DNA of 64,000 nt, taken from assembly GCA_902578135.1 (NCBI GenBank), contig CACHBU010000004.1, positions 8,120 through 72,119 on the forward strand. Reading direction: 5' to 3'. This stretch comes from an uncultured Candidatus Actinomarina sp. (GTDB lineage Bacteria > Actinomycetota > Acidimicrobiia > Actinomarinales > Actinomarinaceae). The notes below the pieces were generated by a model. That model ran no database searches, was not told the origin of the DNA, and saw nothing but the letters and a program-made list of their open reading frames with translations. This document shows, in pieces, positions 1 through 64,000 of the stretch (position 1 is its first letter; each line of letters begins with the position of its first letter). A program made the position numbers and the translations under genes.

Positions 1-266
1 AAAAAGATAATTTTCTACCTTTTAAAAGCGGCGCATTTCATATTGCATTAGAAAATAATATTCCAATTCTTCCGGTTGTGATAGCAGGCACTGGAGACAT
101 ATGGCCTAGAGGTAAGAAATTTATGACCAGTGGTAAGGCAATCATTAATACATTAGAACCAATTGACATGTCAAAATATACAAAAGAAACAATTGATCAA
201 CTTGTTGATGAAACATATGAGAAAATGTCAAAAGTGTATAAAGAATTAACTGCTTCCATAAAATAA
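1..266 (+). CDS. 1-acyl-sn-glycerol-3-phosphate acyltransferase family protein, C-terminal fragment (5' end outside window)
   Basis: The frame from nt 3 reads KDNFLPFKSGAFHIALENNIPILPVVIAGTGDIWPRG, which is the PlsC-type FK.GAF...P(I/V)LPV block. The ORF track shows only the part after an internal GTG at 78. Confidence 0.7.
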   Translation, partial: KDNFLPFKSGAFHIALENNIPILPVVIAGTGDIWPRGKKFMTSGKAIINTLEPIDMSKYTKETIDQLVDETYEKMSKVYKELTASIK

Positions 267-287
267 AATAAATCTTACAATACGAAT

Positions 288-803
288 ATGAACATCTTAT
301 TGGCAGCGCTTTCTATTTTTGTATTGAGATTACTTGACCAAACACTTGGAACCTTAAGGATACTTTATGTGAACAAAGGAAAACCAGTATTTGGTGCTCT
401 TTTAGGATTTATAGAATCAGCAATCTGGGTTGTTGCTATATCTCAAGTTATTCAGGATTTAAATGATCCATTTCTAATATTTGGATACGCGCTTGGATTT
501 GCTGCAGGAACAATAATGGGTTCCTATATTGAAAATACAATCGCTATTGGTGATATTGTTGTGAGAATCTTTGCACCAAAAGATAGCGATAGTACGCAAG
601 TGGCTGAGGCATTAAGAAATAATGGATTTGGTGTAACAATTATTAATGGAGAAGGCATGCAAGGAGAAGTTAGCATTGCTTGGTGCGTAACACCAAGGAA
701 AAGGGTTAAAGAAGTTTTGAAGATTGTATCAGAAATTAATCCTGATGCTTACGTTACTACTGAACCCACAAATCCAACAAAGCTAACTGGAAACCGAAAA
801 TAG
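288..803 (+). CDS. UPF0316/DUF2179-type small membrane protein
   Basis: 171 aa. Three hydrophobic helices are followed by a soluble C-terminal domain (GFGVTIINGEGMQGE...), the typical UPF0316 (YebE-like) layout. Confidence 0.6.
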   Translation: MNILLAALSIFVLRLLDQTLGTLRILYVNKGKPVFGALLGFIESAIWVVAISQVIQDLNDPFLIFGYALGFAAGTIMGSYIENTIAIGDIVVRIFAPKDSDSTQVAEALRNNGFGVTIINGEGMQGEVSIAWCVTPRKRVKEVLKIVSEINPDAYVTTEPTNPTKLTGNRK

Positions 804-804
804 A

Positions 805-3108
805 CTAAAGACCTTTTTCAAAATCGTCTTCAAAAGAAACTCTTTTTCTGTTTGAAGATTTTCCACGATTGTCGGACCTTTTGTCACTTCTATTTCTGTT
901 ACCATTTCTAGATCTTGAAGGTTTTCTATCACGAGAATTATTTGATTCCCCACCTTCTGCTTCTTCTGGGATTTCTAAATCTTCAACTGGTGAAAGACTT
1001 ACTTTTCCATTTTCAATTGAATCTACAGTGACCTTAATTTTGTCTCCAACTGATACAACAGCTTCGGTATTATTTACTCTTTTAGATGAGTGAAATCTTG
1101 ATACATGTAATAATCCATCTCTACCAGGGAGAATATTTATGAAAGCTCCATAAGTTGCAACACTGACAACTTCTCCATCATATTCTGCCCCAACTTCCGC
1201 TTCAGGTGGATCGATTATTAACATAACCATTTCTTTACCTGCAGCTATTGCTTCTTCTTCAGTTGACCCAAGAGTTAAGATACCATCATCATCAATTTCG
1301 ACAGAACATCCAGTTTCTTCCTCGATTTTCTTGATATTTTTACCTTTTGGACCAATGACTTCACCAATTTTATCTTTAGGTAATTCGATAGTTTCAAGTC
1401 TAGGTGCATTACCAGAAAGACTTTCCGCTGGTTCAGCAATGGTATCTTCCATAATATCTAATATATGATGTCTTGCATCCATAGCTTGATTTAATGCTTT
1501 TCTTAATACATCAGCAGGCAGACCTTCTATTTTCATATCTAGTTGTAATGCTGTAATCACATTTCTTGTTCCAGCAACTTTAAAATCCATATCGCCAAGA
1601 GCATCTTCAGCACCCAAGATATCTGTGAGAGTAACATAGGTATCATCTTTAGAAATTAGCCCCATAGCGATACCTGCAACATGTTCTCTAATAGGAACAC
1701 CTGCAGCCATTAATGACAAACTAGACGCACATACTGATGCCTGTGATGTAGATCCATTGGATGAAATTGCTTCACTTACGACTCTGATAGTGTATGGAAA
1801 GTCAACTTTTGGAGGAATAACAGGTACCAATGCCTTTTCAGCCAAAGCACCGTGACCAATCTCTCTTCTCTTTGGGCCTCGCATTGGATAGGCTTCACCT
1901 GTTGAGTATGGAGGGAAATTATAATGATGCATATATCTTTTTGATGTGACTGTATCAATAGTATCTAGCATCTGTTCAAGCCTTGACATACCTAAGGTTG
2001 TAACATTCAAAACCTGTGTTTCTCCTCTTAAAAATAATGAAGAACCATGAACAGTTGGAAGTAAGTTTATCTCAGCAGATATATTTCTAATATCAGTTGG
2101 TGTTCGTCCATCTAATCTAGCACCACCACTTAAAACTCTATCTCTGACTGTATTTTTAACAATAGACTTAAAAGCTAATTTAATTGCTTTAGTATTGTCA
2201 TCTTCTTCATCTAAGAATTTCTCAACAGCTTGTTCTTCAAGCTCACTTTGCTTTTCACTTCTTTCAGATCTATCTGTTAGAGCCATTGCTGCTTCAATAT
2301 CGGAACCAAAAGCTTCACCAATTTGGGACTTTAGCTCTTCTGAGTAGTCTTCAATAATAGGCCAGTCAATCTGAGGAACATCTCTTTTAGCAACTAATTC
2401 TTTTTGAGCTTCTATTAATTTTGAAATAAATTCTTTGGACATATCAATTCCATCAGCAACAATATTTTCAGATGGTGCAGCACTACCTTCATCAATTTTA
2501 TTAAATGCATTGTCTGTTGCTCCAGCCTCAACCATTACAATATCTATTTCACCTTTAGGGTTGAGACTTCCTGCAACAACCATATCAAATACTGATTCTT
2601 CTAATTCAGTATTCGAAGCTTGAACTACCCAGTTGTCATTAATTAAAGACATTCTCACAGCACCTACAGCTGACTCAAGTGGTACCCCTGCTAATTGAAG
2701 ACCTAATGATGCAGCATTAAGAGCTAAAATATCATATTCATTTTCGTTATCAACACTTAAAACCGTTGCAATAATTTGTGTTTCACATCTAAATCCATCT
2801 TTAAAAGAAGGTCTCAGTGGTCTATCTATTAATCGACAAGCTAATATAGCTTTTTCCGTTTGCCTACCCTCTCTTCTAAAAAATCCTCCAGGAATTTTTC
2901 CAGCGGAATACATTCTTTCTTCTACATCCACTGTTAAAGGGAAAAAATCAATACCATCCCTTACACTTTTGTTAGCAACTGTTGTCACTAAAACTGTGGT
3001 ATCACCTGATGTAACAACTACAGAACCAGGTGCTTGCAGAGCTAATTTACCTGTTTCAAATCCAATCTCTGCATTACCAATGTTTACTTTTACATTATCG
3101 ATCGACAT
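805..3108 (-). CDS. pnp: polyribonucleotide nucleotidyltransferase (PNPase) with Arg/Ser/Asn-rich C-terminal tail
   Basis: 767 aa with two RNase PH-like halves, a KH region (IGPKGKNIKKIEEETG) and an S1 domain (GEVVSVATYGAFINILPGRDGLLHVS). Sits directly downstream of rpsO. Confidence 0.97.
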   Translation of the reverse strand: MSIDNVKVNIGNAEIGFETGKLALQAPGSVVVTSGDTTVLVTTVANKSVRDGIDFFPLTVDVEERMYSAGKIPGGFFRREGRQTEKAILACRLIDRPLRPSFKDGFRCETQIIATVLSVDNENEYDILALNAASLGLQLAGVPLESAVGAVRMSLINDNWVVQASNTELEESVFDMVVAGSLNPKGEIDIVMVEAGATDNAFNKIDEGSAAPSENIVADGIDMSKEFISKLIEAQKELVAKRDVPQIDWPIIEDYSEELKSQIGEAFGSDIEAAMALTDRSERSEKQSELEEQAVEKFLDEEDDNTKAIKLAFKSIVKNTVRDRVLSGGARLDGRTPTDIRNISAEINLLPTVHGSSLFLRGETQVLNVTTLGMSRLEQMLDTIDTVTSKRYMHHYNFPPYSTGEAYPMRGPKRREIGHGALAEKALVPVIPPKVDFPYTIRVVSEAISSNGSTSQASVCASSLSLMAAGVPIREHVAGIAMGLISKDDTYVTLTDILGAEDALGDMDFKVAGTRNVITALQLDMKIEGLPADVLRKALNQAMDARHHILDIMEDTIAEPAESLSGNAPRLETIELPKDKIGEVIGPKGKNIKKIEEETGCSVEIDDDGILTLGSTEEEAIAAGKEMVMLIIDPPEAEVGAEYDGEVVSVATYGAFINILPGRDGLLHVSRFHSSKRVNNTEAVVSVGDKIKVTVDSIENGKVSLSPVEDLEIPEEAEGGESNNSRDRKPSRSRNGNRNRSDKRSDNRGKSSNRKRVSFEDDFEKGL

Positions 3109-3122
3109 ATAACCTCTTTCGT

Positions 3123-3180
3123 GACCAAGGTTATTAATTGTCAGCTTTCAACAAAAGCTCTCAATTAACAACGCAAGGTC
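3123..3180 (-). promoter_or_regulatory. long imperfect hairpin in the rpsO-pnp spacer (rpsO terminator / pnp leader processing-site candidate)
   Basis: The minus-strand RNA GACCUUGCGUUGUUAAUUGAGAGCUUUUGUUGAAAGCUGACAAUUAAUAACCUUGGUC folds by eye. Inner stem AGCUUU/AAAGCU, middle stem UUAAUUG/CAAUUAA, outer stem GACC/GGUC. Confidence 0.45.
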
Positions 3181-3187
3181 AAATTTA

Positions 3188-3445
3188 TTATCTTCTTAAG
3201 CCAAGTTTATCTATAAGATCACGATATCTTTGTACATCTTGATTCTGAAGGTACTGAAGTAATCTCTTTCTTTTACCAACAAGCATTAATAATCCTCTTC
3301 TTGTGTGGTGGTCTTTTTTATGTGTTTTCAAATGATCCGTTAAATGATCGATTCTATTACTCAATAAAGCAACCTGAACTTCAGCAGAACCAGTATCTGT
3401 ATCGGATTTACCGTATTCTTTTATAATTTCTTGCTTTGTTTTCAT
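3188..3445 (-). CDS. rpsO: 30S ribosomal protein S15
   Basis: 85 aa containing [36 protein letters not shown], the S15 signature. Confidence 0.97.
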
Positions 3446-3487
3446 TCGAGATAATAATAGTAGCCACTATATCTAATGTGAGATTAT

Positions 3488-4381
3488 TTAATTTTTATTA
3501 ATATCTTCAATATCTTTAGATATTTGTTGAGTTAATTCATCAATACTTGAGAATTTTATTTCATCTCTTATAAATTTTTTAAAATGTACTGTTAAATCAG
3601 CGTCATAAATATCGTCATTAAAATCAAAAATATGTACTTCGAAACTTTTCTTGGTCCCTTCAGATACCGTAGGTTTATATCCGATATTCATAATTCCTTC
3701 ATAAAGATATTTATTTAAGAGAACGTCTACTTTGTATACTCCATTTTTGGGTATTTGAATACTCTTATCAATGTTCAAATTTGCAGTAGGAAATCCTATC
3801 TGAGAACCTCTTTGATCACCTTTGATAACAGTTCCTGTTAAAGAATATTCATAACCCAAAGCTTCATTAGCCTGTTCAACAAAACCTTCACTCAAAAATG
3901 ACTTAATTAAGGTTGAAGATATTTTTTCATTGTTGTGTTCATAATCAGGAATAGTAAGTACAGAATCTTCCCCAAAATATTTGATTAAGTAATCTACGTC
4001 ACCCTCACGGTTTGCACCAAATTTAAAATCATTACCTACATAAATATTTTCAGCTTTCATATTGTTTTGTAACATCTCGCAAAAAGTTTTAGGTGAAAAC
4101 TTCATTACATGTTCAAAATCAATAAATACTAAATTACTAGGTTCAAATTTTTTGAATAATTCAATCTTCTCATTATTGGTTGTAAGTAACATATGTTCAT
4201 TATTGAAGTATTTTTTTGGAAGTGTATCAAAAGTCACTATTTGAAATAAATTACTTGATTCTTTTGTATATTTTAATAACTCCTGATGGCCTAAATGTAC
4301 TCCATCAAATCCACCGATACACACAGCTGGAATATCATCATCAATATAATTGTCGGAAGTAAAATTTTCATATATTCTCAT
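3488..4381 (-). CDS. ribF: bifunctional riboflavin kinase / FMN adenylyltransferase
   Basis: 297 aa. N-terminal GGFDGVHLGHQ nucleotidyltransferase motif and C-terminal riboflavin kinase block (GFPTANL). Lies between truB and rpsO. Confidence 0.93.
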   Translation of the reverse strand: MRIYENFTSDNYIDDDIPAVCIGGFDGVHLGHQELLKYTKESSNLFQIVTFDTLPKKYFNNEHMLLTTNNEKIELFKKFEPSNLVFIDFEHVMKFSPKTFCEMLQNNMKAENIYVGNDFKFGANREGDVDYLIKYFGEDSVLTIPDYEHNNEKISSTLIKSFLSEGFVEQANEALGYEYSLTGTVIKGDQRGSQIGFPTANLNIDKSIQIPKNGVYKVDVLLNKYLYEGIMNIGYKPTVSEGTKKSFEVHIFDFNDDIYDADLTVHFKKFIRDEIKFSSIDELTQQISKDIEDINKN

Positions 4382-5259
4382 ACGAGTACTTTCTCTGGTT
4401 TGTAATATTTCTCATTAAAAGGTTTATAAATTGCCACAATATTGTTCTCGATAGATATTATATAATTTTCTTCATTTGAAAACATATTTCTAGGTAGAAG
4501 TTGGCCATTCTTAATTGTTTCATGCATTTCTATATCTAGTTCAATTTTTGGCAGATTAATAACTTCTGCCCAATCTAATGACATTATTGTTGAATTGCGA
4601 TTTATATCTTCAACATTTGTATTTAGATTTTTATGATTAATATTTAAATTACCAACGGCTGTCCTTGTAAGAGTATTTACTATTGCATAAGTATTCAGAT
4701 ACTCACCTAATTGTTGAACAATGCTTCTTATATATGTTCCCTTGCTAACAGTTATCTGAAAAGTGGCTTTGTTATTTAATACTTCTAACAATTCTGTTCT
4801 TTCTACAAATATTTTTCTATCAGGAATTTCTACATCTTGATTTTGACGTGCATATTTATATAATCGTTTTCCTTTTACTTTAATTGCGGAATAAATTGGT
4901 GGAGTCTGGATAGACTCGCCAACCAAATTAGTAAGAAATTCCTGTATTAGAGGTTTCATCTGTTCTGCACTTATATCATCATGTTTTGTAATTTCAGAGT
5001 CAACATCAAGAGTTGGAGAAGAGTAACCTAATATTGCGGTTACTTTATAAGTTTTATTTGTGTTATCTATGTAATCAAACAATTTTGTATACCCATTAGT
5101 AGCAAGAAGCATTAAACCATCTGCGTTTGGATCTAGGGTGCCTGAGTGTCCTACTTTTTTAAATTTAAAATTTTTTTTTAATTTAGTACATAGATCTTGA
5201 GAGGTCCATGTTTTTGGTTTGTCTAATAAATAAAAGTTAGACTTGTGACTTAATTGCAT
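4378..5259 (-). CDS. truB: tRNA pseudouridine(55) synthase
   Basis: 293 aa with the catalytic motif VGHSGTLDP. Conserved position. Confidence 0.93.
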   Translation of the reverse strand: MQLSHKSNFYLLDKPKTWTSQDLCTKLKKNFKFKKVGHSGTLDPNADGLMLLATNGYTKLFDYIDNTNKTYKVTAILGYSSPTLDVDSEITKHDDISAEQMKPLIQEFLTNLVGESIQTPPIYSAIKVKGKRLYKYARQNQDVEIPDRKIFVERTELLEVLNNKATFQITVSKGTYIRSIVQQLGEYLNTYAIVNTLTRTAVGNLNINHKNLNTNVEDINRNSTIMSLDWAEVINLPKIELDIEMHETIKNGQLLPRNMFSNEENYIISIENNIVAIYKPFNEKYYKPEKVLV

Positions 5260-6178
5260 TCTTAACTTTATTTTTTATTTCTTCAATACTTAAATTTGTA
5301 GAAAATCCAGACGCTGCTTTATGTCCACCGCCACCAAATAGCGAAGCAATCTGTTGGACATCTAATTCATTGCGAGACCTTAAGCTTCCTTTAAATGATT
5401 TATCTTGCTGCTCTTTTAACAATAAAGCAACACTTGATTCTTTCACCAATCTAATTGAATCAATTAAAAAATCTGTTTCAGAAGATTCAATGTTGTAATT
5501 GAGATAATCTTCTTGTAAGACATACGAAACAACTAATTCTTCTTCTTCGTGTAATTCAATTCTGTTTAACACTTCACTTTGTAGCTTTATTGCATTCATA
5601 GGAATAGACCCATAAATGTTATCACTTATACTTGTAAGCTCAGCACCACTTAACATTAGTTTTGATGCGATTTCAAATACTTCATTATCTGTATTTGAAT
5701 ATTGAAATCTACCTGTATCAGTGATTAATCCTGTCATGAGACAATTGGCGATATTTTTATCGATGTCAATATTTGCAGAAAGAATTTCTCTGAACAGTAC
5801 TTGTGTAGTGCTTGCCGCGCTTGAATCAATAATCTGAATATCACCAAAAGAAGGATTTATATGGTGATCTACAACAACGACTCTTTTAGCATTTAATGCT
5901 AAATCTTCTAAATCACCTAGTCTTTGTGAGTTTCCACAATCAAAAACATATATATTGTCATAATTTTCCTTTGGCTTATCCATAATTAATTCAATAGGTA
6001 AGTGATTTAAATTAGAGGGAACGTTACCTTTAATATCAAAAGATATGTCGGAATCTATGCCTTTGCTGTCCAATATTAATTTAAATGCTAAGGCAGAACC
6101 CAAAGCATCACCATCAGGGTTTATATGGCCTGTAATTAAATTAGAAGAATCTTTAATATCTTCAAAAAGTTTACTCAT
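5237..6178 (-). CDS. nrnA: DHH-family phosphoesterase (NrnA-like oligoribonuclease / pAp phosphatase)
   Basis: Motifs DGDALGS, VVVDHH and GGGGHKAASG. The likely start is ATG 6178, forming an ATGAGTAA overlap with the rbfA stop, rather than the TTG at 6184. Confidence 0.88.
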   Translation of the reverse strand: MSKLFEDIKDSSNLITGHINPDGDALGSALAFKLILDSKGIDSDISFDIKGNVPSNLNHLPIELIMDKPKENYDNIYVFDCGNSQRLGDLEDLALNAKRVVVVDHHINPSFGDIQIIDSSAASTTQVLFREILSANIDIDKNIANCLMTGLITDTGRFQYSNTDNEVFEIASKLMLSGAELTSISDNIYGSIPMNAIKLQSEVLNRIELHEEEELVVSYVLQEDYLNYNIESSETDFLIDSIRLVKESSVALLLKEQQDKSFKGSLRSRNELDVQQIASLFGGGGHKAASGFSTNLSIEEIKNKVKNAIKSQV

Positions 6179-6521
6179 TCTCAATAGTCCTATCTAACAG
6201 TTCGTTGATTCTTAGAACATTATTAAATGTATTATCTACTTCAAAAATAATTTTAGGAACATTTCTTGTTGTCATTTCTCTTGCTAATACTTTTTGAATT
6301 TTTGTTCTATTTTTCTCAAGTGCAGTTTTTAAAGAGCCTTCATTTCCATCTAATGTAGAAACAAAAACCATTGATTTCTTAAGATCTGGAGATGTTGAAA
6401 CATGTGTGATTGTTGCTTTATTAAGTATTGGATCAGAACTTCTTAAGAGTGCACTGGAGATGATTTTTTGAATGAGAGGATTGATTCTGTTTATTCTTCC
6501 ACCACGTGTTTGATTACTCAT
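6171..6521 (-). CDS. rbfA: ribosome-binding factor A
   Basis: 116 aa, directly downstream of infB. RbfA-like KH-fold pattern (ITHVSTSPDLKKSMVFVS). Confidence 0.9.
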   Translation of the reverse strand: MSNQTRGGRINRINPLIQKIISSALLRSSDPILNKATITHVSTSPDLKKSMVFVSTLDGNEGSLKTALEKNRTKIQKVLAREMTTRNVPKIIFEVDNTFNNVLRINELLDRTIENE

Positions 6522-6530
6522 TGTTTGCTT

Positions 6531-8540
6531 CTAGACTTCTACTTCTCCAAGTATCTCAATTGTATCGCCTTCTTTTATATCTTTATAATCAGATAAACCA
6601 ATACCACATTCAAGACCTTCGTTGACAACTTCAACATTGTCTTTAAACCTTCTAAGTGAGACTATGGTTCCTTCATATATAACAACACCATCTCTAAGCA
6701 AGCGTGCTTTTGCATCAAGTTCTACTTTACCTTCAGAAACTATTGAACCGGCAACCACGCCAACTTTCGGAGCACGGAAAGTAGTTTTAACATCAACCAT
6801 TCCGATAATTGCTTCTTCAGTTTTAATAGTCATTTGGCCAAGTACTGCTTCAGCGATATCATCTAACAATTCATAAATGATATTGTACGTTCTTACGTCT
6901 ATTCCCTTACTTTGAGCCATATTCCTAGCCTGACTATCAGGTCTTACATTAAAACCAATAATTAAAGACTCTGTAGCACTTGCTAAATCTACGTCGGATA
7001 AAACAATTCCCCCTACAGCTGAATGAACAACTTGGATGTTTACATCATCAGTTGCTAACTTGTTTATACCATCTTTAATAGCTTCAACTGAACCATTAGT
7101 GTCAGCTTTTAATATTACATTTACTGTATTTAACTCACCTTCCTGTAAGAGCTTCATCATATCGCTAACTCGAGTCTCAACTGAAAATGATGAGTTGTCA
7201 TGTTCTTTTAATTTAGTTTTGTTTTCTTCAGCTTTTGCCTTGGCATCTTTTTGATTTTTGACAGCAACAAATTGGTCACCAGCAGTTGGTGATTCATCCC
7301 ATCCTATAATATCTATTGGAGATCCCGGCTCTATAGACTTTACTGTTTTATTATTGTGATCAAACATTGATTTCACTCTGCAGAATGCTTGTCCAGCATA
7401 AAGAAAATCACCCTGTTTTAGAGTGCCTCTTGTGACTATGACTGTAGCTACATTTCCTCTACCAACTTCCATTCGTGATTCAACAATATACCCAGAAGCA
7501 TTTGTATTAAAATTTGCTTTTAGTTCTTCTATTTCTGCTACAAGTGCAAGTGTTTCAAGCAGATCATCAACTCCATCACCTTTAAGTGCAGATACTTCAA
7601 CTACAGGTGTGTCTCCACCTAAATCCTCAGAAATTACTTCATATTTTGTAAGCTCAGCTTTAATCATTGACGGATTGGCCTCAGGTAGGTCACACTTATT
7701 TATGGCAACAACTATTGGTACGTTTGCAGCTTTTGAGTGGTTAATTGCTTCAATTGTTTGTGGCATTACTCCATCATCTGCAGCAACAACCAAGACAACT
7801 ATATCCGTAACGTTTGCTCCTCTAGCTCTCATTTGTGTAAATGCTTCGTGACCAGGTGTATCAATAAAAGTTATTCCTGATTCTCCTACGTCTACTTTGT
7901 AAGCACCTACGTGCTGTGTAATACCTCCTGCTTCACCGTCTGCAACTTTTTCATTTCTTATATAATCCAATAAGCTAGTTTTTCCATGGTCGACATGACC
8001 CATAACAGTAATTATTGGCGCTCTTAAATTTAATTTATCTGGATCGTCTTCAAATTCTTGAAATTCAATAATATCTTCTCTTGAAATTGTTATTTCATCT
8101 ATTAAATCAGGAATAAGATTGTATTTTTCAAAAAGCTTTTCTATATCGCTATCTTCTAATGGTGTATCAATAGCTTTCATAATTCCCAATCCCATCAAAT
8201 CACCGACAATTTGCGTAGCATCAACATCTATAAGAGAACTAATTTTTTCTGGGGATGAATTCCTAGAAATCTCTATAATTTGAACATCATCTTCAGGAAC
8301 TTCTTCAACTTCTGTTTTTGGCGCGTCCTGAATTGTCTCTTCTTGTTCTTGGACAACTTCAGACTTAGACTCAGGTTCATCTTTTGGTAATAAAGCTAAC
8401 TTAAGTAGTTCCTCTTCTTCCTCAGTTAAACCAGATGATGCTGTTTTAACCTCAAAACCTAGCTCTTTTGCATGAAAAAGTACATCTGCTGAAGCAATAT
8501 CCAACTCCTTGGCGATTTGATGAATTCGCTTTTTTGCCAT
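6531..8540 (-). CDS. infB: translation initiation factor IF-2 (short N-terminal region)
   Basis: 669 aa with GTPase motifs GHVDHGKTSLLD, DTPGH and NKCD. Follows nusA. Confidence 0.97.
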   Translation of the reverse strand: MAKKRIHQIAKELDIASADVLFHAKELGFEVKTASSGLTEEEEELLKLALLPKDEPESKSEVVQEQEETIQDAPKTEVEEVPEDDVQIIEISRNSSPEKISSLIDVDATQIVGDLMGLGIMKAIDTPLEDSDIEKLFEKYNLIPDLIDEITISREDIIEFQEFEDDPDKLNLRAPIITVMGHVDHGKTSLLDYIRNEKVADGEAGGITQHVGAYKVDVGESGITFIDTPGHEAFTQMRARGANVTDIVVLVVAADDGVMPQTIEAINHSKAANVPIVVAINKCDLPEANPSMIKAELTKYEVISEDLGGDTPVVEVSALKGDGVDDLLETLALVAEIEELKANFNTNASGYIVESRMEVGRGNVATVIVTRGTLKQGDFLYAGQAFCRVKSMFDHNNKTVKSIEPGSPIDIIGWDESPTAGDQFVAVKNQKDAKAKAEENKTKLKEHDNSSFSVETRVSDMMKLLQEGELNTVNVILKADTNGSVEAIKDGINKLATDDVNIQVVHSAVGGIVLSDVDLASATESLIIGFNVRPDSQARNMAQSKGIDVRTYNIIYELLDDIAEAVLGQMTIKTEEAIIGMVDVKTTFRAPKVGVVAGSIVSEGKVELDAKARLLRDGVVIYEGTIVSLRRFKDNVEVVNEGLECGIGLSDYKDIKEGDTIEILGEVEV

Positions 8541-9572
8541 TTACTCTTCCTCGTTTTTAGCTTCTTCTGTTTCCTCTATGTCTTCTTGGGGTGAATCTCC
8601 TAAGCCTTCTATGTCAATTTTATAACCCGTTAATTTTGCAGCTAATCTTGCATTCTGGCCTTCTTTACCAATAGCAAGTGAAAGTTGGCTGTCTTTGACA
8701 ACAACTCTCGCTGACTTTAAATCTTCATCGATTTCAACTTCATCAATATCTGCTGGACCTAATGCTTCCTTTATAAATCGAACTTTATCTTCTCTCCATT
8801 CAACAACATCAAGTTTCTCTCCTCTTAACTCGTTTACAATTTGTCTAACTCTATTACCTCTTGATCCCACACAAGCTCCTTTAGGATCAACATTTGGATC
8901 ATTAGAAAATACAGCAATTTTTGTTCGACTACCTGGTTCTCTAGCAATTGCTCTTAATTCAACTGTTCCATCTGTCAATTCAGGAACTTCCAGTTCAAGC
9001 ATTCTTTGTACAAATTCTGCTCTACTCCTACTAACAATGATAGGTACTCCTTTAGCATCTTCTCTTACCTCTGTGATCAGTGCTTTGACCCTATTGCCTC
9101 TTTCAAGTCTCTCGAAGGGAACCCTTTCACCAGCAGGTATTACTGCTTCAGCATCTTGAAGATCGAGTATTGTCTGATTAAATCTTGGATCAAATTGAGT
9201 TACTATACCAGTGACAAGTTCTCCTTCTCTTCCAATATAAGCATCAAGGACTGTAGCTCGTTTTGCATCTCTAATTTTTGTTGTCATCATTTGCTTAAAG
9301 GATTGTGCGGCAATTCTCCCAAACTCGTCTTCATCTAACTCAACTTTCCACTCTTCAATGACATTTCCTTCATTGTCTAATTCTTGTGCATAAATAAGAA
9401 CTTCTCCTGAATCTGGATTTAATGTAACTCGAGCTTCTTCAGCAGCTCCAGGTATTCTCATATAAGCTGACCTAAATGCTGAAACTAATGCTTCATACAT
9501 GCTTTCAACAGCTACACCTTTTTCTAGTGCTAATGCCTCTATTGCTTGTTTGCTCTCATTACCTAATTTCAT
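8541..9572 (-). CDS. nusA: transcription termination/antitermination factor NusA
   Basis: 343 aa with an S1 domain and two KH domains (GACVGSRGNRV, AIGKEGQNARLA) and an acidic tail. Confidence 0.96.
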   Translation of the reverse strand: MKLGNESKQAIEALALEKGVAVESMYEALVSAFRSAYMRIPGAAEEARVTLNPDSGEVLIYAQELDNEGNVIEEWKVELDEDEFGRIAAQSFKQMMTTKIRDAKRATVLDAYIGREGELVTGIVTQFDPRFNQTILDLQDAEAVIPAGERVPFERLERGNRVKALITEVREDAKGVPIIVSRSRAEFVQRMLELEVPELTDGTVELRAIAREPGSRTKIAVFSNDPNVDPKGACVGSRGNRVRQIVNELRGEKLDVVEWREDKVRFIKEALGPADIDEVEIDEDLKSARVVVKDSQLSLAIGKEGQNARLAAKLTGYKIDIEGLGDSPQEDIEETEEAKNEEE

Positions 9573-9574
9573 TT

Positions 9575-10048
9575 TTATCCTTTTACTTTTTCTTTAAATT
9601 GCTTAAATTCAATTTTTGCACTTTTAATATTAGAAAAATTGATTACTACCTCTGCTGAGTTAACAATTAATTTGATGTCTTGTTCGTTAGACGATTCTAT
9701 ATAGCCTTCTAATACATATTTATCTTCTATAGGTTCAAATAATTTAATTTTTACTAATTCACCCAGAGCTAATTCAAAATGCCTGTTTGTTTTTAGTTTT
9801 CTTTCAATCCCTGGACTTGAAACAATCATTTCATATGAACCTTTTTCAATACCCATATTTTCGAGAAGTCTTTGAAATTGTTTATTTAATCTTGAAGTTA
9901 AATCAATGTCAATTTCATTATCACTAACTATATAAACTTCAACTCTTGAAATAGAAGGATAATCTACAATATTTAGGTCATAAAGTTCAAGATTTTCTTC
10001 ACTTAGATATAGATCGAAAGCCTCTAAGATTTCTTTTTCAGAAACCAT
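9575..10048 (-). CDS. rimP: ribosome maturation factor RimP
   Basis: Sits upstream of nusA and contains SSPGIERKL. The start is moved to ATG 10048, which is preceded by GGAGG at good spacing; the track start is 10060. Confidence 0.88.
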   Translation of the reverse strand: MVSEKEILEAFDLYLSEENLELYDLNIVDYPSISRVEVYIVSDNEIDIDLTSRLNKQFQRLLENMGIEKGSYEMIVSSPGIERKLKTNRHFELALGELVKIKLFEPIEDKYVLEGYIESSNEQDIKLIVNSAEVVINFSNIKSAKIEFKQFKEKVKG

Positions 10049-10064
10049 ATAAACCTCCATTCAT

Positions 10065-10089
10065 AAAAAAAGCGGGCTTGAAACCCACT
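10065..10089 (-). terminator. intrinsic terminator/attenuator between proS and rimP
   Basis: The minus-strand RNA is AGUGGG-UUUCAAG-CCCGCU followed by UUUUUU. This gives a 6-bp GC-rich stem plus a U-tract, ending about 5 nt before the rimP RBS. Confidence 0.6.
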
Positions 10090-10151
10090 ATACATAGTTA
10101 AATTGTCTCTAAATAATTGTAACAAACATTGGAGTTTATTTAAAGCCTTTT

Positions 10152-11582
10152 TTAATATGCTTTAGAAAAAATTGCCTTTTTACCCTCAACAGACTTATTG
10201 TTTACAGCTTTGGCAGAACCTTCATTTTTCAAGAGATAGCATCTAAGTGTAGCTTTGGTTAAATCTTTAATTTCAATCTCATCAGAAGTATTTTCATCCC
10301 AATAACATGTAACAAAACCTGGAGTTGAATTCAAAGTATCAATTAGTTCTGCTTTACTGTCTACATGGATTGTATTGTCTTTTCTAAAATTCTTTGAGGT
10401 CTCTAGTAAGTTAGATTGAATGTCGTCTAAATTATCGTTTAATTTCTCAGATACTTCATTTATTGATATGGAGTTCTTGCCATCAACACCGTCTCTTCTC
10501 GAGAAAACTACAGAATTTTTTTCTATATCTTTAGGCCCTAATTCAATTCTTAATGGTACTCCTTTTAATTCCCATTCATTGAATTTGAAACCTGGTGAAA
10601 TATTATCCCTATCATCAATTTTCATTCGATAACTTTCACGCAATTCTTCGTGTAATTTATTAACAGTTTCTAATACAACTGATTTACTATCCTCATTAGG
10701 AATTATTGGAATAAGTACTGATTGAGTAGGTGCTAATTTTGGTGGGAGTTGTAATCCTTTATCATCACCATGAGCCATAATAATCATTCCTATTAAACGA
10801 GTACTAACACCCCAGCTAGTTTGAAATGGATGTTGTAACTCATTATTTTCATCAGAATATTGAATTTCAAAAGCCTTTGAAAAATTCTGTCCTAACTCAT
10901 GTGATGTACCTGCTTGCAATGCTTTCTTATCTTTCATCATTGCTTCGATCGAATAAGTAGTAGTAGCACCAGCAAATCTTTCATTAGCAGACTTGATACC
11001 TTTAACAACAGAAACGCCGGCTGCATTTTCAGCAAATTCAGCATATATTTCTAACATTTGCAAAGCTTCACTTGTTGCTTCTTCTTGAGTTTTGTGTGCG
11101 GTATGACCTTCTTGCCAGAGAAACTCTGAAGTTCTTAGGAATAATCGCGTTCTCATTTCCCATCTAACAACATTTGCCCACTGGTTAACTAACATTGGTA
11201 AATCTCTATGGCTTTTAATCCATTTTGCAAACATATGGTTAATAATTGTCTCAGATGTTGGTCTTACGACTAAAGGTTCTTCAAGCTCTTTTCCGCCAGC
11301 ATGTGTGACCGTAGCTAATTCAGGAGAAAAACCTTCAACATGCTCCGCTTCTTTTTGAATAAAGGAGTTGGGTATAAAAAGTGGGAAATATGCATTCTCA
11401 TGACCTGTTTCTTTAAATTTTTTATCTAAGTAGGCTTGAACTCCTTCCCAAAGAGAGTAGCCATATGGTCTTATTACCATCGTTCCTTTTACAGGAGAAT
11501 AGTCTGCCAATTGTGCTTGTTGAATTATGTCAGTGTACCACTCGTTGAAGTCTTCTGACATAGGTGTAATTTTTTCAACCAT
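10152..11582 (-). CDS. proS: proline--tRNA ligase, archaeal/eukaryote-like short form (no INS editing domain)
   Basis: 476 aa. The N-terminus FNEWYTDIIQQAQLADYSPVKGTMVIRPYG, the class II motifs and the terminal ...SKAY tyrosine are typical of the short ProRS type. Confidence 0.92.
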   Translation of the reverse strand: MVEKITPMSEDFNEWYTDIIQQAQLADYSPVKGTMVIRPYGYSLWEGVQAYLDKKFKETGHENAYFPLFIPNSFIQKEAEHVEGFSPELATVTHAGGKELEEPLVVRPTSETIINHMFAKWIKSHRDLPMLVNQWANVVRWEMRTRLFLRTSEFLWQEGHTAHKTQEEATSEALQMLEIYAEFAENAAGVSVVKGIKSANERFAGATTTYSIEAMMKDKKALQAGTSHELGQNFSKAFEIQYSDENNELQHPFQTSWGVSTRLIGMIIMAHGDDKGLQLPPKLAPTQSVLIPIIPNEDSKSVVLETVNKLHEELRESYRMKIDDRDNISPGFKFNEWELKGVPLRIELGPKDIEKNSVVFSRRDGVDGKNSISINEVSEKLNDNLDDIQSNLLETSKNFRKDNTIHVDSKAELIDTLNSTPGFVTCYWDENTSDEIEIKDLTKATLRCYLLKNEGSAKAVNNKSVEGKKAIFSKAY

Positions 11583-11600
11583 GACTATATATTAAAGGTT

Positions 11601-12824
11601 TTAATTTTCAATATCAGTATTTGAAGATATCTCCACAACTGATTTTTTTCTTTCCAAGAAATTGTTAATATCTCCCTGAGAATTTATGAGGTCGTTTGCA
11701 TCTTTACGTGCGATTTCTGCAGCATTTTTATCTGCAGCAGCTAGCCTTGCATCTATCCCTTGTTCAATAATTAATTTTGCCTCTGATAGTAAAGCATCGA
11801 CCATTTCTTTTTCATTAACAACTCTTACTACTTCACCTTTTATAAATAAGTGCCCTTTATTTTTGCCAGCTGCAATACCTAAATCTGCAGATCTAGCTTC
11901 ACCAGGACCATTCACAACGCAACCCATAACAGCAACTTGTAATGGAATGTTTTCATTATTTAATGCATCTTGTGCTTCTTCTGCAACTTTAATAACATCA
12001 ACCTCTGCTCTTCCACAACTTGGACAAGCAATTAAATCTAAAGAGTTCCTTTCTCTTAGACCTAAATACTCCAATAAAGCTCTTCCACTTTTAGCTTCTT
12101 CAACCGGATCAGTTGTTAAAGAGTAACGGATTGTGTCACCAATGCCTTCACTTAATAAGGTTCCAATTCCTGCAGTTGACTTAATTAACCCACCAGGTAG
12201 TGGTCCTGCTTCTGTTACGCCAAGATGCAGTGGGTAATCTACTTTTTCAGCTAAAAGCCTATATGATTCAATCATTAATGGTACGTTCGAATGTTTAACG
12301 GAAATTTTTATATCGAAAAAACCAACATCTTCTAGATACTTTAATTCTTTTAGAGCAGATTCAACTAGAGCTTCAGGTGTAGCATCACCATATTTCTCGA
12401 GTAAATCTTTATCAAGAGACCCGCCATTAACACCAATTCTAATTGGTATGTTTGCTGACAAAGCTTCTTTGGCCACTTCCTTAATCTGTTGTTCTTTTCT
12501 AATGTTTCCAGGGTTAAGTCTTAAGCCATTAACACCAGCATCAATAGCTGCAAGTGCTAGTTTGTATTGAAAGTGTACATCAGCAACTATTGGAACCGGG
12601 CTTCTTTGTGTGATTTCAACCAACCCTGTAGCAGCATCTACTTCATTACAAGTTACTCTTACGATATCTGCACCATTAGAAGCAAGTTCGTAAATCTGCG
12701 AGAGCGTAGATTCAACATCTTTAGTTTTTGTTGTAGTCATAGATTGAACAGATATAGGAAAATCTGACCCAATTCCAACTTTACCTATTTGAATTTGTCG
12801 TGTTTTTCTTCTATTAAATTTCAT
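11601..12824 (-). CDS. ispG: 4-hydroxy-3-methylbut-2-en-1-yl diphosphate synthase
   Basis: 407 aa with a TIM-barrel N-terminal half and the Fe-S motif ACPSCGR ... GCVVNGPGE. Confidence 0.95.
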   Translation of the reverse strand: MKFNRRKTRQIQIGKVGIGSDFPISVQSMTTTKTKDVESTLSQIYELASNGADIVRVTCNEVDAATGLVEITQRSPVPIVADVHFQYKLALAAIDAGVNGLRLNPGNIRKEQQIKEVAKEALSANIPIRIGVNGGSLDKDLLEKYGDATPEALVESALKELKYLEDVGFFDIKISVKHSNVPLMIESYRLLAEKVDYPLHLGVTEAGPLPGGLIKSTAGIGTLLSEGIGDTIRYSLTTDPVEEAKSGRALLEYLGLRERNSLDLIACPSCGRAEVDVIKVAEEAQDALNNENIPLQVAVMGCVVNGPGEARSADLGIAAGKNKGHLFIKGEVVRVVNEKEMVDALLSEAKLIIEQGIDARLAAADKNAAEIARKDANDLINSQGDINNFLERKKSVVEISSNTDIEN

Positions 12825-13924
12825 AATCTTATTGGCTGCGTAATATCAAGATAAAATGCTGTTATTCCTAAGAATACAAAGATAAAAATTACAAGAGCAG
12901 CTATTGGATATAATTTTTTATCTTCTATTTTTTTACCTGTAATGCCTTCATACAACGCTAAAACAATTCTTCCACCATCTAATGGAACTAACGGTATCGA
13001 ATTAAAAACAGCTAAGAAAATATTAACAAAAGCAAGCAAACTAAATAAATTTACATAACCTCCCTCAGCTATTTGGTTTCCAGCTTGTGCTAAACCAATT
13101 GGACTCAACGGTCTTACTTCATCAGGAACATCTTCGCCTGTATAAGTACCAAGTAAAGCTTCAAGAGTAGATGGGTTAAATAATGTAAAAATCCCTTCAA
13201 TAGCTGCCTTAGTCATATCAATTTCTATAAGAGTTGTTGCAGGTATGGCTTGTAGCAAACCAAGAGTTTGTCTTTCTAAAACAGGTGAGACCCCTAAGTA
13301 ACCTGAGAGTTCATTGTTTAAGAGTCTTGACTCTAATGTAGTTGTAGTTAAGTACATTTGAGAATTTCGAATATATCCTATCGATACATTTTTATCTGGA
13401 TTAACTTCGATAATTGAAACTAACTCTTCCCAACTCTGTACCTCTGAACCGTTAAATGAATAAATTTTATCTCCTGGAATCAAACCTGCTTTTTTTGATG
13501 GAGCATCATCATTTGGATTGCTTATTGATTCTCCAATTGTAGCTACCTCTAGCGTTGGTTGGTCTATCCCATAAAAAGCAAATATAGAAAATAAAATTAT
13601 CCATGCTAGAAAAAAATTGACCAATATTCCTGAAGAGGCAATATAAAGCTTTTTAGTCCAAGATGCAGTATGAAACAATTCGTCATTTTTATAGTCTGAT
13701 ACAGGTTCGTTTTCATCCATTCCTGGTATCTTTACGTATCCACCCAGCAAAATAGCCTTTAAGCCATATTCAGTATTGTTTCTTTTGAAAGAAAATAGTT
13801 TTGGGCCAAAACCAACAAAAAATTCAGATACTGCAATTTTTGATCTTCTTGCAGAAATGTAATGACCAAGCTCATGAAGTACCACAAACAATGTAAGCAA
13901 TAAAATAGTTAAAACAGCATTCAT
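12821..13924 (-). CDS. rseP: M50 site-2 zinc metalloprotease (RseP/Rip1 type)
   Basis: 367 aa with HELGH in the first TM segment, a central PDZ-like segment and a C-terminal LPLVPLDGG motif. Confidence 0.9.
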   Translation of the reverse strand: MNAVLTILLLTLFVVLHELGHYISARRSKIAVSEFFVGFGPKLFSFKRNNTEYGLKAILLGGYVKIPGMDENEPVSDYKNDELFHTASWTKKLYIASSGILVNFFLAWIILFSIFAFYGIDQPTLEVATIGESISNPNDDAPSKKAGLIPGDKIYSFNGSEVQSWEELVSIIEVNPDKNVSIGYIRNSQMYLTTTTLESRLLNNELSGYLGVSPVLERQTLGLLQAIPATTLIEIDMTKAAIEGIFTLFNPSTLEALLGTYTGEDVPDEVRPLSPIGLAQAGNQIAEGGYVNLFSLLAFVNIFLAVFNSIPLVPLDGGRIVLALYEGITGKKIEDKKLYPIAALVIFIFVFLGITAFYLDITQPIRL

Positions 13925-13940
13925 ATATTAATTATTACAC

Positions 13941-14858
13941 TTATTGGATTAAATCTAAAAAATGAACAAATAGAACAAGAATTGGAAAACTTAATAATTG
14001 TGAATCAATTCTATCTAATACACCACCATGACCTGGCAACAAAGTGCTTGTATCTTTAAGTTCAATAGATCGTTTAATTTTTGATTCAAACAAATCTCCC
14101 AAAGTCCCAAATAACACGAACAAAATAGAAATTAATATTTTTTGCGTTAAGGTAACAGTTAAAAAATAATTTAAAACAAAGAAAACAAAAATAGATCCAA
14201 CAAATAATCCGGCTGCAAAGCCTTCTACTGTTTTGTTAGGTGATATGTTTTCTGAAAGCTTCTTTTTGCCATATCGCCTACCAAACTCATAGGCGGCAAC
14301 ATCATTAATTGATATTGAAATTAATAAAAGAAAAGTAAATAATGGCCCAAAATTATTTAAAAAATAGCCAATTGAAGCTAAACCTGTTCCAAACCAAATA
14401 AGAAACAAAAATGAGCTTCCGAATTTATCATAGACTCCATAATTTATAAAAGTTCCTGTGTAAACAATTACACCTATAGGAAAAATTAAATATGGAATGT
14501 GAAAATTGTTTAAACCAAAAAAATATGCCACAAACAAAGGAGCAAGAGCTGCATATAGTAGTAACGGATAAGGAAGTATTGTTTCATATTCGAACATATC
14601 AAACCATTCTTTAGTAGCAAGAAGACCAACGATAACCAACAAAATTAGTGCTGAAGTTTTATTAATAAACATTACAGCAACAATAACTATCAATGCTAAA
14701 CCAGTCACAACTCTTGGATTCGATGAGAAAAATGAAGGATTTTCTTGGTCTTTACTTATCTGAGATAAATCATTTTCATCAGGAAGCTCAATGTATCCAG
14801 GCCAAAACGTACCATCATTATCTGATTGAAATAGTTTTTTAAACCTCAAGTAATTCAT
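13941..14858 (-). CDS. cdsA: phosphatidate cytidylyltransferase
   Basis: Polytopic membrane protein with the C-terminal signature SKIKRSIELKDTSTLLPGHGGVLDRIDS. Confidence 0.92.
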   Translation of the reverse strand: MNYLRFKKLFQSDNDGTFWPGYIELPDENDLSQISKDQENPSFFSSNPRVVTGLALIVIVAVMFINKTSALILLVIVGLLATKEWFDMFEYETILPYPLLLYAALAPLFVAYFFGLNNFHIPYLIFPIGVIVYTGTFINYGVYDKFGSSFLFLIWFGTGLASIGYFLNNFGPLFTFLLLISISINDVAAYEFGRRYGKKKLSENISPNKTVEGFAAGLFVGSIFVFFVLNYFLTVTLTQKILISILFVLFGTLGDLFESKIKRSIELKDTSTLLPGHGGVLDRIDSQLLSFPILVLFVHFLDLIQ

Positions 14859-15390
14859 TTTGCTTTACCAAAAGTAATTCATCAATTTTATTTACATACT
14901 TATCAGTTAACTCTTGTACTTTTGATTCTAATCTTTTTATCTCATCAGCAGAATTTTCATCTTTTAATTTGGAAATTTCATCTATGCCAAATCTTCTGTG
15001 TGATCGTATTGAAACTTTTGCATCTTCTGATGATTTAGAAGCTACTTTACCAAGTTCTTTTCTTCTTTCTTCTGATAAAGGTGGTATTGGTATACGAATT
15101 ACTTCTCCATCATTTGTTGGATTTAATCCAATATCTGCATTTAAAACTGATTTTTCAATTTCTTCTAGAGCTGTTTTGTCAAAAGGTTGTATTACTAATA
15201 GCTTTGGATCTGGTACTGATATAGTTGCTAATTGCTGAAGTGGTGTCTTAGTTCCGTAGTATTCTACATTTAATTTATCGACTAGTGATGGATTCGCTCT
15301 GCCGGTTCTGATCGTTGAAAATTCATCTACCAAGTGATTTAATGAATTAATCATCTTTTGCTCAATATCTTTTATAAGTATTTCGCTCAT
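14839..15390 (-). CDS. frr: ribosome recycling factor
   Basis: 183 aa containing TIRTGRANPSLVD and LSEERRKEL. Confidence 0.96.
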   Translation of the reverse strand: MSEILIKDIEQKMINSLNHLVDEFSTIRTGRANPSLVDKLNVEYYGTKTPLQQLATISVPDPKLLVIQPFDKTALEEIEKSVLNADIGLNPTNDGEVIRIPIPPLSEERRKELGKVASKSSEDAKVSIRSHRRFGIDEISKLKDENSADEIKRLESKVQELTDKYVNKIDELLLVKQNELLEV

Positions 15391-16091
15391 TATTGTATTA
15401 AAGTTCCTAGTTTCTCACCTGTAATGGCTTTGTAAATATTTTGTTCTTTAGTACCATCAAATACTCTTATGGGCATTTCGTTTTCTTCACATAGTGTTAT
15501 TGCAGTTAAATCCATAACTTTTAATTTGCTTGAGACCACATCTTTATATGAAATTTCATTATAAAGCTCAGCTTGCTCTTCAACTTCTGGATCTTTATCG
15601 AAAACACCTTCAACTCTGGTTGATTTCAGCATTAAATCCGCATCTATTTCTGCTGCTCGAAGTGAAGCCGCTGTGTCAGTTGTAAAATATGGGTTACCTG
15701 TACCTGCTGCAAAAATAACAACTCTACCTTTTTCTAGATGCCTTATTGCTCGAAGTCTAATATAAGGTTCTGCAACAGCTGTCATGGTTATAGCGGATTG
15801 GACTCGCGTTTGTGTACCGTTCTTGTCTAAAGCATCTTTTAAAGCAACAGCATTTATAACTGTTGCTAACATTCCCATGTAATCTGCATTTGCTTGTGCC
15901 ATGTTTTTTGCAGATTCTTGTACGCCTCTAAAAAAGTTACCACCGCCTACAACAACACCTATTTGAATATTCTCATTATTAGCTGCTGTTATCTCAGAAG
16001 CGATTCTTTCAATTACCTTTGGTTCAATTCCAAAATTAGTTTCAGGATTAGAAAAGGATTCTCCAGAAAGTTTTAGTAGAACCCTACTCAT
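15390..16091 (-). CDS. pyrH: UMP kinase
   Basis: 233 aa containing VLLKLSGE and VVGGGNFFRG. Confidence 0.96.
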   Translation of the reverse strand: MSRVLLKLSGESFSNPETNFGIEPKVIERIASEITAANNENIQIGVVVGGGNFFRGVQESAKNMAQANADYMGMLATVINAVALKDALDKNGTQTRVQSAITMTAVAEPYIRLRAIRHLEKGRVVIFAAGTGNPYFTTDTAASLRAAEIDADLMLKSTRVEGVFDKDPEVEEQAELYNEISYKDVVSSKLKVMDLTAITLCEENEMPIRVFDGTKEQNIYKAITGEKLGTLIQ

Positions 16092-16093
16092 TA

Positions 16094-16702
16094 TTAAGTA
16101 CCAACCTCAATTCTCGAAAATTTCTTAATGTAAATTTTTTCACCTAATTTTCCAGATAGCTCTTCAATCATTGTACCAACTTGACCCTCATAAAATTCTG
16201 GATTGCAAAATGTTTGTTCATTCAAAACATAATCTTTGTAAAAAGATGAAATTTTTCCATCAACAATCTTTGTTATAACATCTGCTGGCTTTCCTTCATT
16301 TTCGGATTGCTTTTTAATAATTTCTTTTTCTTCCTCAATTCTTTCTGAGGGAACATCTTCAATATCTAAAAATTCAGGTTTTAGAGCTGCTATATGCATT
16401 GCTACTTGCTTAGCAACGTTTTTAAATTCATCTGATTTAGCAACAAAATCTGTTTCACATGCAAGTTCGACTAGTACACCAGCAACAGCTCTATCCTGTT
16501 GAAAATGTATATAGTCACCAATAGTTCCTTGGTTGGCTTCTTTATCAGCTCTTTTTTTCGAGTCTGCTAAGCCTTTTTCTCTAAGATACTTAACAGCATT
16601 ATCAAAATCTCCATTGCTTTCAGACAGAGCTTTTTTGGCATCCATCATTCCAGCACCAGTCATATCACGTAGTTTTTTTACATCAGCTGCTGAAATTGAC
16701 AT
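16094..16702 (-). CDS. tsf: elongation factor Ts (short, ~200-aa form)
   Basis: N-terminal UBA-like block VKKLRDMTGAGMMDAKKAL. Follows rpsB. Confidence 0.94.
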   Translation of the reverse strand: MSISAADVKKLRDMTGAGMMDAKKALSESNGDFDNAVKYLREKGLADSKKRADKEANQGTIGDYIHFQQDRAVAGVLVELACETDFVAKSDEFKNVAKQVAMHIAALKPEFLDIEDVPSERIEEEKEIIKKQSENEGKPADVITKIVDGKISSFYKDYVLNEQTFCNPEFYEGQVGTMIEELSGKLGEKIYIKKFSRIEVGT

Positions 16703-17412
16703 TATTCTTTCTCCTTATTCTCAACTTCACTTCTTTTTCCTGAACCTTTAAGACAAGCGTCAGCAATTGCTGAAGCAATTAACTCGATTGATCTAATTGC
16801 ATCGTCATTACCAGGTATAACAATTTCAACTCCTTCAGGATTTACATTTGAGTCTGCTAAACCAATAACTGGAATGCCTAATTTTTGAGCTTCAGTAATG
16901 GCTGTAGATTCATTTGAGAGATCTACGACAAAAATTGCATCCGGAAGTTTGTTTAAATTGACAATTCCGCCAATTGATTTAGTAAGTTTTTCGATTTCTC
17001 TTTTAATCCTTAATCTTTCAGATTTTGTATATGCGTTTATTTCACCTGAAGACTCTAAAGATTTTAATTCCTTTAAATAAACTACCCGTTTTATAATTGT
17101 TTTAAAATTTGTGAGCATACCACCCAACCATCTAAAATTCACATAAGGCATGTCAGCTCGAATTGCTTGATCTTCAATTACTTGTTGAGCCTGTGGTTTA
17201 GTTCCTACAAATAAAACTTTTCCACTATTTGCAACTAACTTTTGTACATAATCTTGAGCTTGTTCAATAGCGTCATAGGTAATTCTGAGATCTAAAATGT
17301 GAATACCACTTTTAGCTCCGTAGATAAATTTATCCATTTTGGGATTCCATCTTTGTGTTTGATGACCAAAATGTACGCCCGCTTCAAGCAGGTCTTTCAT
17401 TGTTGTACTCAA
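16702..17412 (-). CDS. rpsB: 30S ribosomal protein S2
   Basis: Contains LLEAGVHFGHQTQRWNPKM. The TTG start at 17412 has GGAG 6 nt upstream. Confidence 0.96.
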   Translation of the reverse strand: MSTTMKDLLEAGVHFGHQTQRWNPKMDKFIYGAKSGIHILDLRITYDAIEQAQDYVQKLVANSGKVLFVGTKPQAQQVIEDQAIRADMPYVNFRWLGGMLTNFKTIIKRVVYLKELKSLESSGEINAYTKSERLRIKREIEKLTKSIGGIVNLNKLPDAIFVVDLSNESTAITEAQKLGIPVIGLADSNVNPEGVEIVIPGNDDAIRSIELIASAIADACLKGSGKRSEVENKEKE

Positions 17413-17538
17413 TATTTCTCCTTTGGTTAATACATCCCATATTCCTTGCCTAAGCGGTTTCCAAACTTTCGTTCACCAAGGAAACTTGCAAATATGGTGT
17501 CTATTTTCATTTGAATTCTAATATCAAAAAGATATTAT
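17413..17538 (-). promoter_or_regulatory. unusually long (126 nt) rpsB 5' leader with local pairing potential
   Basis: The minus-strand RNA contains GUUUCC...GGAAAC and CCUUG...CAAGG complementary pairs. Most other spacers in this window are 0-40 nt. Confidence 0.3.
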
Positions 17539-18408
17539 TCAACCCCTCGGATGAGATTGTTTGTATTTTTTTTGGAGTTGCTTTTTAGATACATGAGTAT
17601 AAATTTGTGTTGTACTAGGGTCATTGTGACCAAGTAGTTCTTGAACTATTCTCAAATCAGCACCGCCCTCTAATAAATGTGTTGCAAAAGTATGCCTAAT
17701 GCTATGTGGAAATGTTCCAGTTCTAAATTTAACGATCCTTCTTATTTCTCTGTCGCTTAATTGACCTCCTCTTACACCAAGAAAAAGATAATTTTTTGAC
17801 TTATCATTCTCAAATTTTGGCCTTGAAGTCTCAATATATTTTTTTGTACTAACATATGCTCTTTTAGTCATAGGTAAAACTCTTTCTTTACTCCCCTTAC
17901 CTAAAACTCTTATAGAATTATTTTTGTTAATACTGTTTGAAGTTAAATTTGAAACTTCACTGACTCTCAGACCAGATGAATACATTAATTCTAAAATTGC
18001 TTTATCTCTTATATCTTTTTCAGAAGATTCAGGAAGATTGTCTAGAAGTCTATTTATATATGATGAAGTTAAAACATTTGGCAGTTTTTTCTCTACTTTT
18101 AAATTGTTTACAATTTTTATTTGGTTTTGATTAAAGTAATTATTGTCAACAGCCCAAGATAAGAAAGTCCTGATTGAAGTGATTTTACGATTAATAGAAG
18201 TCTTTGAATATTTATTCTTGTTTAAATGTTTTAGATAACTCGAGAATTCTCCAACACTTTCTGTATTTTCAAAATAATGTTTTATGTCAGAGTTGTATGA
18301 TTTGATTGTATTTTGTGAATAATTTTTCACATTATTGATATAGATTAAATATTCTTCAAGTACTTTGTTTCTATCTGATTGATTATTTAGATTCAAGTCT
18401 TTTCTCAA
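17539..18408 (-). CDS. xerC: tyrosine site-specific recombinase XerC/XerD family
   Basis: 289 aa with a C-terminal catalytic block [39 protein letters not shown]. Conserved position after rpsB. Confidence 0.88.
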
Positions 18409-19138
18409 GCCTTCTCTGTAGTCCTGACAGTATCAAAGTTATTATTAAATATAAAACAGTAAGTACAAGATATGTTTCTGCAAATCTAAATGTACTTCCT
18501 GAATACAATCTTCCTCTGTAAGTTAAATCTTCAACAGCTAGAACTGATAACAAAGAAGAGTCTTTCATCATTGATATAAAGTCATTTCCTAAGGCTGGAA
18601 GCATATTTCTAAAAGCTTGAGGTAAGACTATAAATCTCATTACTTGCCTGTCCGTTAAACCAAGAGATGCTCCACCCTCTCTTTGACCTACAGGTACAGA
18701 TTCTATACCTGCTCTGAAAACTTCAGCAATATATGCACCGTAAAATACTGATAAAGCAATTATTGCTCTTACAAGCATAGGAACATTGCCATTATTTATG
18801 TTGAAGAATTCAGCACCTCTTACAACTACTACAAATGCAATAGTAAAAATTAAAATTAGAACAGGAACGCCTCTTATAAACTCTATGTAAGTTCTAGATA
18901 TTGTACTTGCAATTCTATTTTTAGATATTCGCCCTATTCCTGATATCAAGCCTAAAAATAATGCGATTACAAATGAAACAATTGTTGATAAAAAAGTTAT
19001 AGATAGTCCAGGAAGAATAAAATTAAATGCTTTGTTATATTCTGGATTAGAAATAATAACATAAATCATCCAAGAAATGATTCCAATCAATATCAGTAAC
19101 CACCAATTATCTGGTTTGAATAAATTTTTAATTTTCAT
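18383..19138 (-). CDS. polar amino-acid ABC transporter permease (His/Glu/Gln/Arg/opine family)
   Basis: Multi-TM protein with the EAA-type loop [32 protein letters not shown]. The start is moved to ATG 19138, because the track GTG at 19168 lies inside the hairpin. Confidence 0.88.
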
Positions 19139-19159
19139 GTATTTTTCTAATAATAAAGC

Positions 19160-19185
19160 AATAGGCACGGAAAACCGTGCCTATT
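19160..19185 (-). promoter_or_regulatory. perfect 11-bp GC-rich hairpin between the binding-protein and permease genes
   Basis: AATAGGCACGG-AAAA-CCGTGCCTATT read directly from the sequence. It stands out against the AT-rich background. Confidence 0.6.
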
Positions 19186-19214
19186 ACAAATTTATATATA
19201 AATAAATTATTTAT

Positions 19215-20099
19215 TTATACGTCACAATCCTCAGGAAGATAATCAGCAGGAATGTTTTCATCACACTCAGCTATATCATCATAAGTAACTGTAAAATCTG
19301 GTGAGAAGAACTTTGCATTTATTTCTGCAAGTTTTCCACTTTTTTCCATAGCTGCAAGGCCTTGATTAACAACATCTACTAACGGGCTTCCATTAGGAAA
19401 TGCGAAACCTAGTTGTTCAGATGTTAAATCTCCACCAACCAATTTAACTTGATCTTTATTTGCACCCATATATCCTAAACCAGCAGTCTCGTCAATAATG
19501 GACGCATCTGCATCGCCAGAGATAACAGCTTGGATAGCAAAGTTAAAATCATCAAATGCTTTAACTTTGTCTTCCCCTAATTCAGAAACTGCAAACTCAT
19601 AGTTTGTAGTTCCTTTTTGAGTTGCAACTATATAGTCTCCATTTTTAAGATCATCAATACTTGTAATTTCGTCATTACCTACTGCTACAAGTACTCTTTG
19701 GGCAAGATTGATATAACCATTAGAAAAGTCAATGATTTCATCTCTCTCTGCTGTAATTGTGATACCATCACCAGCAATCATAAATTGTCCATCAGCTACA
19801 GCCTGTATCATTCCATCCCAAGCTGCTGGTACATAAACAGGAACAAAATTCATTAGTTCGCCCATATGATTAAATACATCATAGTCCCAGCCTTTAGCTT
19901 CACCATCAGCTGCATCAATATAATTGAATGGTAAATATGCATTCTCTACAGCAAATGTAAATTCACAACCACCTAAATCAGGTAATCCGTTTTCTCCTGT
20001 TGTAATTTCTACTTCATCACATGGAGTTGCAGCGGTTGAACAAGCAGCAGCTACCAATGCTAAAACAAAAATTAGAAGGAGTGATTTTCTAGTTTTCAC
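19215..20099 (-). CDS. ABC transporter substrate-binding lipoprotein (family 3, polar amino acids)
   Basis: Signal peptide with lipobox LVAAAC, followed by a periplasmic-binding-protein pattern. GTG start at 20099 is preceded by GGAGG. Confidence 0.85.
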   Translation of the reverse strand: MKTRKSLLLIFVLALVAAACSTAATPCDEVEITTGENGLPDLGGCEFTFAVENAYLPFNYIDAADGEAKGWDYDVFNHMGELMNFVPVYVPAAWDGMIQAVADGQFMIAGDGITITAERDEIIDFSNGYINLAQRVLVAVGNDEITSIDDLKNGDYIVATQKGTTNYEFAVSELGEDKVKAFDDFNFAIQAVISGDADASIIDETAGLGYMGANKDQVKLVGGDLTSEQLGFAFPNGSPLVDVVNQGLAAMEKSGKLAEINAKFFSPDFTVTYDDIAECDENIPADYLPEDCDV

Positions 20100-20132
20100 T
20101 TAGTAAACCTCCAATTTCTTAAGTACAAATTA

Positions 20133-20168
20133 TTGCATAAAAATTCACATATATGTATATTTATGCAA
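20133..20168 (-). promoter_or_regulatory. 9-bp inverted repeat with nested palindrome, upstream of the binding-protein gene and downstream of the crotonase gene
   Basis: TTGCATAAA-(18 nt containing ACATATATGT)-TTTATGCAA. It could be an operator or an AU-rich terminator. Confidence 0.3.
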
Positions 20169-20173
20169 ATATT

Positions 20174-20929
20174 TTATTCATCTAATGTATTTTTATAATT
20201 TGGTTGTCTCTTTTCAAAAAAGGCATTCATACCTTCAATTACATCTGAATGCTGAAACCTACTATTTTGATTAATTGTTTCGTTAGCTATCGATTTTTCA
20301 AATGTTAAATCTAGACCGTCTTTAATTTGTTGTTTAACCATACATATAGATATGAAACTTTGTTTATTTAGATTTTCAATTAAATTTTTAAATTCTGTAT
20401 CCATGTTTTCAGCATTTGTTAGCTTGTAAAGGACACCTAATCTATCTAATTCCTCCCCATTGATTTCATTGGATGTCATCATTAATTCTTTAGCCTTTTG
20501 AATACCTATTATTCTTGGCAATACCCATGATCCCCCGAAATCAACAACCAATCCCCTTCTGACAAAAACTTCAATAAACCTTGTCTGTGGGGTAGCAATA
20601 ATAAAATCGCTAATAAGCATCATATTTGCTCCAGCACCTGCAGCGATTCCATCAACTAGAGAAATTATTGGTTTTTTGCAATTCCACAATTTTATAGCTG
20701 CTTTAGAGACATCATCCATAAGTGCATTTACTGTCTCTCCTAATTGAGCGCCAGCAGAATAATTTCCATTGATGTGTTTAATTACCAGATACTTTTGGTC
20801 ACTATTTTCAAAAGAATCTATTTCTTCTTGCAATTTAATCCAGTCATCAGCACCGATTGCATTCATTGCATTTTCATCATTAAATTGCAAAAATTTAATC
20901 TCATTTACAATATTCGATTCAAGTGTCAT
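20174..20929 (-). CDS. enoyl-CoA hydratase/isomerase (crotonase) family protein
   Basis: 251 aa with a crotonase oxyanion-hole region (VDGIAAGAGANMMLISDFIIA). Confidence 0.85.
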   Translation of the reverse strand: MTLESNIVNEIKFLQFNDENAMNAIGADDWIKLQEEIDSFENSDQKYLVIKHINGNYSAGAQLGETVNALMDDVSKAAIKLWNCKKPIISLVDGIAAGAGANMMLISDFIIATPQTRFIEVFVRRGLVVDFGGSWVLPRIIGIQKAKELMMTSNEINGEELDRLGVLYKLTNAENMDTEFKNLIENLNKQSFISICMVKQQIKDGLDLTFEKSIANETINQNSRFQHSDVIEGMNAFFEKRQPNYKNTLDE

Positions 20930-20967
20930 ATCTAGAAGTTTAATACAAATCTATTTAGAATGTATGT

Positions 20968-21075
20968 ATGGGATTTGATCCGAATAAACCTTACAAAGCA
21001 AATAAGACAGACTATCTGAATATAGTTGCAGCTCTTTTTCTAACAATTATTGTTGTTATTTGGGCATTAAATTAA
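20968..21075 (+). CDS. candidate 35-aa single-pass membrane micro-protein
   Basis: ATG-initiated ORF MGFDPNKPYKANKTDYLNIVAALFLTIIVVIWALN, with a polar N-terminus and one clean TM helix. It fills an otherwise unexplained 126-nt spacer and overlaps the rnhB 3' end by 20 nt. Confidence 0.35.
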   Translation: MGFDPNKPYKANKTDYLNIVAALFLTIIVVIWALN

Positions 21076-21643
21076 AAGATTTACGATGGACATCTGAAAG
21101 CCCATATTTTTCTATAGCTAATCTATGCTCTTTAGTTCCATAACCTTTATTTTTTTCAAATGCATATCTGTTATATTTATTTGATATTTCAATCATGAAA
21201 TTATCTCTAAGAACTTTTGCGATAATACTTGCTAGAGCAATTGGCCTACAATTATCTTCACCCCTAATGAGTGAAATAGCATTAAATTTGGAAATCTTAA
21301 AATGATCAACATATACAATATCTCCGTCTTGAAATATTGAAGAAATAGAATCTTCTAAAACTTTTTCATTTGCAAGCTTAATTCCATAAAGATCAATAAA
21401 TTCATTATCACGTTCTACATACGAATATTCAATTTCACTTTCATGAACTAATTCAAATATCTGATTTCTTTTTTTTGGTGATAACTTTTTTGAATCTTTA
21501 ACGTCAAGTAATAAATCTATATGATTGTAATTGATTCTTACGGAAGCTGCTCCAATTGGTCCAGCAAAAGAACCCCTTCCAACTTCATCACTTCCGATGA
21601 TGTATGTACTTGGATTGTTGTTCCAAATTTTATCTTCAATCAT
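21056..21643 (-). CDS. rnhB: ribonuclease HII
   Basis: 195 aa containing GSDEVGRGSFAGPI and DSKKLSPKKR. Confidence 0.93.
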   Translation of the reverse strand: MIEDKIWNNNPSTYIIGSDEVGRGSFAGPIGAASVRINYNHIDLLLDVKDSKKLSPKKRNQIFELVHESEIEYSYVERDNEFIDLYGIKLANEKVLEDSISSIFQDGDIVYVDHFKISKFNAISLIRGEDNCRPIALASIIAKVLRDNFMIEISNKYNRYAFEKNKGYGTKEHRLAIEKYGLSDVHRKSFNLMPK

Positions 21644-22151
21644 CTAATTTTTTAAAGTTTTCTAATGGATAAATCAAATGAGTAGCTTTGCCAATAATAT
21701 TTCTCATAGGAATAGTTCCAATATATCTTGAGTCTTGACTGTTTGGTCTATTGTCCCCCAATACAAAAATTTCGTTTTCAGGAATTAAAAATGTTTCTCT
21801 TTTGAAGTTCACTCCTTCATCAATATCGAATATTGTGAATCTTGAATTATTTACGAACACTTCCCCATTTTCTAAGATTTCAACTGTATCGCCTCCTACT
21901 CCAACCACTCTTTTAATAATCGCAGTATTTTTTTGAGAATCTAGATCCCTTATTTTCCAGATTTGTAACCCATCTATATATTCTTGAAAGAAACTAATAG
22001 AATGTTCTGAGTCATTATTGTAAAAAACTACAATATCGCCGCTAGCGATATCTAATTGCATAATTGTATCTTTAACTACAAGGACTCGATCATCTATTTT
22101 TAATGTAGGTTCCATTGATGTTGACGGAATATAATATATCTGAATTAACAA
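21636..22151 (-). CDS. lepB: signal peptidase I (coding region probably extends upstream to 22226, see findings)
   Basis: Catalytic Ser box IPSTSMEPTL, Lys box IKRVVGVGGD, and GDNRPNSQDSRY. Confidence 0.9.
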   Translation of the reverse strand: MLIQIYYIPSTSMEPTLKIDDRVLVVKDTIMQLDIASGDIVVFYNNDSEHSISFFQEYIDGLQIWKIRDLDSQKNTAIIKRVVGVGGDTVEILENGEVFVNNSRFTIFDIDEGVNFKRETFLIPENEIFVLGDNRPNSQDSRYIGTIPMRNIIGKATHLIYPLENFKKLDD

Positions 22152-22240
22152 TGTTCTTACTAATGTAGCTACAAGAACAGCTAAAACGATTGTCGAAATT
22201 AATTTAAGTAGTTTTTTGATAATAATTTAATAATAATTAG

Positions 22241-22591
22241 TTAATTACGATCTTCTTTAATTTTTGCAGATTTACCTACTCGATCACGAAGATAATAAAG
22301 TTTTGAGCGTCTTACTTTACCTTTTCTAACTACTTCTAAGGAATCAACAATAGGTGCATGTACAGGAAATATTCTTTCTACACCAACACCAAATGATAAT
22401 TTTCGAACTGTAATAGTCTTGTTAATTCCAACACCGTTGACGGCTATAATAACTCCTTCAAATGTTTGAATTCTCTCTCTATTTCCTTCAGAGACTTTAA
22501 CATTAACCTTTACAGTGTCCCCAGATTTGAATTCTGGTAAATCTTCTTTTAAATAATCTTTTTCAATGTTTTCGATTAGATCCATAATCAC
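22241..22591 (-). CDS. rplS: 50S ribosomal protein L19
   Basis: 116 aa containing [30 protein letters not shown]. Confidence 0.97.
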
Positions 22592-22622
22592 TCCAAAAAT
22601 GAATTATATAAGTAAATAGACT

Positions 22623-23258
22623 TTATATGTCCTTTAAATTATTCTTTTTCCACTCTTCGATATCTTTATGGTTACCAGAAAGCAAAACTTCAGGTACAGA
22701 CAGATTTTTAAATGTTTCCGGCCTTGTATAGACAGGAAAATCATATTTATTGTCATTAAATGTTTCATACTTTAATGAATCTGGATTTCCTAATACTCCT
22801 GGAATCCTTCTTATTAAAGCTTCGAGCATATACATCGCTGGAACTTCACCTCCAGAAATGACCGTGTGTCCAATTGAAACTTTATAATCTGCATGAATGT
22901 CCAAGATTCTTTGATCAAAACCTTCATATCTTCCTGCAATTAGATTTATGGACTTAAATGATAATAATTTAATTAATAGAGTTTCATCCAACTGCTCTCC
23001 TGATGGTGTTAGAAAAACATTAACCTCTGAATTTGAAGAGTTAATCGCATTATCTAATGGCTCAGGCATTAATACCATTCCAGGTCCCCCACCATATGGA
23101 GCATCATCTACTTGTTTATATTCTCCAATTCCAAATTCCCTTAAGTTTGTAGTTTGAATATTTACCAACTGATTTTTAATAGCTTGTCTCACAATGCCTA
23201 TATTTTTCCACTCCTCAATTAAATTAGGAAAGAGTGTAATGACATTATATGTATTCAT
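22623..23258 (-). CDS. trmD: tRNA (guanine37-N1)-methyltransferase
   Basis: 211 aa containing DDAPYGGGPGMVLMPEP and GRYEGFDQR. Confidence 0.95.
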   Translation of the reverse strand: MNTYNVITLFPNLIEEWKNIGIVRQAIKNQLVNIQTTNLREFGIGEYKQVDDAPYGGGPGMVLMPEPLDNAINSSNSEVNVFLTPSGEQLDETLLIKLLSFKSINLIAGRYEGFDQRILDIHADYKVSIGHTVISGGEVPAMYMLEALIRRIPGVLGNPDSLKYETFNDNKYDFPVYTRPETFKNLSVPEVLLSGNHKDIEEWKKNNLKDI

Positions 23259-25090
23259 GAATATGGGATTAAAGTTTTAGGATTTTTAAATTCTGTGTAA
23301 AGAGTATTTCTTAATATAGGTGTTTTGTTGCAATTTTCAATTATATCTATAAATTGCTGATCTGTAGTTTCTTGACCATGGTCGGCTCCGGAAGCTCTAC
23401 TAATATTTTCATTAATTAATGTACCTCCTAAATCATTGACACCTGCATCTAATAATTTACCAGCTCCATCATGTCCAAGCTTGACCCAACTTGCCTGTAT
23501 ATTATTTATTACATTTGAAAAATATATTCGAGCAAGTGAATGAATTAAGACAACTTCATCCCACGTAGGACCTGGCATGCTTTTTCCTTGCAGATAAATT
23601 GGAGATCCCATATGTACAAAAGGCAGGGGTACAACTTCTGTAAAACCTCCAGTTTTTAATTGGATATTCTTTATAAGCGAGAAATGATTTACCCATGACT
23701 CTACATCATCAATATGTCCAAACATAATTGTTGCTGTAGACTTCATTCCTAAACCGTGAGCTACTTCCATCACATATGCCCATTGAGATGACGTTATCTT
23801 ATCTGGACACAAATATTTTCGGATTCTATCATCTAATATTTCAGCTGCAGTTCCTGGTAATGTATTCAGACCAGCATCAAAAAGAAGTTTTAAATAATCT
23901 TCAATACTCAAATTTATTGTCTCAGCACCTTGCCATATTTCTAAAGGTGTAAAACCATGAATGTGCATTTCTGGTATTGATTGTTTTATTTCCCTTACCA
24001 TATTTAAATAAAATTCACCTGTGTAATCAGGATGTATTCCTCCCTGTAAACATACTTCGGAAGCTCCCATTTCAAAAGCCTCAACGGTTCTATCTACTAC
24101 CTCTTTTATATCAATAGAATATGGTTTTTCTTTAAGATTTAAACTTTTTGGACCTTTTGAGAATCCACAGAAACCACATTTGTAATAGCATTGATTTGTA
24201 TAGTTAATATTTCTATTTTTAACAAAAGTTACTTTGTTGCCATTTTTTAGGAAATTTAATTGATTTGCAACATCAGCGATATCATTTATTTTTTCACCAG
24301 CAGTATTAAATAAAAGATTTAATTCATCATCATTAATTTGATAACCATTTAATACATTATTTAGAATCTCATCTATGCCGAAATGATTTATTTGGCTTTT
24401 ATTGTTATATACAAGATTGTTTAACTGAGGTATATCTTTTCCGCTACCAGGAAACCAATCGGTTTTCTCTCTTCTAAATCCTCTTACGTTTCTTGTGTTT
24501 AAATATCTAAAGAAACGCTCTTTAGTGAATTCTTTCCTTGCTTCATCAATTGAAAAAACCGGAGATAGTAACGTTCTCTCGTAAAAATTAAAACCTTGAA
24601 TACTTTGTAATTCATCAATTTGTGCTGAACTCCAATCTCTCAGCAACAAATCAGAAATTCCATTTTTAATGTAGCCAAGTGCTTCGTCAATAGTGTTTAC
24701 GTATGCTGTTGTTATAAATTTAGTTTTTGTGTTTATTCCTTTTAAAAAATTTATGTCTAAAGGATCTGATACCAATACAGTGTAGGGCTTCAATCTATCT
24801 ATAACTTCAAGTGAAATTTCTTTGTTATTTTTAAAATCATAAACAATTCTTTTGGGATTTATATCCTTAAAGTCTTCCCAATTATTATCCTTAATTATCC
24901 AACAATCAGAATCTACTGATACATCTTTAGACAAAGTTTGAAAATCTTTTTTATGTATTTCACTAATATCAAGATCTAATTCACTTTTAATTAAAAAAGC
25001 AGATGTGCCCTCTTTTCGTCTAGAATTTAGATAGATTTCATTATTGTTATCGCAGGGTCTTATTCTTAAAAAAGAAATATTTTCATTCAT
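23255..25090 (-). CDS. cofH: FO (7,8-didemethyl-8-hydroxy-5-deazariboflavin) synthase subunit CofH with an extra ~245-aa N-terminal domain
   Basis: Radical-SAM motif CYYKCGFCGF followed by a CofH-like core. The start is set to ATG 25090, which overlaps the cofG stop (ATGAATGA). Confidence 0.85.
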   Translation of the reverse strand: MNENISFLRIRPCDNNNEIYLNSRRKEGTSAFLIKSELDLDISEIHKKDFQTLSKDVSVDSDCWIIKDNNWEDFKDINPKRIVYDFKNNKEISLEVIDRLKPYTVLVSDPLDINFLKGINTKTKFITTAYVNTIDEALGYIKNGISDLLLRDWSSAQIDELQSIQGFNFYERTLLSPVFSIDEARKEFTKERFFRYLNTRNVRGFRREKTDWFPGSGKDIPQLNNLVYNNKSQINHFGIDEILNNVLNGYQINDDELNLLFNTAGEKINDIADVANQLNFLKNGNKVTFVKNRNINYTNQCYYKCGFCGFSKGPKSLNLKEKPYSIDIKEVVDRTVEAFEMGASEVCLQGGIHPDYTGEFYLNMVREIKQSIPEMHIHGFTPLEIWQGAETINLSIEDYLKLLFDAGLNTLPGTAAEILDDRIRKYLCPDKITSSQWAYVMEVAHGLGMKSTATIMFGHIDDVESWVNHFSLIKNIQLKTGGFTEVVPLPFVHMGSPIYLQGKSMPGPTWDEVVLIHSLARIYFSNVINNIQASWVKLGHDGAGKLLDAGVNDLGGTLINENISRASGADHGQETTDQQFIDIIENCNKTPILRNTLYTEFKNPKTLIPYS

Positions 25091-26201
25091 GTGAGTCTTT
25101 TGGGTAACCATCTGTATCAATAATATTATTAACTTTTTCAAAAATTTCGTCATTTAACCATTCTTTTTTTATAAATTCTGGATATATTGGGAGTCTTTTT
25201 TTAAGCACCTGACAAGTTAATGAAGTATCTTTTTTTAATTTATCAATATTTGGCCAAAGATGATCTGGGTTTACCCAATCTATAGTCAATGGTGAAATTC
25301 CACCAAGATCATTTATTCCACTTTTTAGAAACAAATTTATGTCTGGCGACAAATTAGGTGGAACTTGAATTGAAACATGAGAAGGAGAATATATTCTAGT
25401 GGTAGCAATTATTCTTAAAAATAAGTCATTTGTAATTTCAGAATTATTCTTCATAATAGTATTTTTTTTAGCTCTAAAGTTTTGAAGGATAATCTCCTGA
25501 ATAGCCATATTATTTTGAATTAATAAAATGATGTTTGTTATATCATCTACCACTTCATCTTTGGTAGAAGTAAGTCCTAAAAGAAGCCCTGTAGTTACTG
25601 GGTACTTTGCTTGTAGAGCATTTTCTAGAGATTCCATTCTAAGATCGATAAATTTTGTTTGAGTTTTGTAATGAGCTTGTCCCTTATCATATATATTTTT
25701 TGAAAATGTTTCAATCATTAAGCCGCCGGATGGTGAATATTTTTTTAACTCTTTTATTTCTTCAAAACTCATCAATCCGGGATTTGCATGTGGAAATAAT
25801 TTAAACGTATCATTTACTTTTTTCATTGAACTGATCAAGTAATCATGAGTTGAAGAAAATCCAAGTTGTTCGAGTTGAGTCAACGCAAAGTCCCATTTTA
25901 ATTCTGGCTTATCCCCTAATGTAAATAAAGCCTCATAACATCCTGCTTCATCACCTGCACCTGCAATACTTAAAACTTCTTCTTCGTTTAAATATGTTCC
26001 ACCTTCATTTGGTGATTTAACAAAAGTGCAATATCCACAACTATCTCTACACATTGTTGTAAGTGGTATGAATACTTTTGGGCTGTAAGTTATTGTATTT
26101 CCAAAATAATTTATTTTTCTATCGAATGCTTTAGAAAGCAAATCTTCAGTTGGTTCAGGTCCAAAAATTGAATCGTGAATATTTCTTCTTAATTCTCTCA
26201 T
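25083..26201 (-). CDS. cofG: FO synthase subunit CofG
   Basis: 372 aa with radical-SAM motif CRDSCGYCTF. Translationally coupled to cofH. Confidence 0.87.
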   Translation of the reverse strand: MRELRRNIHDSIFGPEPTEDLLSKAFDRKINYFGNTITYSPKVFIPLTTMCRDSCGYCTFVKSPNEGGTYLNEEEVLSIAGAGDEAGCYEALFTLGDKPELKWDFALTQLEQLGFSSTHDYLISSMKKVNDTFKLFPHANPGLMSFEEIKELKKYSPSGGLMIETFSKNIYDKGQAHYKTQTKFIDLRMESLENALQAKYPVTTGLLLGLTSTKDEVVDDITNIILLIQNNMAIQEIILQNFRAKKNTIMKNNSEITNDLFLRIIATTRIYSPSHVSIQVPPNLSPDINLFLKSGINDLGGISPLTIDWVNPDHLWPNIDKLKKDTSLTCQVLKKRLPIYPEFIKKEWLNDEIFEKVNNIIDTDGYPKDSHE

Positions 26202-26270
26202 ATTTAGTGTTTTTAAGGTATATTATTAGTTGATTGTAACAACAATTAATCAATAGTTTTGTGAGGGTTG

Positions 26271-27275
26271 ATGACAAATGTTTCACTTGTTGGTTTTGGA
26301 AGAATAGGTAGAGACCTATTCAGACAGACATTGGGAGACAAAGACATTAACATAGTCTCAATATCAGATACTGCTGATAAAAAAAACCTAATTTATTTGC
26401 TCAAATATGACTCTATATATGGAAAATTGAATGCTGAAATTCATGAGACAGAAACAGGCATTGTTGTAGATGACAAAGAAATCATATTTAACTCTTGGAA
26501 AGATGGAGATGAAGCTGATTGGGTGAAAATTGGAACAGATGTTGTAATACTTGCAACTGGTAAACCAAAAACAAAAAAAGAAGTTGATGTACATTTATCA
26601 AAAGGGTGTAAAAAAGTAATAGTTGCCTCTACACCAGATAATTTTAAAGATATCCAAATTTTTGTACCTGGTGCAAACGATGAAAATATTGATTTTAAAT
26701 CAAATGTGTTTTCTCTAGGATCAAATACTGCAAATGCTGTTGCACCAATACTAAAAGCATTAGATAAAGACGTTGGCGTAGAAAGAGCTTTTTTAACAAC
26801 TGTGCATGGATATTCGAACTCAAACAGATTAGCTGATGTAGCTGGTGAAGGATTCAGACTAAATAGGGCCGCTGGCGAAAATATAATACCTAGTATTACT
26901 AAATCATCAGAAGTAATTGTAAATGTACTTCCTTTTCTAAAAAATAAAATAGCATCCTCATCAATGACAGTTCCGATTCCTGATGGAAGTACAGTAGACC
27001 TAACAATAGATATTAGAAAAGAAACCACTATTGAAGAAATTAACAATCTGCTAAAAAACTATTCAGAAAATGAGTTAAAAAATATAATCGGAATTACATA
27101 TGACCCAATTGTTTCGTCTGATGTGGTCAGAAGCACATTTTCTGGACTGATAGATTGTCTTGCTACAATGGGTATTAATAATAAGAAAATAAAATTAATA
27201 ATTTGGTTTGATAACGGTTGGGGTTACGCTGCAAGAATAATAGACACTATTAAACGATTGGGACAGGAACTCTAA
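26271..27275 (+). CDS. GAPDH-like protein lacking the catalytic cysteine (probable pseudoenzyme)
   Basis: The NAD motif GFGRIGR is retained. The active-site block reads SLGSNTANAVAP where GAPDH has SNASCTTNCLAP. STGAAKAV is replaced by ITKSSEVI. Confidence 0.85.
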   Translation: MTNVSLVGFGRIGRDLFRQTLGDKDINIVSISDTADKKNLIYLLKYDSIYGKLNAEIHETETGIVVDDKEIIFNSWKDGDEADWVKIGTDVVILATGKPKTKKEVDVHLSKGCKKVIVASTPDNFKDIQIFVPGANDENIDFKSNVFSLGSNTANAVAPILKALDKDVGVERAFLTTVHGYSNSNRLADVAGEGFRLNRAAGENIIPSITKSSEVIVNVLPFLKNKIASSSMTVPIPDGSTVDLTIDIRKETTIEEINNLLKNYSENELKNIIGITYDPIVSSDVVRSTFSGLIDCLATMGINNKKIKLIIWFDNGWGYAARIIDTIKRLGQEL

Positions 27276-28280
27276 ATGGGTAACGTAGCTATAAATGGTT
27301 TTGGAAGAATTGGTAGATCAATTCTAAGGATTATTGTAGAAAATGATTCTGATATAAATGTTGTGGCAATCAATGATTTAGGGAACTATGAAAATCTTGC
27401 ATATCTGCTTAAACATGACTCAGTAATGGGAATATTAGATAGAAATGTCAGCGTTGCTGGGGATAAATTAATTGTAGATGATAGGACTATACAATTAACT
27501 TCAATTAAAGACCCTGCGGAGCTTCCTTGGAAAGAAATGGATGTTGATGTTGTTGTTGAATCAACTGGAATATTTAGAGATAGTGAATCATTAAATAAGC
27601 ATCTTGATGCTGGAGCTAAAAAAGTATTACTAACTGTACCTCCAAAAGACGATATAGATGCGACAATAGTCCTCGGAGTCAATGATGGTGATCTTAAGCC
27701 TGAAGATAAAATAGTTTCAAATGCATCTTGCACTACAAACTGTTTAGCTCCTATAGCAAAAGTTTTAGATGATAACTTTGGAATTATATCCGGATTGATG
27801 ACAACTGTACATGCATATACTAATGATCAGGCATTAGCTGAAACTACCCATAGTGACTTTAGACGAGGACGTAGTGCAACTCAAAATATTATCCCTACAT
27901 CAACAGGTGCAGCAAAAGCTGTTGGTATGGTTCTTCCAGAACTTATTGGTAAATTAGATGGAATGGCTATGAGAGTACCAGTTCCTGATGGAAGCGTAGT
28001 TGATCTTGTCGTTGAATTAGAAAAAAAAGTCTCTATAGATGATATCAATAGGGCAGTTAAGAATGCTGCAGATAATGAGTTAAATGGAATATTAGAGTAT
28101 TCAGAAGTTCCTCTTGTATCTACTGATATTTTGAACAATCCGCATTCAAGTATATACGATGCTTCGTCTACTCAGTTACTAGAAGGAAATCATGTAAAAG
28201 TAGTTTGCTGGTACGACAATGAGTGGGGATATTCAAATAGAGTTGTAGATTTAATTGGAAACTTACTAGATAATGGATAA
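27276..28280 (+). CDS. gap: glyceraldehyde-3-phosphate dehydrogenase (canonical)
   Basis: 334 aa with GFGRIGR, SNASCTTNCLAP, STGAAKAV and WYDNEWGYS all present. Confidence 0.96.
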   Translation: MGNVAINGFGRIGRSILRIIVENDSDINVVAINDLGNYENLAYLLKHDSVMGILDRNVSVAGDKLIVDDRTIQLTSIKDPAELPWKEMDVDVVVESTGIFRDSESLNKHLDAGAKKVLLTVPPKDDIDATIVLGVNDGDLKPEDKIVSNASCTTNCLAPIAKVLDDNFGIISGLMTTVHAYTNDQALAETTHSDFRRGRSATQNIIPTSTGAAKAVGMVLPELIGKLDGMAMRVPVPDGSVVDLVVELEKKVSIDDINRAVKNAADNELNGILEYSEVPLVSTDILNNPHSSIYDASSTQLLEGNHVKVVCWYDNEWGYSNRVVDLIGNLLDNG

Positions 28281-28689
28281 AGAATTACCAGTTGCACCAT
28301 CGGCTATTGGAAATTATGTAACATATAAAAAAGTTGGAAATTACATATATACATCTGGCCACGTTCCATTTACTGAAAAGAAAAAATATCAAGGAAAGAT
28401 ACCTTCTGAGGTATCAATAGAAGATGGTTATGAGGCTGCTTCCCTATGTGCTGAATTAACTATATCTACACTTTTAGCAAATGGTGAAATTGAAAATCTA
28501 CAGCCTGTAAATGTATTGGGATTCGTAAATGCTGATAATGATTTTCAAGATCACGCAAAAGTATTGAATGGTTTTACGGATAAGCTTGCAGAATATTTTG
28601 ACGAAAAGTCAACACGGTCTGCTGTTGGAGTTGCCAGCTTACCACTGAATGTGTCAGTGGAAGTTCAATGTATTTTTGTATATGAATAA
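28273..28689 (+). CDS. RidA/YjgF/UK114-family protein
   Basis: 138 aa with a YjgF-like pattern (IYTSGHVPF ... RSAVGVASLPLNVSVEV). Confidence 0.75.
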   Translation: MDKELPVAPSAIGNYVTYKKVGNYIYTSGHVPFTEKKKYQGKIPSEVSIEDGYEAASLCAELTISTLLANGEIENLQPVNVLGFVNADNDFQDHAKVLNGFTDKLAEYFDEKSTRSAVGVASLPLNVSVEVQCIFVYE

Positions 28690-29386
28690 ATTAATTGGAA
28701 TCTCAACTGGAATAAAAGATGTTCAAATGGCACCTGGAAATATTCCATGTGTTGTAATAAACAATGATTTTATAAACTTATGTAACAAATTTGGGAATAC
28801 TGCAATAGTTATTGGTCCACAAAATGATAATCTTGAAATTGATGCTTCAAAATTTGATGCTTTGATAATTTCTGGCGGTGGAGATATAAACCCAGAAAGG
28901 TATAACCAAAAAATTGATTCTAAAACAATTCGAATATCAGACAATAGAGATTTTACTGAATTGAATCTACTCAAATCTGCAGAAGAAAACAATGTTAAAA
29001 CTCTTGCAATATGTAGAGGACATCAATTATTGAATGTTTATAAAAACGGTACTTTATATCAAGATCTTAATGATTCAGGCTTTAAAGAAATTGAGCACGA
29101 TAAACCATTCGAAGATGCTCGATCTCACATTCATGATATTGAAGTTTATGAAGAATCAAAACTATTTGAAATAATTAAAGAAAAAAACATAATGGTAAAT
29201 TCTATACATCATCAAGGTATTGATAAATTAGGTGAAGATTTAAAAATAACTGCAAAATCAAATGATGGTGTGATTGAAGGAATTGAAACTACTAATGAAT
29301 GGAATGCTATTGGTATTCAATGGCATCCTGAAAATATGGTAAAAGATAAATATAGTAATTTAATTTTTGACTGGTTAAACAGTTAG
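28682..29386 (+). CDS. class I glutamine amidotransferase, gamma-glutamyl-GABA hydrolase (peptidase C26) family
   Basis: Nucleophile elbow LAICRGHQLLNV, plus HHQ and IQWHPE. The start is set to ATG 28682, overlapping the upstream stop. Confidence 0.82.
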   Translation: MNKLIGISTGIKDVQMAPGNIPCVVINNDFINLCNKFGNTAIVIGPQNDNLEIDASKFDALIISGGGDINPERYNQKIDSKTIRISDNRDFTELNLLKSAEENNVKTLAICRGHQLLNVYKNGTLYQDLNDSGFKEIEHDKPFEDARSHIHDIEVYEESKLFEIIKEKNIMVNSIHHQGIDKLGEDLKITAKSNDGVIEGIETTNEWNAIGIQWHPENMVKDKYSNLIFDWLNS

Positions 29387-29857
29387 GTTGTCATTAATTA
29401 AAATAAGTTGATTATTCTGATATGAAAAAAACTTATCATTATAAGGAATTGGAAAATCAGTTAAATTAGAAACTTCGCAAAATGTAAAGTTTTGAGAAAA
29501 ATTAAACCCAAGTAAAACTAAATCTGATTTACCTAAGTTTTTATTTATAAAAAAACCAGGCCAAGGTAATTTACTATCATTTAGAAAATCATTTTTATAT
29601 TTATCTGAAATAGAGACAACCTTATCCCTTAATCTCTCAATTGACTCAATAGTATCAAAATATTTAAATTTAATTAGATTTCTATCTTTTAAGTGGGTTT
29701 TAAAATTCTCAACTATTAATTCTTCATTACCAACTTGCATTGATATATTGCTTAAGTCAAACCTTCTAAAAAAATTGTCTATGTTTATATATTGAAATCC
29801 CCTAAGTGAGTGAGGTTTACCTAATTTAGCAACTTGATATAAAGTATTATTAGTCAA
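29375..29857 (-). CDS. rimM: 16S rRNA processing protein RimM
   Basis: 160 aa with N-terminal VAKLGKPHSLRGF. Sits downstream of rpsP and the KH protein. Confidence 0.8.
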   Translation of the reverse strand: MTNNTLYQVAKLGKPHSLRGFQYINIDNFFRRFDLSNISMQVGNEELIVENFKTHLKDRNLIKFKYFDTIESIERLRDKVVSISDKYKNDFLNDSKLPWPGFFINKNLGKSDLVLLGFNFSQNFTFCEVSNLTDFPIPYNDKFFSYQNNQLILINDNLTV

Positions 29858-30101
29858 TAAATTCTACGCTAGATTGAAGACCCTCTTCATCTGCTGCTGC
29901 TTGAGCTACTGTACGAATCGCTCTAGCAACTCTTCCTCTTTTACCAATAACTCTTCCCATATCATCTGGAGAAGTTCTAACTTCAATTGTTACATTTTCA
30001 TCATCTGAATCTGCAATGTCGACCTTCACAGACTTTGTGTCCTCCACAATTTGCGTAACAATATATTCAACTACGTTTTTTACAATTGAACCTGCGGCCA
30101 T
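29850..30101 (-). CDS. KH-domain RNA-binding protein (UPF0109/YlqC type)
   Basis: 83 aa containing GRVIGKRGRVARAIRTV. Conserved position between rpsP and rimM. Confidence 0.88.
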   Translation of the reverse strand: MAAGSIVKNVVEYIVTQIVEDTKSVKVDIADSDDENVTIEVRTSPDDMGRVIGKRGRVARAIRTVAQAAADEEGLQSSVEFID

Positions 30102-30104
30102 AAA

Positions 30105-30497
30105 TTATTCCTCTTCTGTATCTTCTGAAGATTCTTCAGAAGTTTCTTCTTGAGTAGCTTCTTCTTTCTTTTTATTTGCCTTTGAACTGCTTTTAACTTT
30201 TTCTGCAGGAGCAGTAGGAATAGAAACAACTTCTCCCTTTGATGATCTCCACTGAGCCCATGCGCCAGAAATTTCTAATAATTTTTGTGCACGCTCTGAT
30301 GGCTGAGCTCCCTTGTCTAACCATGACACAGCTTTATCAACATTAATTTCGACTTTTGAAGGGTTATGATGTGGATCATAGTAACCCAAGTCCTCAATAA
30401 ACTTTCCATCTCTTGGTGAGCGAGAATCGGCAACAACTACTCTGTATGTTCTATTCTTTTTCTTACCTCTTTGTGCAAGTCTTATCTTTACAGGCAT
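30105..30497 (-). CDS. rpsP: 30S ribosomal protein S16 with Lys/Glu-rich tail
   Basis: Starts MPVKIRLAQRGKKKNRTYRVVVADSRSPRDG. Confidence 0.96.
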   Translation of the reverse strand: MPVKIRLAQRGKKKNRTYRVVVADSRSPRDGKFIEDLGYYDPHHNPSKVEINVDKAVSWLDKGAQPSERAQKLLEISGAWAQWRSSKGEVVSIPTAPAEKVKSSSKANKKKEEATQEETSEESSEDTEEE

Positions 30498-30624
30498 TAG
30501 TTTCCTTTTTTAAATAGCAATACATTATATTACATTAAGTAGAGCATAAAATGTACTTTTATTAGATTAACTTCTTATCAAAAATAACTAGAAAAGATTT
30601 AATGTTTTGCTAACCTAATTTTTA

Positions 30625-31245
30625 ATGCAAGTAATTGAATTATCTCATCCACTTAAAAGTCACTATTTAACAATACTCAGAAACGAAAATACCAATAGTG
30701 AAGAATTTAGAGCATACGCAACCAAGCTTTCATATTTACTTTTTATTGAAGGTACTAAAAATATTTCATTAAAAGAAAAAAATATAACTACACCATTAGT
30801 AGATACTAAGGGTTATGAAGTAGAAAACGACAGTGTTGCTATTTCCGTACTAAGAGCTGGACTAGGTTTAATGGATGGAGTTAAAGAGCTTTTACCAAAT
30901 GTATCATTTGGGTATATTGGTGTTCAAAGAAATGAAGAAACTGCAGAACCTGAATATTATTATGAAAATTTACCTGATTTAAATAACAAAAACATTTTTA
31001 TATTAGAACCTATGCTTGCTACTGGAGGTTCTCTATCTTTTGCCATTGATAAAGTAAAGGAACAAAAACCAAAAGAAATTATTGCTCTAACTGTTATTTC
31101 TGCCCCTGAGGGTATTGAACGGTTAAAAAAAGAGCATCCAGATATTACATTGATAACAGGTAATATAGACGAAAAACTTAACGAAATTTGGTATATAGTT
31201 CCAGGCCTTGGAGATATGGGAGATAGGCTTTTTGGTACAACTTAA
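30625..31245 (+). CDS. upp: uracil phosphoribosyltransferase
   Basis: 206 aa with PRPP loop LEPMLATGGS and C-terminal YIVPGLGDMGDRLFGT. Confidence 0.94.
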   Translation: MQVIELSHPLKSHYLTILRNENTNSEEFRAYATKLSYLLFIEGTKNISLKEKNITTPLVDTKGYEVENDSVAISVLRAGLGLMDGVKELLPNVSFGYIGVQRNEETAEPEYYYENLPDLNNKNIFILEPMLATGGSLSFAIDKVKEQKPKEIIALTVISAPEGIERLKKEHPDITLITGNIDEKLNEIWYIVPGLGDMGDRLFGTT

Positions 31246-32396
31246 TGAAAAGATGTTTTCTTGTCGTTATTGATTCTTTAGGTGTTGGTGAAGCACCTGA
31301 TGCGGATAAATATGGTGATTTAGGAACAAATACTCTTTCAAATGTTGCGAATGCTGTAGGTGGTGTCAATTTACCAACTATGGAAAAGTTAGGTTTTGGA
31401 AAAATTACTGAAGTAAAAAATATGGATACTAACCATATTGCTACTGTTGGCAGACTTTCAGAAAAATCAATTGGAAATGATTCTACTACTGGACATTGGG
31501 AACTCGCAGGTTTAATAACTGAACAAGATTTTCCAACTTATCCTGAAGGATTCCCTCAGGAGTTAATTCACTCAATTCAAAAAGAAGCAAATATTGAATT
31601 CATAGGCAACAAACATGCATCAGGTACTGAAATATTAAAAGAATTGGGAAGAGAGCATCTATCATCGGGAAAATTAATTTTATATACTTCTGGAGATTCA
31701 GTTTTTCAAATTGCCGCTCACGAAAATGTTTGTTCTGTTGAGGAACTTTACAAAATATGCGAGATTTCAAGAAAATATTGTGATGAATACAATATTGGAC
31801 GAGTAATAGCGAGACCATTTATTGGAGAATATGACAATTTTGTTAGAACTTATGATAGAAAAGATTTTGGCATGAATCCCCCAGGGGAAACAATTTTAAG
31901 TTATTTATATAAAAATAATCTATCTACATATGGAATAGGTAAGATTAGCGATTTATTTGGAGAAATGTTTTTGACAACTGCTATACATACTGAGGGTGAC
32001 TCAAATGGACTTGAATACCTACATAATGAAGCCAAAAATGGTAACCATGATTTTATTTTTGTTAATTTAGTTGATTTAGATATGCTGTATGGCCACAGAG
32101 AAGATCCACATGGATATTATGAAGGATTAAAACTTATTGATAGGAAAATTCAAGGAATACTAGATGTCATGAGTGAAAACGACCTAATAATTTTTACAGG
32201 TGATCATGGTACAGATCCAACAGATGGTAAAACAGACCATTCAAGAGAATATGTGCCGATGGTTGCTTATAAAAAAAATGGTAAAGCAGAATATATTGGT
32301 GATCTTGAAGGTTTTTATAATGTAGCTTCAACAATCTGTGACTTTTTTGAGTTAAATAATATATTTCCAGGTAAAAGCTTTTTAAATCAAATTTAA
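31245..32396 (+). CDS. deoB: phosphopentomutase
   Basis: 383 aa containing VIDSLGVGEAPDADKYGDLGTNTL and GDHGTDPT. Confidence 0.94.
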   Translation: MKRCFLVVIDSLGVGEAPDADKYGDLGTNTLSNVANAVGGVNLPTMEKLGFGKITEVKNMDTNHIATVGRLSEKSIGNDSTTGHWELAGLITEQDFPTYPEGFPQELIHSIQKEANIEFIGNKHASGTEILKELGREHLSSGKLILYTSGDSVFQIAAHENVCSVEELYKICEISRKYCDEYNIGRVIARPFIGEYDNFVRTYDRKDFGMNPPGETILSYLYKNNLSTYGIGKISDLFGEMFLTTAIHTEGDSNGLEYLHNEAKNGNHDFIFVNLVDLDMLYGHREDPHGYYEGLKLIDRKIQGILDVMSENDLIIFTGDHGTDPTDGKTDHSREYVPMVAYKKNGKAEYIGDLEGFYNVASTICDFFELNNIFPGKSFLNQI

Positions 32397-32415
32397 CTTA
32401 TTAACCTAATATCAA

Positions 32416-33243
32416 ATGATCGAAAAAATAACAGAGTCTAAAGCCTTTATCTCAGAAATTATTGAAGGAAAAACTATAGAATCTGTAATTGTGTTAGGAT
32501 CTGGTATGAGTGGTTTTGAAGAGAACTACAAACCCTTATATCAATTAAATTATTCTGAAATACCCAATTTTTTACAACCTTCTATCGAAGGTCATTCTGG
32601 GAAATTAAGTATTGTAAATATTGAGGGAAAAATAACTGCAATTCTGTCTGGTCGTGCTCATTTTTATGAAGGTTACCCTATTCAAGAATTAGTTATCCCA
32701 ATAAGAACATTTATAATGCTAGGTGCAAAAACTCTAATACTTACAAATGCCGCTGGAGGGATTTCTTCAGAGTATATCCCTGGTGATATTGTTGCGATTA
32801 CTGACCATATTAATTTAACTGGTGATAATCCATTAATTGGTAAAAACTTAGAAGAATTTGGACCAAGATTTCCAGATATGTCTGAAGTGTACAATTCTGA
32901 ATTGTTGACGTTAGCAGAAAAAGTAGCGAAAAATCATTTTGAGTTTAAAACTGGTGTATATGCCTGGTTTACTGGTCCTTCTTATGAAACACCTGCAGAG
33001 GTAAATTTTGCTAAAAATATAGGAGCTGATCTTGTTGGAATGTCAACAGTTCCTGAAGCAATTGTAGCCAAGCATGCAGGTATAAAAACTGTAGCTTTTT
33101 CATTAGTTACTAATTTAGCCGCTGGAATAAGCGAGAATCCATTAGATCATAATGAAGTAATTGAAATTGCTGAGAAATCTAAAGTAAAACTTCAAAACTT
33201 TATGAAAGAATTTTTGTCTGAAATAAATATCGGTAATAATTAA
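32416..33243 (+). CDS. punA: purine nucleoside phosphorylase (trimeric PNP-I type)
   Basis: 275 aa containing GRAHFYEG, TNAAGG and GMSTVPE. Confidence 0.9.
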   Translation: MIEKITESKAFISEIIEGKTIESVIVLGSGMSGFEENYKPLYQLNYSEIPNFLQPSIEGHSGKLSIVNIEGKITAILSGRAHFYEGYPIQELVIPIRTFIMLGAKTLILTNAAGGISSEYIPGDIVAITDHINLTGDNPLIGKNLEEFGPRFPDMSEVYNSELLTLAEKVAKNHFEFKTGVYAWFTGPSYETPAEVNFAKNIGADLVGMSTVPEAIVAKHAGIKTVAFSLVTNLAAGISENPLDHNEVIEIAEKSKVKLQNFMKEFLSEINIGNN

Positions 33244-33263
33244 TTCTAATTAATATAAAATCT

Positions 33264-34013
33264 ATGAACATCACTGTATGCGCTAAACAGATTCCGGATC
33301 CAGCAAACGAAACATCATATGACAATGGGATAATCGTCAGGCCTGAAGAACAAGTTTTAGACGATACTGACAGGTATGGTATTGAAATAGCACTTCAATT
33401 AAAAGAAAAGTTTGATGCTGAAGTTACGATTATTTCTATGGGTCCCGCAGGAACTATGAAAGGCTTACAACAAGCATTACAGATGGGTGCAGATAAAGCA
33501 TTATATGTAGATGATGACTCTTTAAAAGGCGCTAATTCTTTAATGACAGCTAATGTTTTAAGTGAACTCGCAAAAACAACCAACGCAGATATTGTTATTT
33601 TTGGTACCGAATCTACTGATGGTTATTCAGGAACGGTACCACAACAAGTTTCAAGATTTTTGAACTTAGATTGTATATCTTATGTTAAAGCTATAGAAAT
33701 TAGTGACGATGTATCACTTACTAGGCAAACATCAGAGGGTTCCGAAAAAGTAAAAATGCCACAAAATTGTGTTATATCAGTAACTGCTGGAGGTGTAGAA
33801 CCTAGATATCCGAATTTTAAAGATATTATGGCTGCAAAGTCAAAACCAATAGAAAAAGTCGAATTAAGCACGCTAAACATCACAACAGATCAAAACTTAG
33901 AATTTATCAGCATTGAAGCACTTGAAAATTCAAAAAATGGCGAAAAAATTATTGATGAAGGAGAAGCTTTCCAAGTTATTGTAGACAAACTTAAGGAACT
34001 TAAAGTTATATGA
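33264..34013 (+). CDS. etfB: electron transfer flavoprotein beta subunit
   Basis: 249 aa starting MNITVCAKQIPD with an ETF-beta pattern. Coupled to etfA. Confidence 0.92.
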   Translation: MNITVCAKQIPDPANETSYDNGIIVRPEEQVLDDTDRYGIEIALQLKEKFDAEVTIISMGPAGTMKGLQQALQMGADKALYVDDDSLKGANSLMTANVLSELAKTTNADIVIFGTESTDGYSGTVPQQVSRFLNLDCISYVKAIEISDDVSLTRQTSEGSEKVKMPQNCVISVTAGGVEPRYPNFKDIMAAKSKPIEKVELSTLNITTDQNLEFISIEALENSKNGEKIIDEGEAFQVIVDKLKELKVI

Positions 34014-34927
34014 GAACATTAATATTAGGTGAAATTTTAAATGGAACGCTTAGCAGTGGAACATTAGAGATAATTAAAAAAGCACAAGATGAAAGTCTCG
34101 ATTATCAAGTTGTAACAATAGGAAGTGACGATGACCCAACAATTGGTTCTGAATCTTTTAAACAAACCTATATCAAAAGAAGCAGTGAATCTTTACAATT
34201 CAGTAAAGTTACAGATTTGATTACAAAAATTGTGAATGATGAAGGTATTAACCTGATCTTAGGGTCATCCACATATCTTTGTAGAGATCTGATTTCTTTT
34301 ATCTCTGTAGACTTAAATTCAAGTCCTGTATCAAATGTTATTGATTTTGAAATTAATGGAGATGCGGTTTCAACAATCAATTCCATAAATGGCGGTGAAA
34401 GTTTATATAAATCAAAGATTGCATCTAATCATTCGCTTTTATTAGTAAGACCGAAATCTTTTGAACCCGCTGATGTTGTATTAAATAATAATTTTGAAAC
34501 TATTGAAGTTGAAAATTCTGACGTTGCTATTTTTGACATTTATAAAGAAGAAAAAACTGGACCACAATTGGAAGATTCAAAAGTGGTGATTTCAGCTGGA
34601 AGAGGAATGGTAGATAAAGAAAATTTAGTTATTGTTGAAGAATTAGCAGCAAAATTGAACGCAGCTATTGGCGGAACTAGAGCAATTGTAGATGCAGGAT
34701 GGATGCCATATTCTCAGCAGGTAGGTCAAACAGGTAAAACAGTGAAACCAGATGTTTATATTGCCTGTGGAATATCTGGAGCTACGCAACACCAGGTTGG
34801 CATGAAAGATTCAAAATTCATTATTGCAATTAATAAAGATGAAGAGGCACCAATATTTCAATTAGCTGATTTAGGTATTGTTGGCGATACTTTAAGTGTT
34901 ATTCCAAAAATTAATCAAAATCTTTAA
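34010..34927 (+). CDS. etfA: electron transfer flavoprotein alpha subunit
   Basis: 305 aa with a C-terminal FAD block VGQTGKTVKPDVYIACGISGATQHQVGM. Confidence 0.92.
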   Translation: MRTLILGEILNGTLSSGTLEIIKKAQDESLDYQVVTIGSDDDPTIGSESFKQTYIKRSSESLQFSKVTDLITKIVNDEGINLILGSSTYLCRDLISFISVDLNSSPVSNVIDFEINGDAVSTINSINGGESLYKSKIASNHSLLLVRPKSFEPADVVLNNNFETIEVENSDVAIFDIYKEEKTGPQLEDSKVVISAGRGMVDKENLVIVEELAAKLNAAIGGTRAIVDAGWMPYSQQVGQTGKTVKPDVYIACGISGATQHQVGMKDSKFIIAINKDEEAPIFQLADLGIVGDTLSVIPKINQNL

Positions 34928-35307
34928 AATTTAAAATTATAAGGAAGTATTTCGTCAAAGGTATATTCTTTGTAACCGTCTTTCTCAACAACAATCACTT
35001 TCTTTGTATCAAATTCAGCTAATCTCTGACGAGAAATTCCACATGGAAATATTGCAGTGTCTGATTCAGCATCAATACATGCAACCGCAATTGTGTCAAT
35101 ACTCTTTTCACCTTCTGATATAGCCTTAACAACTGCAACATCTTCCGCACAAATTGTTGCTGGATATGATGCGTTTTCAATATTGCAACCAGTATATATG
35201 TTTCCAGAATCAGTAATCAGCGCTGCACCAACTCTAAAATTTGAATATGGTGCATATGCTTTTTCTGCAATATTTCTAGCTAAATCAGCTAAGTCGCTAT
35301 TTTTCAT
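34924..35307 (-). CDS. cdd: cytidine deaminase (tetrameric type) with an atypical zinc motif
   Basis: 127 aa. CAE is present, but the second motif reads PCGISRQ instead of PCGxCRQ. Confidence 0.85.
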   Translation of the reverse strand: MKNSDLADLARNIAEKAYAPYSNFRVGAALITDSGNIYTGCNIENASYPATICAEDVAVVKAISEGEKSIDTIAVACIDAESDTAIFPCGISRQRLAEFDTKKVIVVEKDGYKEYTFDEILPYNFKF

Positions 35308-37948
35308 TAGTACCTATTAAACTTTCAAAATCTTCTTTTGTCTTTGTGAACACTCTAGATCCAGAACCTGGCTCCATAGTTACACCATATAACACATCTC
35401 CAGCATGCATGGTTTGTTGTTGATGTGTAACAATTATGTATTGTGCATCTTCTTTTATTTTATCGAGCAAATTAATCATTCTATGAAGATTTGCATCATC
35501 AAGAGCTGCTTCAACTTCATCTAAAATATAAAATGGACTCGGGAAAGATTTAAATATTGAAAATAGAAATGCAATTGCAGCCAATGATCTCTCTCCACCA
35601 GATAATAATGAAAGTTTTTTGACTTTCTTGCCTCTTGGTTGTACTGATATCTCTATGCCAGTCTCTAAAATATTTGTTTTATCAGTGAAGGAAAGTGATC
35701 CTTTACCCCCTGGAAATAATGTTTCAAATATTTCAGAAAAATGTACAGATATAGAATTAAATGATGATTCTATTCTGAATTCTATTTCAGTTTCTACTTC
35801 TTTAATGTTTAACAACAACTCTTTTTTTGAAAGCTGTAAATCATCAATGGTAGACTGTATTTCTTCATATCTGAGATTTAAAGAATCAAAGTCTTCTTTT
35901 GCTAGGTAATTGACAGTACCTATCTCTTCTAACTTGTTTTCAAGAAGTTTAATTTCATTTTCTAATTCACTTTGATTTGCAGCAATAATTCCATATTGAT
36001 TAATTTGATCAATATTCAAACCATATATATTTACTAAATTAGAGTAATGATTGCTCTTAGAACTCTCCATTTCAGATTTTTTGATTGCTACATTAGTTAA
36101 CATATCTTTTGTATTGAAAAGCTCATTATTTAAATTTTCAATTTGTTCATCTATTCTTTCAATTTTCTTATTAGAATTTCCATATTTTTGGTCAAATTTT
36201 TCAGATTCTATTTCTAATTTATTAGAAGTTGAGTTTGTAAACTCTATAAAAGTTTTTGCAGAATTGATTATTTCAGATAATTGTGACTTATGCTGTAATC
36301 TATTAATTTCCTCAAGATTCTTTTTTACAATATTTAATTCAGTATTCTGGTTAGAAAGATTTTTTATTCTTTCTTGAGATGTAATAAGTTGATTGCTAAT
36401 AAGACTTATATCTTGTTCTAATTGTTTAAGTTTATTTTCTAATTCATCTTTTTGTCTGTTTATATCAGATTTAAATTCTTCTTTATGAAAAATATTTGAA
36501 AGGAGCTCTTCTTTCTTAAGAAGTTCGGAATTTAAATTTTCAGAATCAAAATAAATTTTGAGAATATTATTTTTATTAATGTCTAATTCTCTTTGTATTA
36601 TTTTTTTTGTATAAGCTGGAAATTCTTCAACTACATCTTTTGGAATTTGATACGATTCTAATTTTATGTTTAAATCATTTAGCAAAGATTCTGAAATTTG
36701 TAGATCTTCTTCCCACTTTGAAAATTCCTTTTCAAAAAGTTGTAAATCTTTATTTGTAATATCAATTGATTGTCTTATTTGTTTGATTTCACTTTCTAAA
36801 ACTGCTTCATTTACCTCTGTAGAAGCAGATAGTTTTTTTATAATCTCTTCAATTTGATACTTAATGTCTACACTTTGATTTTCTAAATTAATTAGCCTTT
36901 GCTTTTTATCCACCAACTGAGAGGTGAGCATTGATATTTGATTATTATTTTCATTTATTTTATTAATAGTTTTATTTAGTTCTTCGGAAGCTTTAATTTC
37001 TTCACGTTCTAAATTATCTTTTCTTTCATTTGCAACTTGAGCTAAAGACCTAAGTTGCTCAGATAGATTTATAAATTTTCCAGAGTAATCTTTAAATGTT
37101 GAACCTATTGAGTATCCATCACCAAGTTCATTATTTATCTGACCTTTTTGATCTTTTAATATTTTTAATTTTTTATCAATATCTGCTAAGTTTTGATCTA
37201 AGGAATTTTCTTCAATTACAAAACTTTTATATTTATCATCAAATTTTCTGAACATCATAACATTCAGTTCAATAACTTTACTCTTTAGGAGTTTTGTACT
37301 CTCTTCATGTATTTTTGCTTTTTCTGCTTGATCTTGCAGAGGTTTAAGTTGTTTTTTAATCTCACGAAGAACATCTTTTGCTCTCTTAATTTCTTTCTCT
37401 CCAGATTCAATTCTTGTTAATGATTTTTCTTTCTTAACTCTAAGTGGAAGAATTCCAGCTGCCTCTTCAATGGTTGTTCTGTGATCTTCAGGTTTAGAAT
37501 TCAAAATTTCAGCTATTTGCCCCTGGGATATAATGATATGTTGCTGCTTTCCAATCCCTACATCATTTAAAAATTCTTGAATATCTAATAAACGGCAATT
37601 TAATCCGTTCATAAAATATTCTGATGTACCATCCCTAAACAATTTTCTCCCAATAGATATTTCAGAATTTCCATTGAATAATTTTTCATCCACTTCAAAA
37701 TTCAAATAAACTTCTGCAAAACCTTTTTGAGACAACTTTTCAGTACCAGCAAATATAACATCTTCCATCTTATTAGTTCTTAAGGTTGCTGGACTTTGAG
37801 TACCTAATACCCAAGAAATTGCATCAACGACATTGGATTTACCAGAACCATTCGGTCCAACTATTACATTGACTTTATTTGAAAAGTCAACAGAAGTTTT
37901 TTCAAAGAATGACTTAAAGCCATTAATATCTAAAGATTTTAAATACAT
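35297..37948 (-). CDS. smc: SMC-family chromosome partition ATPase, short form without recognisable hinge
   Basis: N-terminal head GPNGSGKSN; C-terminal head LSGGERSLAAIAF and YILDEVEAALD. Sits at the conserved rnc-mutM-x-smc locus. Only 883 aa. Confidence 0.88.
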   Translation of the reverse strand: MYLKSLDINGFKSFFEKTSVDFSNKVNVIVGPNGSGKSNVVDAISWVLGTQSPATLRTNKMEDVIFAGTEKLSQKGFAEVYLNFEVDEKLFNGNSEISIGRKLFRDGTSEYFMNGLNCRLLDIQEFLNDVGIGKQQHIIISQGQIAEILNSKPEDHRTTIEEAAGILPLRVKKEKSLTRIESGEKEIKRAKDVLREIKKQLKPLQDQAEKAKIHEESTKLLKSKVIELNVMMFRKFDDKYKSFVIEENSLDQNLADIDKKLKILKDQKGQINNELGDGYSIGSTFKDYSGKFINLSEQLRSLAQVANERKDNLEREEIKASEELNKTINKINENNNQISMLTSQLVDKKQRLINLENQSVDIKYQIEEIIKKLSASTEVNEAVLESEIKQIRQSIDITNKDLQLFEKEFSKWEEDLQISESLLNDLNIKLESYQIPKDVVEEFPAYTKKIIQRELDINKNNILKIYFDSENLNSELLKKEELLSNIFHKEEFKSDINRQKDELENKLKQLEQDISLISNQLITSQERIKNLSNQNTELNIVKKNLEEINRLQHKSQLSEIINSAKTFIEFTNSTSNKLEIESEKFDQKYGNSNKKIERIDEQIENLNNELFNTKDMLTNVAIKKSEMESSKSNHYSNLVNIYGLNIDQINQYGIIAANQSELENEIKLLENKLEEIGTVNYLAKEDFDSLNLRYEEIQSTIDDLQLSKKELLLNIKEVETEIEFRIESSFNSISVHFSEIFETLFPGGKGSLSFTDKTNILETGIEISVQPRGKKVKKLSLLSGGERSLAAIAFLFSIFKSFPSPFYILDEVEAALDDANLHRMINLLDKIKEDAQYIIVTHQQQTMHAGDVLYGVTMEPGSGSRVFTKTKEDFESLIGTNEK

Positions 37949-38014
37949 TATTTACCCTGTTGTTAACTTAATAATAGTAAATAATAGAATAATTTGCTTT
38001 AAATTAAAAAAATT

Positions 38015-38950
38015 TTAAGAAACAGTTATCGTGACTGCCTTAGTGTTTTGAGTATTTAAACTATAAAGATTGCTTAAATATTGAAAGGGTTTTTCATTAA
38101 CCATTCCTATTTCGTTTAAGTATTTAGTTGTAGCTAAATCTACTCCCCTTTTACTTCCATCAATACATTTAAACAAATATGATTCATCGTTATTTGTAAC
38201 AAATAGAACACCTTCTGCACCAGATTTAGCTAAAACTGTTTTGCTTGAATTGAGAATGATATTTGTATCTGTTCGATTTTCACCGCCAATAAGTAATGGG
38301 TTTGTATGGTAAGAATTAAACATATCAGACCAATTATTAGAGTATTCTGTAGTTTTTATCTTATTAACCGCTTTTAAAAAACTATCAGTTCGTAAATGTA
38401 TTGCTGGAAGACCACATCCGTCTGTGCCAAAACCAATATCATTATCAGTGAAAATAAATTGAAAGAAATCTTTAACTATCGATTGTGTTTTACTTTTAAA
38501 GGTATGATAAATTTTGTTATCCTCGTTAAGAATTTTTGAAAATAAAAGCATAGCAAGGTGCTTTCCTGAACAGTTATGGTGTAATTTTGTATATTCTTTA
38601 TTATTTTGTAGTAATTTATCAGCGGTAGGTTCATGAAAAGGTCTTTGTTTTCCACAAACTAATCTTTCAAGATCTAAATCATATTTTTTTGCAATTGTTT
38701 TAATTAATTCTGTATGAATTTCTTGACCAGAATGAGAAGATGAAAATATAGCTATTTCTTCACTTGTTAATAATATATTTTGATTTTGGGCTTCATAAAG
38801 AAGAGGGATAAGTTGAAAAGGTTTAACAGCTGATCTTGGAAAAAAATAATCATATTCTTTTTGATCATTTTTATATACGTTAATAAAGTGAGTCGATTCA
38901 AGAGAACCGTCTCTATTTAGTTGAACTTTTAATTTTTTAATTTTTGACAT
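38015..38950 (-). CDS. asparaginase II (PF06089-like) family protein
   Basis: 311 aa containing PRSAVKPFQLIPLL and later GGENRTDT / AKSGAEGV blocks typical of this family. Confidence 0.65.
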   Translation of the reverse strand: MSKIKKLKVQLNRDGSLESTHFINVYKNDQKEYDYFFPRSAVKPFQLIPLLYEAQNQNILLTSEEIAIFSSSHSGQEIHTELIKTIAKKYDLDLERLVCGKQRPFHEPTADKLLQNNKEYTKLHHNCSGKHLAMLLFSKILNEDNKIYHTFKSKTQSIVKDFFQFIFTDNDIGFGTDGCGLPAIHLRTDSFLKAVNKIKTTEYSNNWSDMFNSYHTNPLLIGGENRTDTNIILNSSKTVLAKSGAEGVLFVTNNDESYLFKCIDGSKRGVDLATTKYLNEIGMVNEKPFQYLSNLYSLNTQNTKAVTITVS

Positions 38951-39732
38951 TTCCTACAAAAATATGTAGCTCTTTGGTTAATGTATATTTTATCAATTAT
39001 ATGTTCACAATTAAAACAATTTGTTTTGCTATATATTTTTAAAAAATTCTGGTTTGAACCAAATTCACCATAAGGCAAAAAATAAGTCATATCACTTAAA
39101 GTTGTTCCATTGTTTTTAATTGCTAACCGCATAATTTTTTTGGTGTTATTAAAAAAATCTTTCCAATTATTGCCACTTAAAGCATTTACTTTTGTTTCAG
39201 GGTGAATTCTTGAGGCAAACAATATTTCATTTGCATAAATGTTACCTATTCCACTCATGTATTTTTGGTTTAGTATAAAATCTTTTATCAATGATTTTGA
39301 TTTCTTACTTTTATCAATAATTATTCTTGTTTGTTTTGTACTAATCTCCAACACATCTGGACCAATTTTATTCAAATAATCAATTTTTAATTCCGCTTTT
39401 ATGATATTAATAAATCCAAATCTTCTAATATCATCAAAATTTACTGTATCTTTGTCAAAATAAAAACGGGCTCTTGTATGTTTATTTTTTTTATCGTTTA
39501 CTTGGATTCTTCCGCTCATTCCTAAATGAAAAATGATCGAATAATGTTCAAAATCAAAAATTAAAAGTTTACCTTTTCTTGATATTCCTGATAAAGATTC
39601 TTTAATTGTTGGTTTTTTAGTATTGTACCTATTTGTTCTATCATCATAGATTTTATAATTCTCAAGTTTCTGACCAACAATATTTGAAGATAACGAAAGT
39701 TTAATTGATTCTACTTCAGGCAGTTCAGGCAT
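38929..39732 (-). CDS. mutM: formamidopyrimidine-DNA glycosylase
   Basis: Starts MPELPEVE. C-terminal zinc finger CFNC...CRKCQ. Confidence 0.92.
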   Translation of the reverse strand: MPELPEVESIKLSLSSNIVGQKLENYKIYDDRTNRYNTKKPTIKESLSGISRKGKLLIFDFEHYSIIFHLGMSGRIQVNDKKNKHTRARFYFDKDTVNFDDIRRFGFINIIKAELKIDYLNKIGPDVLEISTKQTRIIIDKSKKSKSLIKDFILNQKYMSGIGNIYANEILFASRIHPETKVNALSGNNWKDFFNNTKKIMRLAIKNNGTTLSDMTYFLPYGEFGSNQNFLKIYSKTNCFNCEHIIDKIYINQRATYFCRKCQKLKN

Positions 39733-40402
39733 TTATTTTTTCTAATGCTTGTTTCGCAGCTTCTTGTTGTGAACTTTTTTTTGACTTGCCTTCTCCAACT
39801 CCGATAATTTCTTTATCCAAAAAAACTTGTGTTTGAAATTTTTTATCATGATCTGGACCAGTAGATGAATCCATATAATTTACTTTTTTCCCAACTTTCG
39901 CATAATACTCTTGAAGTCTTGTTTTATAATCTTTCTGTCCAGGATTTTCAGAAAGCTCTTTTATGCTCGGATATATGTATTTAGAAACAAATCCATTTAC
40001 TGCGGTTAATCCCCCGTCAAAATATAATGCTGCAATTAAAGCTTCTACTGCATCTTCAATTATGGATGACTTGTTCCTACCTCCGGTAGAATCCTCTGCT
40101 TTACTTAAAAACATAAAAGATCCAATATTTATTTCATTACCTAATTTCACTAAATTCGTCTGATTAACAGCACTTGATCTTATCTTTGTAAGACTTCCTT
40201 CATCTAAATCTGGAAAATGTTTAAAAAGGTATTCAGTTAAATCAAAATCCAAAATAGTATCTCCAAAGAACTCATAGCGTTGATTAGATATTAGATCTGG
40301 GTTTTCGTCTAAATAAGATTTATGAGTCAAAGCAATTTTTAAAAGTTTTTTGTCTTTAAAGCTATACCCTATTGTTTTCTCGAAATCTTCTATGCTTTTC
40401 AT
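39725..40402 (-). CDS. rnc: ribonuclease III
   Basis: Contains NQRYEFFGDTILD and a C-terminal dsRBD (SKKSSQQEAAKQALEKI). Confidence 0.95.
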   Translation of the reverse strand: MKSIEDFEKTIGYSFKDKKLLKIALTHKSYLDENPDLISNQRYEFFGDTILDFDLTEYLFKHFPDLDEGSLTKIRSSAVNQTNLVKLGNEINIGSFMFLSKAEDSTGGRNKSSIIEDAVEALIAALYFDGGLTAVNGFVSKYIYPSIKELSENPGQKDYKTRLQEYYAKVGKKVNYMDSSTGPDHDKKFQTQVFLDKEIIGVGEGKSKKSSQQEAAKQALEKINA

Positions 40403-41370
40403 AATTCACTTAATGCGGAGGAAAACTTACTGATTAAATCTTTTTTTACAGCAGTTTCTGTATATACAATTGCATTTTTGACTGCTTCAGAATTAGAAGA
40501 ACCATGACCTATTGTGACTACTCCGTTTACACCTAATAAGTATGAAGCACCAGATTTATCTGGATTAAGCTGATCTTTAACAGGTTGTAAAGCTTTTTTT
40601 ACGGGAATTAACAAAGGTTTAAATAAATTATCTAACAGTGCTGAAGAAATTAGATTTTGCTGTAATTTTGCAGTGCCTTCTAATGTTTTTAATACTACAT
40701 TTCCAGTAAATCCGTCAGTGACAAACACATCAGCTTTTTTTGTTGAAAAATCTCTTCCTTCTATATTTCCAACAAAGTTTAAATTACTATTCTTTAATAA
40801 TTTATATGCTGCTTTTTCTACATCTCGACCTTTAGTTTCCTCTTCTCCGTTATTTAGAAGACCTACTTTAGGATTGTCGATATCCATTATTACTTCAGCT
40901 AATTTTGCTCCCATTATTCCGTATTGAAAAAGAACTTTTGGCTTTACATCTAAACTAGCTCCTGAATCAAGAAGAATTGTATTACCACTTAACGAAGGCA
41001 ACACAGAAGCTATGACAGGCCTAATAACTCCCTTATGTTTTCCAAGAATTGAAATTGCACTTATTAATGTTGCGCCTGTAGAACCTGCAGAAAATACAGC
41101 CTGTACTTTTTTGTCTTTAAGTAATTGCATGCATCCAACTATTGATGCATTCTTTTTATTTCTTATAGCTTTTAATGGATCTTCATCCATAGAAATAACT
41201 TGGGGGAAATCAAAAACAGGTATTTCATGATTTTCTAAATATGGATTAATTAAATTTTTATCACCACATAAAACAACATCGACACCCTGATCTTTCGCTT
41301 TAATAGCTCCTTTAACGATATCGATTGGAGCAGAGTCTCCACCCATTGCATCAACAGCAATAGTATTCAT
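40399..41370 (-). CDS. plsX: phosphate acyltransferase PlsX
   Basis: 323 aa starting IAVDAMGGDSAP, with GFTGNVVLKTLEG. Confidence 0.94.
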   Translation of the reverse strand: MNTIAVDAMGGDSAPIDIVKGAIKAKDQGVDVVLCGDKNLINPYLENHEIPVFDFPQVISMDEDPLKAIRNKKNASIVGCMQLLKDKKVQAVFSAGSTGATLISAISILGKHKGVIRPVIASVLPSLSGNTILLDSGASLDVKPKVLFQYGIMGAKLAEVIMDIDNPKVGLLNNGEEETKGRDVEKAAYKLLKNSNLNFVGNIEGRDFSTKKADVFVTDGFTGNVVLKTLEGTAKLQQNLISSALLDNLFKPLLIPVKKALQPVKDQLNPDKSGASYLLGVNGVVTIGHGSSNSEAVKNAIVYTETAVKKDLISKFSSALSEL

Positions 41371-41377
41371 AGCAAAC

Positions 41378-41560
41378 TTAACTTACTTCAGGTTCTTTTA
41401 CTTGACGACCGTTATAAGTACCATCAGCAGGATTTACTCTATGAGATTGTTTTGCTACACCTGTTTCAGGATCTACTACAAAATGAGGTTTAGATATTTT
41501 ATGCGTAGCTTTTCTGCGTCTAGTTCTTGATTTAGACATCTTCTTCTTTGGTACTGCCAT
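41378..41560 (-). CDS. rpmF: 50S ribosomal protein L32
   Basis: Starts MAVPKKKMSKSRTRRRKA. Confidence 0.95.
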   Translation of the reverse strand: MAVPKKKMSKSRTRRRKATHKISKPHFVVDPETGVAKQSHRVNPADGTYNGRQVKEPEVS

Positions 41561-41578
41561 TGCTATATTCCTTTCAAA

Positions 41579-42076
41579 CTACAAATCTAGCTGACTTAGG
41601 GAAGAAAATGGACTTTCTTTTAAGTTTTTTTCTTCACAATTACACTTAATTTTATTCATATTGTTACCGCAAATACCGCATAAACCTTTACATTTATTAC
41701 TGCATATATAAAGTCTATCTAAATTATCGATTATTATTTCTGAAATAAATGGCTCTATATCTACATATTCTCTATCAAAATTAATTTCATAATCGTTTTC
41801 TACATCGGTATTTAGCTTAAATAATCTTGAATTTTTCATCTTATTTGCCTTTTTAGAGAGACATCTTGCGCATTCTGATTTATAAGAAAGTTCTAAATTG
41901 ATATCAATATTTAATATTGAATCATCAATATAAAGTTCCGAAATTAAATTCACTAAATCTTGATCTTCTGTGAAATGGTTTGCATAAAAAATTTCAAATT
42001 TCCCTGAAAGATTAACAACTAAAGGAACAGGAGAATTAACTATATCAATGGTTTTTATCTTTGAATTGAGCTTCAT
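41579..42076 (-). CDS. DUF177 (YceD-like) protein
   Basis: 165 aa upstream of rpmF. Cys-rich C-terminal region (CSNKCKGLCGICGNNMNKIKCNC). Confidence 0.8.
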   Translation of the reverse strand: MKLNSKIKTIDIVNSPVPLVVNLSGKFEIFYANHFTEDQDLVNLISELYIDDSILNIDINLELSYKSECARCLSKKANKMKNSRLFKLNTDVENDYEINFDREYVDIEPFISEIIIDNLDRLYICSNKCKGLCGICGNNMNKIKCNCEEKNLKESPFSSLSQLDL

Positions 42077-42579
42077 TAATTTTCTGGGTTTTCTATGTTT
42101 CTAGGCTCACGTAGTTTATTTTTTTCATTTTCTAAAAAATTAGAAAGTTGATCAATTTTATTCTGAATGTCATCAATTCTCTGATCAATTGTATCTTCTA
42201 TATTTGTTCTATATGTTTGCATCTCAACTTCAGCTTGTTTTATTATTGCATTTGCTTCAATTACAGCTTCCTGAATAACATATGAATTTGCAATCAATTT
42301 TTCAGATTCTGCTTTGGCATCATCTAAAAGAGCTTTTGATTCAATTTTGGCTTGATTGATAAAACTTTCTTGTTCTCTTACAATCCATCTTGCAGTGCGC
42401 ATCTCAACTGGCATAGAGTCAATTATTTCATCAATACTCTTTAATATATCTTTTTTATTAATTCTCCCCTTAAGAGTATTTGAGTTTAATTGATTTCTTA
42501 AATTTTCTAATTTGTCTACTATTTCGATTTTACTTTCACCTTTTAAAACATCTTCAAAGTTTGTTTCAGAATTATTCAT
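42076..42579 (-). CDS. coiled-coil protein of unknown function (ATP-synthase-b-like / DivIVA-like heptads)
   Basis: 167 aa. Strongly helical and charged, with no enzymatic motif. Coupled to coaD and DUF177. Confidence 0.4.
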   Translation of the reverse strand: MNNSETNFEDVLKGESKIEIVDKLENLRNQLNSNTLKGRINKKDILKSIDEIIDSMPVEMRTARWIVREQESFINQAKIESKALLDDAKAESEKLIANSYVIQEAVIEANAIIKQAEVEMQTYRTNIEDTIDQRIDDIQNKIDQLSNFLENEKNKLREPRNIENPEN

Positions 42580-43036
42580 TGTTTAGCCTTTTTAAAACTT
42601 CTGATGGAACTAGAGAAGAAACATCCCCGCCAAAAGAATGAATTTCTTTAACCATTGAACTAGATAAATAACCAAATTCTGGTGAAGAAGGAATGAATAT
42701 GGTTTCAAATCCAGCTAGTGTAGAATTTGCCTGAGCCATTTGAAACTCGTAATCAAAATCTGTCATCGCTCTTAATCCTTTAACAATTGCATCCACAGAG
42801 TTTTTTGAGGCAAAGTCAACCAAAAGACCTTCAAAACTCATAACTTTTATATTTGTGTAGTCTTTAAATATTTCCTCAAGCATTGATGATCGCTCTTCAC
42901 GCGAAAATAATGATTCTTTTGAAGGATTAACTACAACACCAACAAGGATTTCAGTAAAGATTTTAGAACATCTTTTTATTACATCTATATGGCCATTTGT
43001 TGGTGGATCAAAAGAGCCTGGAATTAAAATTTTCAT
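42572..43036 (-). CDS. coaD: phosphopantetheine adenylyltransferase
   Basis: Contains PGSFDPPTNGHIDV. Confidence 0.95.
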   Translation of the reverse strand: MKILIPGSFDPPTNGHIDVIKRCSKIFTEILVGVVVNPSKESLFSREERSSMLEEIFKDYTNIKVMSFEGLLVDFASKNSVDAIVKGLRAMTDFDYEFQMAQANSTLAGFETIFIPSSPEFGYLSSSMVKEIHSFGGDVSSLVPSEVLKRLNNE

Positions 43037-43569
43037 AATTTCCTCAATATAAGAATATTACTTTGACCATAGTTTTTTTCTTTATGAATTTTATAATTTT
43101 TTAAAGTATCAAGTTCTTTTGATGCAGTATGGCGGTGAATTACAACAAATCCATCAGTGTTTAATATATTATAAATTTTCATGACCTCGTTTTTAACAAC
43201 ATCCGTTTCTATTTTGAAAGGAGGGTCATAAAAAACAATATCGTATGTACTCAAGGATGTTTGTAGAAACTTATCTACACTAGATTTAGTGATTTTATAA
43301 TTATTTTCAAATTCTTTTAAATTTTGCTTCAAAATAGTTATACAATCATCTGAATTTTCAATAAAAGTTACAAAATTCGCACCTCTACTCAAAGATTCAA
43401 TTCCTAAACTTCCTGAACCGGCATAAAGATCTAAAATATCTTTATTTTCAATGTTGAATTGTAGAGAATTAAATATTGATTCCCTTACTTTGCTCATCAT
43501 AGGTCTGGTTAATGGATCATTAATTGTTCGAATTAATTTTGACTTATATCTTCCAGCAAGAACTCTCAT
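43033..43569 (-). CDS. rsmD: 16S rRNA (guanine966-N2)-methyltransferase RsmD
   Basis: Contains DLYAGSGSLGIESLSRGA and FYDPPF. Confidence 0.9.
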   Translation of the reverse strand: MRVLAGRYKSKLIRTINDPLTRPMMSKVRESIFNSLQFNIENKDILDLYAGSGSLGIESLSRGANFVTFIENSDDCITILKQNLKEFENNYKITKSSVDKFLQTSLSTYDIVFYDPPFKIETDVVKNEVMKIYNILNTDGFVVIHRHTASKELDTLKNYKIHKEKNYGQSNILILRKL

Positions 43570-45692
43570 GTAGTTCCACTTGCTTTAAAATAATTTGGAA
43601 ATAGAATTTGTGCTTCCTCAAACATAAGTTTTTTAATATCTTCAGATTCAATTTTATCAAATATATTTTTTGATTCTAATAGCAGTTCATAGTCGTATCT
43701 CAAATCGGCTATCTTTAAATCAGATTGTCCAGATTGGCTTGTACCAGTAACTTTACCTTCACCTCTAATCTCTAAATCAATTTCTGATAATTTAAAGCCA
43801 TCTTTTATATTTACAATCGCTTCTAATCTTCTCTTTCCATCTTCACTGATTGTATTTAATGTTTTTTTCTTAGAAACATGAAAAATACATTCTGATTGTT
43901 TGTCACTTCTCCCAACCCTACCTCTTAATTGGTGTAGTTGGTTTAATCCAAATCTTTCAGCGCTTTCAATAATCATTAATGTTGCATTTGGTATATCTAT
44001 TCCAACTTCAATAACAACTGTAGAAACTAGGATATCTACTTTACCATTCTTCATATCTTGCATTATTTGGTCTTTTTCATCAAAAGACATCTTTCCATGA
44101 AGAATTGAAACATTGTAATCTTTAAACTTTTCTTTATACTCAACGAAAACATTTTCAGCAGCTTGAATATCCACCAATTCACTTTCTTCAATAAATGGGC
44201 AGACTACAAATATTTGTGATTTTTTCTGGAGATGAAACTCACAAATATCATAAATAGTTTCGTTATCTTTTTTTGATCCTTCTATTAGATGGGAAGTAAT
44301 GTCTTTTCTCCCAGGTGGTAATTCATTAATCGAAGAAATTTCTAAATCTCCATAAATTGACAATGCTGTAGTTCTTGGAATTGGTGTAGCAGTCATAACT
44401 AACTGGTCAGGAATATCTCCAGTTTCATTTATTAGCTTTTTTCTTTGCTCTACACCAAATCTCTGTTGTTCATCAATAATAGCAAACCCAAGATTTGAAA
44501 ATTTAATACTTTCCTGAATTAGTGCGTGCGTACCAATATAAAGGGCTGGTTTACCATTATTTAAGTTGTCTAAAATATTTTCTCTATCTTTAATTGATGA
44601 AGTAAGTAGGTATATGTCACATTGATCTTTATTCATAAATTGATTAATTGAGGCAAAGTGTTGCTCAGCTAAAACCTCTGTTGGAGCCATTAATGCAACC
44701 TGATAGCCTGATTTAATTGCAGCATAAGATGCGATAGTAGCCACGACTGTTTTTCCTGAACCAACATCGCCTTGCAGCAGTCTTTTCATAGGATAATTTT
44801 TTCTAAAATCCTCTAAAATTTCATTTACAGCATTTAATTGCGATTGTGTTAATTGAAATGGGAGTTGGTCTATAAATTCATCTATGTCCGAATTAGAAAA
44901 TGTGTAAACTAATCCTTTATTTTCATTCTTATATTTTGACTTTAGATTTTCAAATATTGACCTTAAATAAATAAACTCATCTAAAACTAATCTCCGTCTT
45001 GCATTTTTATAGTCAACTTCGTTTTTTGGAAAATGAATCTTTTTTATACTTTGTAATCTATTTTCAAGAGAATGTTCTTTTATGATTTCAGAAGGCAAGA
45101 CATCAAATAATCCAGGTGTAAAATCATCTTTTGTCGACTCTAATATAGCGATAATTTCCTTTAACCCTTTTCTAATGCTTGCGCTTGTCATGCCCTCTAC
45201 TTTTTTGTAAATAGGAATAAAAGAACCCGTCTCATTTAATTCTTCAATATCAGTAAATTTTTCAATAGCTGGATTTTTAAAATCAACACTTCCAGTTTTT
45301 TTAACTTCAGGCTTTCCTGACACAGCAACTACTTCACCTTCTTTAAATCTAGACTCTATATATTGAGGACCAAACCATTTAGCTTTTAAACTTCCTGATT
45401 CATCAGAAATACTCAGTGTTGCAATTCTCAATCTTGTCTTAGTAGTAAAAACGGAAACTTTATCAATAGTTCCAAAGATAGTTACTTCATTATTTTCATC
45501 ATTTTTATTGATTTCAGATATTAACTTAACCTTTGATCTGTCAATATGTGTTCTTGGAAAATAGCGAATTAAATCAGCAACAGTTTTTAATTTACTTTTT
45601 TTTAAACTTGCATACTTTTTTTCGCCTATTCCCCTAACAAAACTAAGTTCTATTTCGTCTAAATATTTAAAGCTTCTTTCAACCACAATCAA
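43566..45692 (-). CDS. recG: ATP-dependent DNA helicase RecG
   Basis: 708 aa with a wedge domain and helicase motifs GDVGSGKT, DEQQRFG and LHQLRGRVGR. Confidence 0.95.
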   Translation of the reverse strand: MIVVERSFKYLDEIELSFVRGIGEKKYASLKKSKLKTVADLIRYFPRTHIDRSKVKLISEINKNDENNEVTIFGTIDKVSVFTTKTRLRIATLSISDESGSLKAKWFGPQYIESRFKEGEVVAVSGKPEVKKTGSVDFKNPAIEKFTDIEELNETGSFIPIYKKVEGMTSASIRKGLKEIIAILESTKDDFTPGLFDVLPSEIIKEHSLENRLQSIKKIHFPKNEVDYKNARRRLVLDEFIYLRSIFENLKSKYKNENKGLVYTFSNSDIDEFIDQLPFQLTQSQLNAVNEILEDFRKNYPMKRLLQGDVGSGKTVVATIASYAAIKSGYQVALMAPTEVLAEQHFASINQFMNKDQCDIYLLTSSIKDRENILDNLNNGKPALYIGTHALIQESIKFSNLGFAIIDEQQRFGVEQRKKLINETGDIPDQLVMTATPIPRTTALSIYGDLEISSINELPPGRKDITSHLIEGSKKDNETIYDICEFHLQKKSQIFVVCPFIEESELVDIQAAENVFVEYKEKFKDYNVSILHGKMSFDEKDQIMQDMKNGKVDILVSTVVIEVGIDIPNATLMIIESAERFGLNQLHQLRGRVGRSDKQSECIFHVSKKKTLNTISEDGKRRLEAIVNIKDGFKLSEIDLEIRGEGKVTGTSQSGQSDLKIADLRYDYELLLESKNIFDKIESEDIKKLMFEEAQILFPNYFKASGTT

Positions 45693-45776
45693 ACATTACC
45701 TAAAAAGTTTTAAAATGAAAGTACCTACAAATTAATAAATTAGTTATAGTTAGAATTGTATTTTGGAGGAAATATT

Positions 45777-46013
45777 ATGGCAAATAGATGTCAAGTTACA
45801 GGAAGAGAACCACGCTCTGGGAAGAACGTTTCCTTTTCTCATAAACGAAATCCCCGATGGTTTAAACCAAATATTCAAACAAAAAAATATTGGCTTGCTA
45901 GCGAAAATAGATGGGTAAAACTTAAAGTTAGTACAAGAGGAAACAAAATTATTGATAAGCGCGGAATAGAGTCAGTTGTTAAGGAAATTAGACAAAGAGG
46001 CGAAAAAGTTTAA
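45777..46013 (+). CDS. rpmB: 50S ribosomal protein L28
   Basis: Starts MANRCQVTGREPRSGKNVSFSHKRN. ATG 45777 is preceded by GGAGG. Confidence 0.94.
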   Translation: MANRCQVTGREPRSGKNVSFSHKRNPRWFKPNIQTKKYWLASENRWVKLKVSTRGNKIIDKRGIESVVKEIRQRGEKV

Positions 46014-46228
46014 TGGCACAAGGTGTTGTTAAATCGTATGACCCAAATACCGGAAACGGGATTATTTTATTAGATACCGACAAATCAGAAGTTTTTATTA
46101 TTCCAGGTTCTCTTAAAGGATCTATTTTTAGAACATTAAGACAGGGTCAGAGAATAAATTTCGAAATTGAAGCACAAGATGACGTAAATATTGTCAAAAA
46201 TATCCGAATTGGACAAGATAAGTACTAA
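46013..46228 (+). CDS. cold-shock-domain-like small beta-barrel protein (RNP motifs degenerate)
   Basis: 71 aa with Csp-like spacing (GVVKSYDPNTGNGIILLD...VFII...LRQGQRINFEIE) but without the aromatic RNP1/RNP2 residues. Confidence 0.5.
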   Translation: MAQGVVKSYDPNTGNGIILLDTDKSEVFIIPGSLKGSIFRTLRQGQRINFEIEAQDDVNIVKNIRIGQDKY

Positions 46229-46236
46229 ACAACTTA

Positions 46237-47436
46237 ATGTCCTTAATTAATTTAGACTTATCCAACGAAGAAATAATTAACAAATATTTTAATGATTTAT
46301 GCTGCGATAAGTACATAGAACCTTTAATAAAAGGGGGTCAATCCAATGCAGATAATGCTTTAAACACACTAGATATTAAAAATTATGCAAAAACAAGAAA
46401 TAATGTATTTCCAATTGAAAAAAGAGGTTCGTCTTATTTATCTGCTTATATACGACATGGTTTAATTTCGTTACCCGAAGTATGGAATTTTGTAGAAAAA
46501 TTTGAATACCAAGATAAAACAAAATTCAGAGATGAGCTGTTATGGCAAGAGTTTTCGAGGCATTTATACGCAATTGTAGGTAAAAATTCAAATGATTATT
46601 TAAATTATGCAATCAAATCAAATAAAAATATTGAAAAAAACTATCAAAACATGAATTGTATTAATTCAATTAAAACAGAGCTTGAAAGCACTGGATACAT
46701 GGTTAATCAAACAAGAATGTGGTTTGCATCCCATTTTTCATTGCGAACTGGAGATAACTGGAGAAATTATGAAGATTACATGTTTAAACATCTAGTTGAT
46801 GGATCAAGATTTGCAAATAGATTAGGTTGGCATTGGGTTATGGGCTCTCAAACTGGAAAAGTGTATGGTTTTTCAAAATTCCAAGTAGACAAAAGAGCGA
46901 AAAGTTTTTGTGACAACTGTGAGGTCAAATACAATTGTCCTATACAAAATTGGCCTGAAGAAATCAACATAACTAAAAAAACAATAGATGTTGATTTGAA
47001 TCTTGAAACTAATTTTGGACCTGAAAGTATAAAAAATAATATTGATTCAAAACCTGATTTTGTTTGGATGACTGCTGAGTCACTAGGAGACAATGATCCA
47101 GCATTGAATTATTATTCAAATCTTCCAGCTGTTTTTATTTTTGACAAGCCTTTATTAAATTATTTACAACTTTCAACTAAAAGAATTATATTTTTATTGG
47201 ATTGTCTAAGAGAATTATCTTATAAGAGAAGTACTCAAGTGTACTTAGATAATCCAATTGAATATCTTAAAAATAAAAATTTTGCATGCACATTTGCGGC
47301 AGTCCCAAAATACAAAAAAATAACTCGAGTAAATATTCCAACTTCCGAATTCCCATCTGTTAGATTAGTAAAGCCTATTAATTTTTATCCATCGAGTTAT
47401 AGTTCTTGGAAAAAAAGAATAGAATTGAATATATGA
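46237..47436 (+). CDS. photolyase/cryptochrome-superfamily protein with apparent swapped domain order and a CxxCx5C motif
   Basis: aa ~30-235 match the photolyase FAD-binding domain (GSSYLSAYIRHGLIS, LLWQEFSRHLY, STGYMVNQTRMWFASHF, ANRLGWHWVMG). aa ~274-399 resemble the photolyase N-terminal alpha/beta domain (FVWMTAESLGDNDPAL ... AVFIFD ... KRIIFLLDCLRELS). Confidence 0.75.
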   Translation: MSLINLDLSNEEIINKYFNDLCCDKYIEPLIKGGQSNADNALNTLDIKNYAKTRNNVFPIEKRGSSYLSAYIRHGLISLPEVWNFVEKFEYQDKTKFRDELLWQEFSRHLYAIVGKNSNDYLNYAIKSNKNIEKNYQNMNCINSIKTELESTGYMVNQTRMWFASHFSLRTGDNWRNYEDYMFKHLVDGSRFANRLGWHWVMGSQTGKVYGFSKFQVDKRAKSFCDNCEVKYNCPIQNWPEEINITKKTIDVDLNLETNFGPESIKNNIDSKPDFVWMTAESLGDNDPALNYYSNLPAVFIFDKPLLNYLQLSTKRIIFLLDCLRELSYKRSTQVYLDNPIEYLKNKNFACTFAAVPKYKKITRVNIPTSEFPSVRLVKPINFYPSSYSSWKKRIELNI

Positions 47437-47855
47437 AAAGATATTTATTATTTTTATTTCTTTTCTTTCATAACTATATTTATATTTACTCAAACGGAAG
47501 AATCGGTAAATTTTTAAATAACCGTCCTTGTTTAATACTTCATACAACTGGGGCAAAAACAAATCTGGAAAGAAAAAATGTTTTAGTTTTTCTTAAAGAG
47601 GATAATGAAATTTGCATTGTAGCCTCAAAAGGTGGGAGTGATACTAATCCAGGCTGGTATCACAATTTAAAAAAATATCCTGAGTGTGAAGTCCAAATTG
47701 GAAGAGAAAAATTTAAAGCAGTATCTAGAGAAATATTTGAAGATGAAAAAAATGAGTGGTGGAACAAAATGGATTATATGAATAACGGTGGCTACTCTGC
47801 TTATCAAAGAAGAACGGAAAGAAAAATTCCTGTATTAATACTAAATATTTCTTAG
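47433..47855 (+). CDS. deazaflavin (F420)-dependent nitroreductase (DDN/PF04075-like) family protein
   Basis: Contains ILHTTGAKTNLERKNVLVFLKEDNEICIVASKGGSDTNPGWYHNLKKYPECEVQIG. ATG 47433 overlaps the upstream TGA. Hydrophobic N-terminal helix. Confidence 0.8.
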   Translation: MKRYLLFLFLFFHNYIYIYSNGRIGKFLNNRPCLILHTTGAKTNLERKNVLVFLKEDNEICIVASKGGSDTNPGWYHNLKKYPECEVQIGREKFKAVSREIFEDEKNEWWNKMDYMNNGGYSAYQRRTERKIPVLILNIS

Positions 47856-47908
47856 TCACATTATGCGCCTAAGAAAGTTTTGTAATTTATTTTAAGAATA
47901 TCCCCTGT

Positions 47909-48544
47909 TTATAGACTTTTTAAAATCTGATTTATTATTTCAATATCTAACATTTCAACTATTTGATCTGCTTCACTCAGTTGTTCTTTAGAAAACATAC
48001 CTCTGTCTATAGCTAAAACATAAGAGCCTGAAGCTTTACCAGATGAAATGCCTGTCGGACTATCTTCGATAACTAAATTATTAGAAGTTCCCAATTGTTC
48101 TATCGCCTTATTGTAAATGTCTGGATATGGTTTGTTTCTACTAACCTGATTTCCTCCAATAACAAAATCAAAATAAGAATCAACCTTGAACTTTTGAAGT
48201 TTTTTACTTAATAACTCATATGGACTTGCAGATACACAGGCCTGTTTATGTTCTAGTTGCGATAATTGATAAAGGAGTTGTTTTGAATCTTGAAATATTA
48301 TTCTTTCATCTAGAGAGTTTTCAATTATTGAACCTAGCTTTGACATCGTTTGATCGAAATTTTCTAGATTTACCTGATCCGAATAAAACGAATGCACTAT
48401 CCTGTCATCAACTCCAATAAATTGTTTTATTTCATCTTCAGGGATACTTAATCCAAATGCTTTTAAATGTGTCTGCCATGCATAGGCATAGAGTCGCTCA
48501 GTATCCATGATTGTTCCATCACAGTCCCAATGTATACCGAGCAT
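47909..48544 (-). CDS. HAD-superfamily hydrolase (beta-phosphoglucomutase-like subfamily)
   Basis: N-terminal DCDGTIMDTE (DxDGT) and a distal EDSPTGISSGKASG motif. Confidence 0.8.
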   Translation of the reverse strand: MLGIHWDCDGTIMDTERLYAYAWQTHLKAFGLSIPEDEIKQFIGVDDRIVHSFYSDQVNLENFDQTMSKLGSIIENSLDERIIFQDSKQLLYQLSQLEHKQACVSASPYELLSKKLQKFKVDSYFDFVIGGNQVSRNKPYPDIYNKAIEQLGTSNNLVIEDSPTGISSGKASGSYVLAIDRGMFSKEQLSEADQIVEMLDIEIINQILKSL

Positions 48545-49626
48545 TAACCTAACTTACTTTTAATATCTTTTGCTGATTTCAATGCAGTCCCATCAGATCC
48601 TTCTGTGGACCAAGATGACAAAGAATTTCTGGCTTCAGAAATCATATCATTCATTAACTCAAATTTGCTAAACCCTTTTGACTCCCATAAGTAGAGTGCA
48701 TGGCTACCGGGTATTGTATTAACTTCATTTATATATAATTCTTGATCTTTCAATAGAAAATCTACCCTTGCTATTCCCCTAATATCAACAATTGACATAA
48801 ATAAATCTAAAATTCGATTAATTTCATCTTTAATTTCTTTCGATATATTTGCTGGCAGTTCTCTTTTTGAACCTTCTAATCCACCATTTTCAAGATATTT
48901 GTCAGTGTATGAAAACAATTCAAAATTGTTTGATCTAATTGGCTTTTCAATATCTGAATAATCAATTTGAGGAAACGATCTTACAGCAACCAACAAATCC
49001 GTGGATTTTTCAAGATACTTTTCAATGGTTGCACCTTGGTTATACAAATCTGAATTTGAAGAAATGGTTATTGCGGTTTTATAATCGTCTACAACTTCTA
49101 CACCAATTGAAGATCCTCCAAATCTAGGTTTTAGAATATATGGTCCCTCAAATTTTGGAAGAACTTTTTCTGATACTAAATGTTTTTCCAGAACTGGTAT
49201 GTTATTACTATTCATTAAGGCAAAAAAAGCATACTTATCCATACATAATTGAGATGTGGTCAATGAAGGACCAGTAAAATCTATCTCTAATAAAGCTAAT
49301 AAACTCTGTAATGTTCCGTCTTCACCTGGACCACCATGACATGAATTTACGATTAAATCTATTTCTATTTTTTTCTTTTTAATGTAAAAACCAGGATTTG
49401 AATCGTACTTAATTGTTATCTCTTTCTTAAAAATATTTTTATTTTCAATGAAATCCTTAGATTCAAGATCATTATCAACTAAAAACCATCTGTTGTCACG
49501 AGACCAATAGATGTTCAAAACTTCATATTTTGAAGACAATATTTTTGCAGCTTGTAAGCCAGTCAATATTGAAATGTCGTGTTCTGGAGATGGACCTCCA
49601 TAAATGACTGCTAATTTGTTACTCAT
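48544..49626 (-). CDS. ddl: D-alanine--D-alanine ligase family ATP-grasp enzyme
   Basis: 360 aa containing VIYGGPSPEHDISILTG and a C-terminal NEVNTIPG. The ddl-near-recG synteny is typical of actinobacteria. Confidence 0.88.
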   Translation of the reverse strand: MSNKLAVIYGGPSPEHDISILTGLQAAKILSSKYEVLNIYWSRDNRWFLVDNDLESKDFIENKNIFKKEITIKYDSNPGFYIKKKKIEIDLIVNSCHGGPGEDGTLQSLLALLEIDFTGPSLTTSQLCMDKYAFFALMNSNNIPVLEKHLVSEKVLPKFEGPYILKPRFGGSSIGVEVVDDYKTAITISSNSDLYNQGATIEKYLEKSTDLLVAVRSFPQIDYSDIEKPIRSNNFELFSYTDKYLENGGLEGSKRELPANISKEIKDEINRILDLFMSIVDIRGIARVDFLLKDQELYINEVNTIPGSHALYLWESKGFSKFELMNDMISEARNSLSSWSTEGSDGTALKSAKDIKSKLG

Positions 49627-49629
49627 AAT

Positions 49630-51153
49630 TTAAGGGTGATGGTCAGGTAAATCATTTTCAAATAATACAACATCATTATCTTTCACCACAGAGTTTAGAT
49701 AAGAAACAGCTAAATCTCTATTTTTAAAAAATTTAACTGGAACATTGTTATCTTCAAAAGCCAGTGTAAGTGATGTTTTGTTTGTAAATCCTACTACAAG
49801 AGCTTCGTCTATAATCTCACTTGCATTAAAAGCAAACTCATAATTATATGAAAACTGTTCGGAACCTAGTTCTACCATTCCTGGGGTAATTAAATATTTT
49901 TTACCATTAGTTTCATATGAATGCAATAGTTCTAAACTTGCTAGATTTGAAATTGGGTTTGAATTAAAAGAATTATCAATAATAGTTTGGCCCATGTTGC
50001 CTTTTAATACATTCTGACGATGAGAGGTTTTCTCTAAATTTTCAATCTTTTGAAAATATTCTATTATGTCCATCTCTAAAGCTATTAATACACCAACCGT
50101 CAATGCAATAGAGAGTTGTAATATTTTAGAACCTTTTACAGAGGTTATGAATTTACCTGATATGTAAATTGAATGTAGTGAATTTTCATAATCAACAAAG
50201 ACAGCAGCATTTTTTGATGTTACTGAACAATCGATCACCATTTTTTGTGCAGTCCATAATCTAGCTTGATTAAGTAGAAACTCATCATCTCCGTTAATTA
50301 TGACTGTACCTGTAAGATCAACAATCTCTGATTTTGCATCAAGAATATTTTCTAGTGATTTCATTCTTTCTAAGTGAACAGGTGCTATACCAGTTATAAC
50401 CGAAATATGAGGCTTAACCCATGCACACATTTCACGTATTTCTCCAAATCCATAAGTTCCCATTTCAAAGACAGCAATTTCATGTGAAGAATTTAAATCT
50501 TCATTAATTGATTTAGATATTCCAAGTCGATTATTAAAACTTTCTGGTGTAGCAAACACATTGCTTTTGGTTGAGATTACTTGAGAAATAGTATTTTTAG
50601 TCGTTGTCTTAGAATATGAACCAGTAATTGCAATTATTGGGCCGTTGAATGTTGATAGCTTCTTTTCTGCTTCATCAACATAAATTTGAGATTTATTTTT
50701 TTCATAACCTTTTGTGATTCTAAGAGCTTGATCAAATACATAATGTGAGAAAACATTTGCAATAAGTGCAAGAAAATAACCAAATCCTGAGTTTATTGAT
50801 ATGACTGATATGGAAATAATTAAAATATAGTAAACAATATTTAAACGTTTTAATCTTTCAGTAAATTCAACCTTTGAAGATCTGTCTTTAAATAATAGGC
50901 CCCTTGGTAGGAAAAGATTTATTATGGCTAGGCCAATTGCGGTGTATGGAGTCCAGAGGCTTAAAAAAGCTAATATGATGCAAGACAAATAATAAAGATT
51001 GTTAAAAGGTACTAATCTAACCCATCTAAAGTAAAACTTTGTTACATACCCAGGGATATAATGTTCTCTCTGAGCAATCCTACCCCATCTTAAAGAATTT
51101 ACGCATGAACTTAATGTGAGTAAAATTAAAACAGTTGTATAAAGAATATTCAT
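49630..51153 (-). CDS. MurF-type Mur ligase with an N-terminal polytopic membrane domain
   Basis: aa 1-~165 form 4-5 hydrophobic helices. These are followed by IAITGSYSKTTTKN, SFNNRLGISKS, EMGTYGFGEI, DNSFNSNP and PGMVELG, all MurF-like blocks. Confidence 0.8.
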   Translation of the reverse strand: MNILYTTVLILLTLSSCVNSLRWGRIAQREHYIPGYVTKFYFRWVRLVPFNNLYYLSCIILAFLSLWTPYTAIGLAIINLFLPRGLLFKDRSSKVEFTERLKRLNIVYYILIISISVISINSGFGYFLALIANVFSHYVFDQALRITKGYEKNKSQIYVDEAEKKLSTFNGPIIAITGSYSKTTTKNTISQVISTKSNVFATPESFNNRLGISKSINEDLNSSHEIAVFEMGTYGFGEIREMCAWVKPHISVITGIAPVHLERMKSLENILDAKSEIVDLTGTVIINGDDEFLLNQARLWTAQKMVIDCSVTSKNAAVFVDYENSLHSIYISGKFITSVKGSKILQLSIALTVGVLIALEMDIIEYFQKIENLEKTSHRQNVLKGNMGQTIIDNSFNSNPISNLASLELLHSYETNGKKYLITPGMVELGSEQFSYNYEFAFNASEIIDEALVVGFTNKTSLTLAFEDNNVPVKFFKNRDLAVSYLNSVVKDNDVVLFENDLPDHHP

Positions 51154-51857
51154 TTTTTAATTAATTCAATTATAATCTGTGAGCTATTCATTAGTACATT
51201 GTGGCCAGCACCAGGGATTATCGTTAATTCAGAATTAGGAATTATATCATTTGAGTCCAATCCTACTTGAAGGGGTACTTCTGAGTCTTCTTCTCCCCAC
51301 ACAAGTTCGACTTCAGTGTCTATATATGGAAGAATGCCTTTCAAGTCATCATTGACTGCCATTACTAGTGTGTCTTTTAAATGTTTATTAGAATTTTTAT
51401 AATCTTCAGAACCATATTTATTTTTCATCTGATCTAATTTTTCATTATCAACTAATTTATATTTATTCATTAACTTATAGAGGTTAAAGGCAGAAAATGA
51501 TTTTTTAGTATTTTGTTTTCTTATCAAAGGTGTACCAATTAACACTATCTTCTTATAATTTTTTATCTGAGATAAGTGAACAGCTATTCTTCCACCAAAT
51601 GAATGTCCAACTAAAACTTCAACAGAACTAGGAATTATATCAGCGAGATATGCAGCATATTTTTTTGGAGATAGGCTTTGTGGAAATGGAACAGATTTCC
51701 CGAAGCCAGGAATGTCTAAGGAGATAGATTCAAATTCTTTTTCTATATTCATAAAATCTTTAGAGCTTCTGCCCCATCCATGAAGAAAGCAGACTTTTGG
51801 TTTATCAGAATTAATATTCGCAAGCGTCAAATTATCATCAAGAACTTTATATACCAT
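51150..51857 (-). CDS. alpha/beta-fold hydrolase
   Basis: 235 aa containing FLHGWG, nucleophile elbow GHSFGG and C-terminal GAGHNV. Confidence 0.8.
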   Translation of the reverse strand: MVYKVLDDNLTLANINSDKPKVCFLHGWGRSSKDFMNIEKEFESISLDIPGFGKSVPFPQSLSPKKYAAYLADIIPSSVEVLVGHSFGGRIAVHLSQIKNYKKIVLIGTPLIRKQNTKKSFSAFNLYKLMNKYKLVDNEKLDQMKNKYGSEDYKNSNKHLKDTLVMAVNDDLKGILPYIDTEVELVWGEEDSEVPLQVGLDSNDIIPNSELTIIPGAGHNVLMNSSQIIIELIKK

Positions 51858-52225
51858 TAATTAAGTCCTAATCCTAAAGTTTGAATAGCCCTAATTTCCA
51901 TTCCCATCAAAAAGAATAAAGCAAAAGACCAGTATAAATAATAATTTAATCTCATCTCATTTCGGTAAATATATAGAAATGTTAAAACGAATAAATTTAC
52001 AATATTGTAGAACATACTGAAAGAGCCGATTTCATTACTTTGGGAATAATAAATAACTATCAATACTTGTAGTAATACAGTTGCAAGAGAAGATGTTATT
52101 AAAAAATTGGTGATAGTAATGCTTACTTCAAATTTGCTGAATTTTATAAATAATAAAACAAGACCCACTAATGCACATACAACAATACTTATATATGAAG
52201 GTAATTCCATATAGTAAAAATCCAT
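51857..52225 (-). CDS. small polytopic membrane protein, unknown function
   Basis: 122 aa with about 4 TM helices. It is the first gene of the tightly overlapped operon. Confidence 0.55.
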   Translation of the reverse strand: MDFYYMELPSYISIVVCALVGLVLLFIKFSKFEVSITITNFLITSSLATVLLQVLIVIYYSQSNEIGSFSMFYNIVNLFVLTFLYIYRNEMRLNYYLYWSFALFFLMGMEIRAIQTLGLGLN

Positions 52226-52286
52226 GTATCTATTTTAGTGGCTACAGAATTGAGTATTAATAATTAATCAGTTACAGTATTCATTA

Positions 52287-53549
52287 ATGGTTAATCTAAT
52301 GAACAATGCTATCACTCAAAATGTGCCAAGTGCATGGTATAGCACTCTAGAAAATTTCATTGTAAAAGGAAAAAATGCTGAAATATGGGATTCTGAGGGT
52401 AAAAGATATCTAGATTATGTTGGTGGTTACGCAGTGCTTAATACCGGCCATCTTCATCCAAGAGTAGTTGAAAAAGTAAAAAATCAACTTAATGATTTTT
52501 CACATTCCTGTTTTGCATTTGCACCTCATGAAAATGCTGTAAAGCTATCGGAAGAGTTAAATAAAAGATATCCAATTACTTCAGATACAAAAACATTTAT
52601 GGTTAATAGTGGAGCTGAAGCTGTTGAAAATGCTGTAAAAATTGCAAGATATTATACAAATAAAAAATCAATCATATCATTTAAAGGTGGTTTTCACGGA
52701 AGAACATATCTAGCGATGGGTTTAACAGGAAAAGATAAACCATATAAAGAGGGGTTTGGTCCATTCCCAGAATTCGTAAAACATGCATTGTACCCATATT
52801 TATATAGGGATATATCTGATGACGATGCATTGGCAAGTATTAAAGACTTATTTAAAGAAACACTCAATCCTGATGATACTGCTGCTGTTGTTGTTGAGAT
52901 ACAACTCGGTGAAGGTGGCTATATTCCTGCTTCAAATTATTTCTTAAAAAGCTTGAGAGAAATTTGTGACTATCATAATATTCTGCTTATTTTTGATGAA
53001 GTACAAACTGGCTATGGAAGAACTGGTGAAATGTTTGGTGCAGAAACTGTAGGAGTTAATCCAGATTTAGTTACATTAGCAAAAGGTATAGCTGGAGGAT
53101 TTCCATTAGCCGCTGTACTAGGCAAAGCAGAAATAATGGATACTATTCATGATGCAGGAATAGGAAGTACTTTTGGAGCTTCGCCAGTCTCATGCGCTGC
53201 AGCTTTAGGTGTATTAGAAGCTTTTGATAATGAAAATATATTAGTAAATGCTTCAAAACAATCTGAAATTATGAATTCTTATTTAAAAAATTTGATGAAT
53301 GAAAATGAATTTATCGGTGATGTAAGAGGCTATGGTCCAATGATCGGTGTTGAGATCGTAGAAAATAAAGATTCAAAAACACCCAACAAAGAAAAAGCTC
53401 AAGAAATAATCAATAATTGTAGAGATAACGGTCTTCTTTTAGTAACTTGTGGAGAAAATGGAAACGTAATTAGATTTATGGGACCTCTCACTACGCCAAT
53501 AAAGCATGTTGAAGAGGCTTTGGGAATATTTGAAAATTCTCTAATCTAA
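52287..53549 (+). CDS. class III PLP aminotransferase (4-aminobutyrate aminotransferase-like)
   Basis: 420 aa containing NSGAEAVENAVKIAR, DEVQTGYGRTG and TLAKGIAGGFP (PLP lysine). Confidence 0.88.
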   Translation: MVNLMNNAITQNVPSAWYSTLENFIVKGKNAEIWDSEGKRYLDYVGGYAVLNTGHLHPRVVEKVKNQLNDFSHSCFAFAPHENAVKLSEELNKRYPITSDTKTFMVNSGAEAVENAVKIARYYTNKKSIISFKGGFHGRTYLAMGLTGKDKPYKEGFGPFPEFVKHALYPYLYRDISDDDALASIKDLFKETLNPDDTAAVVVEIQLGEGGYIPASNYFLKSLREICDYHNILLIFDEVQTGYGRTGEMFGAETVGVNPDLVTLAKGIAGGFPLAAVLGKAEIMDTIHDAGIGSTFGASPVSCAAALGVLEAFDNENILVNASKQSEIMNSYLKNLMNENEFIGDVRGYGPMIGVEIVENKDSKTPNKEKAQEIINNCRDNGLLLVTCGENGNVIRFMGPLTTPIKHVEEALGIFENSLI

Positions 53550-54622
53550 TTAATCTCTTTATGTGTAAGCTCATGGAGCTTCAATAATACATCACCATCT
53601 TTAACGGGTTGAAATGGAGCTTTCATTAACCAAGCAGAAACCAAATCGAGTGACTTTAAATCATTTTGCTCTTTAAAAAATTTCATATACCTAACTGCAT
53701 CAATGGTCACACCTGCGCTGTTTGGAGAATCCCATACTTCTAGTTGAACCTCTATATTTAATGGCGCACCACCAAAAGCTTTACCTTCAAGTCTAATAAA
53801 AGCTTTTTTTCTATCTTCTAACCACTTAACGTAATCCGATGGGCCTATTCTCACATTATCAGCTGAAATGCCTGTACCTTTGTTAGCAACAGAAGTCACA
53901 GATGAAGTTTTACTTGTTCTTTTAGTTTCTAATCTATCTTCTTCTAGCATATTAAGAAAATCCATATTTCCACCAACGTTTAATTGATATGTGTTTTCTA
54001 GCTTGACGCCACGGTCAGAGAATAACTGTGCAAGAGCTCTATGGACAATAGTTGCTCCAACTTGGCTTTTAATATCATCACCAATTAATGGAACCGAAGC
54101 ATCTTTAAATTTTTGATACCATTCTTCATCTCGAGCAATAAAAACTGGTATACAGTTTATAAAGCCTACATTAGAATTTATTGCAGCTTGTGCATAGTAT
54201 TTCACTGCCTCATCAGATCCAACTGGTAGAAGGTTAATCAATATTTCTGCCCCTGATTCCCTAAGAGATTCTTCAAAATTATCTGAATCAGGAGAAGTGT
54301 TAATAATATCTTTAACAAATTTACCAACTCCATCATTTTTGACACCTGGTTGAACAGTCACTCCTGTTTTCGGAACATCGCAAAATTTCATAGTATTATT
54401 TGGTTCAGCAAAAATTGCTTCACTTAAATCTTTTCCGACTTTTAATGAGTTTATGTCGTAGGCAGCAACAACTTCAATATCAGAAACTTTATATCCGCCA
54501 ATTACATCTGATATTAAGCCATCTTCATTGTCAGAATTGCTATAGTGTTCAATGCCTTGTACAAATGAACTTGCACAATTTCCAACTCCAAGAATTGCTA
54601 CTTTGATTTTGTCATTGCTCAT
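53546..54622 (-). CDS. ino1: myo-inositol-1-phosphate synthase
   Basis: 358 aa starting KIKVAILGVGNCASSFVQGIEHY, with later SQVGATIVHR and GGNMDFLN blocks typical of bacterial/archaeal MIPS. Confidence 0.9.
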   Translation of the reverse strand: MSNDKIKVAILGVGNCASSFVQGIEHYSNSDNEDGLISDVIGGYKVSDIEVVAAYDINSLKVGKDLSEAIFAEPNNTMKFCDVPKTGVTVQPGVKNDGVGKFVKDIINTSPDSDNFEESLRESGAEILINLLPVGSDEAVKYYAQAAINSNVGFINCIPVFIARDEEWYQKFKDASVPLIGDDIKSQVGATIVHRALAQLFSDRGVKLENTYQLNVGGNMDFLNMLEEDRLETKRTSKTSSVTSVANKGTGISADNVRIGPSDYVKWLEDRKKAFIRLEGKAFGGAPLNIEVQLEVWDSPNSAGVTIDAVRYMKFFKEQNDLKSLDLVSAWLMKAPFQPVKDGDVLLKLHELTHKEIN

Positions 54623-54825
54623 TCATATAACTTTAGCAACAATCAGATTTATGAATAATACAGTCTTAATTGAAAAGGAAATTAAACCAGCTAAAGGAAT
54701 TATACAAAATGCCAATAACAAAATACAAGATAAAAGTAGCAATGCCTACGATTTGTAATACTTTAAGAAAACTGTTCACTATTACATTTTACAAATATTC
54801 GAAATAATATATATATAATTTACAT

Positions 54826-55809
54826 ATGATAAAAAATTTATCTCCTTCAAGAGCATCTCAATTTAAAACCTGTCCCAAGCAATTTAAATTCGCAAATGTT
54901 GATAAATTAAAAGAACCTACAAATGAAGTTCAAGCAAAAGGTACTACTGTACATCAAGCACTAGAAGATTTGTTTGATTTGCCAAAAGAAGAGAGAAGTA
55001 TTGAAAAACTACATAATTTATTTCGAGATGCGTGGACAAAAGTTAGAGGAAATGATGAACATCATAATTTATTTTCAAATGTAGATGAAGAAAGAGAATG
55101 GGGTGTTGATGGTCTTAAATTGCTTAATAATTACATGGAAATAGAAGACCCTACAAGTTTTGAACCTTTAGAGCGCGAGCGTTGGGTAAGAGGCTCAATC
55201 AATGACTTAAATTTAAGAGGTATCTTGGACAGGATGGATAGAAATAAAAATGGTGATTTAATCATTGTGGATTACAAAAGTGGAAAAGCTCCTATGGCTA
55301 AATATAAAGAACCTAGATTTTTTGCTTTAAAATTATATGCGCTTCTAATCAAAGAAGAGCTCGGTGAGATGCCAGTTGAGCTAAAGTTAATTTACCTCAA
55401 AAATTCAACTATTCACACATTGAAAATAACCGAAGAAGATTTATCAAATGCAAAAAATGAAATTTTAGAAATTTGGGAAAATATAAAAAAAGCATATGAA
55501 GAGAATGAGTTTCCTGCAATAAAAAATACATTGTGTGACTGGTGTTACTACAAACCAATCTGTCCAGTATTTAATGAAAATGCTCCAAATACCGAAAATC
55601 TCAGAATTATAAACGAATCAATAGCTGAATTAGTGGAAGAAATTGAAGTTCTAGACATGTTTAAAGATGATGATAAAATTCCAGTAGATAGTCCGATTGG
55701 AAACACTAACAGAAAAGATATTGAATCAAAAATTTCTGAATTAGAAAATCAAAAAAATGAAATTCAAACTGAAATCGAAAAGCTTTTAAGGGAACAGTCC
55801 TCTAGTTAA
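54826..55809 (+). CDS. PD-(D/E)XK RecB/Cas4-like nuclease with Fe-S cysteines and a C-terminal coiled-coil tail
   Basis: Contains LSPSRASQFKTCPKQF, GILDRMD...IIVDYKSGK (D..(D/E)xK) and CDWCYYKPICP (CxxCx5C). The last ~80 aa are acidic and coiled-coil. Confidence 0.8.
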   Translation: MIKNLSPSRASQFKTCPKQFKFANVDKLKEPTNEVQAKGTTVHQALEDLFDLPKEERSIEKLHNLFRDAWTKVRGNDEHHNLFSNVDEEREWGVDGLKLLNNYMEIEDPTSFEPLERERWVRGSINDLNLRGILDRMDRNKNGDLIIVDYKSGKAPMAKYKEPRFFALKLYALLIKEELGEMPVELKLIYLKNSTIHTLKITEEDLSNAKNEILEIWENIKKAYEENEFPAIKNTLCDWCYYKPICPVFNENAPNTENLRIINESIAELVEEIEVLDMFKDDDKIPVDSPIGNTNRKDIESKISELENQKNEIQTEIEKLLREQSSS

Positions 55810-57051
55810 TTTTGCAGCAGCTACTCTTTTAATTCCTTTTATCAATGCAGCTGTACGCAAATCACAGTTTTGTTTTTGTGAAATAGTCCAAACTTCTTCA
55901 AATGAAGTAAGCATTACATCGATAAGCTTTTCATGTAATTCAGTTTCTTTCCATAAATAATTTTGAGTATTTTGTACCCATTCAAAATAACTAGCAGTAA
56001 TTCCTCCTGCATTAGCTAATATATCTGGAATAATAATTACTCCATTTTCTCTCAAAATCTTGTCAGCATTTAAAGTTGTTGGCGAATTTGCACCTTCAAT
56101 AAGCACATTTGTTTTAATTTTTTCTGCGTTATTAGAAGTAATCACACCTCCGACAGCTGCAGGTATTAGAACATCACATTCTATTTCTAAAATTTCACCT
56201 TCATAGTCTTCACCACCTTCAAAGCCTTTTACAGAAGGAGTTTTTGCAATATGTTTAAAAAGTTCCGGAATATTTAATCCATCTTTATTAAGTACTGCAC
56301 CACCTAGATCGTTAACTGCAATTACTTTAGCTCCCCGTTCATAAGAATCTAAAGCAGCATACCTTCCAACATTGCCAAATCCTTGAATTACAACACGTGA
56401 ATTCTCATATTTTTTACCTAATTTTTTCATCGCAGCTTCCCCTACAGCTACAGCTCCTCTTCCTGTTGATTCTCTTCTTGTAATAGAACCTCCCAGTGAA
56501 ACTGGTTTTCCTGTGACTATTCCAGGTTGAGGAGAGCCAACAAAGTTACTATATGTATCCATAATCCATGCCATTGTTTGCTCATCTGTGCCGAGATCTG
56601 GAGCAGGTATGTCTTTATCAACCCCTATTATCGGAAGTAATTCTGCTGTATACCTTCTAGTAACTCTTTGCTTTTCAGCTCTTGTTAAAGGGTTAGGATC
56701 AATGGCTACTCCGCCCTTAGCTCCACCATAAGGTAATCCAACAATTGCAGATTTCCAAGACATCAATATAGCCAAAGCTGTAACTTCACCTAGATTTACA
56801 TCCGGAGCATATCTTATACCACCTTTAGTAGGTCCCATCGACAAAACATGCTGGACTCGATATCCTACAACTGTCTCTACTTCGTCATATTCATCCCTTC
56901 TGAAAGGAAAAGTGACAACTAAAGACCTTTGGGGTAATTTAAGCCTTTCTCTTATATTGGAATCAAGATTTATTAAATTAGAGACTTCGTCATACTGTTT
57001 GATGACTTCTTTATACATATGTGAGTCAAAGAGATTATTTTCAACTATCAC
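55786..57051 (-). CDS. gdh: Glu/Leu/Phe/Val-family glutamate dehydrogenase
   Basis: Contains GPTKGGIRY, PYGGAKGGV and the Rossmann motif IQGFGNVG. Start is GTG 57051 or ATG 57018. Confidence 0.93.
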   Translation of the reverse strand: MIVENNLFDSHMYKEVIKQYDEVSNLINLDSNIRERLKLPQRSLVVTFPFRRDEYDEVETVVGYRVQHVLSMGPTKGGIRYAPDVNLGEVTALAILMSWKSAIVGLPYGGAKGGVAIDPNPLTRAEKQRVTRRYTAELLPIIGVDKDIPAPDLGTDEQTMAWIMDTYSNFVGSPQPGIVTGKPVSLGGSITRRESTGRGAVAVGEAAMKKLGKKYENSRVVIQGFGNVGRYAALDSYERGAKVIAVNDLGGAVLNKDGLNIPELFKHIAKTPSVKGFEGGEDYEGEILEIECDVLIPAAVGGVITSNNAEKIKTNVLIEGANSPTTLNADKILRENGVIIIPDILANAGGITASYFEWVQNTQNYLWKETELHEKLIDVMLTSFEEVWTISQKQNCDLRTAALIKGIKRVAAAKLTRGLFP

Positions 57052-57131
57052 AAGCTCATCATATATAGGTTTTGGCTAGAAAGGTTGTTATTTTATTTTT
57101 TTTGTCTCACTGAATTTCTAAATTATTAAAT

Positions 57132-57248
57132 ATGAAAGATAAAGAAATACTTAAATTACTTGAAACGTCCGGGATCAAAGCAAATTTTATTTGTATAGAC
57201 CACAATGACAGATGCAATTGTCATAGAATATATGATGAAGCAGCATAA
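57132..57248 (+). CDS. candidate 38-aa Cys/His mini-protein
   Basis: ATG ORF MKDKEILKLLETSGIKANFICIDHNDRCNCHRIYDEAA, ending 13 nt before the next gene. No clear SD, so it may not be translated. Confidence 0.3.
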   Translation: MKDKEILKLLETSGIKANFICIDHNDRCNCHRIYDEAA

Positions 57249-57261
57249 ATTAGGAGAATAG

Positions 57262-57783
57262 ATGAAAGATTTGATCTGGGATATTGCCAAAAGTGGAGAA
57301 GAAGCTCTAGAAAACACAGAACTACAAACAATTGAAGAACCTAAAGAATTGTTTGTAGCTAGAGGAGTTTCTATAGAAGCAAAAGATAGTACTTATAAAA
57401 TCAATAAATTTGTAGATAATAAAATTGCACTCGATGTTCAAGAAAAAGGAGCGATAAAAATATCTGATACTGTCTTTAATTACTCTAAAAGTTACAAATC
57501 AAAAACTCTAGATTTAAAAAAATTAATTGATTGGGCTACCAACAAGAAACTTTCAGATGATGATATTGAAAACTTAGTAGCGCTTTGTGGAAATACTTTT
57601 GTACCAAAATTAAGGGGCCTTGATGCAGTTGCAGAAAAAAAAGGAATGGATAAACAACTAGCAAGAGATACTTTTATAGAAAAAATTTGGGATGAGGAAC
57701 CTAAATTACAAGTTATTAAAACAAGCAATGATACCGCTCCAGTATGGGCGAAAGATTTGAAAGAAATGGAGAGAAGAAAATGA
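57262..57783 (+). CDS. hypothetical protein, translationally coupled to the Rad52-like gene
   Basis: 173 aa with a strong SD (AGGAG) 7 nt upstream. The stop overlaps the next ATG (ATGA). I recognise no motif in it. Confidence 0.7.
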   Translation: MKDLIWDIAKSGEEALENTELQTIEEPKELFVARGVSIEAKDSTYKINKFVDNKIALDVQEKGAIKISDTVFNYSKSYKSKTLDLKKLIDWATNKKLSDDDIENLVALCGNTFVPKLRGLDAVAEKKGMDKQLARDTFIEKIWDEEPKLQVIKTSNDTAPVWAKDLKEMERRK

Positions 57784-58208
57784 AACAATTGTATGAACTA
57801 TCAAGAAAATTTCCAAAAGATTGGATAAAAAAAGCACCTAAGGGCAAGTTTGGAAATTACGTTCCACATCCAGTAATTACACAACGTCTATTAGAAGTTT
57901 GTGGACCTTTTAATTGGGAAGTTGTTGAATTGATCAGACAGGAAACTACAGGAACAGTAGTAGGTTGCTTTGGAAAATTGACCGTTGAAATTGATGGCAA
58001 ATTAGTCACCGTAACATCTATCGGTGACGTAGAGCACGATCAAAAAAATGATGGTAGTAATGCAAAGCATGCAGAGTCAGATTCTTTCAAAAGGTGTGCG
58101 ATGAAACTCGGGCTTGGATTACATTTATGGGCTGGAGAAGAATATTATCTTGATAAACAACTTGATAAAAAAGAAGTAGGAAAAAAAACTAAGCTTCAAT
58201 CTGCTTGA
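57780..58208 (+). CDS. Rad52/Rad22-Sak-DdrA-like single-strand annealing protein
   Basis: 142 aa containing GNYVPHPVITQRLLEVCGPFNWEVVE and AKHAESDSFKRCAMKLGLGLHLW. These parallel the RAD52 blocks [20 protein letters not shown] and [23 protein letters not shown]. Confidence 0.75.
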   Translation: MKQLYELSRKFPKDWIKKAPKGKFGNYVPHPVITQRLLEVCGPFNWEVVELIRQETTGTVVGCFGKLTVEIDGKLVTVTSIGDVEHDQKNDGSNAKHAESDSFKRCAMKLGLGLHLWAGEEYYLDKQLDKKEVGKKTKLQSA

Positions 58209-58660
58209 TCAATTAACTCACCATTTCTAGCAGTCAACACAAAGGTTGCAGGACCATCATTGATTAAACCTACATCCATCATGGCGCCGAAGCTTCCAGT
58301 CTTTACAGTTACATGTTGAGAAAATGCCTGAACAATTTTTGAAATCATCTCTTCAGCAATTTCTGGAGATTTTGCTTTTACAAACGAAGGCCTATTCCCT
58401 TTTAGAAATTTTCCAGCTAACGTGAACTGACTAACAATTAATATCTCTCCTGATATGTCTACTATTGATTTATTCATTTTTAAATTTTCATCAGAAAAAA
58501 CTCTAAAATTTAAAATTTTATTTATCAGAATATCACTTTCAACTTCAGAATCAGCTTCTTCAATTCCCCATAAAAGTAAATAGCCGTGATTAATTTCTGA
58601 AATAATACTTGAGTCAACTTTTACGTAAGCACTTTTAACTCTCTGCAAAACAACTTTCAT
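58196..58660 (-). CDS. dtd: D-aminoacyl-tRNA deacylase
   Basis: 154 aa starting MKVVLQRV, with SQFTL and NDGPATF. Confidence 0.94.
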   Translation of the reverse strand: MKVVLQRVKSAYVKVDSSIISEINHGYLLLWGIEEADSEVESDILINKILNFRVFSDENLKMNKSIVDISGEILIVSQFTLAGKFLKGNRPSFVKAKSPEIAEEMISKIVQAFSQHVTVKTGSFGAMMDVGLINDGPATFVLTARNGELIDQAD

Positions 58661-58664
58661 AAAC

Positions 58665-58670
58665 TATAAT
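58665..58670 (+). promoter_or_regulatory. -10 box (TATAAT) positioned for a leaderless transcript of the PPOX-class gene
   Basis: TATAAT ends 7 nt before ATG 58678. The whole divergent spacer is only 17 nt and there is no SD. Confidence 0.35.
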
Positions 58671-58677
58671 TTAACAG

Positions 58678-59088
58678 ATGGGATTAGACAATAAAACAAT
58701 TCAAATGGCATCTGGCCCAAATTATGCAGCGTTGACAACTTTATTTAAAAATGGCGTTCCACAAACACACTTGATGTGGGTTGATACAGATGGTGAAAAT
58801 ATTTTAATCAATACAGAGATACATAGATTCAAATACAAAAATATTTTAAAAGATCCCAGAGTCACGGTTACGATTTGGAAGCACGACAATCCATTTAAAT
58901 TTGTTGAAATAAGAGGTGAAGTTATCGCTGAAATCACTGGTCAAGAAGCAAGAGACAATATTGATAAATTATCTGAAAAATATTGGGAGAAACCTTATCC
59001 ATTCCCAATACAAAGCGAAAGAATTGTACTTGTTATAAAATCAAACAAGGAAGTGATGTTTAATCTAAAAGACGAAGATTTTGAATAA
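58678..59088 (+). CDS. pyridoxamine-5'-phosphate-oxidase-fold (PPOX class, probably F420-dependent) protein
   Basis: 136 aa with a split-barrel pattern (YAALTTLFKNGVPQTHLMWVDTDGENILINT ... VEIRGEV). Confidence 0.7.
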   Translation: MGLDNKTIQMASGPNYAALTTLFKNGVPQTHLMWVDTDGENILINTEIHRFKYKNILKDPRVTVTIWKHDNPFKFVEIRGEVIAEITGQEARDNIDKLSEKYWEKPYPFPIQSERIVLVIKSNKEVMFNLKDEDFE

Positions 59089-59089
59089 A

Positions 59090-59950
59090 CTAGTCTTTTT
59101 TGTATTCATAAAAGCCTTTACCGGTTTTTACTCCTAAATCACCATTCATAACTTTTTCTTCTAAAAACTTTTTTGGTTCATCTTTAGGGTCACCAGATTC
59201 TTCAAATTTTTTCAATTTAGCATAGTAATGTATATCTAATCCTGAATAATCTGAAAGTTCAAATGGGCCCAGAGGATGATTTAATCCTTTTTTGATAGCA
59301 AGATCTATATCTTTAAAATCAGCAATTCCCTCAGCATAAAGTTCATAAGCTTCATCTACCAAGGCAGCCAACATCCTGTTTACAATAAATCCTGGGGTTT
59401 CCTTTTTGAGAACTACCACTGATCTACCCATTTTTTCACTTACAGATTTAGTACGTTCTAACACTCCTTTTGATACATTAGCTGGATATGAAATCTCAAT
59501 TAAATCCATTCGTATTGGTGGATAGAAAAAGTGCATGTTTATAAACCTTTTAGGATGTTCACAATGTTTTGAGATTTCAGAAGCTTGAATGAAAGAACTA
59601 TTAGTTGCCATCACAACCTCTTCATTCATCAATTTTGAAATTTTATTAAAAATTTCAAGCTTTACATCAAACTTTTCAACTACAGCTTCTATTACAAATG
59701 ATTTACCTACAATTACATCTTCAAGTGAATAATCAAGTTCTAAATTTTCTTTGTAATAATCTAATTTATCTTCAGAATATATTTTTTTGTCTATTAAATT
59801 TTTAATGTTTTCTTCAACAAATTTATATCTATATTCCAAATTTTCTTTATTTTCATCATAAATATTTGTTTTATAACCAGCCATTGCAGCCAAAGCTGCT
59901 ATTTGACTTCCCATTTGGCCGCCACCAATTACTGCTATTTTTTCGTTCAC
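59090..59950 (-). CDS. 3-hydroxyacyl-CoA dehydrogenase (NAD-binding)
   Basis: 286 aa containing IAVIGGGQMGSQIA, NSS..., and a C-terminal GKGFYEY. Confidence 0.9.
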   Translation of the reverse strand: MNEKIAVIGGGQMGSQIAALAAMAGYKTNIYDENKENLEYRYKFVEENIKNLIDKKIYSEDKLDYYKENLELDYSLEDVIVGKSFVIEAVVEKFDVKLEIFNKISKLMNEEVVMATNSSFIQASEISKHCEHPKRFINMHFFYPPIRMDLIEISYPANVSKGVLERTKSVSEKMGRSVVVLKKETPGFIVNRMLAALVDEAYELYAEGIADFKDIDLAIKKGLNHPLGPFELSDYSGLDIHYYAKLKKFEESGDPKDEPKKFLEEKVMNGDLGVKTGKGFYEYKKD

Positions 59951-61152
59951 GAGTGTTTGTTTATTTCACGTCTTGCAATAGATCTTAAATGTACTTCGTC
60001 TGGTCCATCAGCAATCCTTAACGTTCTAACACCAGCTGACATTTTTGCTAAGGGGGTATCTTGCGAAACTCCCATAGCTCCATGTGCTTGAATGGCTTTA
60101 TCAATTACATATGAAGCAGCTTCGATAACTCCAACTTTTATTGCAGATATTTCAATTTTGGCTTGCTCTTTACCCACATTGTCAATCAACCATGCCGTTT
60201 TTAAAGTAAGCAATCTAGCCTCTTCAATTTTAATTCTTGACCTAGCAATCCAATCCTGCACAACACCATGATCGGATATTTTTGTACCGAATGTTTCTCT
60301 AGACAAAGCTCTTTTTATCATTAATTCAAGTGCTCTCTCTGCCATTCCTATTGTTCTCATGCAGTGATGGATTCTTCCTGGACCTAATCTAGCTTGGGCA
60401 ATTTGAAAGCCCATACCTTCCCCACCGATAATATTTGATTTTGGTACAACAACATTTTCAAAATTTAATTCTGGATGTCCAGTGTACCCATCATCATAGC
60501 CATAAACATGCATCGGTCTAACTATAGTTATCCCTTCTGTATCCATAGGGACAAGCACTTGACTTTGTCTTGTGTGTGGAGGATTATCTGGATTTGTTAT
60601 TCCCATAAAAATACATATCTTGGCGCGTGGATTGATTGCATTTGAAGTCCACCATTTTCTTCCATTGATAATATAATTATCTCCATCTGAAACTATTGAA
60701 CTTGAAATATTCGTTGCATCAGATGAGGCAACATCCGGTTCGGTCATAGCGAAACAAGAACGAATATCTCCATTAAGTAACGGACTTAACCATTGGTCTT
60801 TTTGTTCTTGAGTTCCAAATTCTGCAAGTATTTCCATATTTCCAGTATCTGGTGCAGAACAGTTAAATACCTCAGGAGCCCACCAGACCTGACCAGTTAT
60901 TTCCGCTAAAGGTGCATAGTCAACATTTGTTAGTCCTGCACCGTATTCACTGTCGGGTAAAAATAAGTTCCATAAATCTTCTTTTCTTGCTTTATCTTTT
61001 AACTCATCAAGTAATGCAGGAATGTGCAAAGGATCTCCTGAATCTAATATTGATTTTTCGTAAGCTTCTTCGTTGGGAAAAATATGTTCTTCAAAAAATT
61101 TATTCATTTTTTCTTGAAGTTCTAATGACTTTTGAGAAAATTTAAAATCCAT
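59947..61152 (-). CDS. acyl-CoA dehydrogenase (FadE2 / ACAD10-11-like subgroup)
   Basis: 401 aa containing CFAMTEPDVASSDATNI and RKWWTSNA, with a C-terminal IADGPDEVH. Confidence 0.88.
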   Translation of the reverse strand: MDFKFSQKSLELQEKMNKFFEEHIFPNEEAYEKSILDSGDPLHIPALLDELKDKARKEDLWNLFLPDSEYGAGLTNVDYAPLAEITGQVWWAPEVFNCSAPDTGNMEILAEFGTQEQKDQWLSPLLNGDIRSCFAMTEPDVASSDATNISSSIVSDGDNYIINGRKWWTSNAINPRAKICIFMGITNPDNPPHTRQSQVLVPMDTEGITIVRPMHVYGYDDGYTGHPELNFENVVVPKSNIIGGEGMGFQIAQARLGPGRIHHCMRTIGMAERALELMIKRALSRETFGTKISDHGVVQDWIARSRIKIEEARLLTLKTAWLIDNVGKEQAKIEISAIKVGVIEAASYVIDKAIQAHGAMGVSQDTPLAKMSAGVRTLRIADGPDEVHLRSIARREINKHS

Positions 61153-61210
61153 TGCTTTATTCTATCAATTAACTTGAGACCAAGAGAATTAAATCATAAG
61201 ATATTTGTTA

Positions 61211-62227
61211 ATGGAATTTTTTAATGAAAAAATAAGAAACTACATAGCTTCCAATCTTGATTTGGATAACCAATTTAAATTTGAAAAATTTAAAGTTGGT
61301 AGATCAAACATTACTTTTAAAATTTTTGATGATAGAAATAGTTATGTTCTAAGAAGACCTCCATTTGGTGATAAATTAGAGTCTGCGCATAACATGCAAC
61401 GTGAATACAGAATTATTAGTGAACTGAGTGAAAATAATATAAAAGTTCCAAAACCAATTCTTTTATATACCGATAGAACACTTTCTGATGATGATTTTTA
61501 CATTATGGAATATATTGAAGGTGCAACTATTGCAGATAATGTAATAGCTGAAAATTATTCGAAAAATGATAAAAAGGAAATTACGAATTCATTTATTACA
61601 ACACTTGCTGAATTGCATAATTTCGATGTAAAAAATTCTAAATTAAATGATTTAGGAAAACATGAAGACTATGTCTTAAGGCAGTTAAACAGATGGACAA
61701 AACAATTTAATGCACAGAAAGTAAGAGATATTGCCGATTTAGATATTGCTACGAAATTATTATTCGATACTATCCCCACACAACAAAAAGTAAGTATTGT
61801 TCATGGAGATTACAGATTAGATAATGTAAGGGTAAATAATAACTTGGTTGCAGCAATTGTTGATTGGGAACTCTGTACATTAGGAGACCCACTAGCTGAT
61901 CTAGGAACTGTGATTGCTTCTTGGTCAAATAAGAATGAAACTGATACTCCATTTATATATTCACCCTCTTTAAGTGATGGATTCCCAAACAGGCAAGAAA
62001 TAATTAATCTATATGAATCTAAATCAGACCTCGATTTAAACAATATTGAATTCTATGTGAGACTATCTTTTTGGAAACATGCAATGATAATGGAAGGAGT
62101 CTACGTTAGGTATTCTCTTGGTTATTATGGTAATGTTGATAAGAAAGATTTAGAGGCATTTGGTAAAAGCACATTAAGTTTTGCAAAAAAAGCATCTAAT
62201 AAGAATCTACTTAAGGAGATATTTTGA
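61211..62227 (+). CDS. APH-fold phosphotransferase (kinase) family protein
   Basis: Contains VLRRPPFG and the Brenner motif IVHGDYRLDNV, then DWELCTLGDPLADL. ATG 61211 is preferred over TTG 61205. Confidence 0.85.
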   Translation: MEFFNEKIRNYIASNLDLDNQFKFEKFKVGRSNITFKIFDDRNSYVLRRPPFGDKLESAHNMQREYRIISELSENNIKVPKPILLYTDRTLSDDDFYIMEYIEGATIADNVIAENYSKNDKKEITNSFITTLAELHNFDVKNSKLNDLGKHEDYVLRQLNRWTKQFNAQKVRDIADLDIATKLLFDTIPTQQKVSIVHGDYRLDNVRVNNNLVAAIVDWELCTLGDPLADLGTVIASWSNKNETDTPFIYSPSLSDGFPNRQEIINLYESKSDLDLNNIEFYVRLSFWKHAMIMEGVYVRYSLGYYGNVDKKDLEAFGKSTLSFAKKASNKNLLKEIF

Positions 62228-62685
62228 AAGTTATTCCAGCAAATGAGCTAGAAAATCATATTGGTGAAGAGGTAGGTGTTTCTGATTGGTTCGAGGTAAC
62301 TCAAGAAAGAATTAATCAATTTGCTGAAGCAACAAATGACCACCAATTTATTCATGTAGATCCTGAAATGGCAAAGGCAACGCCGTGGGGTTCCACAATT
62401 GCACATGGTTTTTTAACTTTAAGCTTGCTTACCTATCTTCAAGCTGATATTGGATATATGCCAGAAGGGCTTCAGATGGCTATAAATTACGGTGCAGACA
62501 AAGTCAGATTTATGGAAGCTGTTCCTGTAAATAGTAAAATCAGAGGTCGTTTTGTTCTTGCAGAAATTAATTATAAAAAAAATGGAAGATGGCTTGCGAA
62601 AACAACTTGTACAATCGAAATTGAGGGTAAAGAAAAACCTGCAGCGGTTGTTGAAACATTAACTTTATACGTTGTAAGTGAATAA
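62224..62685 (+). CDS. MaoC-like (R)-specific enoyl-CoA hydratase / hot-dog fold dehydratase
   Basis: 153 aa containing TNDHQFIHVDPEMAKATPWGSTIAHGF. TTG start with GGAG 5 nt upstream; overlaps the preceding TGA. Confidence 0.85.
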   Translation: MKVIPANELENHIGEEVGVSDWFEVTQERINQFAEATNDHQFIHVDPEMAKATPWGSTIAHGFLTLSLLTYLQADIGYMPEGLQMAINYGADKVRFMEAVPVNSKIRGRFVLAEINYKKNGRWLAKTTCTIEIEGKEKPAAVVETLTLYVVSE

Positions 62686-62700
62686 TAAAAGGAGATATTT

Positions 62701-63879
62701 ATGAGAGAAGCAGTAATAGTATCTGCAGCTAGAACACCTATAGGTAAGGCTTACAGAGGGGCTTTTAATAACACAGCTGCCCCAACCCTAGCCTCTTACT
62801 CTATAAAAGAAGCTGTCGACAGAGCTGGAATAGATCCAAAAGAAGTTGAAGATGTTGTTTTAGGATGTGCACAGCAACAAGGTTCACAGGCTATAAATAT
62901 AGGAAGATTAGCTGGTATTGCAGCAGGGCTTCCTGATAATGTTCCAGGCATGACAATAGACAGGCAATGTTCATCGGGAATGATGGCAATTGCGACTGCA
63001 TCAAAACAGGTTGTTACAGACAATATGGACGTTGTTGTTGCTGGAGGAGTTGAATCTATTTCACTCGTACAAACTGCAGATTTTAGGGTAGATATTGATC
63101 CTAATGTTACTGAGCACGCAAAACATGCATACATGCCAATGATTGAGACTGCTGATCACGTTGCTGAAAAATATAATGTAACAAGAGAAAGTCAAGACGA
63201 GTACTCTCTTCAAAGTCAGCAAAGGACAGCAGCTGCACAAGAAGCAGATCTTTACAAAGACGAAATCATTTCAACTACGACTACTAAGTTAGTTAAAGAC
63301 AAAGAATCCGGGGAAATTTCTGAACAAGAAGCCACTTTAGAAAAAGACGAAGGTAACAGACCAGAAACAAATATAGAAGGTCTATCATCTTTAGTCCCAG
63401 TGTATGGAGAGGGTAAGTTCATAACTGCTGGAAATGCATCTCAGTTATCTGATGGATCCGCATCCGTAGTGGTTATGGAATCAAAGGTTGCAGAAAACAA
63501 AGGCCTAACACCACTTGGCTATTACAGAGGAATGGCTGTTGCAGGTTTAGCTCCAGAAGAAATGGGAATTGGGCCAATTTATGCTGTTCCTAAATTGCTT
63601 GACAAATATAACTTAAGTATTGATGACATTGGCTTATGGGAGCTTAATGAAGCATTCGCAGTGCAAGCTTTATATTGTAGAGATTATCTAGGTATTGATA
63701 ATGAAATTTACAATGTTAATGGTGGCTCAATATCTATAGGACATCCATACGGAATGACTGGTGCAAGAATGACAATGCATGCTCTTATGGAAGGTAAACG
63801 AAGAGGTGCAAAGTATGTTGTTGTCACAATGTGTGTTGGTGGTGGAATGGGTGCTGCTGGATTATTTGAGGTCATATAA
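62701..63879 (+). CDS. acetyl-CoA C-acyltransferase (thiolase)
   Basis: 392 aa containing DRQCSSGM (active-site Cys), [13 protein letters not shown] and CVGGGMG. Confidence 0.94.
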
Positions 63880-63930
63880 ATTAACAAGTATTTAAAAGAC
63901 TTGACATAAATTCTAAAAGTATAATTGAAT

Positions 63931-64000
63931 ATGAACAAAATTACTGACAAAAACAGTTATTTAGATTCAATTAAAAATAGAAATTTAAAAATTTATCTTA
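63931..64000 (+). CDS. 5' fragment of an unidentified ORF running off the window
   Basis: ATG 63931 opens MNKITDKNSYLDSIKNRNLKIYL... with no stop before the window ends. Too short to identify. Confidence 0.3.
   Translation, partial: MNKITDKNSYLDSIKNRNLKIYL

Follow-up and report, generated by a model that had tools for sequence, protein, structure and literature searches.

Photolyases with an inverted domain order have been described under two names. Emmerich et al. (2020, NAR; PMC7736829) defined the NewPHL class by its inverted topology and by a C-terminal "Z-domain," and found that two of its members repair cyclobutane pyrimidine dimers (CPDs) in single-stranded DNA only. The fold of the Z-domain is called "unknown" in their main text, and the legend to their Figure 5 records a "striking similarity" between its first 125 aa and the antenna-binding domain; a conserved Trp and a "GFF" motif were also noted in it (PMC7736829). 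Working independently, Xu et al. (2021, Mol Biol Evol; PMC8476157) described this class under the name short photolyase-like (SPL) and reported that about one third of SPLs (subgroups C and Ac) carry four conserved Cys resembling the [4Fe-4S] ligands of PhrB. RfSPL from Rhodococcus fascians, a protein of 406 aa with Cys155, Cys239, Cys242, and Cys248 (five residues between the last two), contains FAD together with an Fe-S cluster; it repairs CPDs and leaves (6-4) photoproducts unrepaired (PMC8476157). These data are modest, with low cofactor occupancy and an EPR signal more like that of [3Fe-4S]+, and the authors call their conclusion "tentative" (PMC8476157). The activity published for members of the class is on single-stranded DNA or oligo-dT.

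The window, which is the whole stretch of 64,000 nucleotides that we analyzed, contains a gene that very probably encodes an SPL/NewPHL-class photolyase of the four-Cys subgroup, orthologous to RfSPL and with the CPD-repair mechanism proposed below (Table 1). We infer the cofactors and activity of the window protein from those of RfSPL, DsNewPHL (Dinoroseobacter shibae), and MmNewPHL (Methylobacterium mesophilicum). A previous sequence-only reading of this DNA had delimited the ORF correctly (46237..47436, forward strand), and all of the peptide blocks that it quoted occur in the translation. Its suggestion that no circularly permuted member of the superfamily had been described was mistaken, as NewPHL (PMC7736829, 2020) and SPL (PMC8476157, 2021) are exactly such proteins. 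Both the inverted-topology class and the Fe-S subgroup within it have been published before, and the window gene is an ordinary member.

Table 1. Features of the photolyase locus and of the FO synthase genes, in window coordinates.
Feature	Position	Strand	Remarks
rpmB (L28)	45777..46013	+	Pfam
Cold-shock-domain (CSD) protein	46013..46228	+	71 aa; PF00313, E = 9e-7
SPL/NewPHL-class photolyase gene (probable), actinobacterial four-Cys subgroup	46237..47436	+	399 aa, ATG start
FAD-binding/catalytic helical domain, N-terminal	46327..46941	+	aa ~31-235; Pfam, NCBIfam, PDB by sequence and fold
Cys141, first putative Fe-S ligand	46657..46659	+	= RfSPL Cys155
C225-x2-C228-x5-C234, three putative [4Fe-4S] ligands	46909..46938	+	= RfSPL Cys239/242/248
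Variable interdomain linker	46957..47052	+	aa ~241-272; gap-rich, poorly conserved alignment columns; mostly coil in model
Z-domain, truncated alpha/beta, homologous by profile and model to the canonical N-terminal antenna domain	47053..47433	+	aa ~273-399
DDN-family F420H2_quin_red gene	47433..47855	+	PF04075, E = 2.2e-36; TIGR00026; ATGA overlap with SPL stop
CofH (FO synthase)	23255..25153	-	TIGR03551, 453 bits
CofG (FO synthase)	25083..26201	-	TIGR03550, 351.6 bits

Catalytic domain and class membership

FAD_binding_7 was the only Pfam family found in the 399-aa protein (aa 99-224, E = 8.5e-9), and positions ~207-420 of the NCBIfam photolyase and DASH models matched query aa 34-227, with no Pfam or NCBIfam match N-terminal to this catalytic part. 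The alignment of such late model positions with the start of the query indicates that the chain begins with the domain that is usually C-terminal. Searching the PDB with phmmer retrieved the class I photolyases 1TEZ, 1OWL, 4U63, 1DNP, and 1IQR over the same catalytic part. The full-length AlphaFold2 model, computed with a 32-sequence alignment of homologues down to 41% identity, has a pLDDT of 92.4 and a pTM of 0.91. Foldseek aligned 215-250 columns of this model with class I, II, and III photolyases, DASH proteins, and plant and animal-like cryptochromes, and also matched the Fe-S photolyase PhrB (4DJA, 5KCM, 5LFA; TMq of 0.43 for 4dja); because the search is sequential, only the catalytic domain was aligned, and the permutation cannot be addressed in this way. 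Neither phmmer nor Foldseek found a NewPHL or SPL structure in the PDB copy searched, which is why the window protein, a compact and well-conserved orthologue, should be of value for structural work.

The family is large (3069 homologues at E≤1e-3, almost all with lengths of ~395-415 aa) and, when one genome was scanned for each species, proved to be spread over the Actinomycetota, with hosts in Candidatus Actinomarina/OCS155, Nanopelagicales, Acidimicrobiia, Ilumatobacter, Mycobacterium, Pseudonocardia, Rhodococcus, Solirubrobacterales, and Nitriliruptoria. All homologues in the 32-sequence alignment begin at the same N-terminal point. The CPD-site, FAD-site, and electron-transfer residues of the catalytic domain (E100, W103, N157, R160, M161, W175, D188, N194, G197, W198, and W200) are invariant in this alignment and, save for a single W175F, are kept in 81 of 81 actinobacterial species. 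The class I-type residues, including A193, are conserved and map to the RfSPL and EcCPDI residues given by Xu et al. (PMC8476157).

Orthology with RfSPL was traced through a homologue from Rhodococcus sp. 06-235-1A, which also has 406 aa and is 43% identical to the window protein (167 of 387 aligned positions). This homologue matches the RfSPL numbering at C155, C239, C242, C248, R174, D202, A207, N208, G211, W212, W189, Q172, R228, Q230, and K233, and all of these residues, those of the FAD site and CPD site and the Trp residues among them, recur in the window protein at an offset of -14, with the exception of R228, which is replaced by K214. The shared numbering points to an orthologue within the Fe-S actinobacterial subgroup, even though the identity is only 43%. 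The window protein further resembles RfSPL in length class (399 versus 406 aa), in architecture, in the spacing of its Cys (C-x83-C-x2-C-x5-C), and in its conserved C-terminal domain. It differs in its host, a streamlined, AT-rich marine genome of ~1 Mb (Candidatus Actinomarina), in being the only CPD-type photolyase of that host, whereas R. fascians has further photolyases, and in its translational coupling to a DDN-family gene, a linkage unseen at other actinobacterial SPL loci.

[quoted passage not shown] Within the class, the C-x83-C-x2-C-x5-C pattern is that of subgroup Ac, to which RfSPL belongs. Canonical class I, II, and III photolyases and cryptochromes have an N-terminal PF00875 domain and a C-terminal FAD_binding_7 domain, the reverse of the order seen here. 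Likewise, the FeS-BCP/CryPro proteins are defined by an N-terminal DPRP domain (PF04244) and a C-x2-C-x12-C motif, whereas the window protein has no PF04244 match and a spacer of x5.

DsNewPHL and MmNewPHL share with the window protein the inverted topology and a class I-like CPD active site, as well as the NewPHL architecture, in which an N-terminal catalytic domain is followed by a C-terminal Z-domain of ~150 aa sealing off the FAD, without an N-terminal antenna domain. They belong to SPL subgroup A, however, and lack both the four Cys and the Fe-S cluster (PMC8476157). The GFF motif of the NewPHL Z-domain is not evident in the subgroup of the window protein, whose consensus retains invariant W277 and W391; the published logo represents mostly subgroup A. 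The FeS-BCP/CryPro (6-4) photolyases (PhrB, 4DJA; CryB, 3ZXS) have a four-Cys [4Fe-4S] site at the corresponding position of the helical domain, with the same 1+3 arrangement, and match the catalytic domain in fold, but differ in their canonical domain order, DMRL/8-HDF antenna, and (6-4) specificity. For the catalytic domain, the best sequence and fold matches are class I CPD photolyases (E. coli Phr, 1DNP; Synechococcus, 1TEZ/1QNF; Thermus, 1IQR), with which the window protein shares its active-site residues and to whose N-terminal domain its Z-domain is homologous. It departs from them in its reversed domain order, in its putative Fe-S site, in having no antenna shown, and in the shortening of its alpha/beta domain (~125 aa versus ~160-200 aa).

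The C-terminal domain and the cysteine site

The homology of the Z-domain to the antenna domain of canonical photolyases is established by profile comparison and structure prediction. Single-sequence Pfam analysis of the C-terminal 137 aa of the window protein gave no match. Among the C-terminal pieces of 25 homologues, 10 matched PF00875 (best E = 0.0033); no other Pfam family was matched by more than one piece. [quoted passage not shown] In a profile-profile comparison by hhalign, with 24 canonical PF00875 domains extracted from Actinomycetota genomes as reference (18 class I-type and six class II-type), the Z-domain matched the complete set with a probability of 96.4% (P = 1.3e-9, 112 columns) and the 18 class I-type domains with a probability of 96.1% (P = 3.5e-9, 109 columns). 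The alignment is in register from beta1 (VWlTaESLGDxDPAL against vVwFrRDLRLxDxPaL). Control profiles (one reversed, 20 column-shuffled) did not exceed a probability of 1.2%, with P≥0.043 and scores of at most 17.6 compared to 57.7-59.8 for the real profiles. The match to the six class II-type N-terminal domains was not significant (probability 1.8%), indicating that the hhalign signal stems from the class I-type profile.

In the full-length model, residues 275-372 are predicted to form a Rossmann-like b-a-b-a-b-a-b-a-b unit, with pLDDT values of 92-97 across the Z-domain, and the Z-domain folded alone gave the same secondary-structure elements at a pLDDT of 91.3. When the isolated domain was submitted to Foldseek, good superpositions were obtained on the Methanosarcina mazei class II photolyase only (TMq of 0.5-0.62, rmsd of 3.5-4.4 Å, probability up to 0.97), at E-values of 0.1-0.5 that are not significant; the remaining matches had a TMq of 0.4 or less. 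Four residues of the domain are invariant (W277, P288, R316, and W391). The model also suggests that the Z-domain lies over the FAD at the position of the antenna domain, a placement that draws on the high pTM and on the covariation analysis of Emmerich et al. (PMC7736829).

The permuted order proposed by the sequence-only reading is thus borne out for the C-terminal ~125 aa by hhalign, PF00875, AlphaFold2, and Foldseek. Of the two HMM matches that it anticipated, FAD_binding_7 was found directly and the C-terminal PF00875 only through homologues and profile methods. It had named two findings that would speak against it, a C-terminus unlike photolyases and an N-terminal domain encoded upstream through a frameshift; the C-terminus is photolyase-like, and only 8 nt separate the CSD gene from the ATG. 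A frameshifted or missing upstream domain was rejected, as the L28 and CSD genes fill the space and the homologues share the start. Our results provide statistical and structural-model support for the Z-domain as a true antenna-domain homologue, a question left half-open in the 2020 paper (PMC7736829), and this homology bears on the placement of the SPL/NewPHL class near the root of the cryptochrome/photolyase family.

The C-x2-C-x5-C motif that the sequence-only reading had noticed was found at nt 46909..46938 as C225, C228, and C234, and a fourth invariant Cys that it had overlooked, C141, completes a 1+3 ligand set. All four are invariant in the 32-sequence alignment and in 81 of 81 Actinomycetota species, whereas the other Cys of the protein (C22, C23, C323, and C351) vary freely among the 81 sequences. 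Conservation of this kind, whose lack would have counted against the motif, and a spacing identical to that of the ligands proposed for RfSPL (PMC8476157) both uphold the earlier comparison with the FeS-BCP site. By analogy with RfSPL, we interpret the four Cys, at the end of the catalytic domain, as a putative [4Fe-4S]-type cluster site.

Proposed mechanism and alternative interpretations

In the mechanism that we propose, the N-terminal helical domain would bind FAD and contribute what appears to be the full set of class I-type CPD-binding and electron-transfer residues. The FAD would be photoreduced to FADH-, after which blue or near-UV light would drive the transfer of an electron to a flipped-out CPD, splitting the dimer. 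C141, C225, C228, and C234 would hold a [4Fe-4S]-type cluster similar to that of the FeS-BCPs, with a last spacer of x5 instead of x12, and the Z-domain, moved to the opposite end of the chain, would pack on the catalytic domain and shield the FAD.

The domain order could also have arisen by loss of the antenna domain and addition of an unrelated, generic Rossmann-like extension, with no permutation involved. The C-terminal piece of the window protein by itself lacks a Pfam match, the Foldseek E-values of the isolated Z-domain are poor, and the main text of Emmerich et al. describes an order of secondary-structure elements unlike that of a typical Rossmann fold (PMC7736829), all of which would fit such an origin. 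We nevertheless consider it extremely improbable, since the hhalign alignment extends over 109-112 columns from beta1 onward and stands clear of all 21 controls, the top ten PDB profile matches are without exception CPF N-terminal domains, PF00875 is the sole family matched by more than one member, and the Figure 5 legend of the same paper finds the first 125 aa strikingly antenna-domain-like (PMC7736829). A different doubt attaches to the Cys site, which might coordinate zinc or be a structural knuckle and not the seat of an Fe-S cluster: C-x2-C...C motifs frequently bind Zn, a weak Pfam match to Zn_ribbon_Elf1 covers aa 218-251 (E = 0.53), and the Fe and S occupancy of RfSPL is only ~0.15 mol per mol (PMC8476157). 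RfSPL, however, absorbs in a band at 410 nm, contains acid-labile sulfide, has Fe, S, and FAD in a ratio of ~3.5:4:1, and gives an EPR signal at low temperature, and its Cys positions model onto the [4Fe-4S] ligands of PhrB (PMC8476157), itself among the fold matches of the catalytic domain, which makes zinc binding highly improbable.

The protein might also be a light sensor or regulator, i.e., a bacterial cryptochrome in which the Z-domain or the Fe-S cluster serves as signaling output. Xu et al. raised this option because SPLs have C-terminal extensions and RfSPL was only weakly active in vitro (PMC8476157), and the gene string at our locus holds a cold-shock-domain protein and a redox enzyme rather than repair genes. 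Nonetheless, the residues of the CPD site that separate photolyases from cryptochromes (E100, W103, N157, M161, and W200) are invariant in 81 of 81 species, in vitro repair of CPDs is documented for each of RfSPL, DsNewPHL, and MmNewPHL (PMC8476157, PMC7736829), and the genus is without another CPD photolyase, so that a sensory role appears very unlikely. For CPD repair, the reading that we favor, the activity on single-stranded DNA only that was reported for NewPHLs (PMC7736829) sits awkwardly with a role as the sole CPD photolyase of an organism of the sunlit ocean.

Photolyase complement and gene neighborhood

The genome (~0.99 Mb, 87% complete) has as its nearest records single-cell genomes of Candidatus Actinomarina. 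PF00875, the marker of canonical photolyases, has no match in this 87%-complete genome or in 11 of 12 genus-mates, and the twelfth (G090) has a single borderline match of 26.6 bits, exactly at the cut-off; six of eight class-mates possess a canonical photolyase. The absence of PF00875 from the genome and from 11 of the 12 genus-mates indicates that the genus has no CPD-type photolyase besides the SPL. That a bacterium of the sunlit ocean, among the smallest of those that live freely, depends on this class for its only CPD-type photolyase speaks against the view of SPLs as mere remnants.

The genome encodes one other CPF protein, of 515 aa with DPRP and FAD_binding_7 domains (contig 1, L001:529..2076, forward strand), which can be aligned over its full length with FeS-BCP (6-4) photolyases of known structure (E ~1e-85). 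The presence of both an SPL and a (6-4)-type enzyme agrees with the co-occurrence rule of Emmerich et al. (PMC7736829). At its cluster motif, the DPRP protein has YKKGDWCDV and then a deletion of 10 residues, against YCKGCRYDV...ddaCp in the template, which leaves it without three of the four Cys ligands of the Fe-S cluster. The (6-4)-type DPRP enzyme of the host is apparently cluster-less, whereas the SPL retains its cluster site.

The SPL gene lies in a tight string with rpmB, csd, and the DDN gene (Table 1). The ATG of the CSD gene overlaps the rpmB stop codon (TAATG). A promoter and terminator scan of 45500..48100 returned nothing above the shuffled expectation. SPL and DDN are adjacent in 26 of 26 loci of the Actinomarina clade, down to 56% SPL identity, and L28 and CSD genes lie upstream in 24 of the 26. 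By contrast, tblastn at E≤1e-4, a search that divergent DDNs could escape, detected no DDN beside the SPL in any of the 54 remaining actinobacterial loci. Contig 12 carries a second DDN paralogue.

Most simply, the DDN protein is an ordinary F420H2-dependent enzyme. We regard it as unlikely that the Fe-S SPL, as sole CPD photolyase, forms a functional pair with this coupled deazaflavin protein. In one variant of such a pairing, F420H2 would maintain the reduced state of the FAD or of the Fe-S cluster in darkness; in another, the antenna-homologous Z-domain would bind FO (8-HDF) as its antenna. An FO antenna would have gone unseen in RfSPL and the NewPHLs, as these were expressed in E. coli, which is FO-free. 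Genuine CofG and CofH genes for FO synthesis lie in the window. CofD and CofE were not found in the 87%-complete assembly. Of 12 genus-mates, 11 have CofD, so its absence here reflects the completeness of 87%, and absences in this assembly are unreliable. The same distribution of CofD led us to reject the possibility that FO is made solely as a photolyase antenna, without an F420 pathway. FO synthase is encoded by two overlapping genes (23255..26201, reverse strand), and CofH carries an unexplained N-terminal extension of ~260 aa; a frame of 612-632 aa recurs in genus-mates.

Follow-up and report, generated by a model that had tools for sequence, protein, structure and literature searches.

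Does the chromosome of a free-living ocean bacterium carry a Rad52-type annealing system of its own, or is the gene that looks like one merely phage DNA left in passing? To our knowledge, bacterial Rad52-type annealases are almost always phage cargo, the familiar host-owned exception being DdrA of Deinococcus. Candidatus Actinomarina, with a genome of ~1 Mb, ranks with the most abundant bacteria in surface seawater and also with the most reduced. The question arose in a stretch of 64,000 nucleotides from this organism (the window, whose numbering is used throughout), in which an initial annotation made from the letters alone had proposed a chromosomal, domesticated cassette of Rad52/Sak type, with a partner protein of no known family and a possible micro-ORF, lying in a streamlined core region. 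Profile searches, structure prediction and synteny all supported that proposal. The features concerned are the following.

54826..55809: Cas4-like nuclease, Pfam match to PDDEXK_1 (4e-34), ~2 kb upstream of the cassette
57103..57124, + strand: predicted promoter, made up of a -26-type TGTC (57103-57106), a 12-nt spacer and a -10 TAAATT (57119-57124), from ortholog conservation
57132..57248, + strand: micro-ORF of 38 codons, putative Cys/His microprotein, with ATG start and length constant in 63/63 Actinomarinales loci
57252..57256, + strand: Shine-Dalgarno AGGAG, 5 nt before the partner start codon, read from the sequence
57262..57783, + strand: partner, 173 aa, mildly acidic (pI 5.5), of an uncharacterised family associated with annealing proteins, from the AlphaFold model and phage neighbourhoods
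57780..58208, + strand: predicted Rad52-fold single-strand annealing protein, 142 aa, pI 8.9, from Pfam, PHROG, AlphaFold and Foldseek
58196..58660, opposite strand: dtd, D-Tyr-tRNA deacylase, convergent, Pfam Tyr_Deacylase 4.5e-51

The annealing protein and the two genes before it

The 142-aa ORF matched the Pfam family Rad52_Rad22 (PF04098) over residues 6-121 with an E value of 1.4e-5 and 25.5 bits, above the curated cut-off of 20.3 bits, and it also matched PHROG 3290, 'single strand annealing protein' (1e-12). Its AlphaFold model (pLDDT 89, pTM 0.81) contained the Rad52 N-terminal fold, in which a helix (residues 30-41) is followed by a three-stranded curved beta-sheet (45-53, 60-71 and 74-83) and a long helix (91-109); a C-terminal domain was absent from the model, making this a minimal protein. 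When the model was compared with the PDB using Foldseek, the top 16 matches were all Mgm101 or RAD52, with 15 of the 16 at E <= 0.001. The best match was yeast Mgm101 (9yi9, E 2.7e-6, TM 0.60), and the human RAD52 entries 5jrb, 8bjm and 8rjw were also recovered. The Rad52 fold that the initial annotation had read into this product was thus found again by a profile above its cut-off, by structure prediction and by significant structural matches.

In the alignment with human RAD52, residues Y65, K152 and R153 corresponded to Y27, K104 and R105 of the 142-aa protein. Among 34 homologues R105 was invariant, and Y27 and K104 were each conserved in at least 90%. This mapping leans on the fold match as well, since the pairwise hhalign probability was low (2.6% for the family profile against human RAD52). 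Neither the family profile nor the single 142-aa sequence found a match among PDB sequences. Because sequence comparison with human RAD52 is weak when taken alone, the assignment is drawn from the Pfam profile together with the fold similarity. No solved structures matched better than eukaryotic RAD52 and mitochondrial Mgm101 (TM about 0.6, E 1e-4 to 3e-6), and the residues answering to Tyr65 and Lys152/Arg153 of human RAD52 are conserved here, whereas identity to these proteins was 15-17% and their C-terminal RPA- and Rad51-binding regions have no equivalent here. Profile and model together identify the 142-aa product as an annealing protein of the Rad52 fold that keeps the Lys-Arg pair of the ssDNA groove.

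The ATG of the Rad52-like gene overlaps the TGA of the preceding 173-aa ORF (GAAAATGAAAC), as expected from the ATGA translational coupling described in the initial annotation. Public gene calls place the start at 57744, which gives a product of 154 aa. The methionine at 57780 (M-x-QLYEL) is, however, where each of the 33 aligned homologues begins, which makes the 142-aa reading preferable.

The 173-aa partner had been reported as a protein in which no family could be recognised, and it had no match in Pfam, PHROG or NCBIfam. A wider comparison of 24 members of its family against Pfam (E up to 10) and PHROG was also negative, and its sequence retrieved only 45 matches among 1.84 billion representative proteins. 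The AlphaFold model (pLDDT 90) consisted of a long helix (27-62), a three-stranded beta-meander, a helical bundle and a beta-hairpin. Foldseek found no match to this model among the solved structures of the PDB (best E 0.8). Among viral models, fold matches overall had TM scores of 0.30-0.47; the best were unnamed Caudovirales proteins, themselves weak (E 1e-4, TM 0.35-0.45), and there were weak matches to Gp157 (E 0.044, TM 0.30) and to a host-nuclease inhibitor (E 0.13). No acidic, His or Lys residue was kept across the whole family, and conserved catalytic residues were not found. The partner was also considered as a nuclease or nuclease domain, and this was rejected because hhalign against the gp62 exonuclease of phage Marvin and the PD-(D/E)XK protein of locus L007 returned nothing and no acidic, His or Lys residue was conserved. 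As far as its sequences tell, the partner family is small and non-enzymatic.

Just 13 nt separate the stop codon of the micro-ORF from the ATG of the partner, a layout repeated in loci L001 and L004. The predicted product of the micro-ORF, MKDKEILKLLETSGIKANFICIDHNDRCNCHRIYDEAA, follows the pattern C21-x2-H24-x-D26-x-C28-x-C30-H31 and ends in Ala-Ala. Throughout the Actinomarinales loci, C21, H24, C28, C30, H31 and the terminal AA were invariant and D26 was near-invariant, with a dN/dS of 0.37 for the frame. The product had no match in Pfam, PHROG, NCBIfam, PADLOC or the PDB, and the micro-ORF was missing from all phage loci examined and was not called as a gene in the public contigs. A known RNA was considered at this position, and the Rfam search was empty. 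What the initial annotation had put forward as a possible 38-aa Cys/His micro-ORF ahead of both genes is, from its constancy in 63/63 loci and its invariant Cys and His residues, a real gene, and its microprotein is probably metal-binding.

Chromosomal setting and predicted promoter

The same gene order was present in 57 Candidatus Actinomarinales species genomes, running from a PDDEXK nuclease through glutamate dehydrogenase (opposite strand), the micro-ORF, the partner and the Rad52-like gene to dtd (opposite strand) and PNPOx. Across these genomes the Rad52-like protein was 75-99% identical, compared with 74-99% for the neighbouring glutamate dehydrogenase. The Rad52-like gene had a dN/dS ratio of 0.10 and the partner gene one of 0.07, and all three reading frames were intact in 63/63 loci. 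The 3' end of the Rad52-like gene overlapped dtd by 13 nt, and the GC content of the cassette (0.29-0.36) was the same as that of its flanks. Neither an integrase nor further phage genes were found around the cassette, whose neighbours were housekeeping genes; att-like repeats did not flank it, and tRNA genes were absent from the window. An integrated prophage or mobile element was rejected on these grounds, in view of the missing integrase, att sites and tRNA, the native GC and the same site in 57 species genomes. The cassette is a fixed chromosomal operon under purifying selection, not a prophage.

Much of this had been anticipated: the initial annotation had noted the want of an integrase and of flanking repeats, a composition like the surroundings and the 13-nt overlap with dtd, each of which held, and its reading of the cassette as domesticated instead of a recent prophage agrees with the synteny in 57 genomes, dN/dS values of 0.07-0.37 and native GC. 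Comparison of related genomes with phage contigs placed the pair of partner and annealase in phages too; it was not confined to prophage or viral contigs, the Actinomarinales copy being a fixed core set. The Actinomarinales genome paper mentions neither the cassette nor DNA repair.

One element of the earlier picture did not stand. A Cas4/RecB-type nuclease does lie at 54826..55809, ~2 kb upstream, and it is Cas4-like, with a single Cys in its N-terminal part (FKTCPKQF) and the cluster CDWCYYKPIC in its C-terminal part. Its pairing with the annealase as a functional unit is, however, unsupported: it forms a separate transcription unit past an opposite-strand gene, it lacks the promoter motif of the cassette, and in phages the module works with other nucleases. 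Its co-conservation with the cassette means little, since the whole neighbourhood is syntenic. The cassette itself has no adjacent cognate exonuclease, the gene upstream of the annealase encoding the apparently non-enzymatic partner, whereas its phage relatives do have one.

A canonical sigma-70 -35/-10 pair was not found on the + strand upstream of the cassette. The predicted promoter comprised the TGTC element at 57103, preceded by a T-tract, and the hexamer TAAATT, which ends 7 nt before the micro-ORF ATG in the window and 6-8 nt before it across orthologs. A leaderless transcript is predicted from this short distance. The arrangement TGTC-N12-TAnnnT, 28-30 nt before the ATG, was present in 53/53 distinct orthologous upstream sequences; T, G, T, C, A at +6 and TA...T were invariant, and the other spacer bases diverged. 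The consensus published for PafBC is tGTCgg(N10)tA(N3)T, in which the GTC at about -26 is strictly conserved and a -35 element is lacking (PMC8635444). The cassette motif has the geometry of this consensus, and its GTC is invariant while the GG after TGTC is not conserved.

Compared with PafBC (RecA-NDp) promoters, the cassette promoter thus shares the TGTC with TAnnnT 12 nt further on, the invariant GTC and the lack of a -35 box. It differs in the bases after TGTC, which are (A/G/T)(C/T)A here and GG in mycobacteria, and in the T-tract ahead of the element in Actinomarinales. By this comparison the cassette promoter looks like an actinobacterial DNA-damage promoter. PafBC is an actinobacterial activator of the DNA-damage response that is triggered by ssDNA, so that with a PafBC-type architecture expression would rise after DNA damage.

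A regulon sharing the motif was also sought and rejected, as neither the 64-kb window nor the 12-kb loci contained a second promoter-located copy. In locus L175 a single TGTC-N12-TAGAAT precedes a UmuC-like gene, which is no more than chance would give. The 10 kb beyond each end of the window did not reach recA or pafBC; a UmuC-like/S24 pair lay on the left and only metabolic genes on the right. Neither PafBC nor a proteasome comes up in the papers on marine Acidimicrobiales and on UBA5794, the sister order.

Phage relatives and origin

Relatives of the Rad52-like protein were carried by at least 328 IMG/VR contigs, all at <=58% identity. In Mycobacterium phage Marvin, the gp62 exonuclease is followed by the gp63 annealing protein, and the phage homologue of locus L088 scored 27.9 bits against PF04098. 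The partner-annealase pair occurred in 16 phage-like loci, namely 14 IMG/VR viral contigs plus L088 and L089, in which the partners were 24-45% identical to that of the window (38-45% in 12 low-GC marine contigs). Locus L162 contained a full module of exonuclease (phrog_284, 2.6e-53), partner, Rad52-like protein and an SSB-like protein ending in DEIPF. In two loci, L091 and L092, relatives of the partner precede RecT-like annealases (phrog_561, 3.5e-27 and 1.9e-24). Beyond Actinomarinales, every member of the partner family lay in a phage contig and immediately preceded an annealase gene, whether Rad52-like or RecT-like. The extra partner loci were gathered with the Rad52-like alignment and a local HMM, partner alignments having no conserved stretch of sufficient length.

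The presence of the pair in phages shows where the Actinomarinales pair originated. In a rough neighbour-joining tree of the 140-aa protein, poorly resolved on joint acquisition, the partner-linked phage annealases did not group with the Actinomarinales clade, and joint acquisition of the pair was therefore not demonstrated. The protein resembles phage Rad52-family annealases (lactococcal phage ul36 Sak, Marvin gp63, PHROG 3290) in its N-terminal fold, profile match and Lys-Arg pair, and in that its gene directly follows and overlaps the upstream module gene. Unlike those, the Actinomarinales gene is fixed as a single copy in the core genome of a free-living bacterium, neither an exonuclease nor an SSB gene lies beside it, and its product is at most 58% identical to the viral sequences found; Marvin gp63 has 350 aa compared with 142 aa here.

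The position of the partner has parallels in other phages. In Firmicutes phages, Gam, DUF2483, DUF1351 or Sipho_Gp157 occupy the slot upstream of erf/sak4-ssb modules (PMC8093625), and in locus L170 a true Sipho_Gp157 (Pfam 8.8e-10) occupies the slot upstream of the annealase. Like these slot proteins (Mu Gam-like, Sipho_Gp157, DUF1351, DUF2483), the partner lies directly upstream of an annealase, is of a similar size (about 170-190 aa), opens with a long helix ahead of its beta elements and pairs with different annealase families. In contrast to them, it has no profile match to any of the named families and its Foldseek similarity is weak (E 0.044 for Gp157 and 0.13 for the host-nuclease inhibitor), so that it looks like a separate unnamed family. 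An identity with Sipho_Gp157 (PF05565) or Mu Gam (PF07352) was rejected at the level of sequence, as the 24 members lacked Pfam and PHROG matches, and the positional analogy alone was kept. The hhalign comparison of the partner with the true Gp157 of L170 gave no signal.

DdrA, assigned to the Rad52 family, is damage-induced in Deinococcus radiodurans. Like the protein described here, it is a chromosomal bacterial member of the family thought to serve survival of damage in its host, the damage promoter being a predicted one in our case. DdrA is a single gene under another regulator, whereas here a three-gene operon has a PafBC-like promoter and phage-module ancestry. The link to DdrA consists solely of the shared Pfam family and the proposed damage-type promoter.

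Proposed function and its alternatives

The cassette is probably a phage-derived single-strand-annealing module that entered the lineage in a Candidatus Actinomarinales ancestor and has since been retained among the host's core genes as an operon comprising the microprotein, the partner and the Rad52-type annealase. The operon would be carried by a leaderless mRNA whose 5' end is the ATG of the micro-ORF, with the -26 TGTC replacing a -35 box in the PafBC manner, and damage such as that from UV at the sea surface may raise its expression. The basic Rad52-like protein would form rings, bind ssDNA and anneal complementary strands, which could let gaps or double-strand breaks be repaired without RecA, or shield 3' ends as DdrA does. 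The acidic partner may act in the way of Gam, Gp157 or DUF1351, which share its slot, by protecting or preparing ends or by passing ssDNA to the annealase. The Cys/His microprotein would be peculiar to the host version, probably serving as a regulator or as a subunit that binds metal. A bolder version, which we offer tentatively and would not expect to hold in full, is that a genome among the smallest of free-living organisms holds a three-component, phage-derived system for surviving DNA breaks, induced by an ssDNA damage signal. Its parts would be a minimal Rad52 ring, a metal-binding microprotein and a new end-handling family able to work with annealases of either Rad52 or RecT type; such a system might replace canonical end-processing or end-joining lost in streamlining.

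The Rad52-like protein could instead chiefly shield 3' ssDNA ends in the manner of DdrA, with the partner as a second end-binding factor. The fold class shared with DdrA through the PF04098 match, the minimal length of 142 aa with no C-terminal domain and the failure to retain the phage exonuclease and SSB are all consistent with such end-capping. However, the nearest relatives are phage annealases belonging to exonuclease-annealase-SSB modules, and the annealing groove has kept its Lys-Arg pair; we consider end-capping as the main role to be unlikely.

A use against phages, by superinfection exclusion or as a decoy against the recombination-dependent replication of infecting phages, seems less likely still. 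The module is clearly phage-derived, and phage recombinases are known both as targets of phage-host conflict and as players in it (PMC11846896, PMC8093625). Against such a role, none of the three proteins (0/3) matched PADLOC defence models, and the locus sits between housekeeping genes at a position that is invariant across the order, not in a variable island. The strong purifying selection and the identity of 75-99% are likewise unlike those of fast-evolving defence genes.

We give just as little weight to a general helper of recombination or replication, which would integrate ssDNA at forks or assist replication restart and so feed the strong homologous-recombination signal reportedly present in Candidatus Actinomarina populations. 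Phage annealases are well established to act in this way in recombineering. The conserved -26 TGTC promoter nevertheless suggests regulated, not constitutive, expression, no uptake or competence genes were seen nearby, and the tie to population recombination is purely circumstantial. As for a decaying prophage remnant without host function, which would agree with the finding of every relative outside the order in phage or phage-like contigs, the conservation data effectively refute it, with frames intact in 63/63 loci, dN/dS of 0.07-0.37, a conserved promoter, a Rad52-like protein as conserved as glutamate dehydrogenase, native GC, and other phage genes, integrase and att sites all absent.

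Read as a phage-derived module kept by its host, the cassette places an annealase, a phage helper and an added microprotein among the core genes of a highly reduced ocean bacterium. It also marks a gap in annotation, as two of its three genes belong to no family and the micro-ORF is not called. The partner family adds a further occupant to the poorly understood slot upstream of phage annealases, and its association with two annealase superfamilies makes it a tractable handle on the function of that slot; minimal pairs of annealase and helper are, besides, of practical interest for recombineering in Actinobacteria. Should the promoter have been read correctly, PafBC-type control reaches marine Acidimicrobiia. 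Genes that persist in a genome of 1 Mb are presumably needed, which suggests that Candidatus Actinomarina may possess a route of repair or recombination that standard annotation has overlooked.

Layout and conservation of the locus

The cassette consisted of three closely spaced ORFs on one strand of the AT-rich window (GC ~32%). Its features, with those of the upstream nuclease and the promoter, were as follows.

54826..55809, PD-(D/E)XK nuclease (PDDEXK_1, 4e-34; Cas4, 1e-6)
57103-57106, + strand, TGTC of the conserved promoter element
57119-57124, + strand, TAAATT, the TAnnnT of that element
57132..57248, + strand, micro-ORF of 38 codons
57262..57783, + strand, partner ORF of 173 codons, AGGAG in front, 13 nt after the micro-ORF stop
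57780..58208, + strand, Rad52-like ORF of 142 codons, its ATG overlapping the partner TGA

The dtd gene (Tyr_Deacylase, 4.5e-51) was convergent to the Rad52-like ORF with a 13-nt overlap, the GC content of the cassette was that of its surroundings, and its neighbors were housekeeping genes. No tRNA was found in the 64-kb window and no att-like flanking repeats at the cassette locus. Every element of the initial annotation was therefore present, namely coupling of the Rad52-like gene to the 173-aa ORF (read from the ATG/TGA overlap), native composition with the dtd overlap, no flanking repeat, and a Cys/His micro-ORF ahead of both genes.

The Rad52-like protein was 99% identical to the copy in single-cell genomes of the OCS155/Candidatus Actinomarina group. 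A search of GTDB with a single genome for each species, which returns carriers of the Rad52-like gene only, yielded 57 Actinomarinales genomes whose copies were 75–99% identical to that of the window, the next best matches being ≤53%. Gene order, which the initial annotation had suggested comparing, was constant wherever contigs were long enough: aminotransferase, inositol-1-phosphate synthase, PD-(D/E)XK nuclease and glutamate dehydrogenase (opposite strand) on the left, then micro-ORF, partner, Rad52-like gene and dtd (opposite strand), followed on the right by PNPOx, 3-hydroxyacyl-CoA dehydrogenase and acyl-CoA dehydrogenase. The identity range of the Rad52-like protein was similar to that of glutamate dehydrogenase (74–99%) and higher than that of dtd (51–98%). 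Median pairwise dN/dS was lowest for the partner (0.07), followed by the Rad52-like gene (0.10) and the micro-ORF (0.37). The shared site in 57 genomes and the low dN/dS agree with the earlier view of a domesticated element rather than a recent prophage; the cassette is a fixed chromosomal operon.

The micro-ORF had exactly 38 codons and an ATG start in all 63 loci, with the consensus M-K-x3-I-x7-G-x6-C-x2-H-x-D-x-C-x-C-H-x5-A-A, in which C21, H24, C28, C30, H31 and the terminal Ala-Ala were invariant and D26 near-invariant. Searches of Pfam, PHROGs, NCBIfam, PADLOC and PDB gave no match to its product, its region matched no Rfam RNA family, and it was never called as a gene in the public contigs examined. 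The micro-ORF is real, and its Cys/His pattern suggests a metal site in the microprotein. None of the phage modules carried the micro-ORF, which is therefore a host-lineage addition. The last residues were always EAA, KAA or DAA (57243-57248 in the window); the ssrA degradation tag ends in a similar way, and the microprotein may thus be marked for rapid turnover.

A Cas4/RecB-type nuclease upstream had also been proposed to act with the annealase. The nuclease is present, and one N-terminal Cys with a C-terminal CxxCx5C gives it the four-Cys AddB/Cas4 iron-sulfur pattern. Its position was conserved in all Actinomarinales loci, although the whole neighborhood was equally syntenic. The functional link to the cassette was not supported: the nuclease forms its own transcription unit, the opposite-strand glutamate dehydrogenase gene lies in between, and the cassette promoter motif was not found at the nuclease gene. 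Phage modules use nucleases other than the Cas4-like one.

The annealing protein and its partner

The Rad52 fold first proposed for the 142-aa product was recovered by both profile and model. Rad52_Rad22 (Pfam) scored 25.5 bits, above the curated cut-off of 20.3, and the protein matched the phage annealase families PHROG 3290 (1e-12) and PHROG 1097 (5e-10). A confident AlphaFold model from 34 homologues (pLDDT 89, pTM 0.81) contained three long strands, preceded by a helix and followed by a long one. In a Foldseek search of PDB, each of its top 16 matches was either human RAD52 or yeast Mgm101, with 15 reaching E ≤ 0.001 and the strongest at E 2.7e-6 (TM ~0.6). Sequence-only searches of PDB chains with the protein or its family gave no match. 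The Rad52 assignment is based on the Pfam profile in combination with the fold. The human RAD52 N-terminal domain sequence was checked against PDB chain 1H2I_A before family alignment, in which Y27 corresponded to Y65, D101 to D149, K104/R105 to K152/R153 and G111 to G159. Within the family, R105 was invariant and Y27 and K104 nearly so.

Public gene calls place the start at ATG 57744, so that the product has 154 aa and the gene overlaps the partner by 40 nt. Since all 34 aligned homologues open with M-x-QLYEL, matching ATG 57780, the 142-aa start is right. Several phage homologues in this alignment ended in an acidic or aromatic tail (...EEPF, ...DW), which was missing from the chromosomal Actinomarinales proteins; these ended in K-L-Q-S-A or similar.

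The partner had no match in Pfam, PHROG or NCBIfam, nor did any of 24 family members in Pfam or PHROGs. When 1.84 billion representative proteins were searched with a profile, only 45 relatives emerged, mostly Actinomarinales fragments plus a few divergent ~180-aa proteins. Among the Actinomarinales loci, partners fell into length classes of 173 aa (the window's clade) and 186–189 aa (other clades), differing by an N-terminal extension and 39–47% identical, compared with ≥75% for the adjacent annealase. The family was mostly acidic (pI about 5–6.6); conservation was concentrated on hydrophobic residues and Gly, and a catalytic set was absent.

In the confident partner model (pLDDT 90), a long helix (27–62) was followed by a three-stranded meander, then by four helices and a hairpin; it had no counterpart among solved structures. 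Among predicted viral structures, all matches were weak. They comprised unnamed proteins of Caudovirales (E between 1e-4 and 1e-3, TM 0.35–0.45), segments of two RecB-like actinophage exonucleases, Sipho Gp157 at E 0.044 and, at E 0.13, a host-nuclease inhibitor. Profile comparisons with exonucleases and a true Gp157 were negative. In Firmicutes phages, the slot upstream of erf/sak4-ssb holds Mu Gam-like, DUF2483, DUF1351 or Gp157 proteins, “implying analogous function” (PMC8093625). Because the position is shared and the profile comparisons were negative, the partner was treated as a new, unnamed occupant of this pre-annealase slot.

Phage relatives of the module

At least 328 viral contigs in IMG/VR, as well as phage-like contigs from metagenomes, encoded relatives of the Rad52-like protein at 36–58% identity. 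The nearest cultured relatives were cluster-S mycobacteriophages; in Marvin, gp62 (“exonuclease”) is followed by the overlapping gp63 (“single strand annealing protein”). Among phage-like contigs, a partner relative lay directly upstream of a Rad52-like gene in L088 and L089 (Pfam 27.9 bits), directly upstream of a RecT-like gene in L091 and L092 (phrog_561, 3.5e-27 and 1.9e-24), and in L090 ahead of an unknown 121-aa gene and a NinG/Rap-type endonuclease. A local HMM found 14 further partner genes in viral loci, each ending at the Rad52-like gene start; 12 were on low-GC (34–37%) marine viral contigs and 38–45% identical to the window partner. These contigs (L145, L148, L154–L158, L160, L162–L165) have a GC content near that of Actinomarinales, and may be phages of Actinomarinales or a related low-GC marine host.

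In the 98 non-Actinomarinales loci with an ORF upstream of the Rad52-like gene, the partner family was the largest class (16 loci), followed by a 75-aa ORF (15) and PD-(D/E)XK exonucleases, with true Sipho_Gp157 in one. The viral contig L162 carried a complete module of exonuclease (phrog_284, 2.6e-53), partner, Rad52-like annealase and, at 4395-4835, an SSB-like protein ending DEIPF. Of the phage module, only partner and annealase were retained in Actinomarinales, and the cassette clearly originated from a phage recombination module.

In a rough neighbor-joining tree, partner-linked phage annealases formed two separate clades (L088–L092, L141 and L152; L145–L165), neither sister to the Actinomarinales clade. 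Together with the partner relatives preceding RecT-like genes, this suggests module shuffling. Since the partner pairs with two annealase superfamilies, its target may be generic (for example DNA ends, a host nuclease or ssDNA-SSB) and not a single annealase fold.

Promoter and biological setting

The 80-nt spacer ahead of the micro-ORF diverged freely between clades except for one element, in which a T-tract precedes TGTC, the next two bases vary, the third is an invariant A, and TAnnnT stands exactly 12 nt after TGTC. It was present in 53/53 distinct orthologous sequences, TGTC lying 28–30 nt before the ATG. TAAATT is separated from ATG 57132 by 7 nt, and a leaderless mRNA is therefore predicted. 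No sigma-70 -35/-10 pair was found upstream of the micro-ORF on the + strand.

The in vivo PafBC consensus is tGTCgg(N10)tA(N3)T, with GTC strictly conserved across Actinobacteria and a -26 element replacing the -35 box (PMC8635444); PafBC is reported to be activated by ssDNA (PMC11804915). The cassette element has the same geometry, but the bases after TGTC are not the GG of mycobacterial PafBC promoters. No other gene in the 64-kb window and loci searched had the motif, and recA and pafBC were not reached within 10 kb beyond either window end. Because of the shared geometry and the activation of PafBC by ssDNA, damage-induced transcription of the cassette would be the most economical reading.

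In L175, a locus of a sibling single-cell genome, a divergent UmuC-like polymerase and 171-aa S24 peptidase pair occurred at 3002-4838, ~6–7 kb past the window's left end. The former is a Y-family polymerase (IMS, IMS_C, DUF4113). The 55-nt spacer of the pair contained the near-palindrome GAATACTGTACACTATTC and, on the polymerase strand, TGTC-N12-TAGAAT, which is within chance expectation.

The main proposal of the initial annotation, a domesticated Rad52-type annealase cassette in a streamlined core region, stands. The cassette holds a host-owned Rad52-type annealase clearly derived from a phage module, DdrA being likewise a host-owned Rad52-type protein. The helper family retained with it is previously undescribed, and the operon, extended by an unannotated microprotein, would lie behind a damage-type promoter, in a setting among the most reduced free-living genomes.
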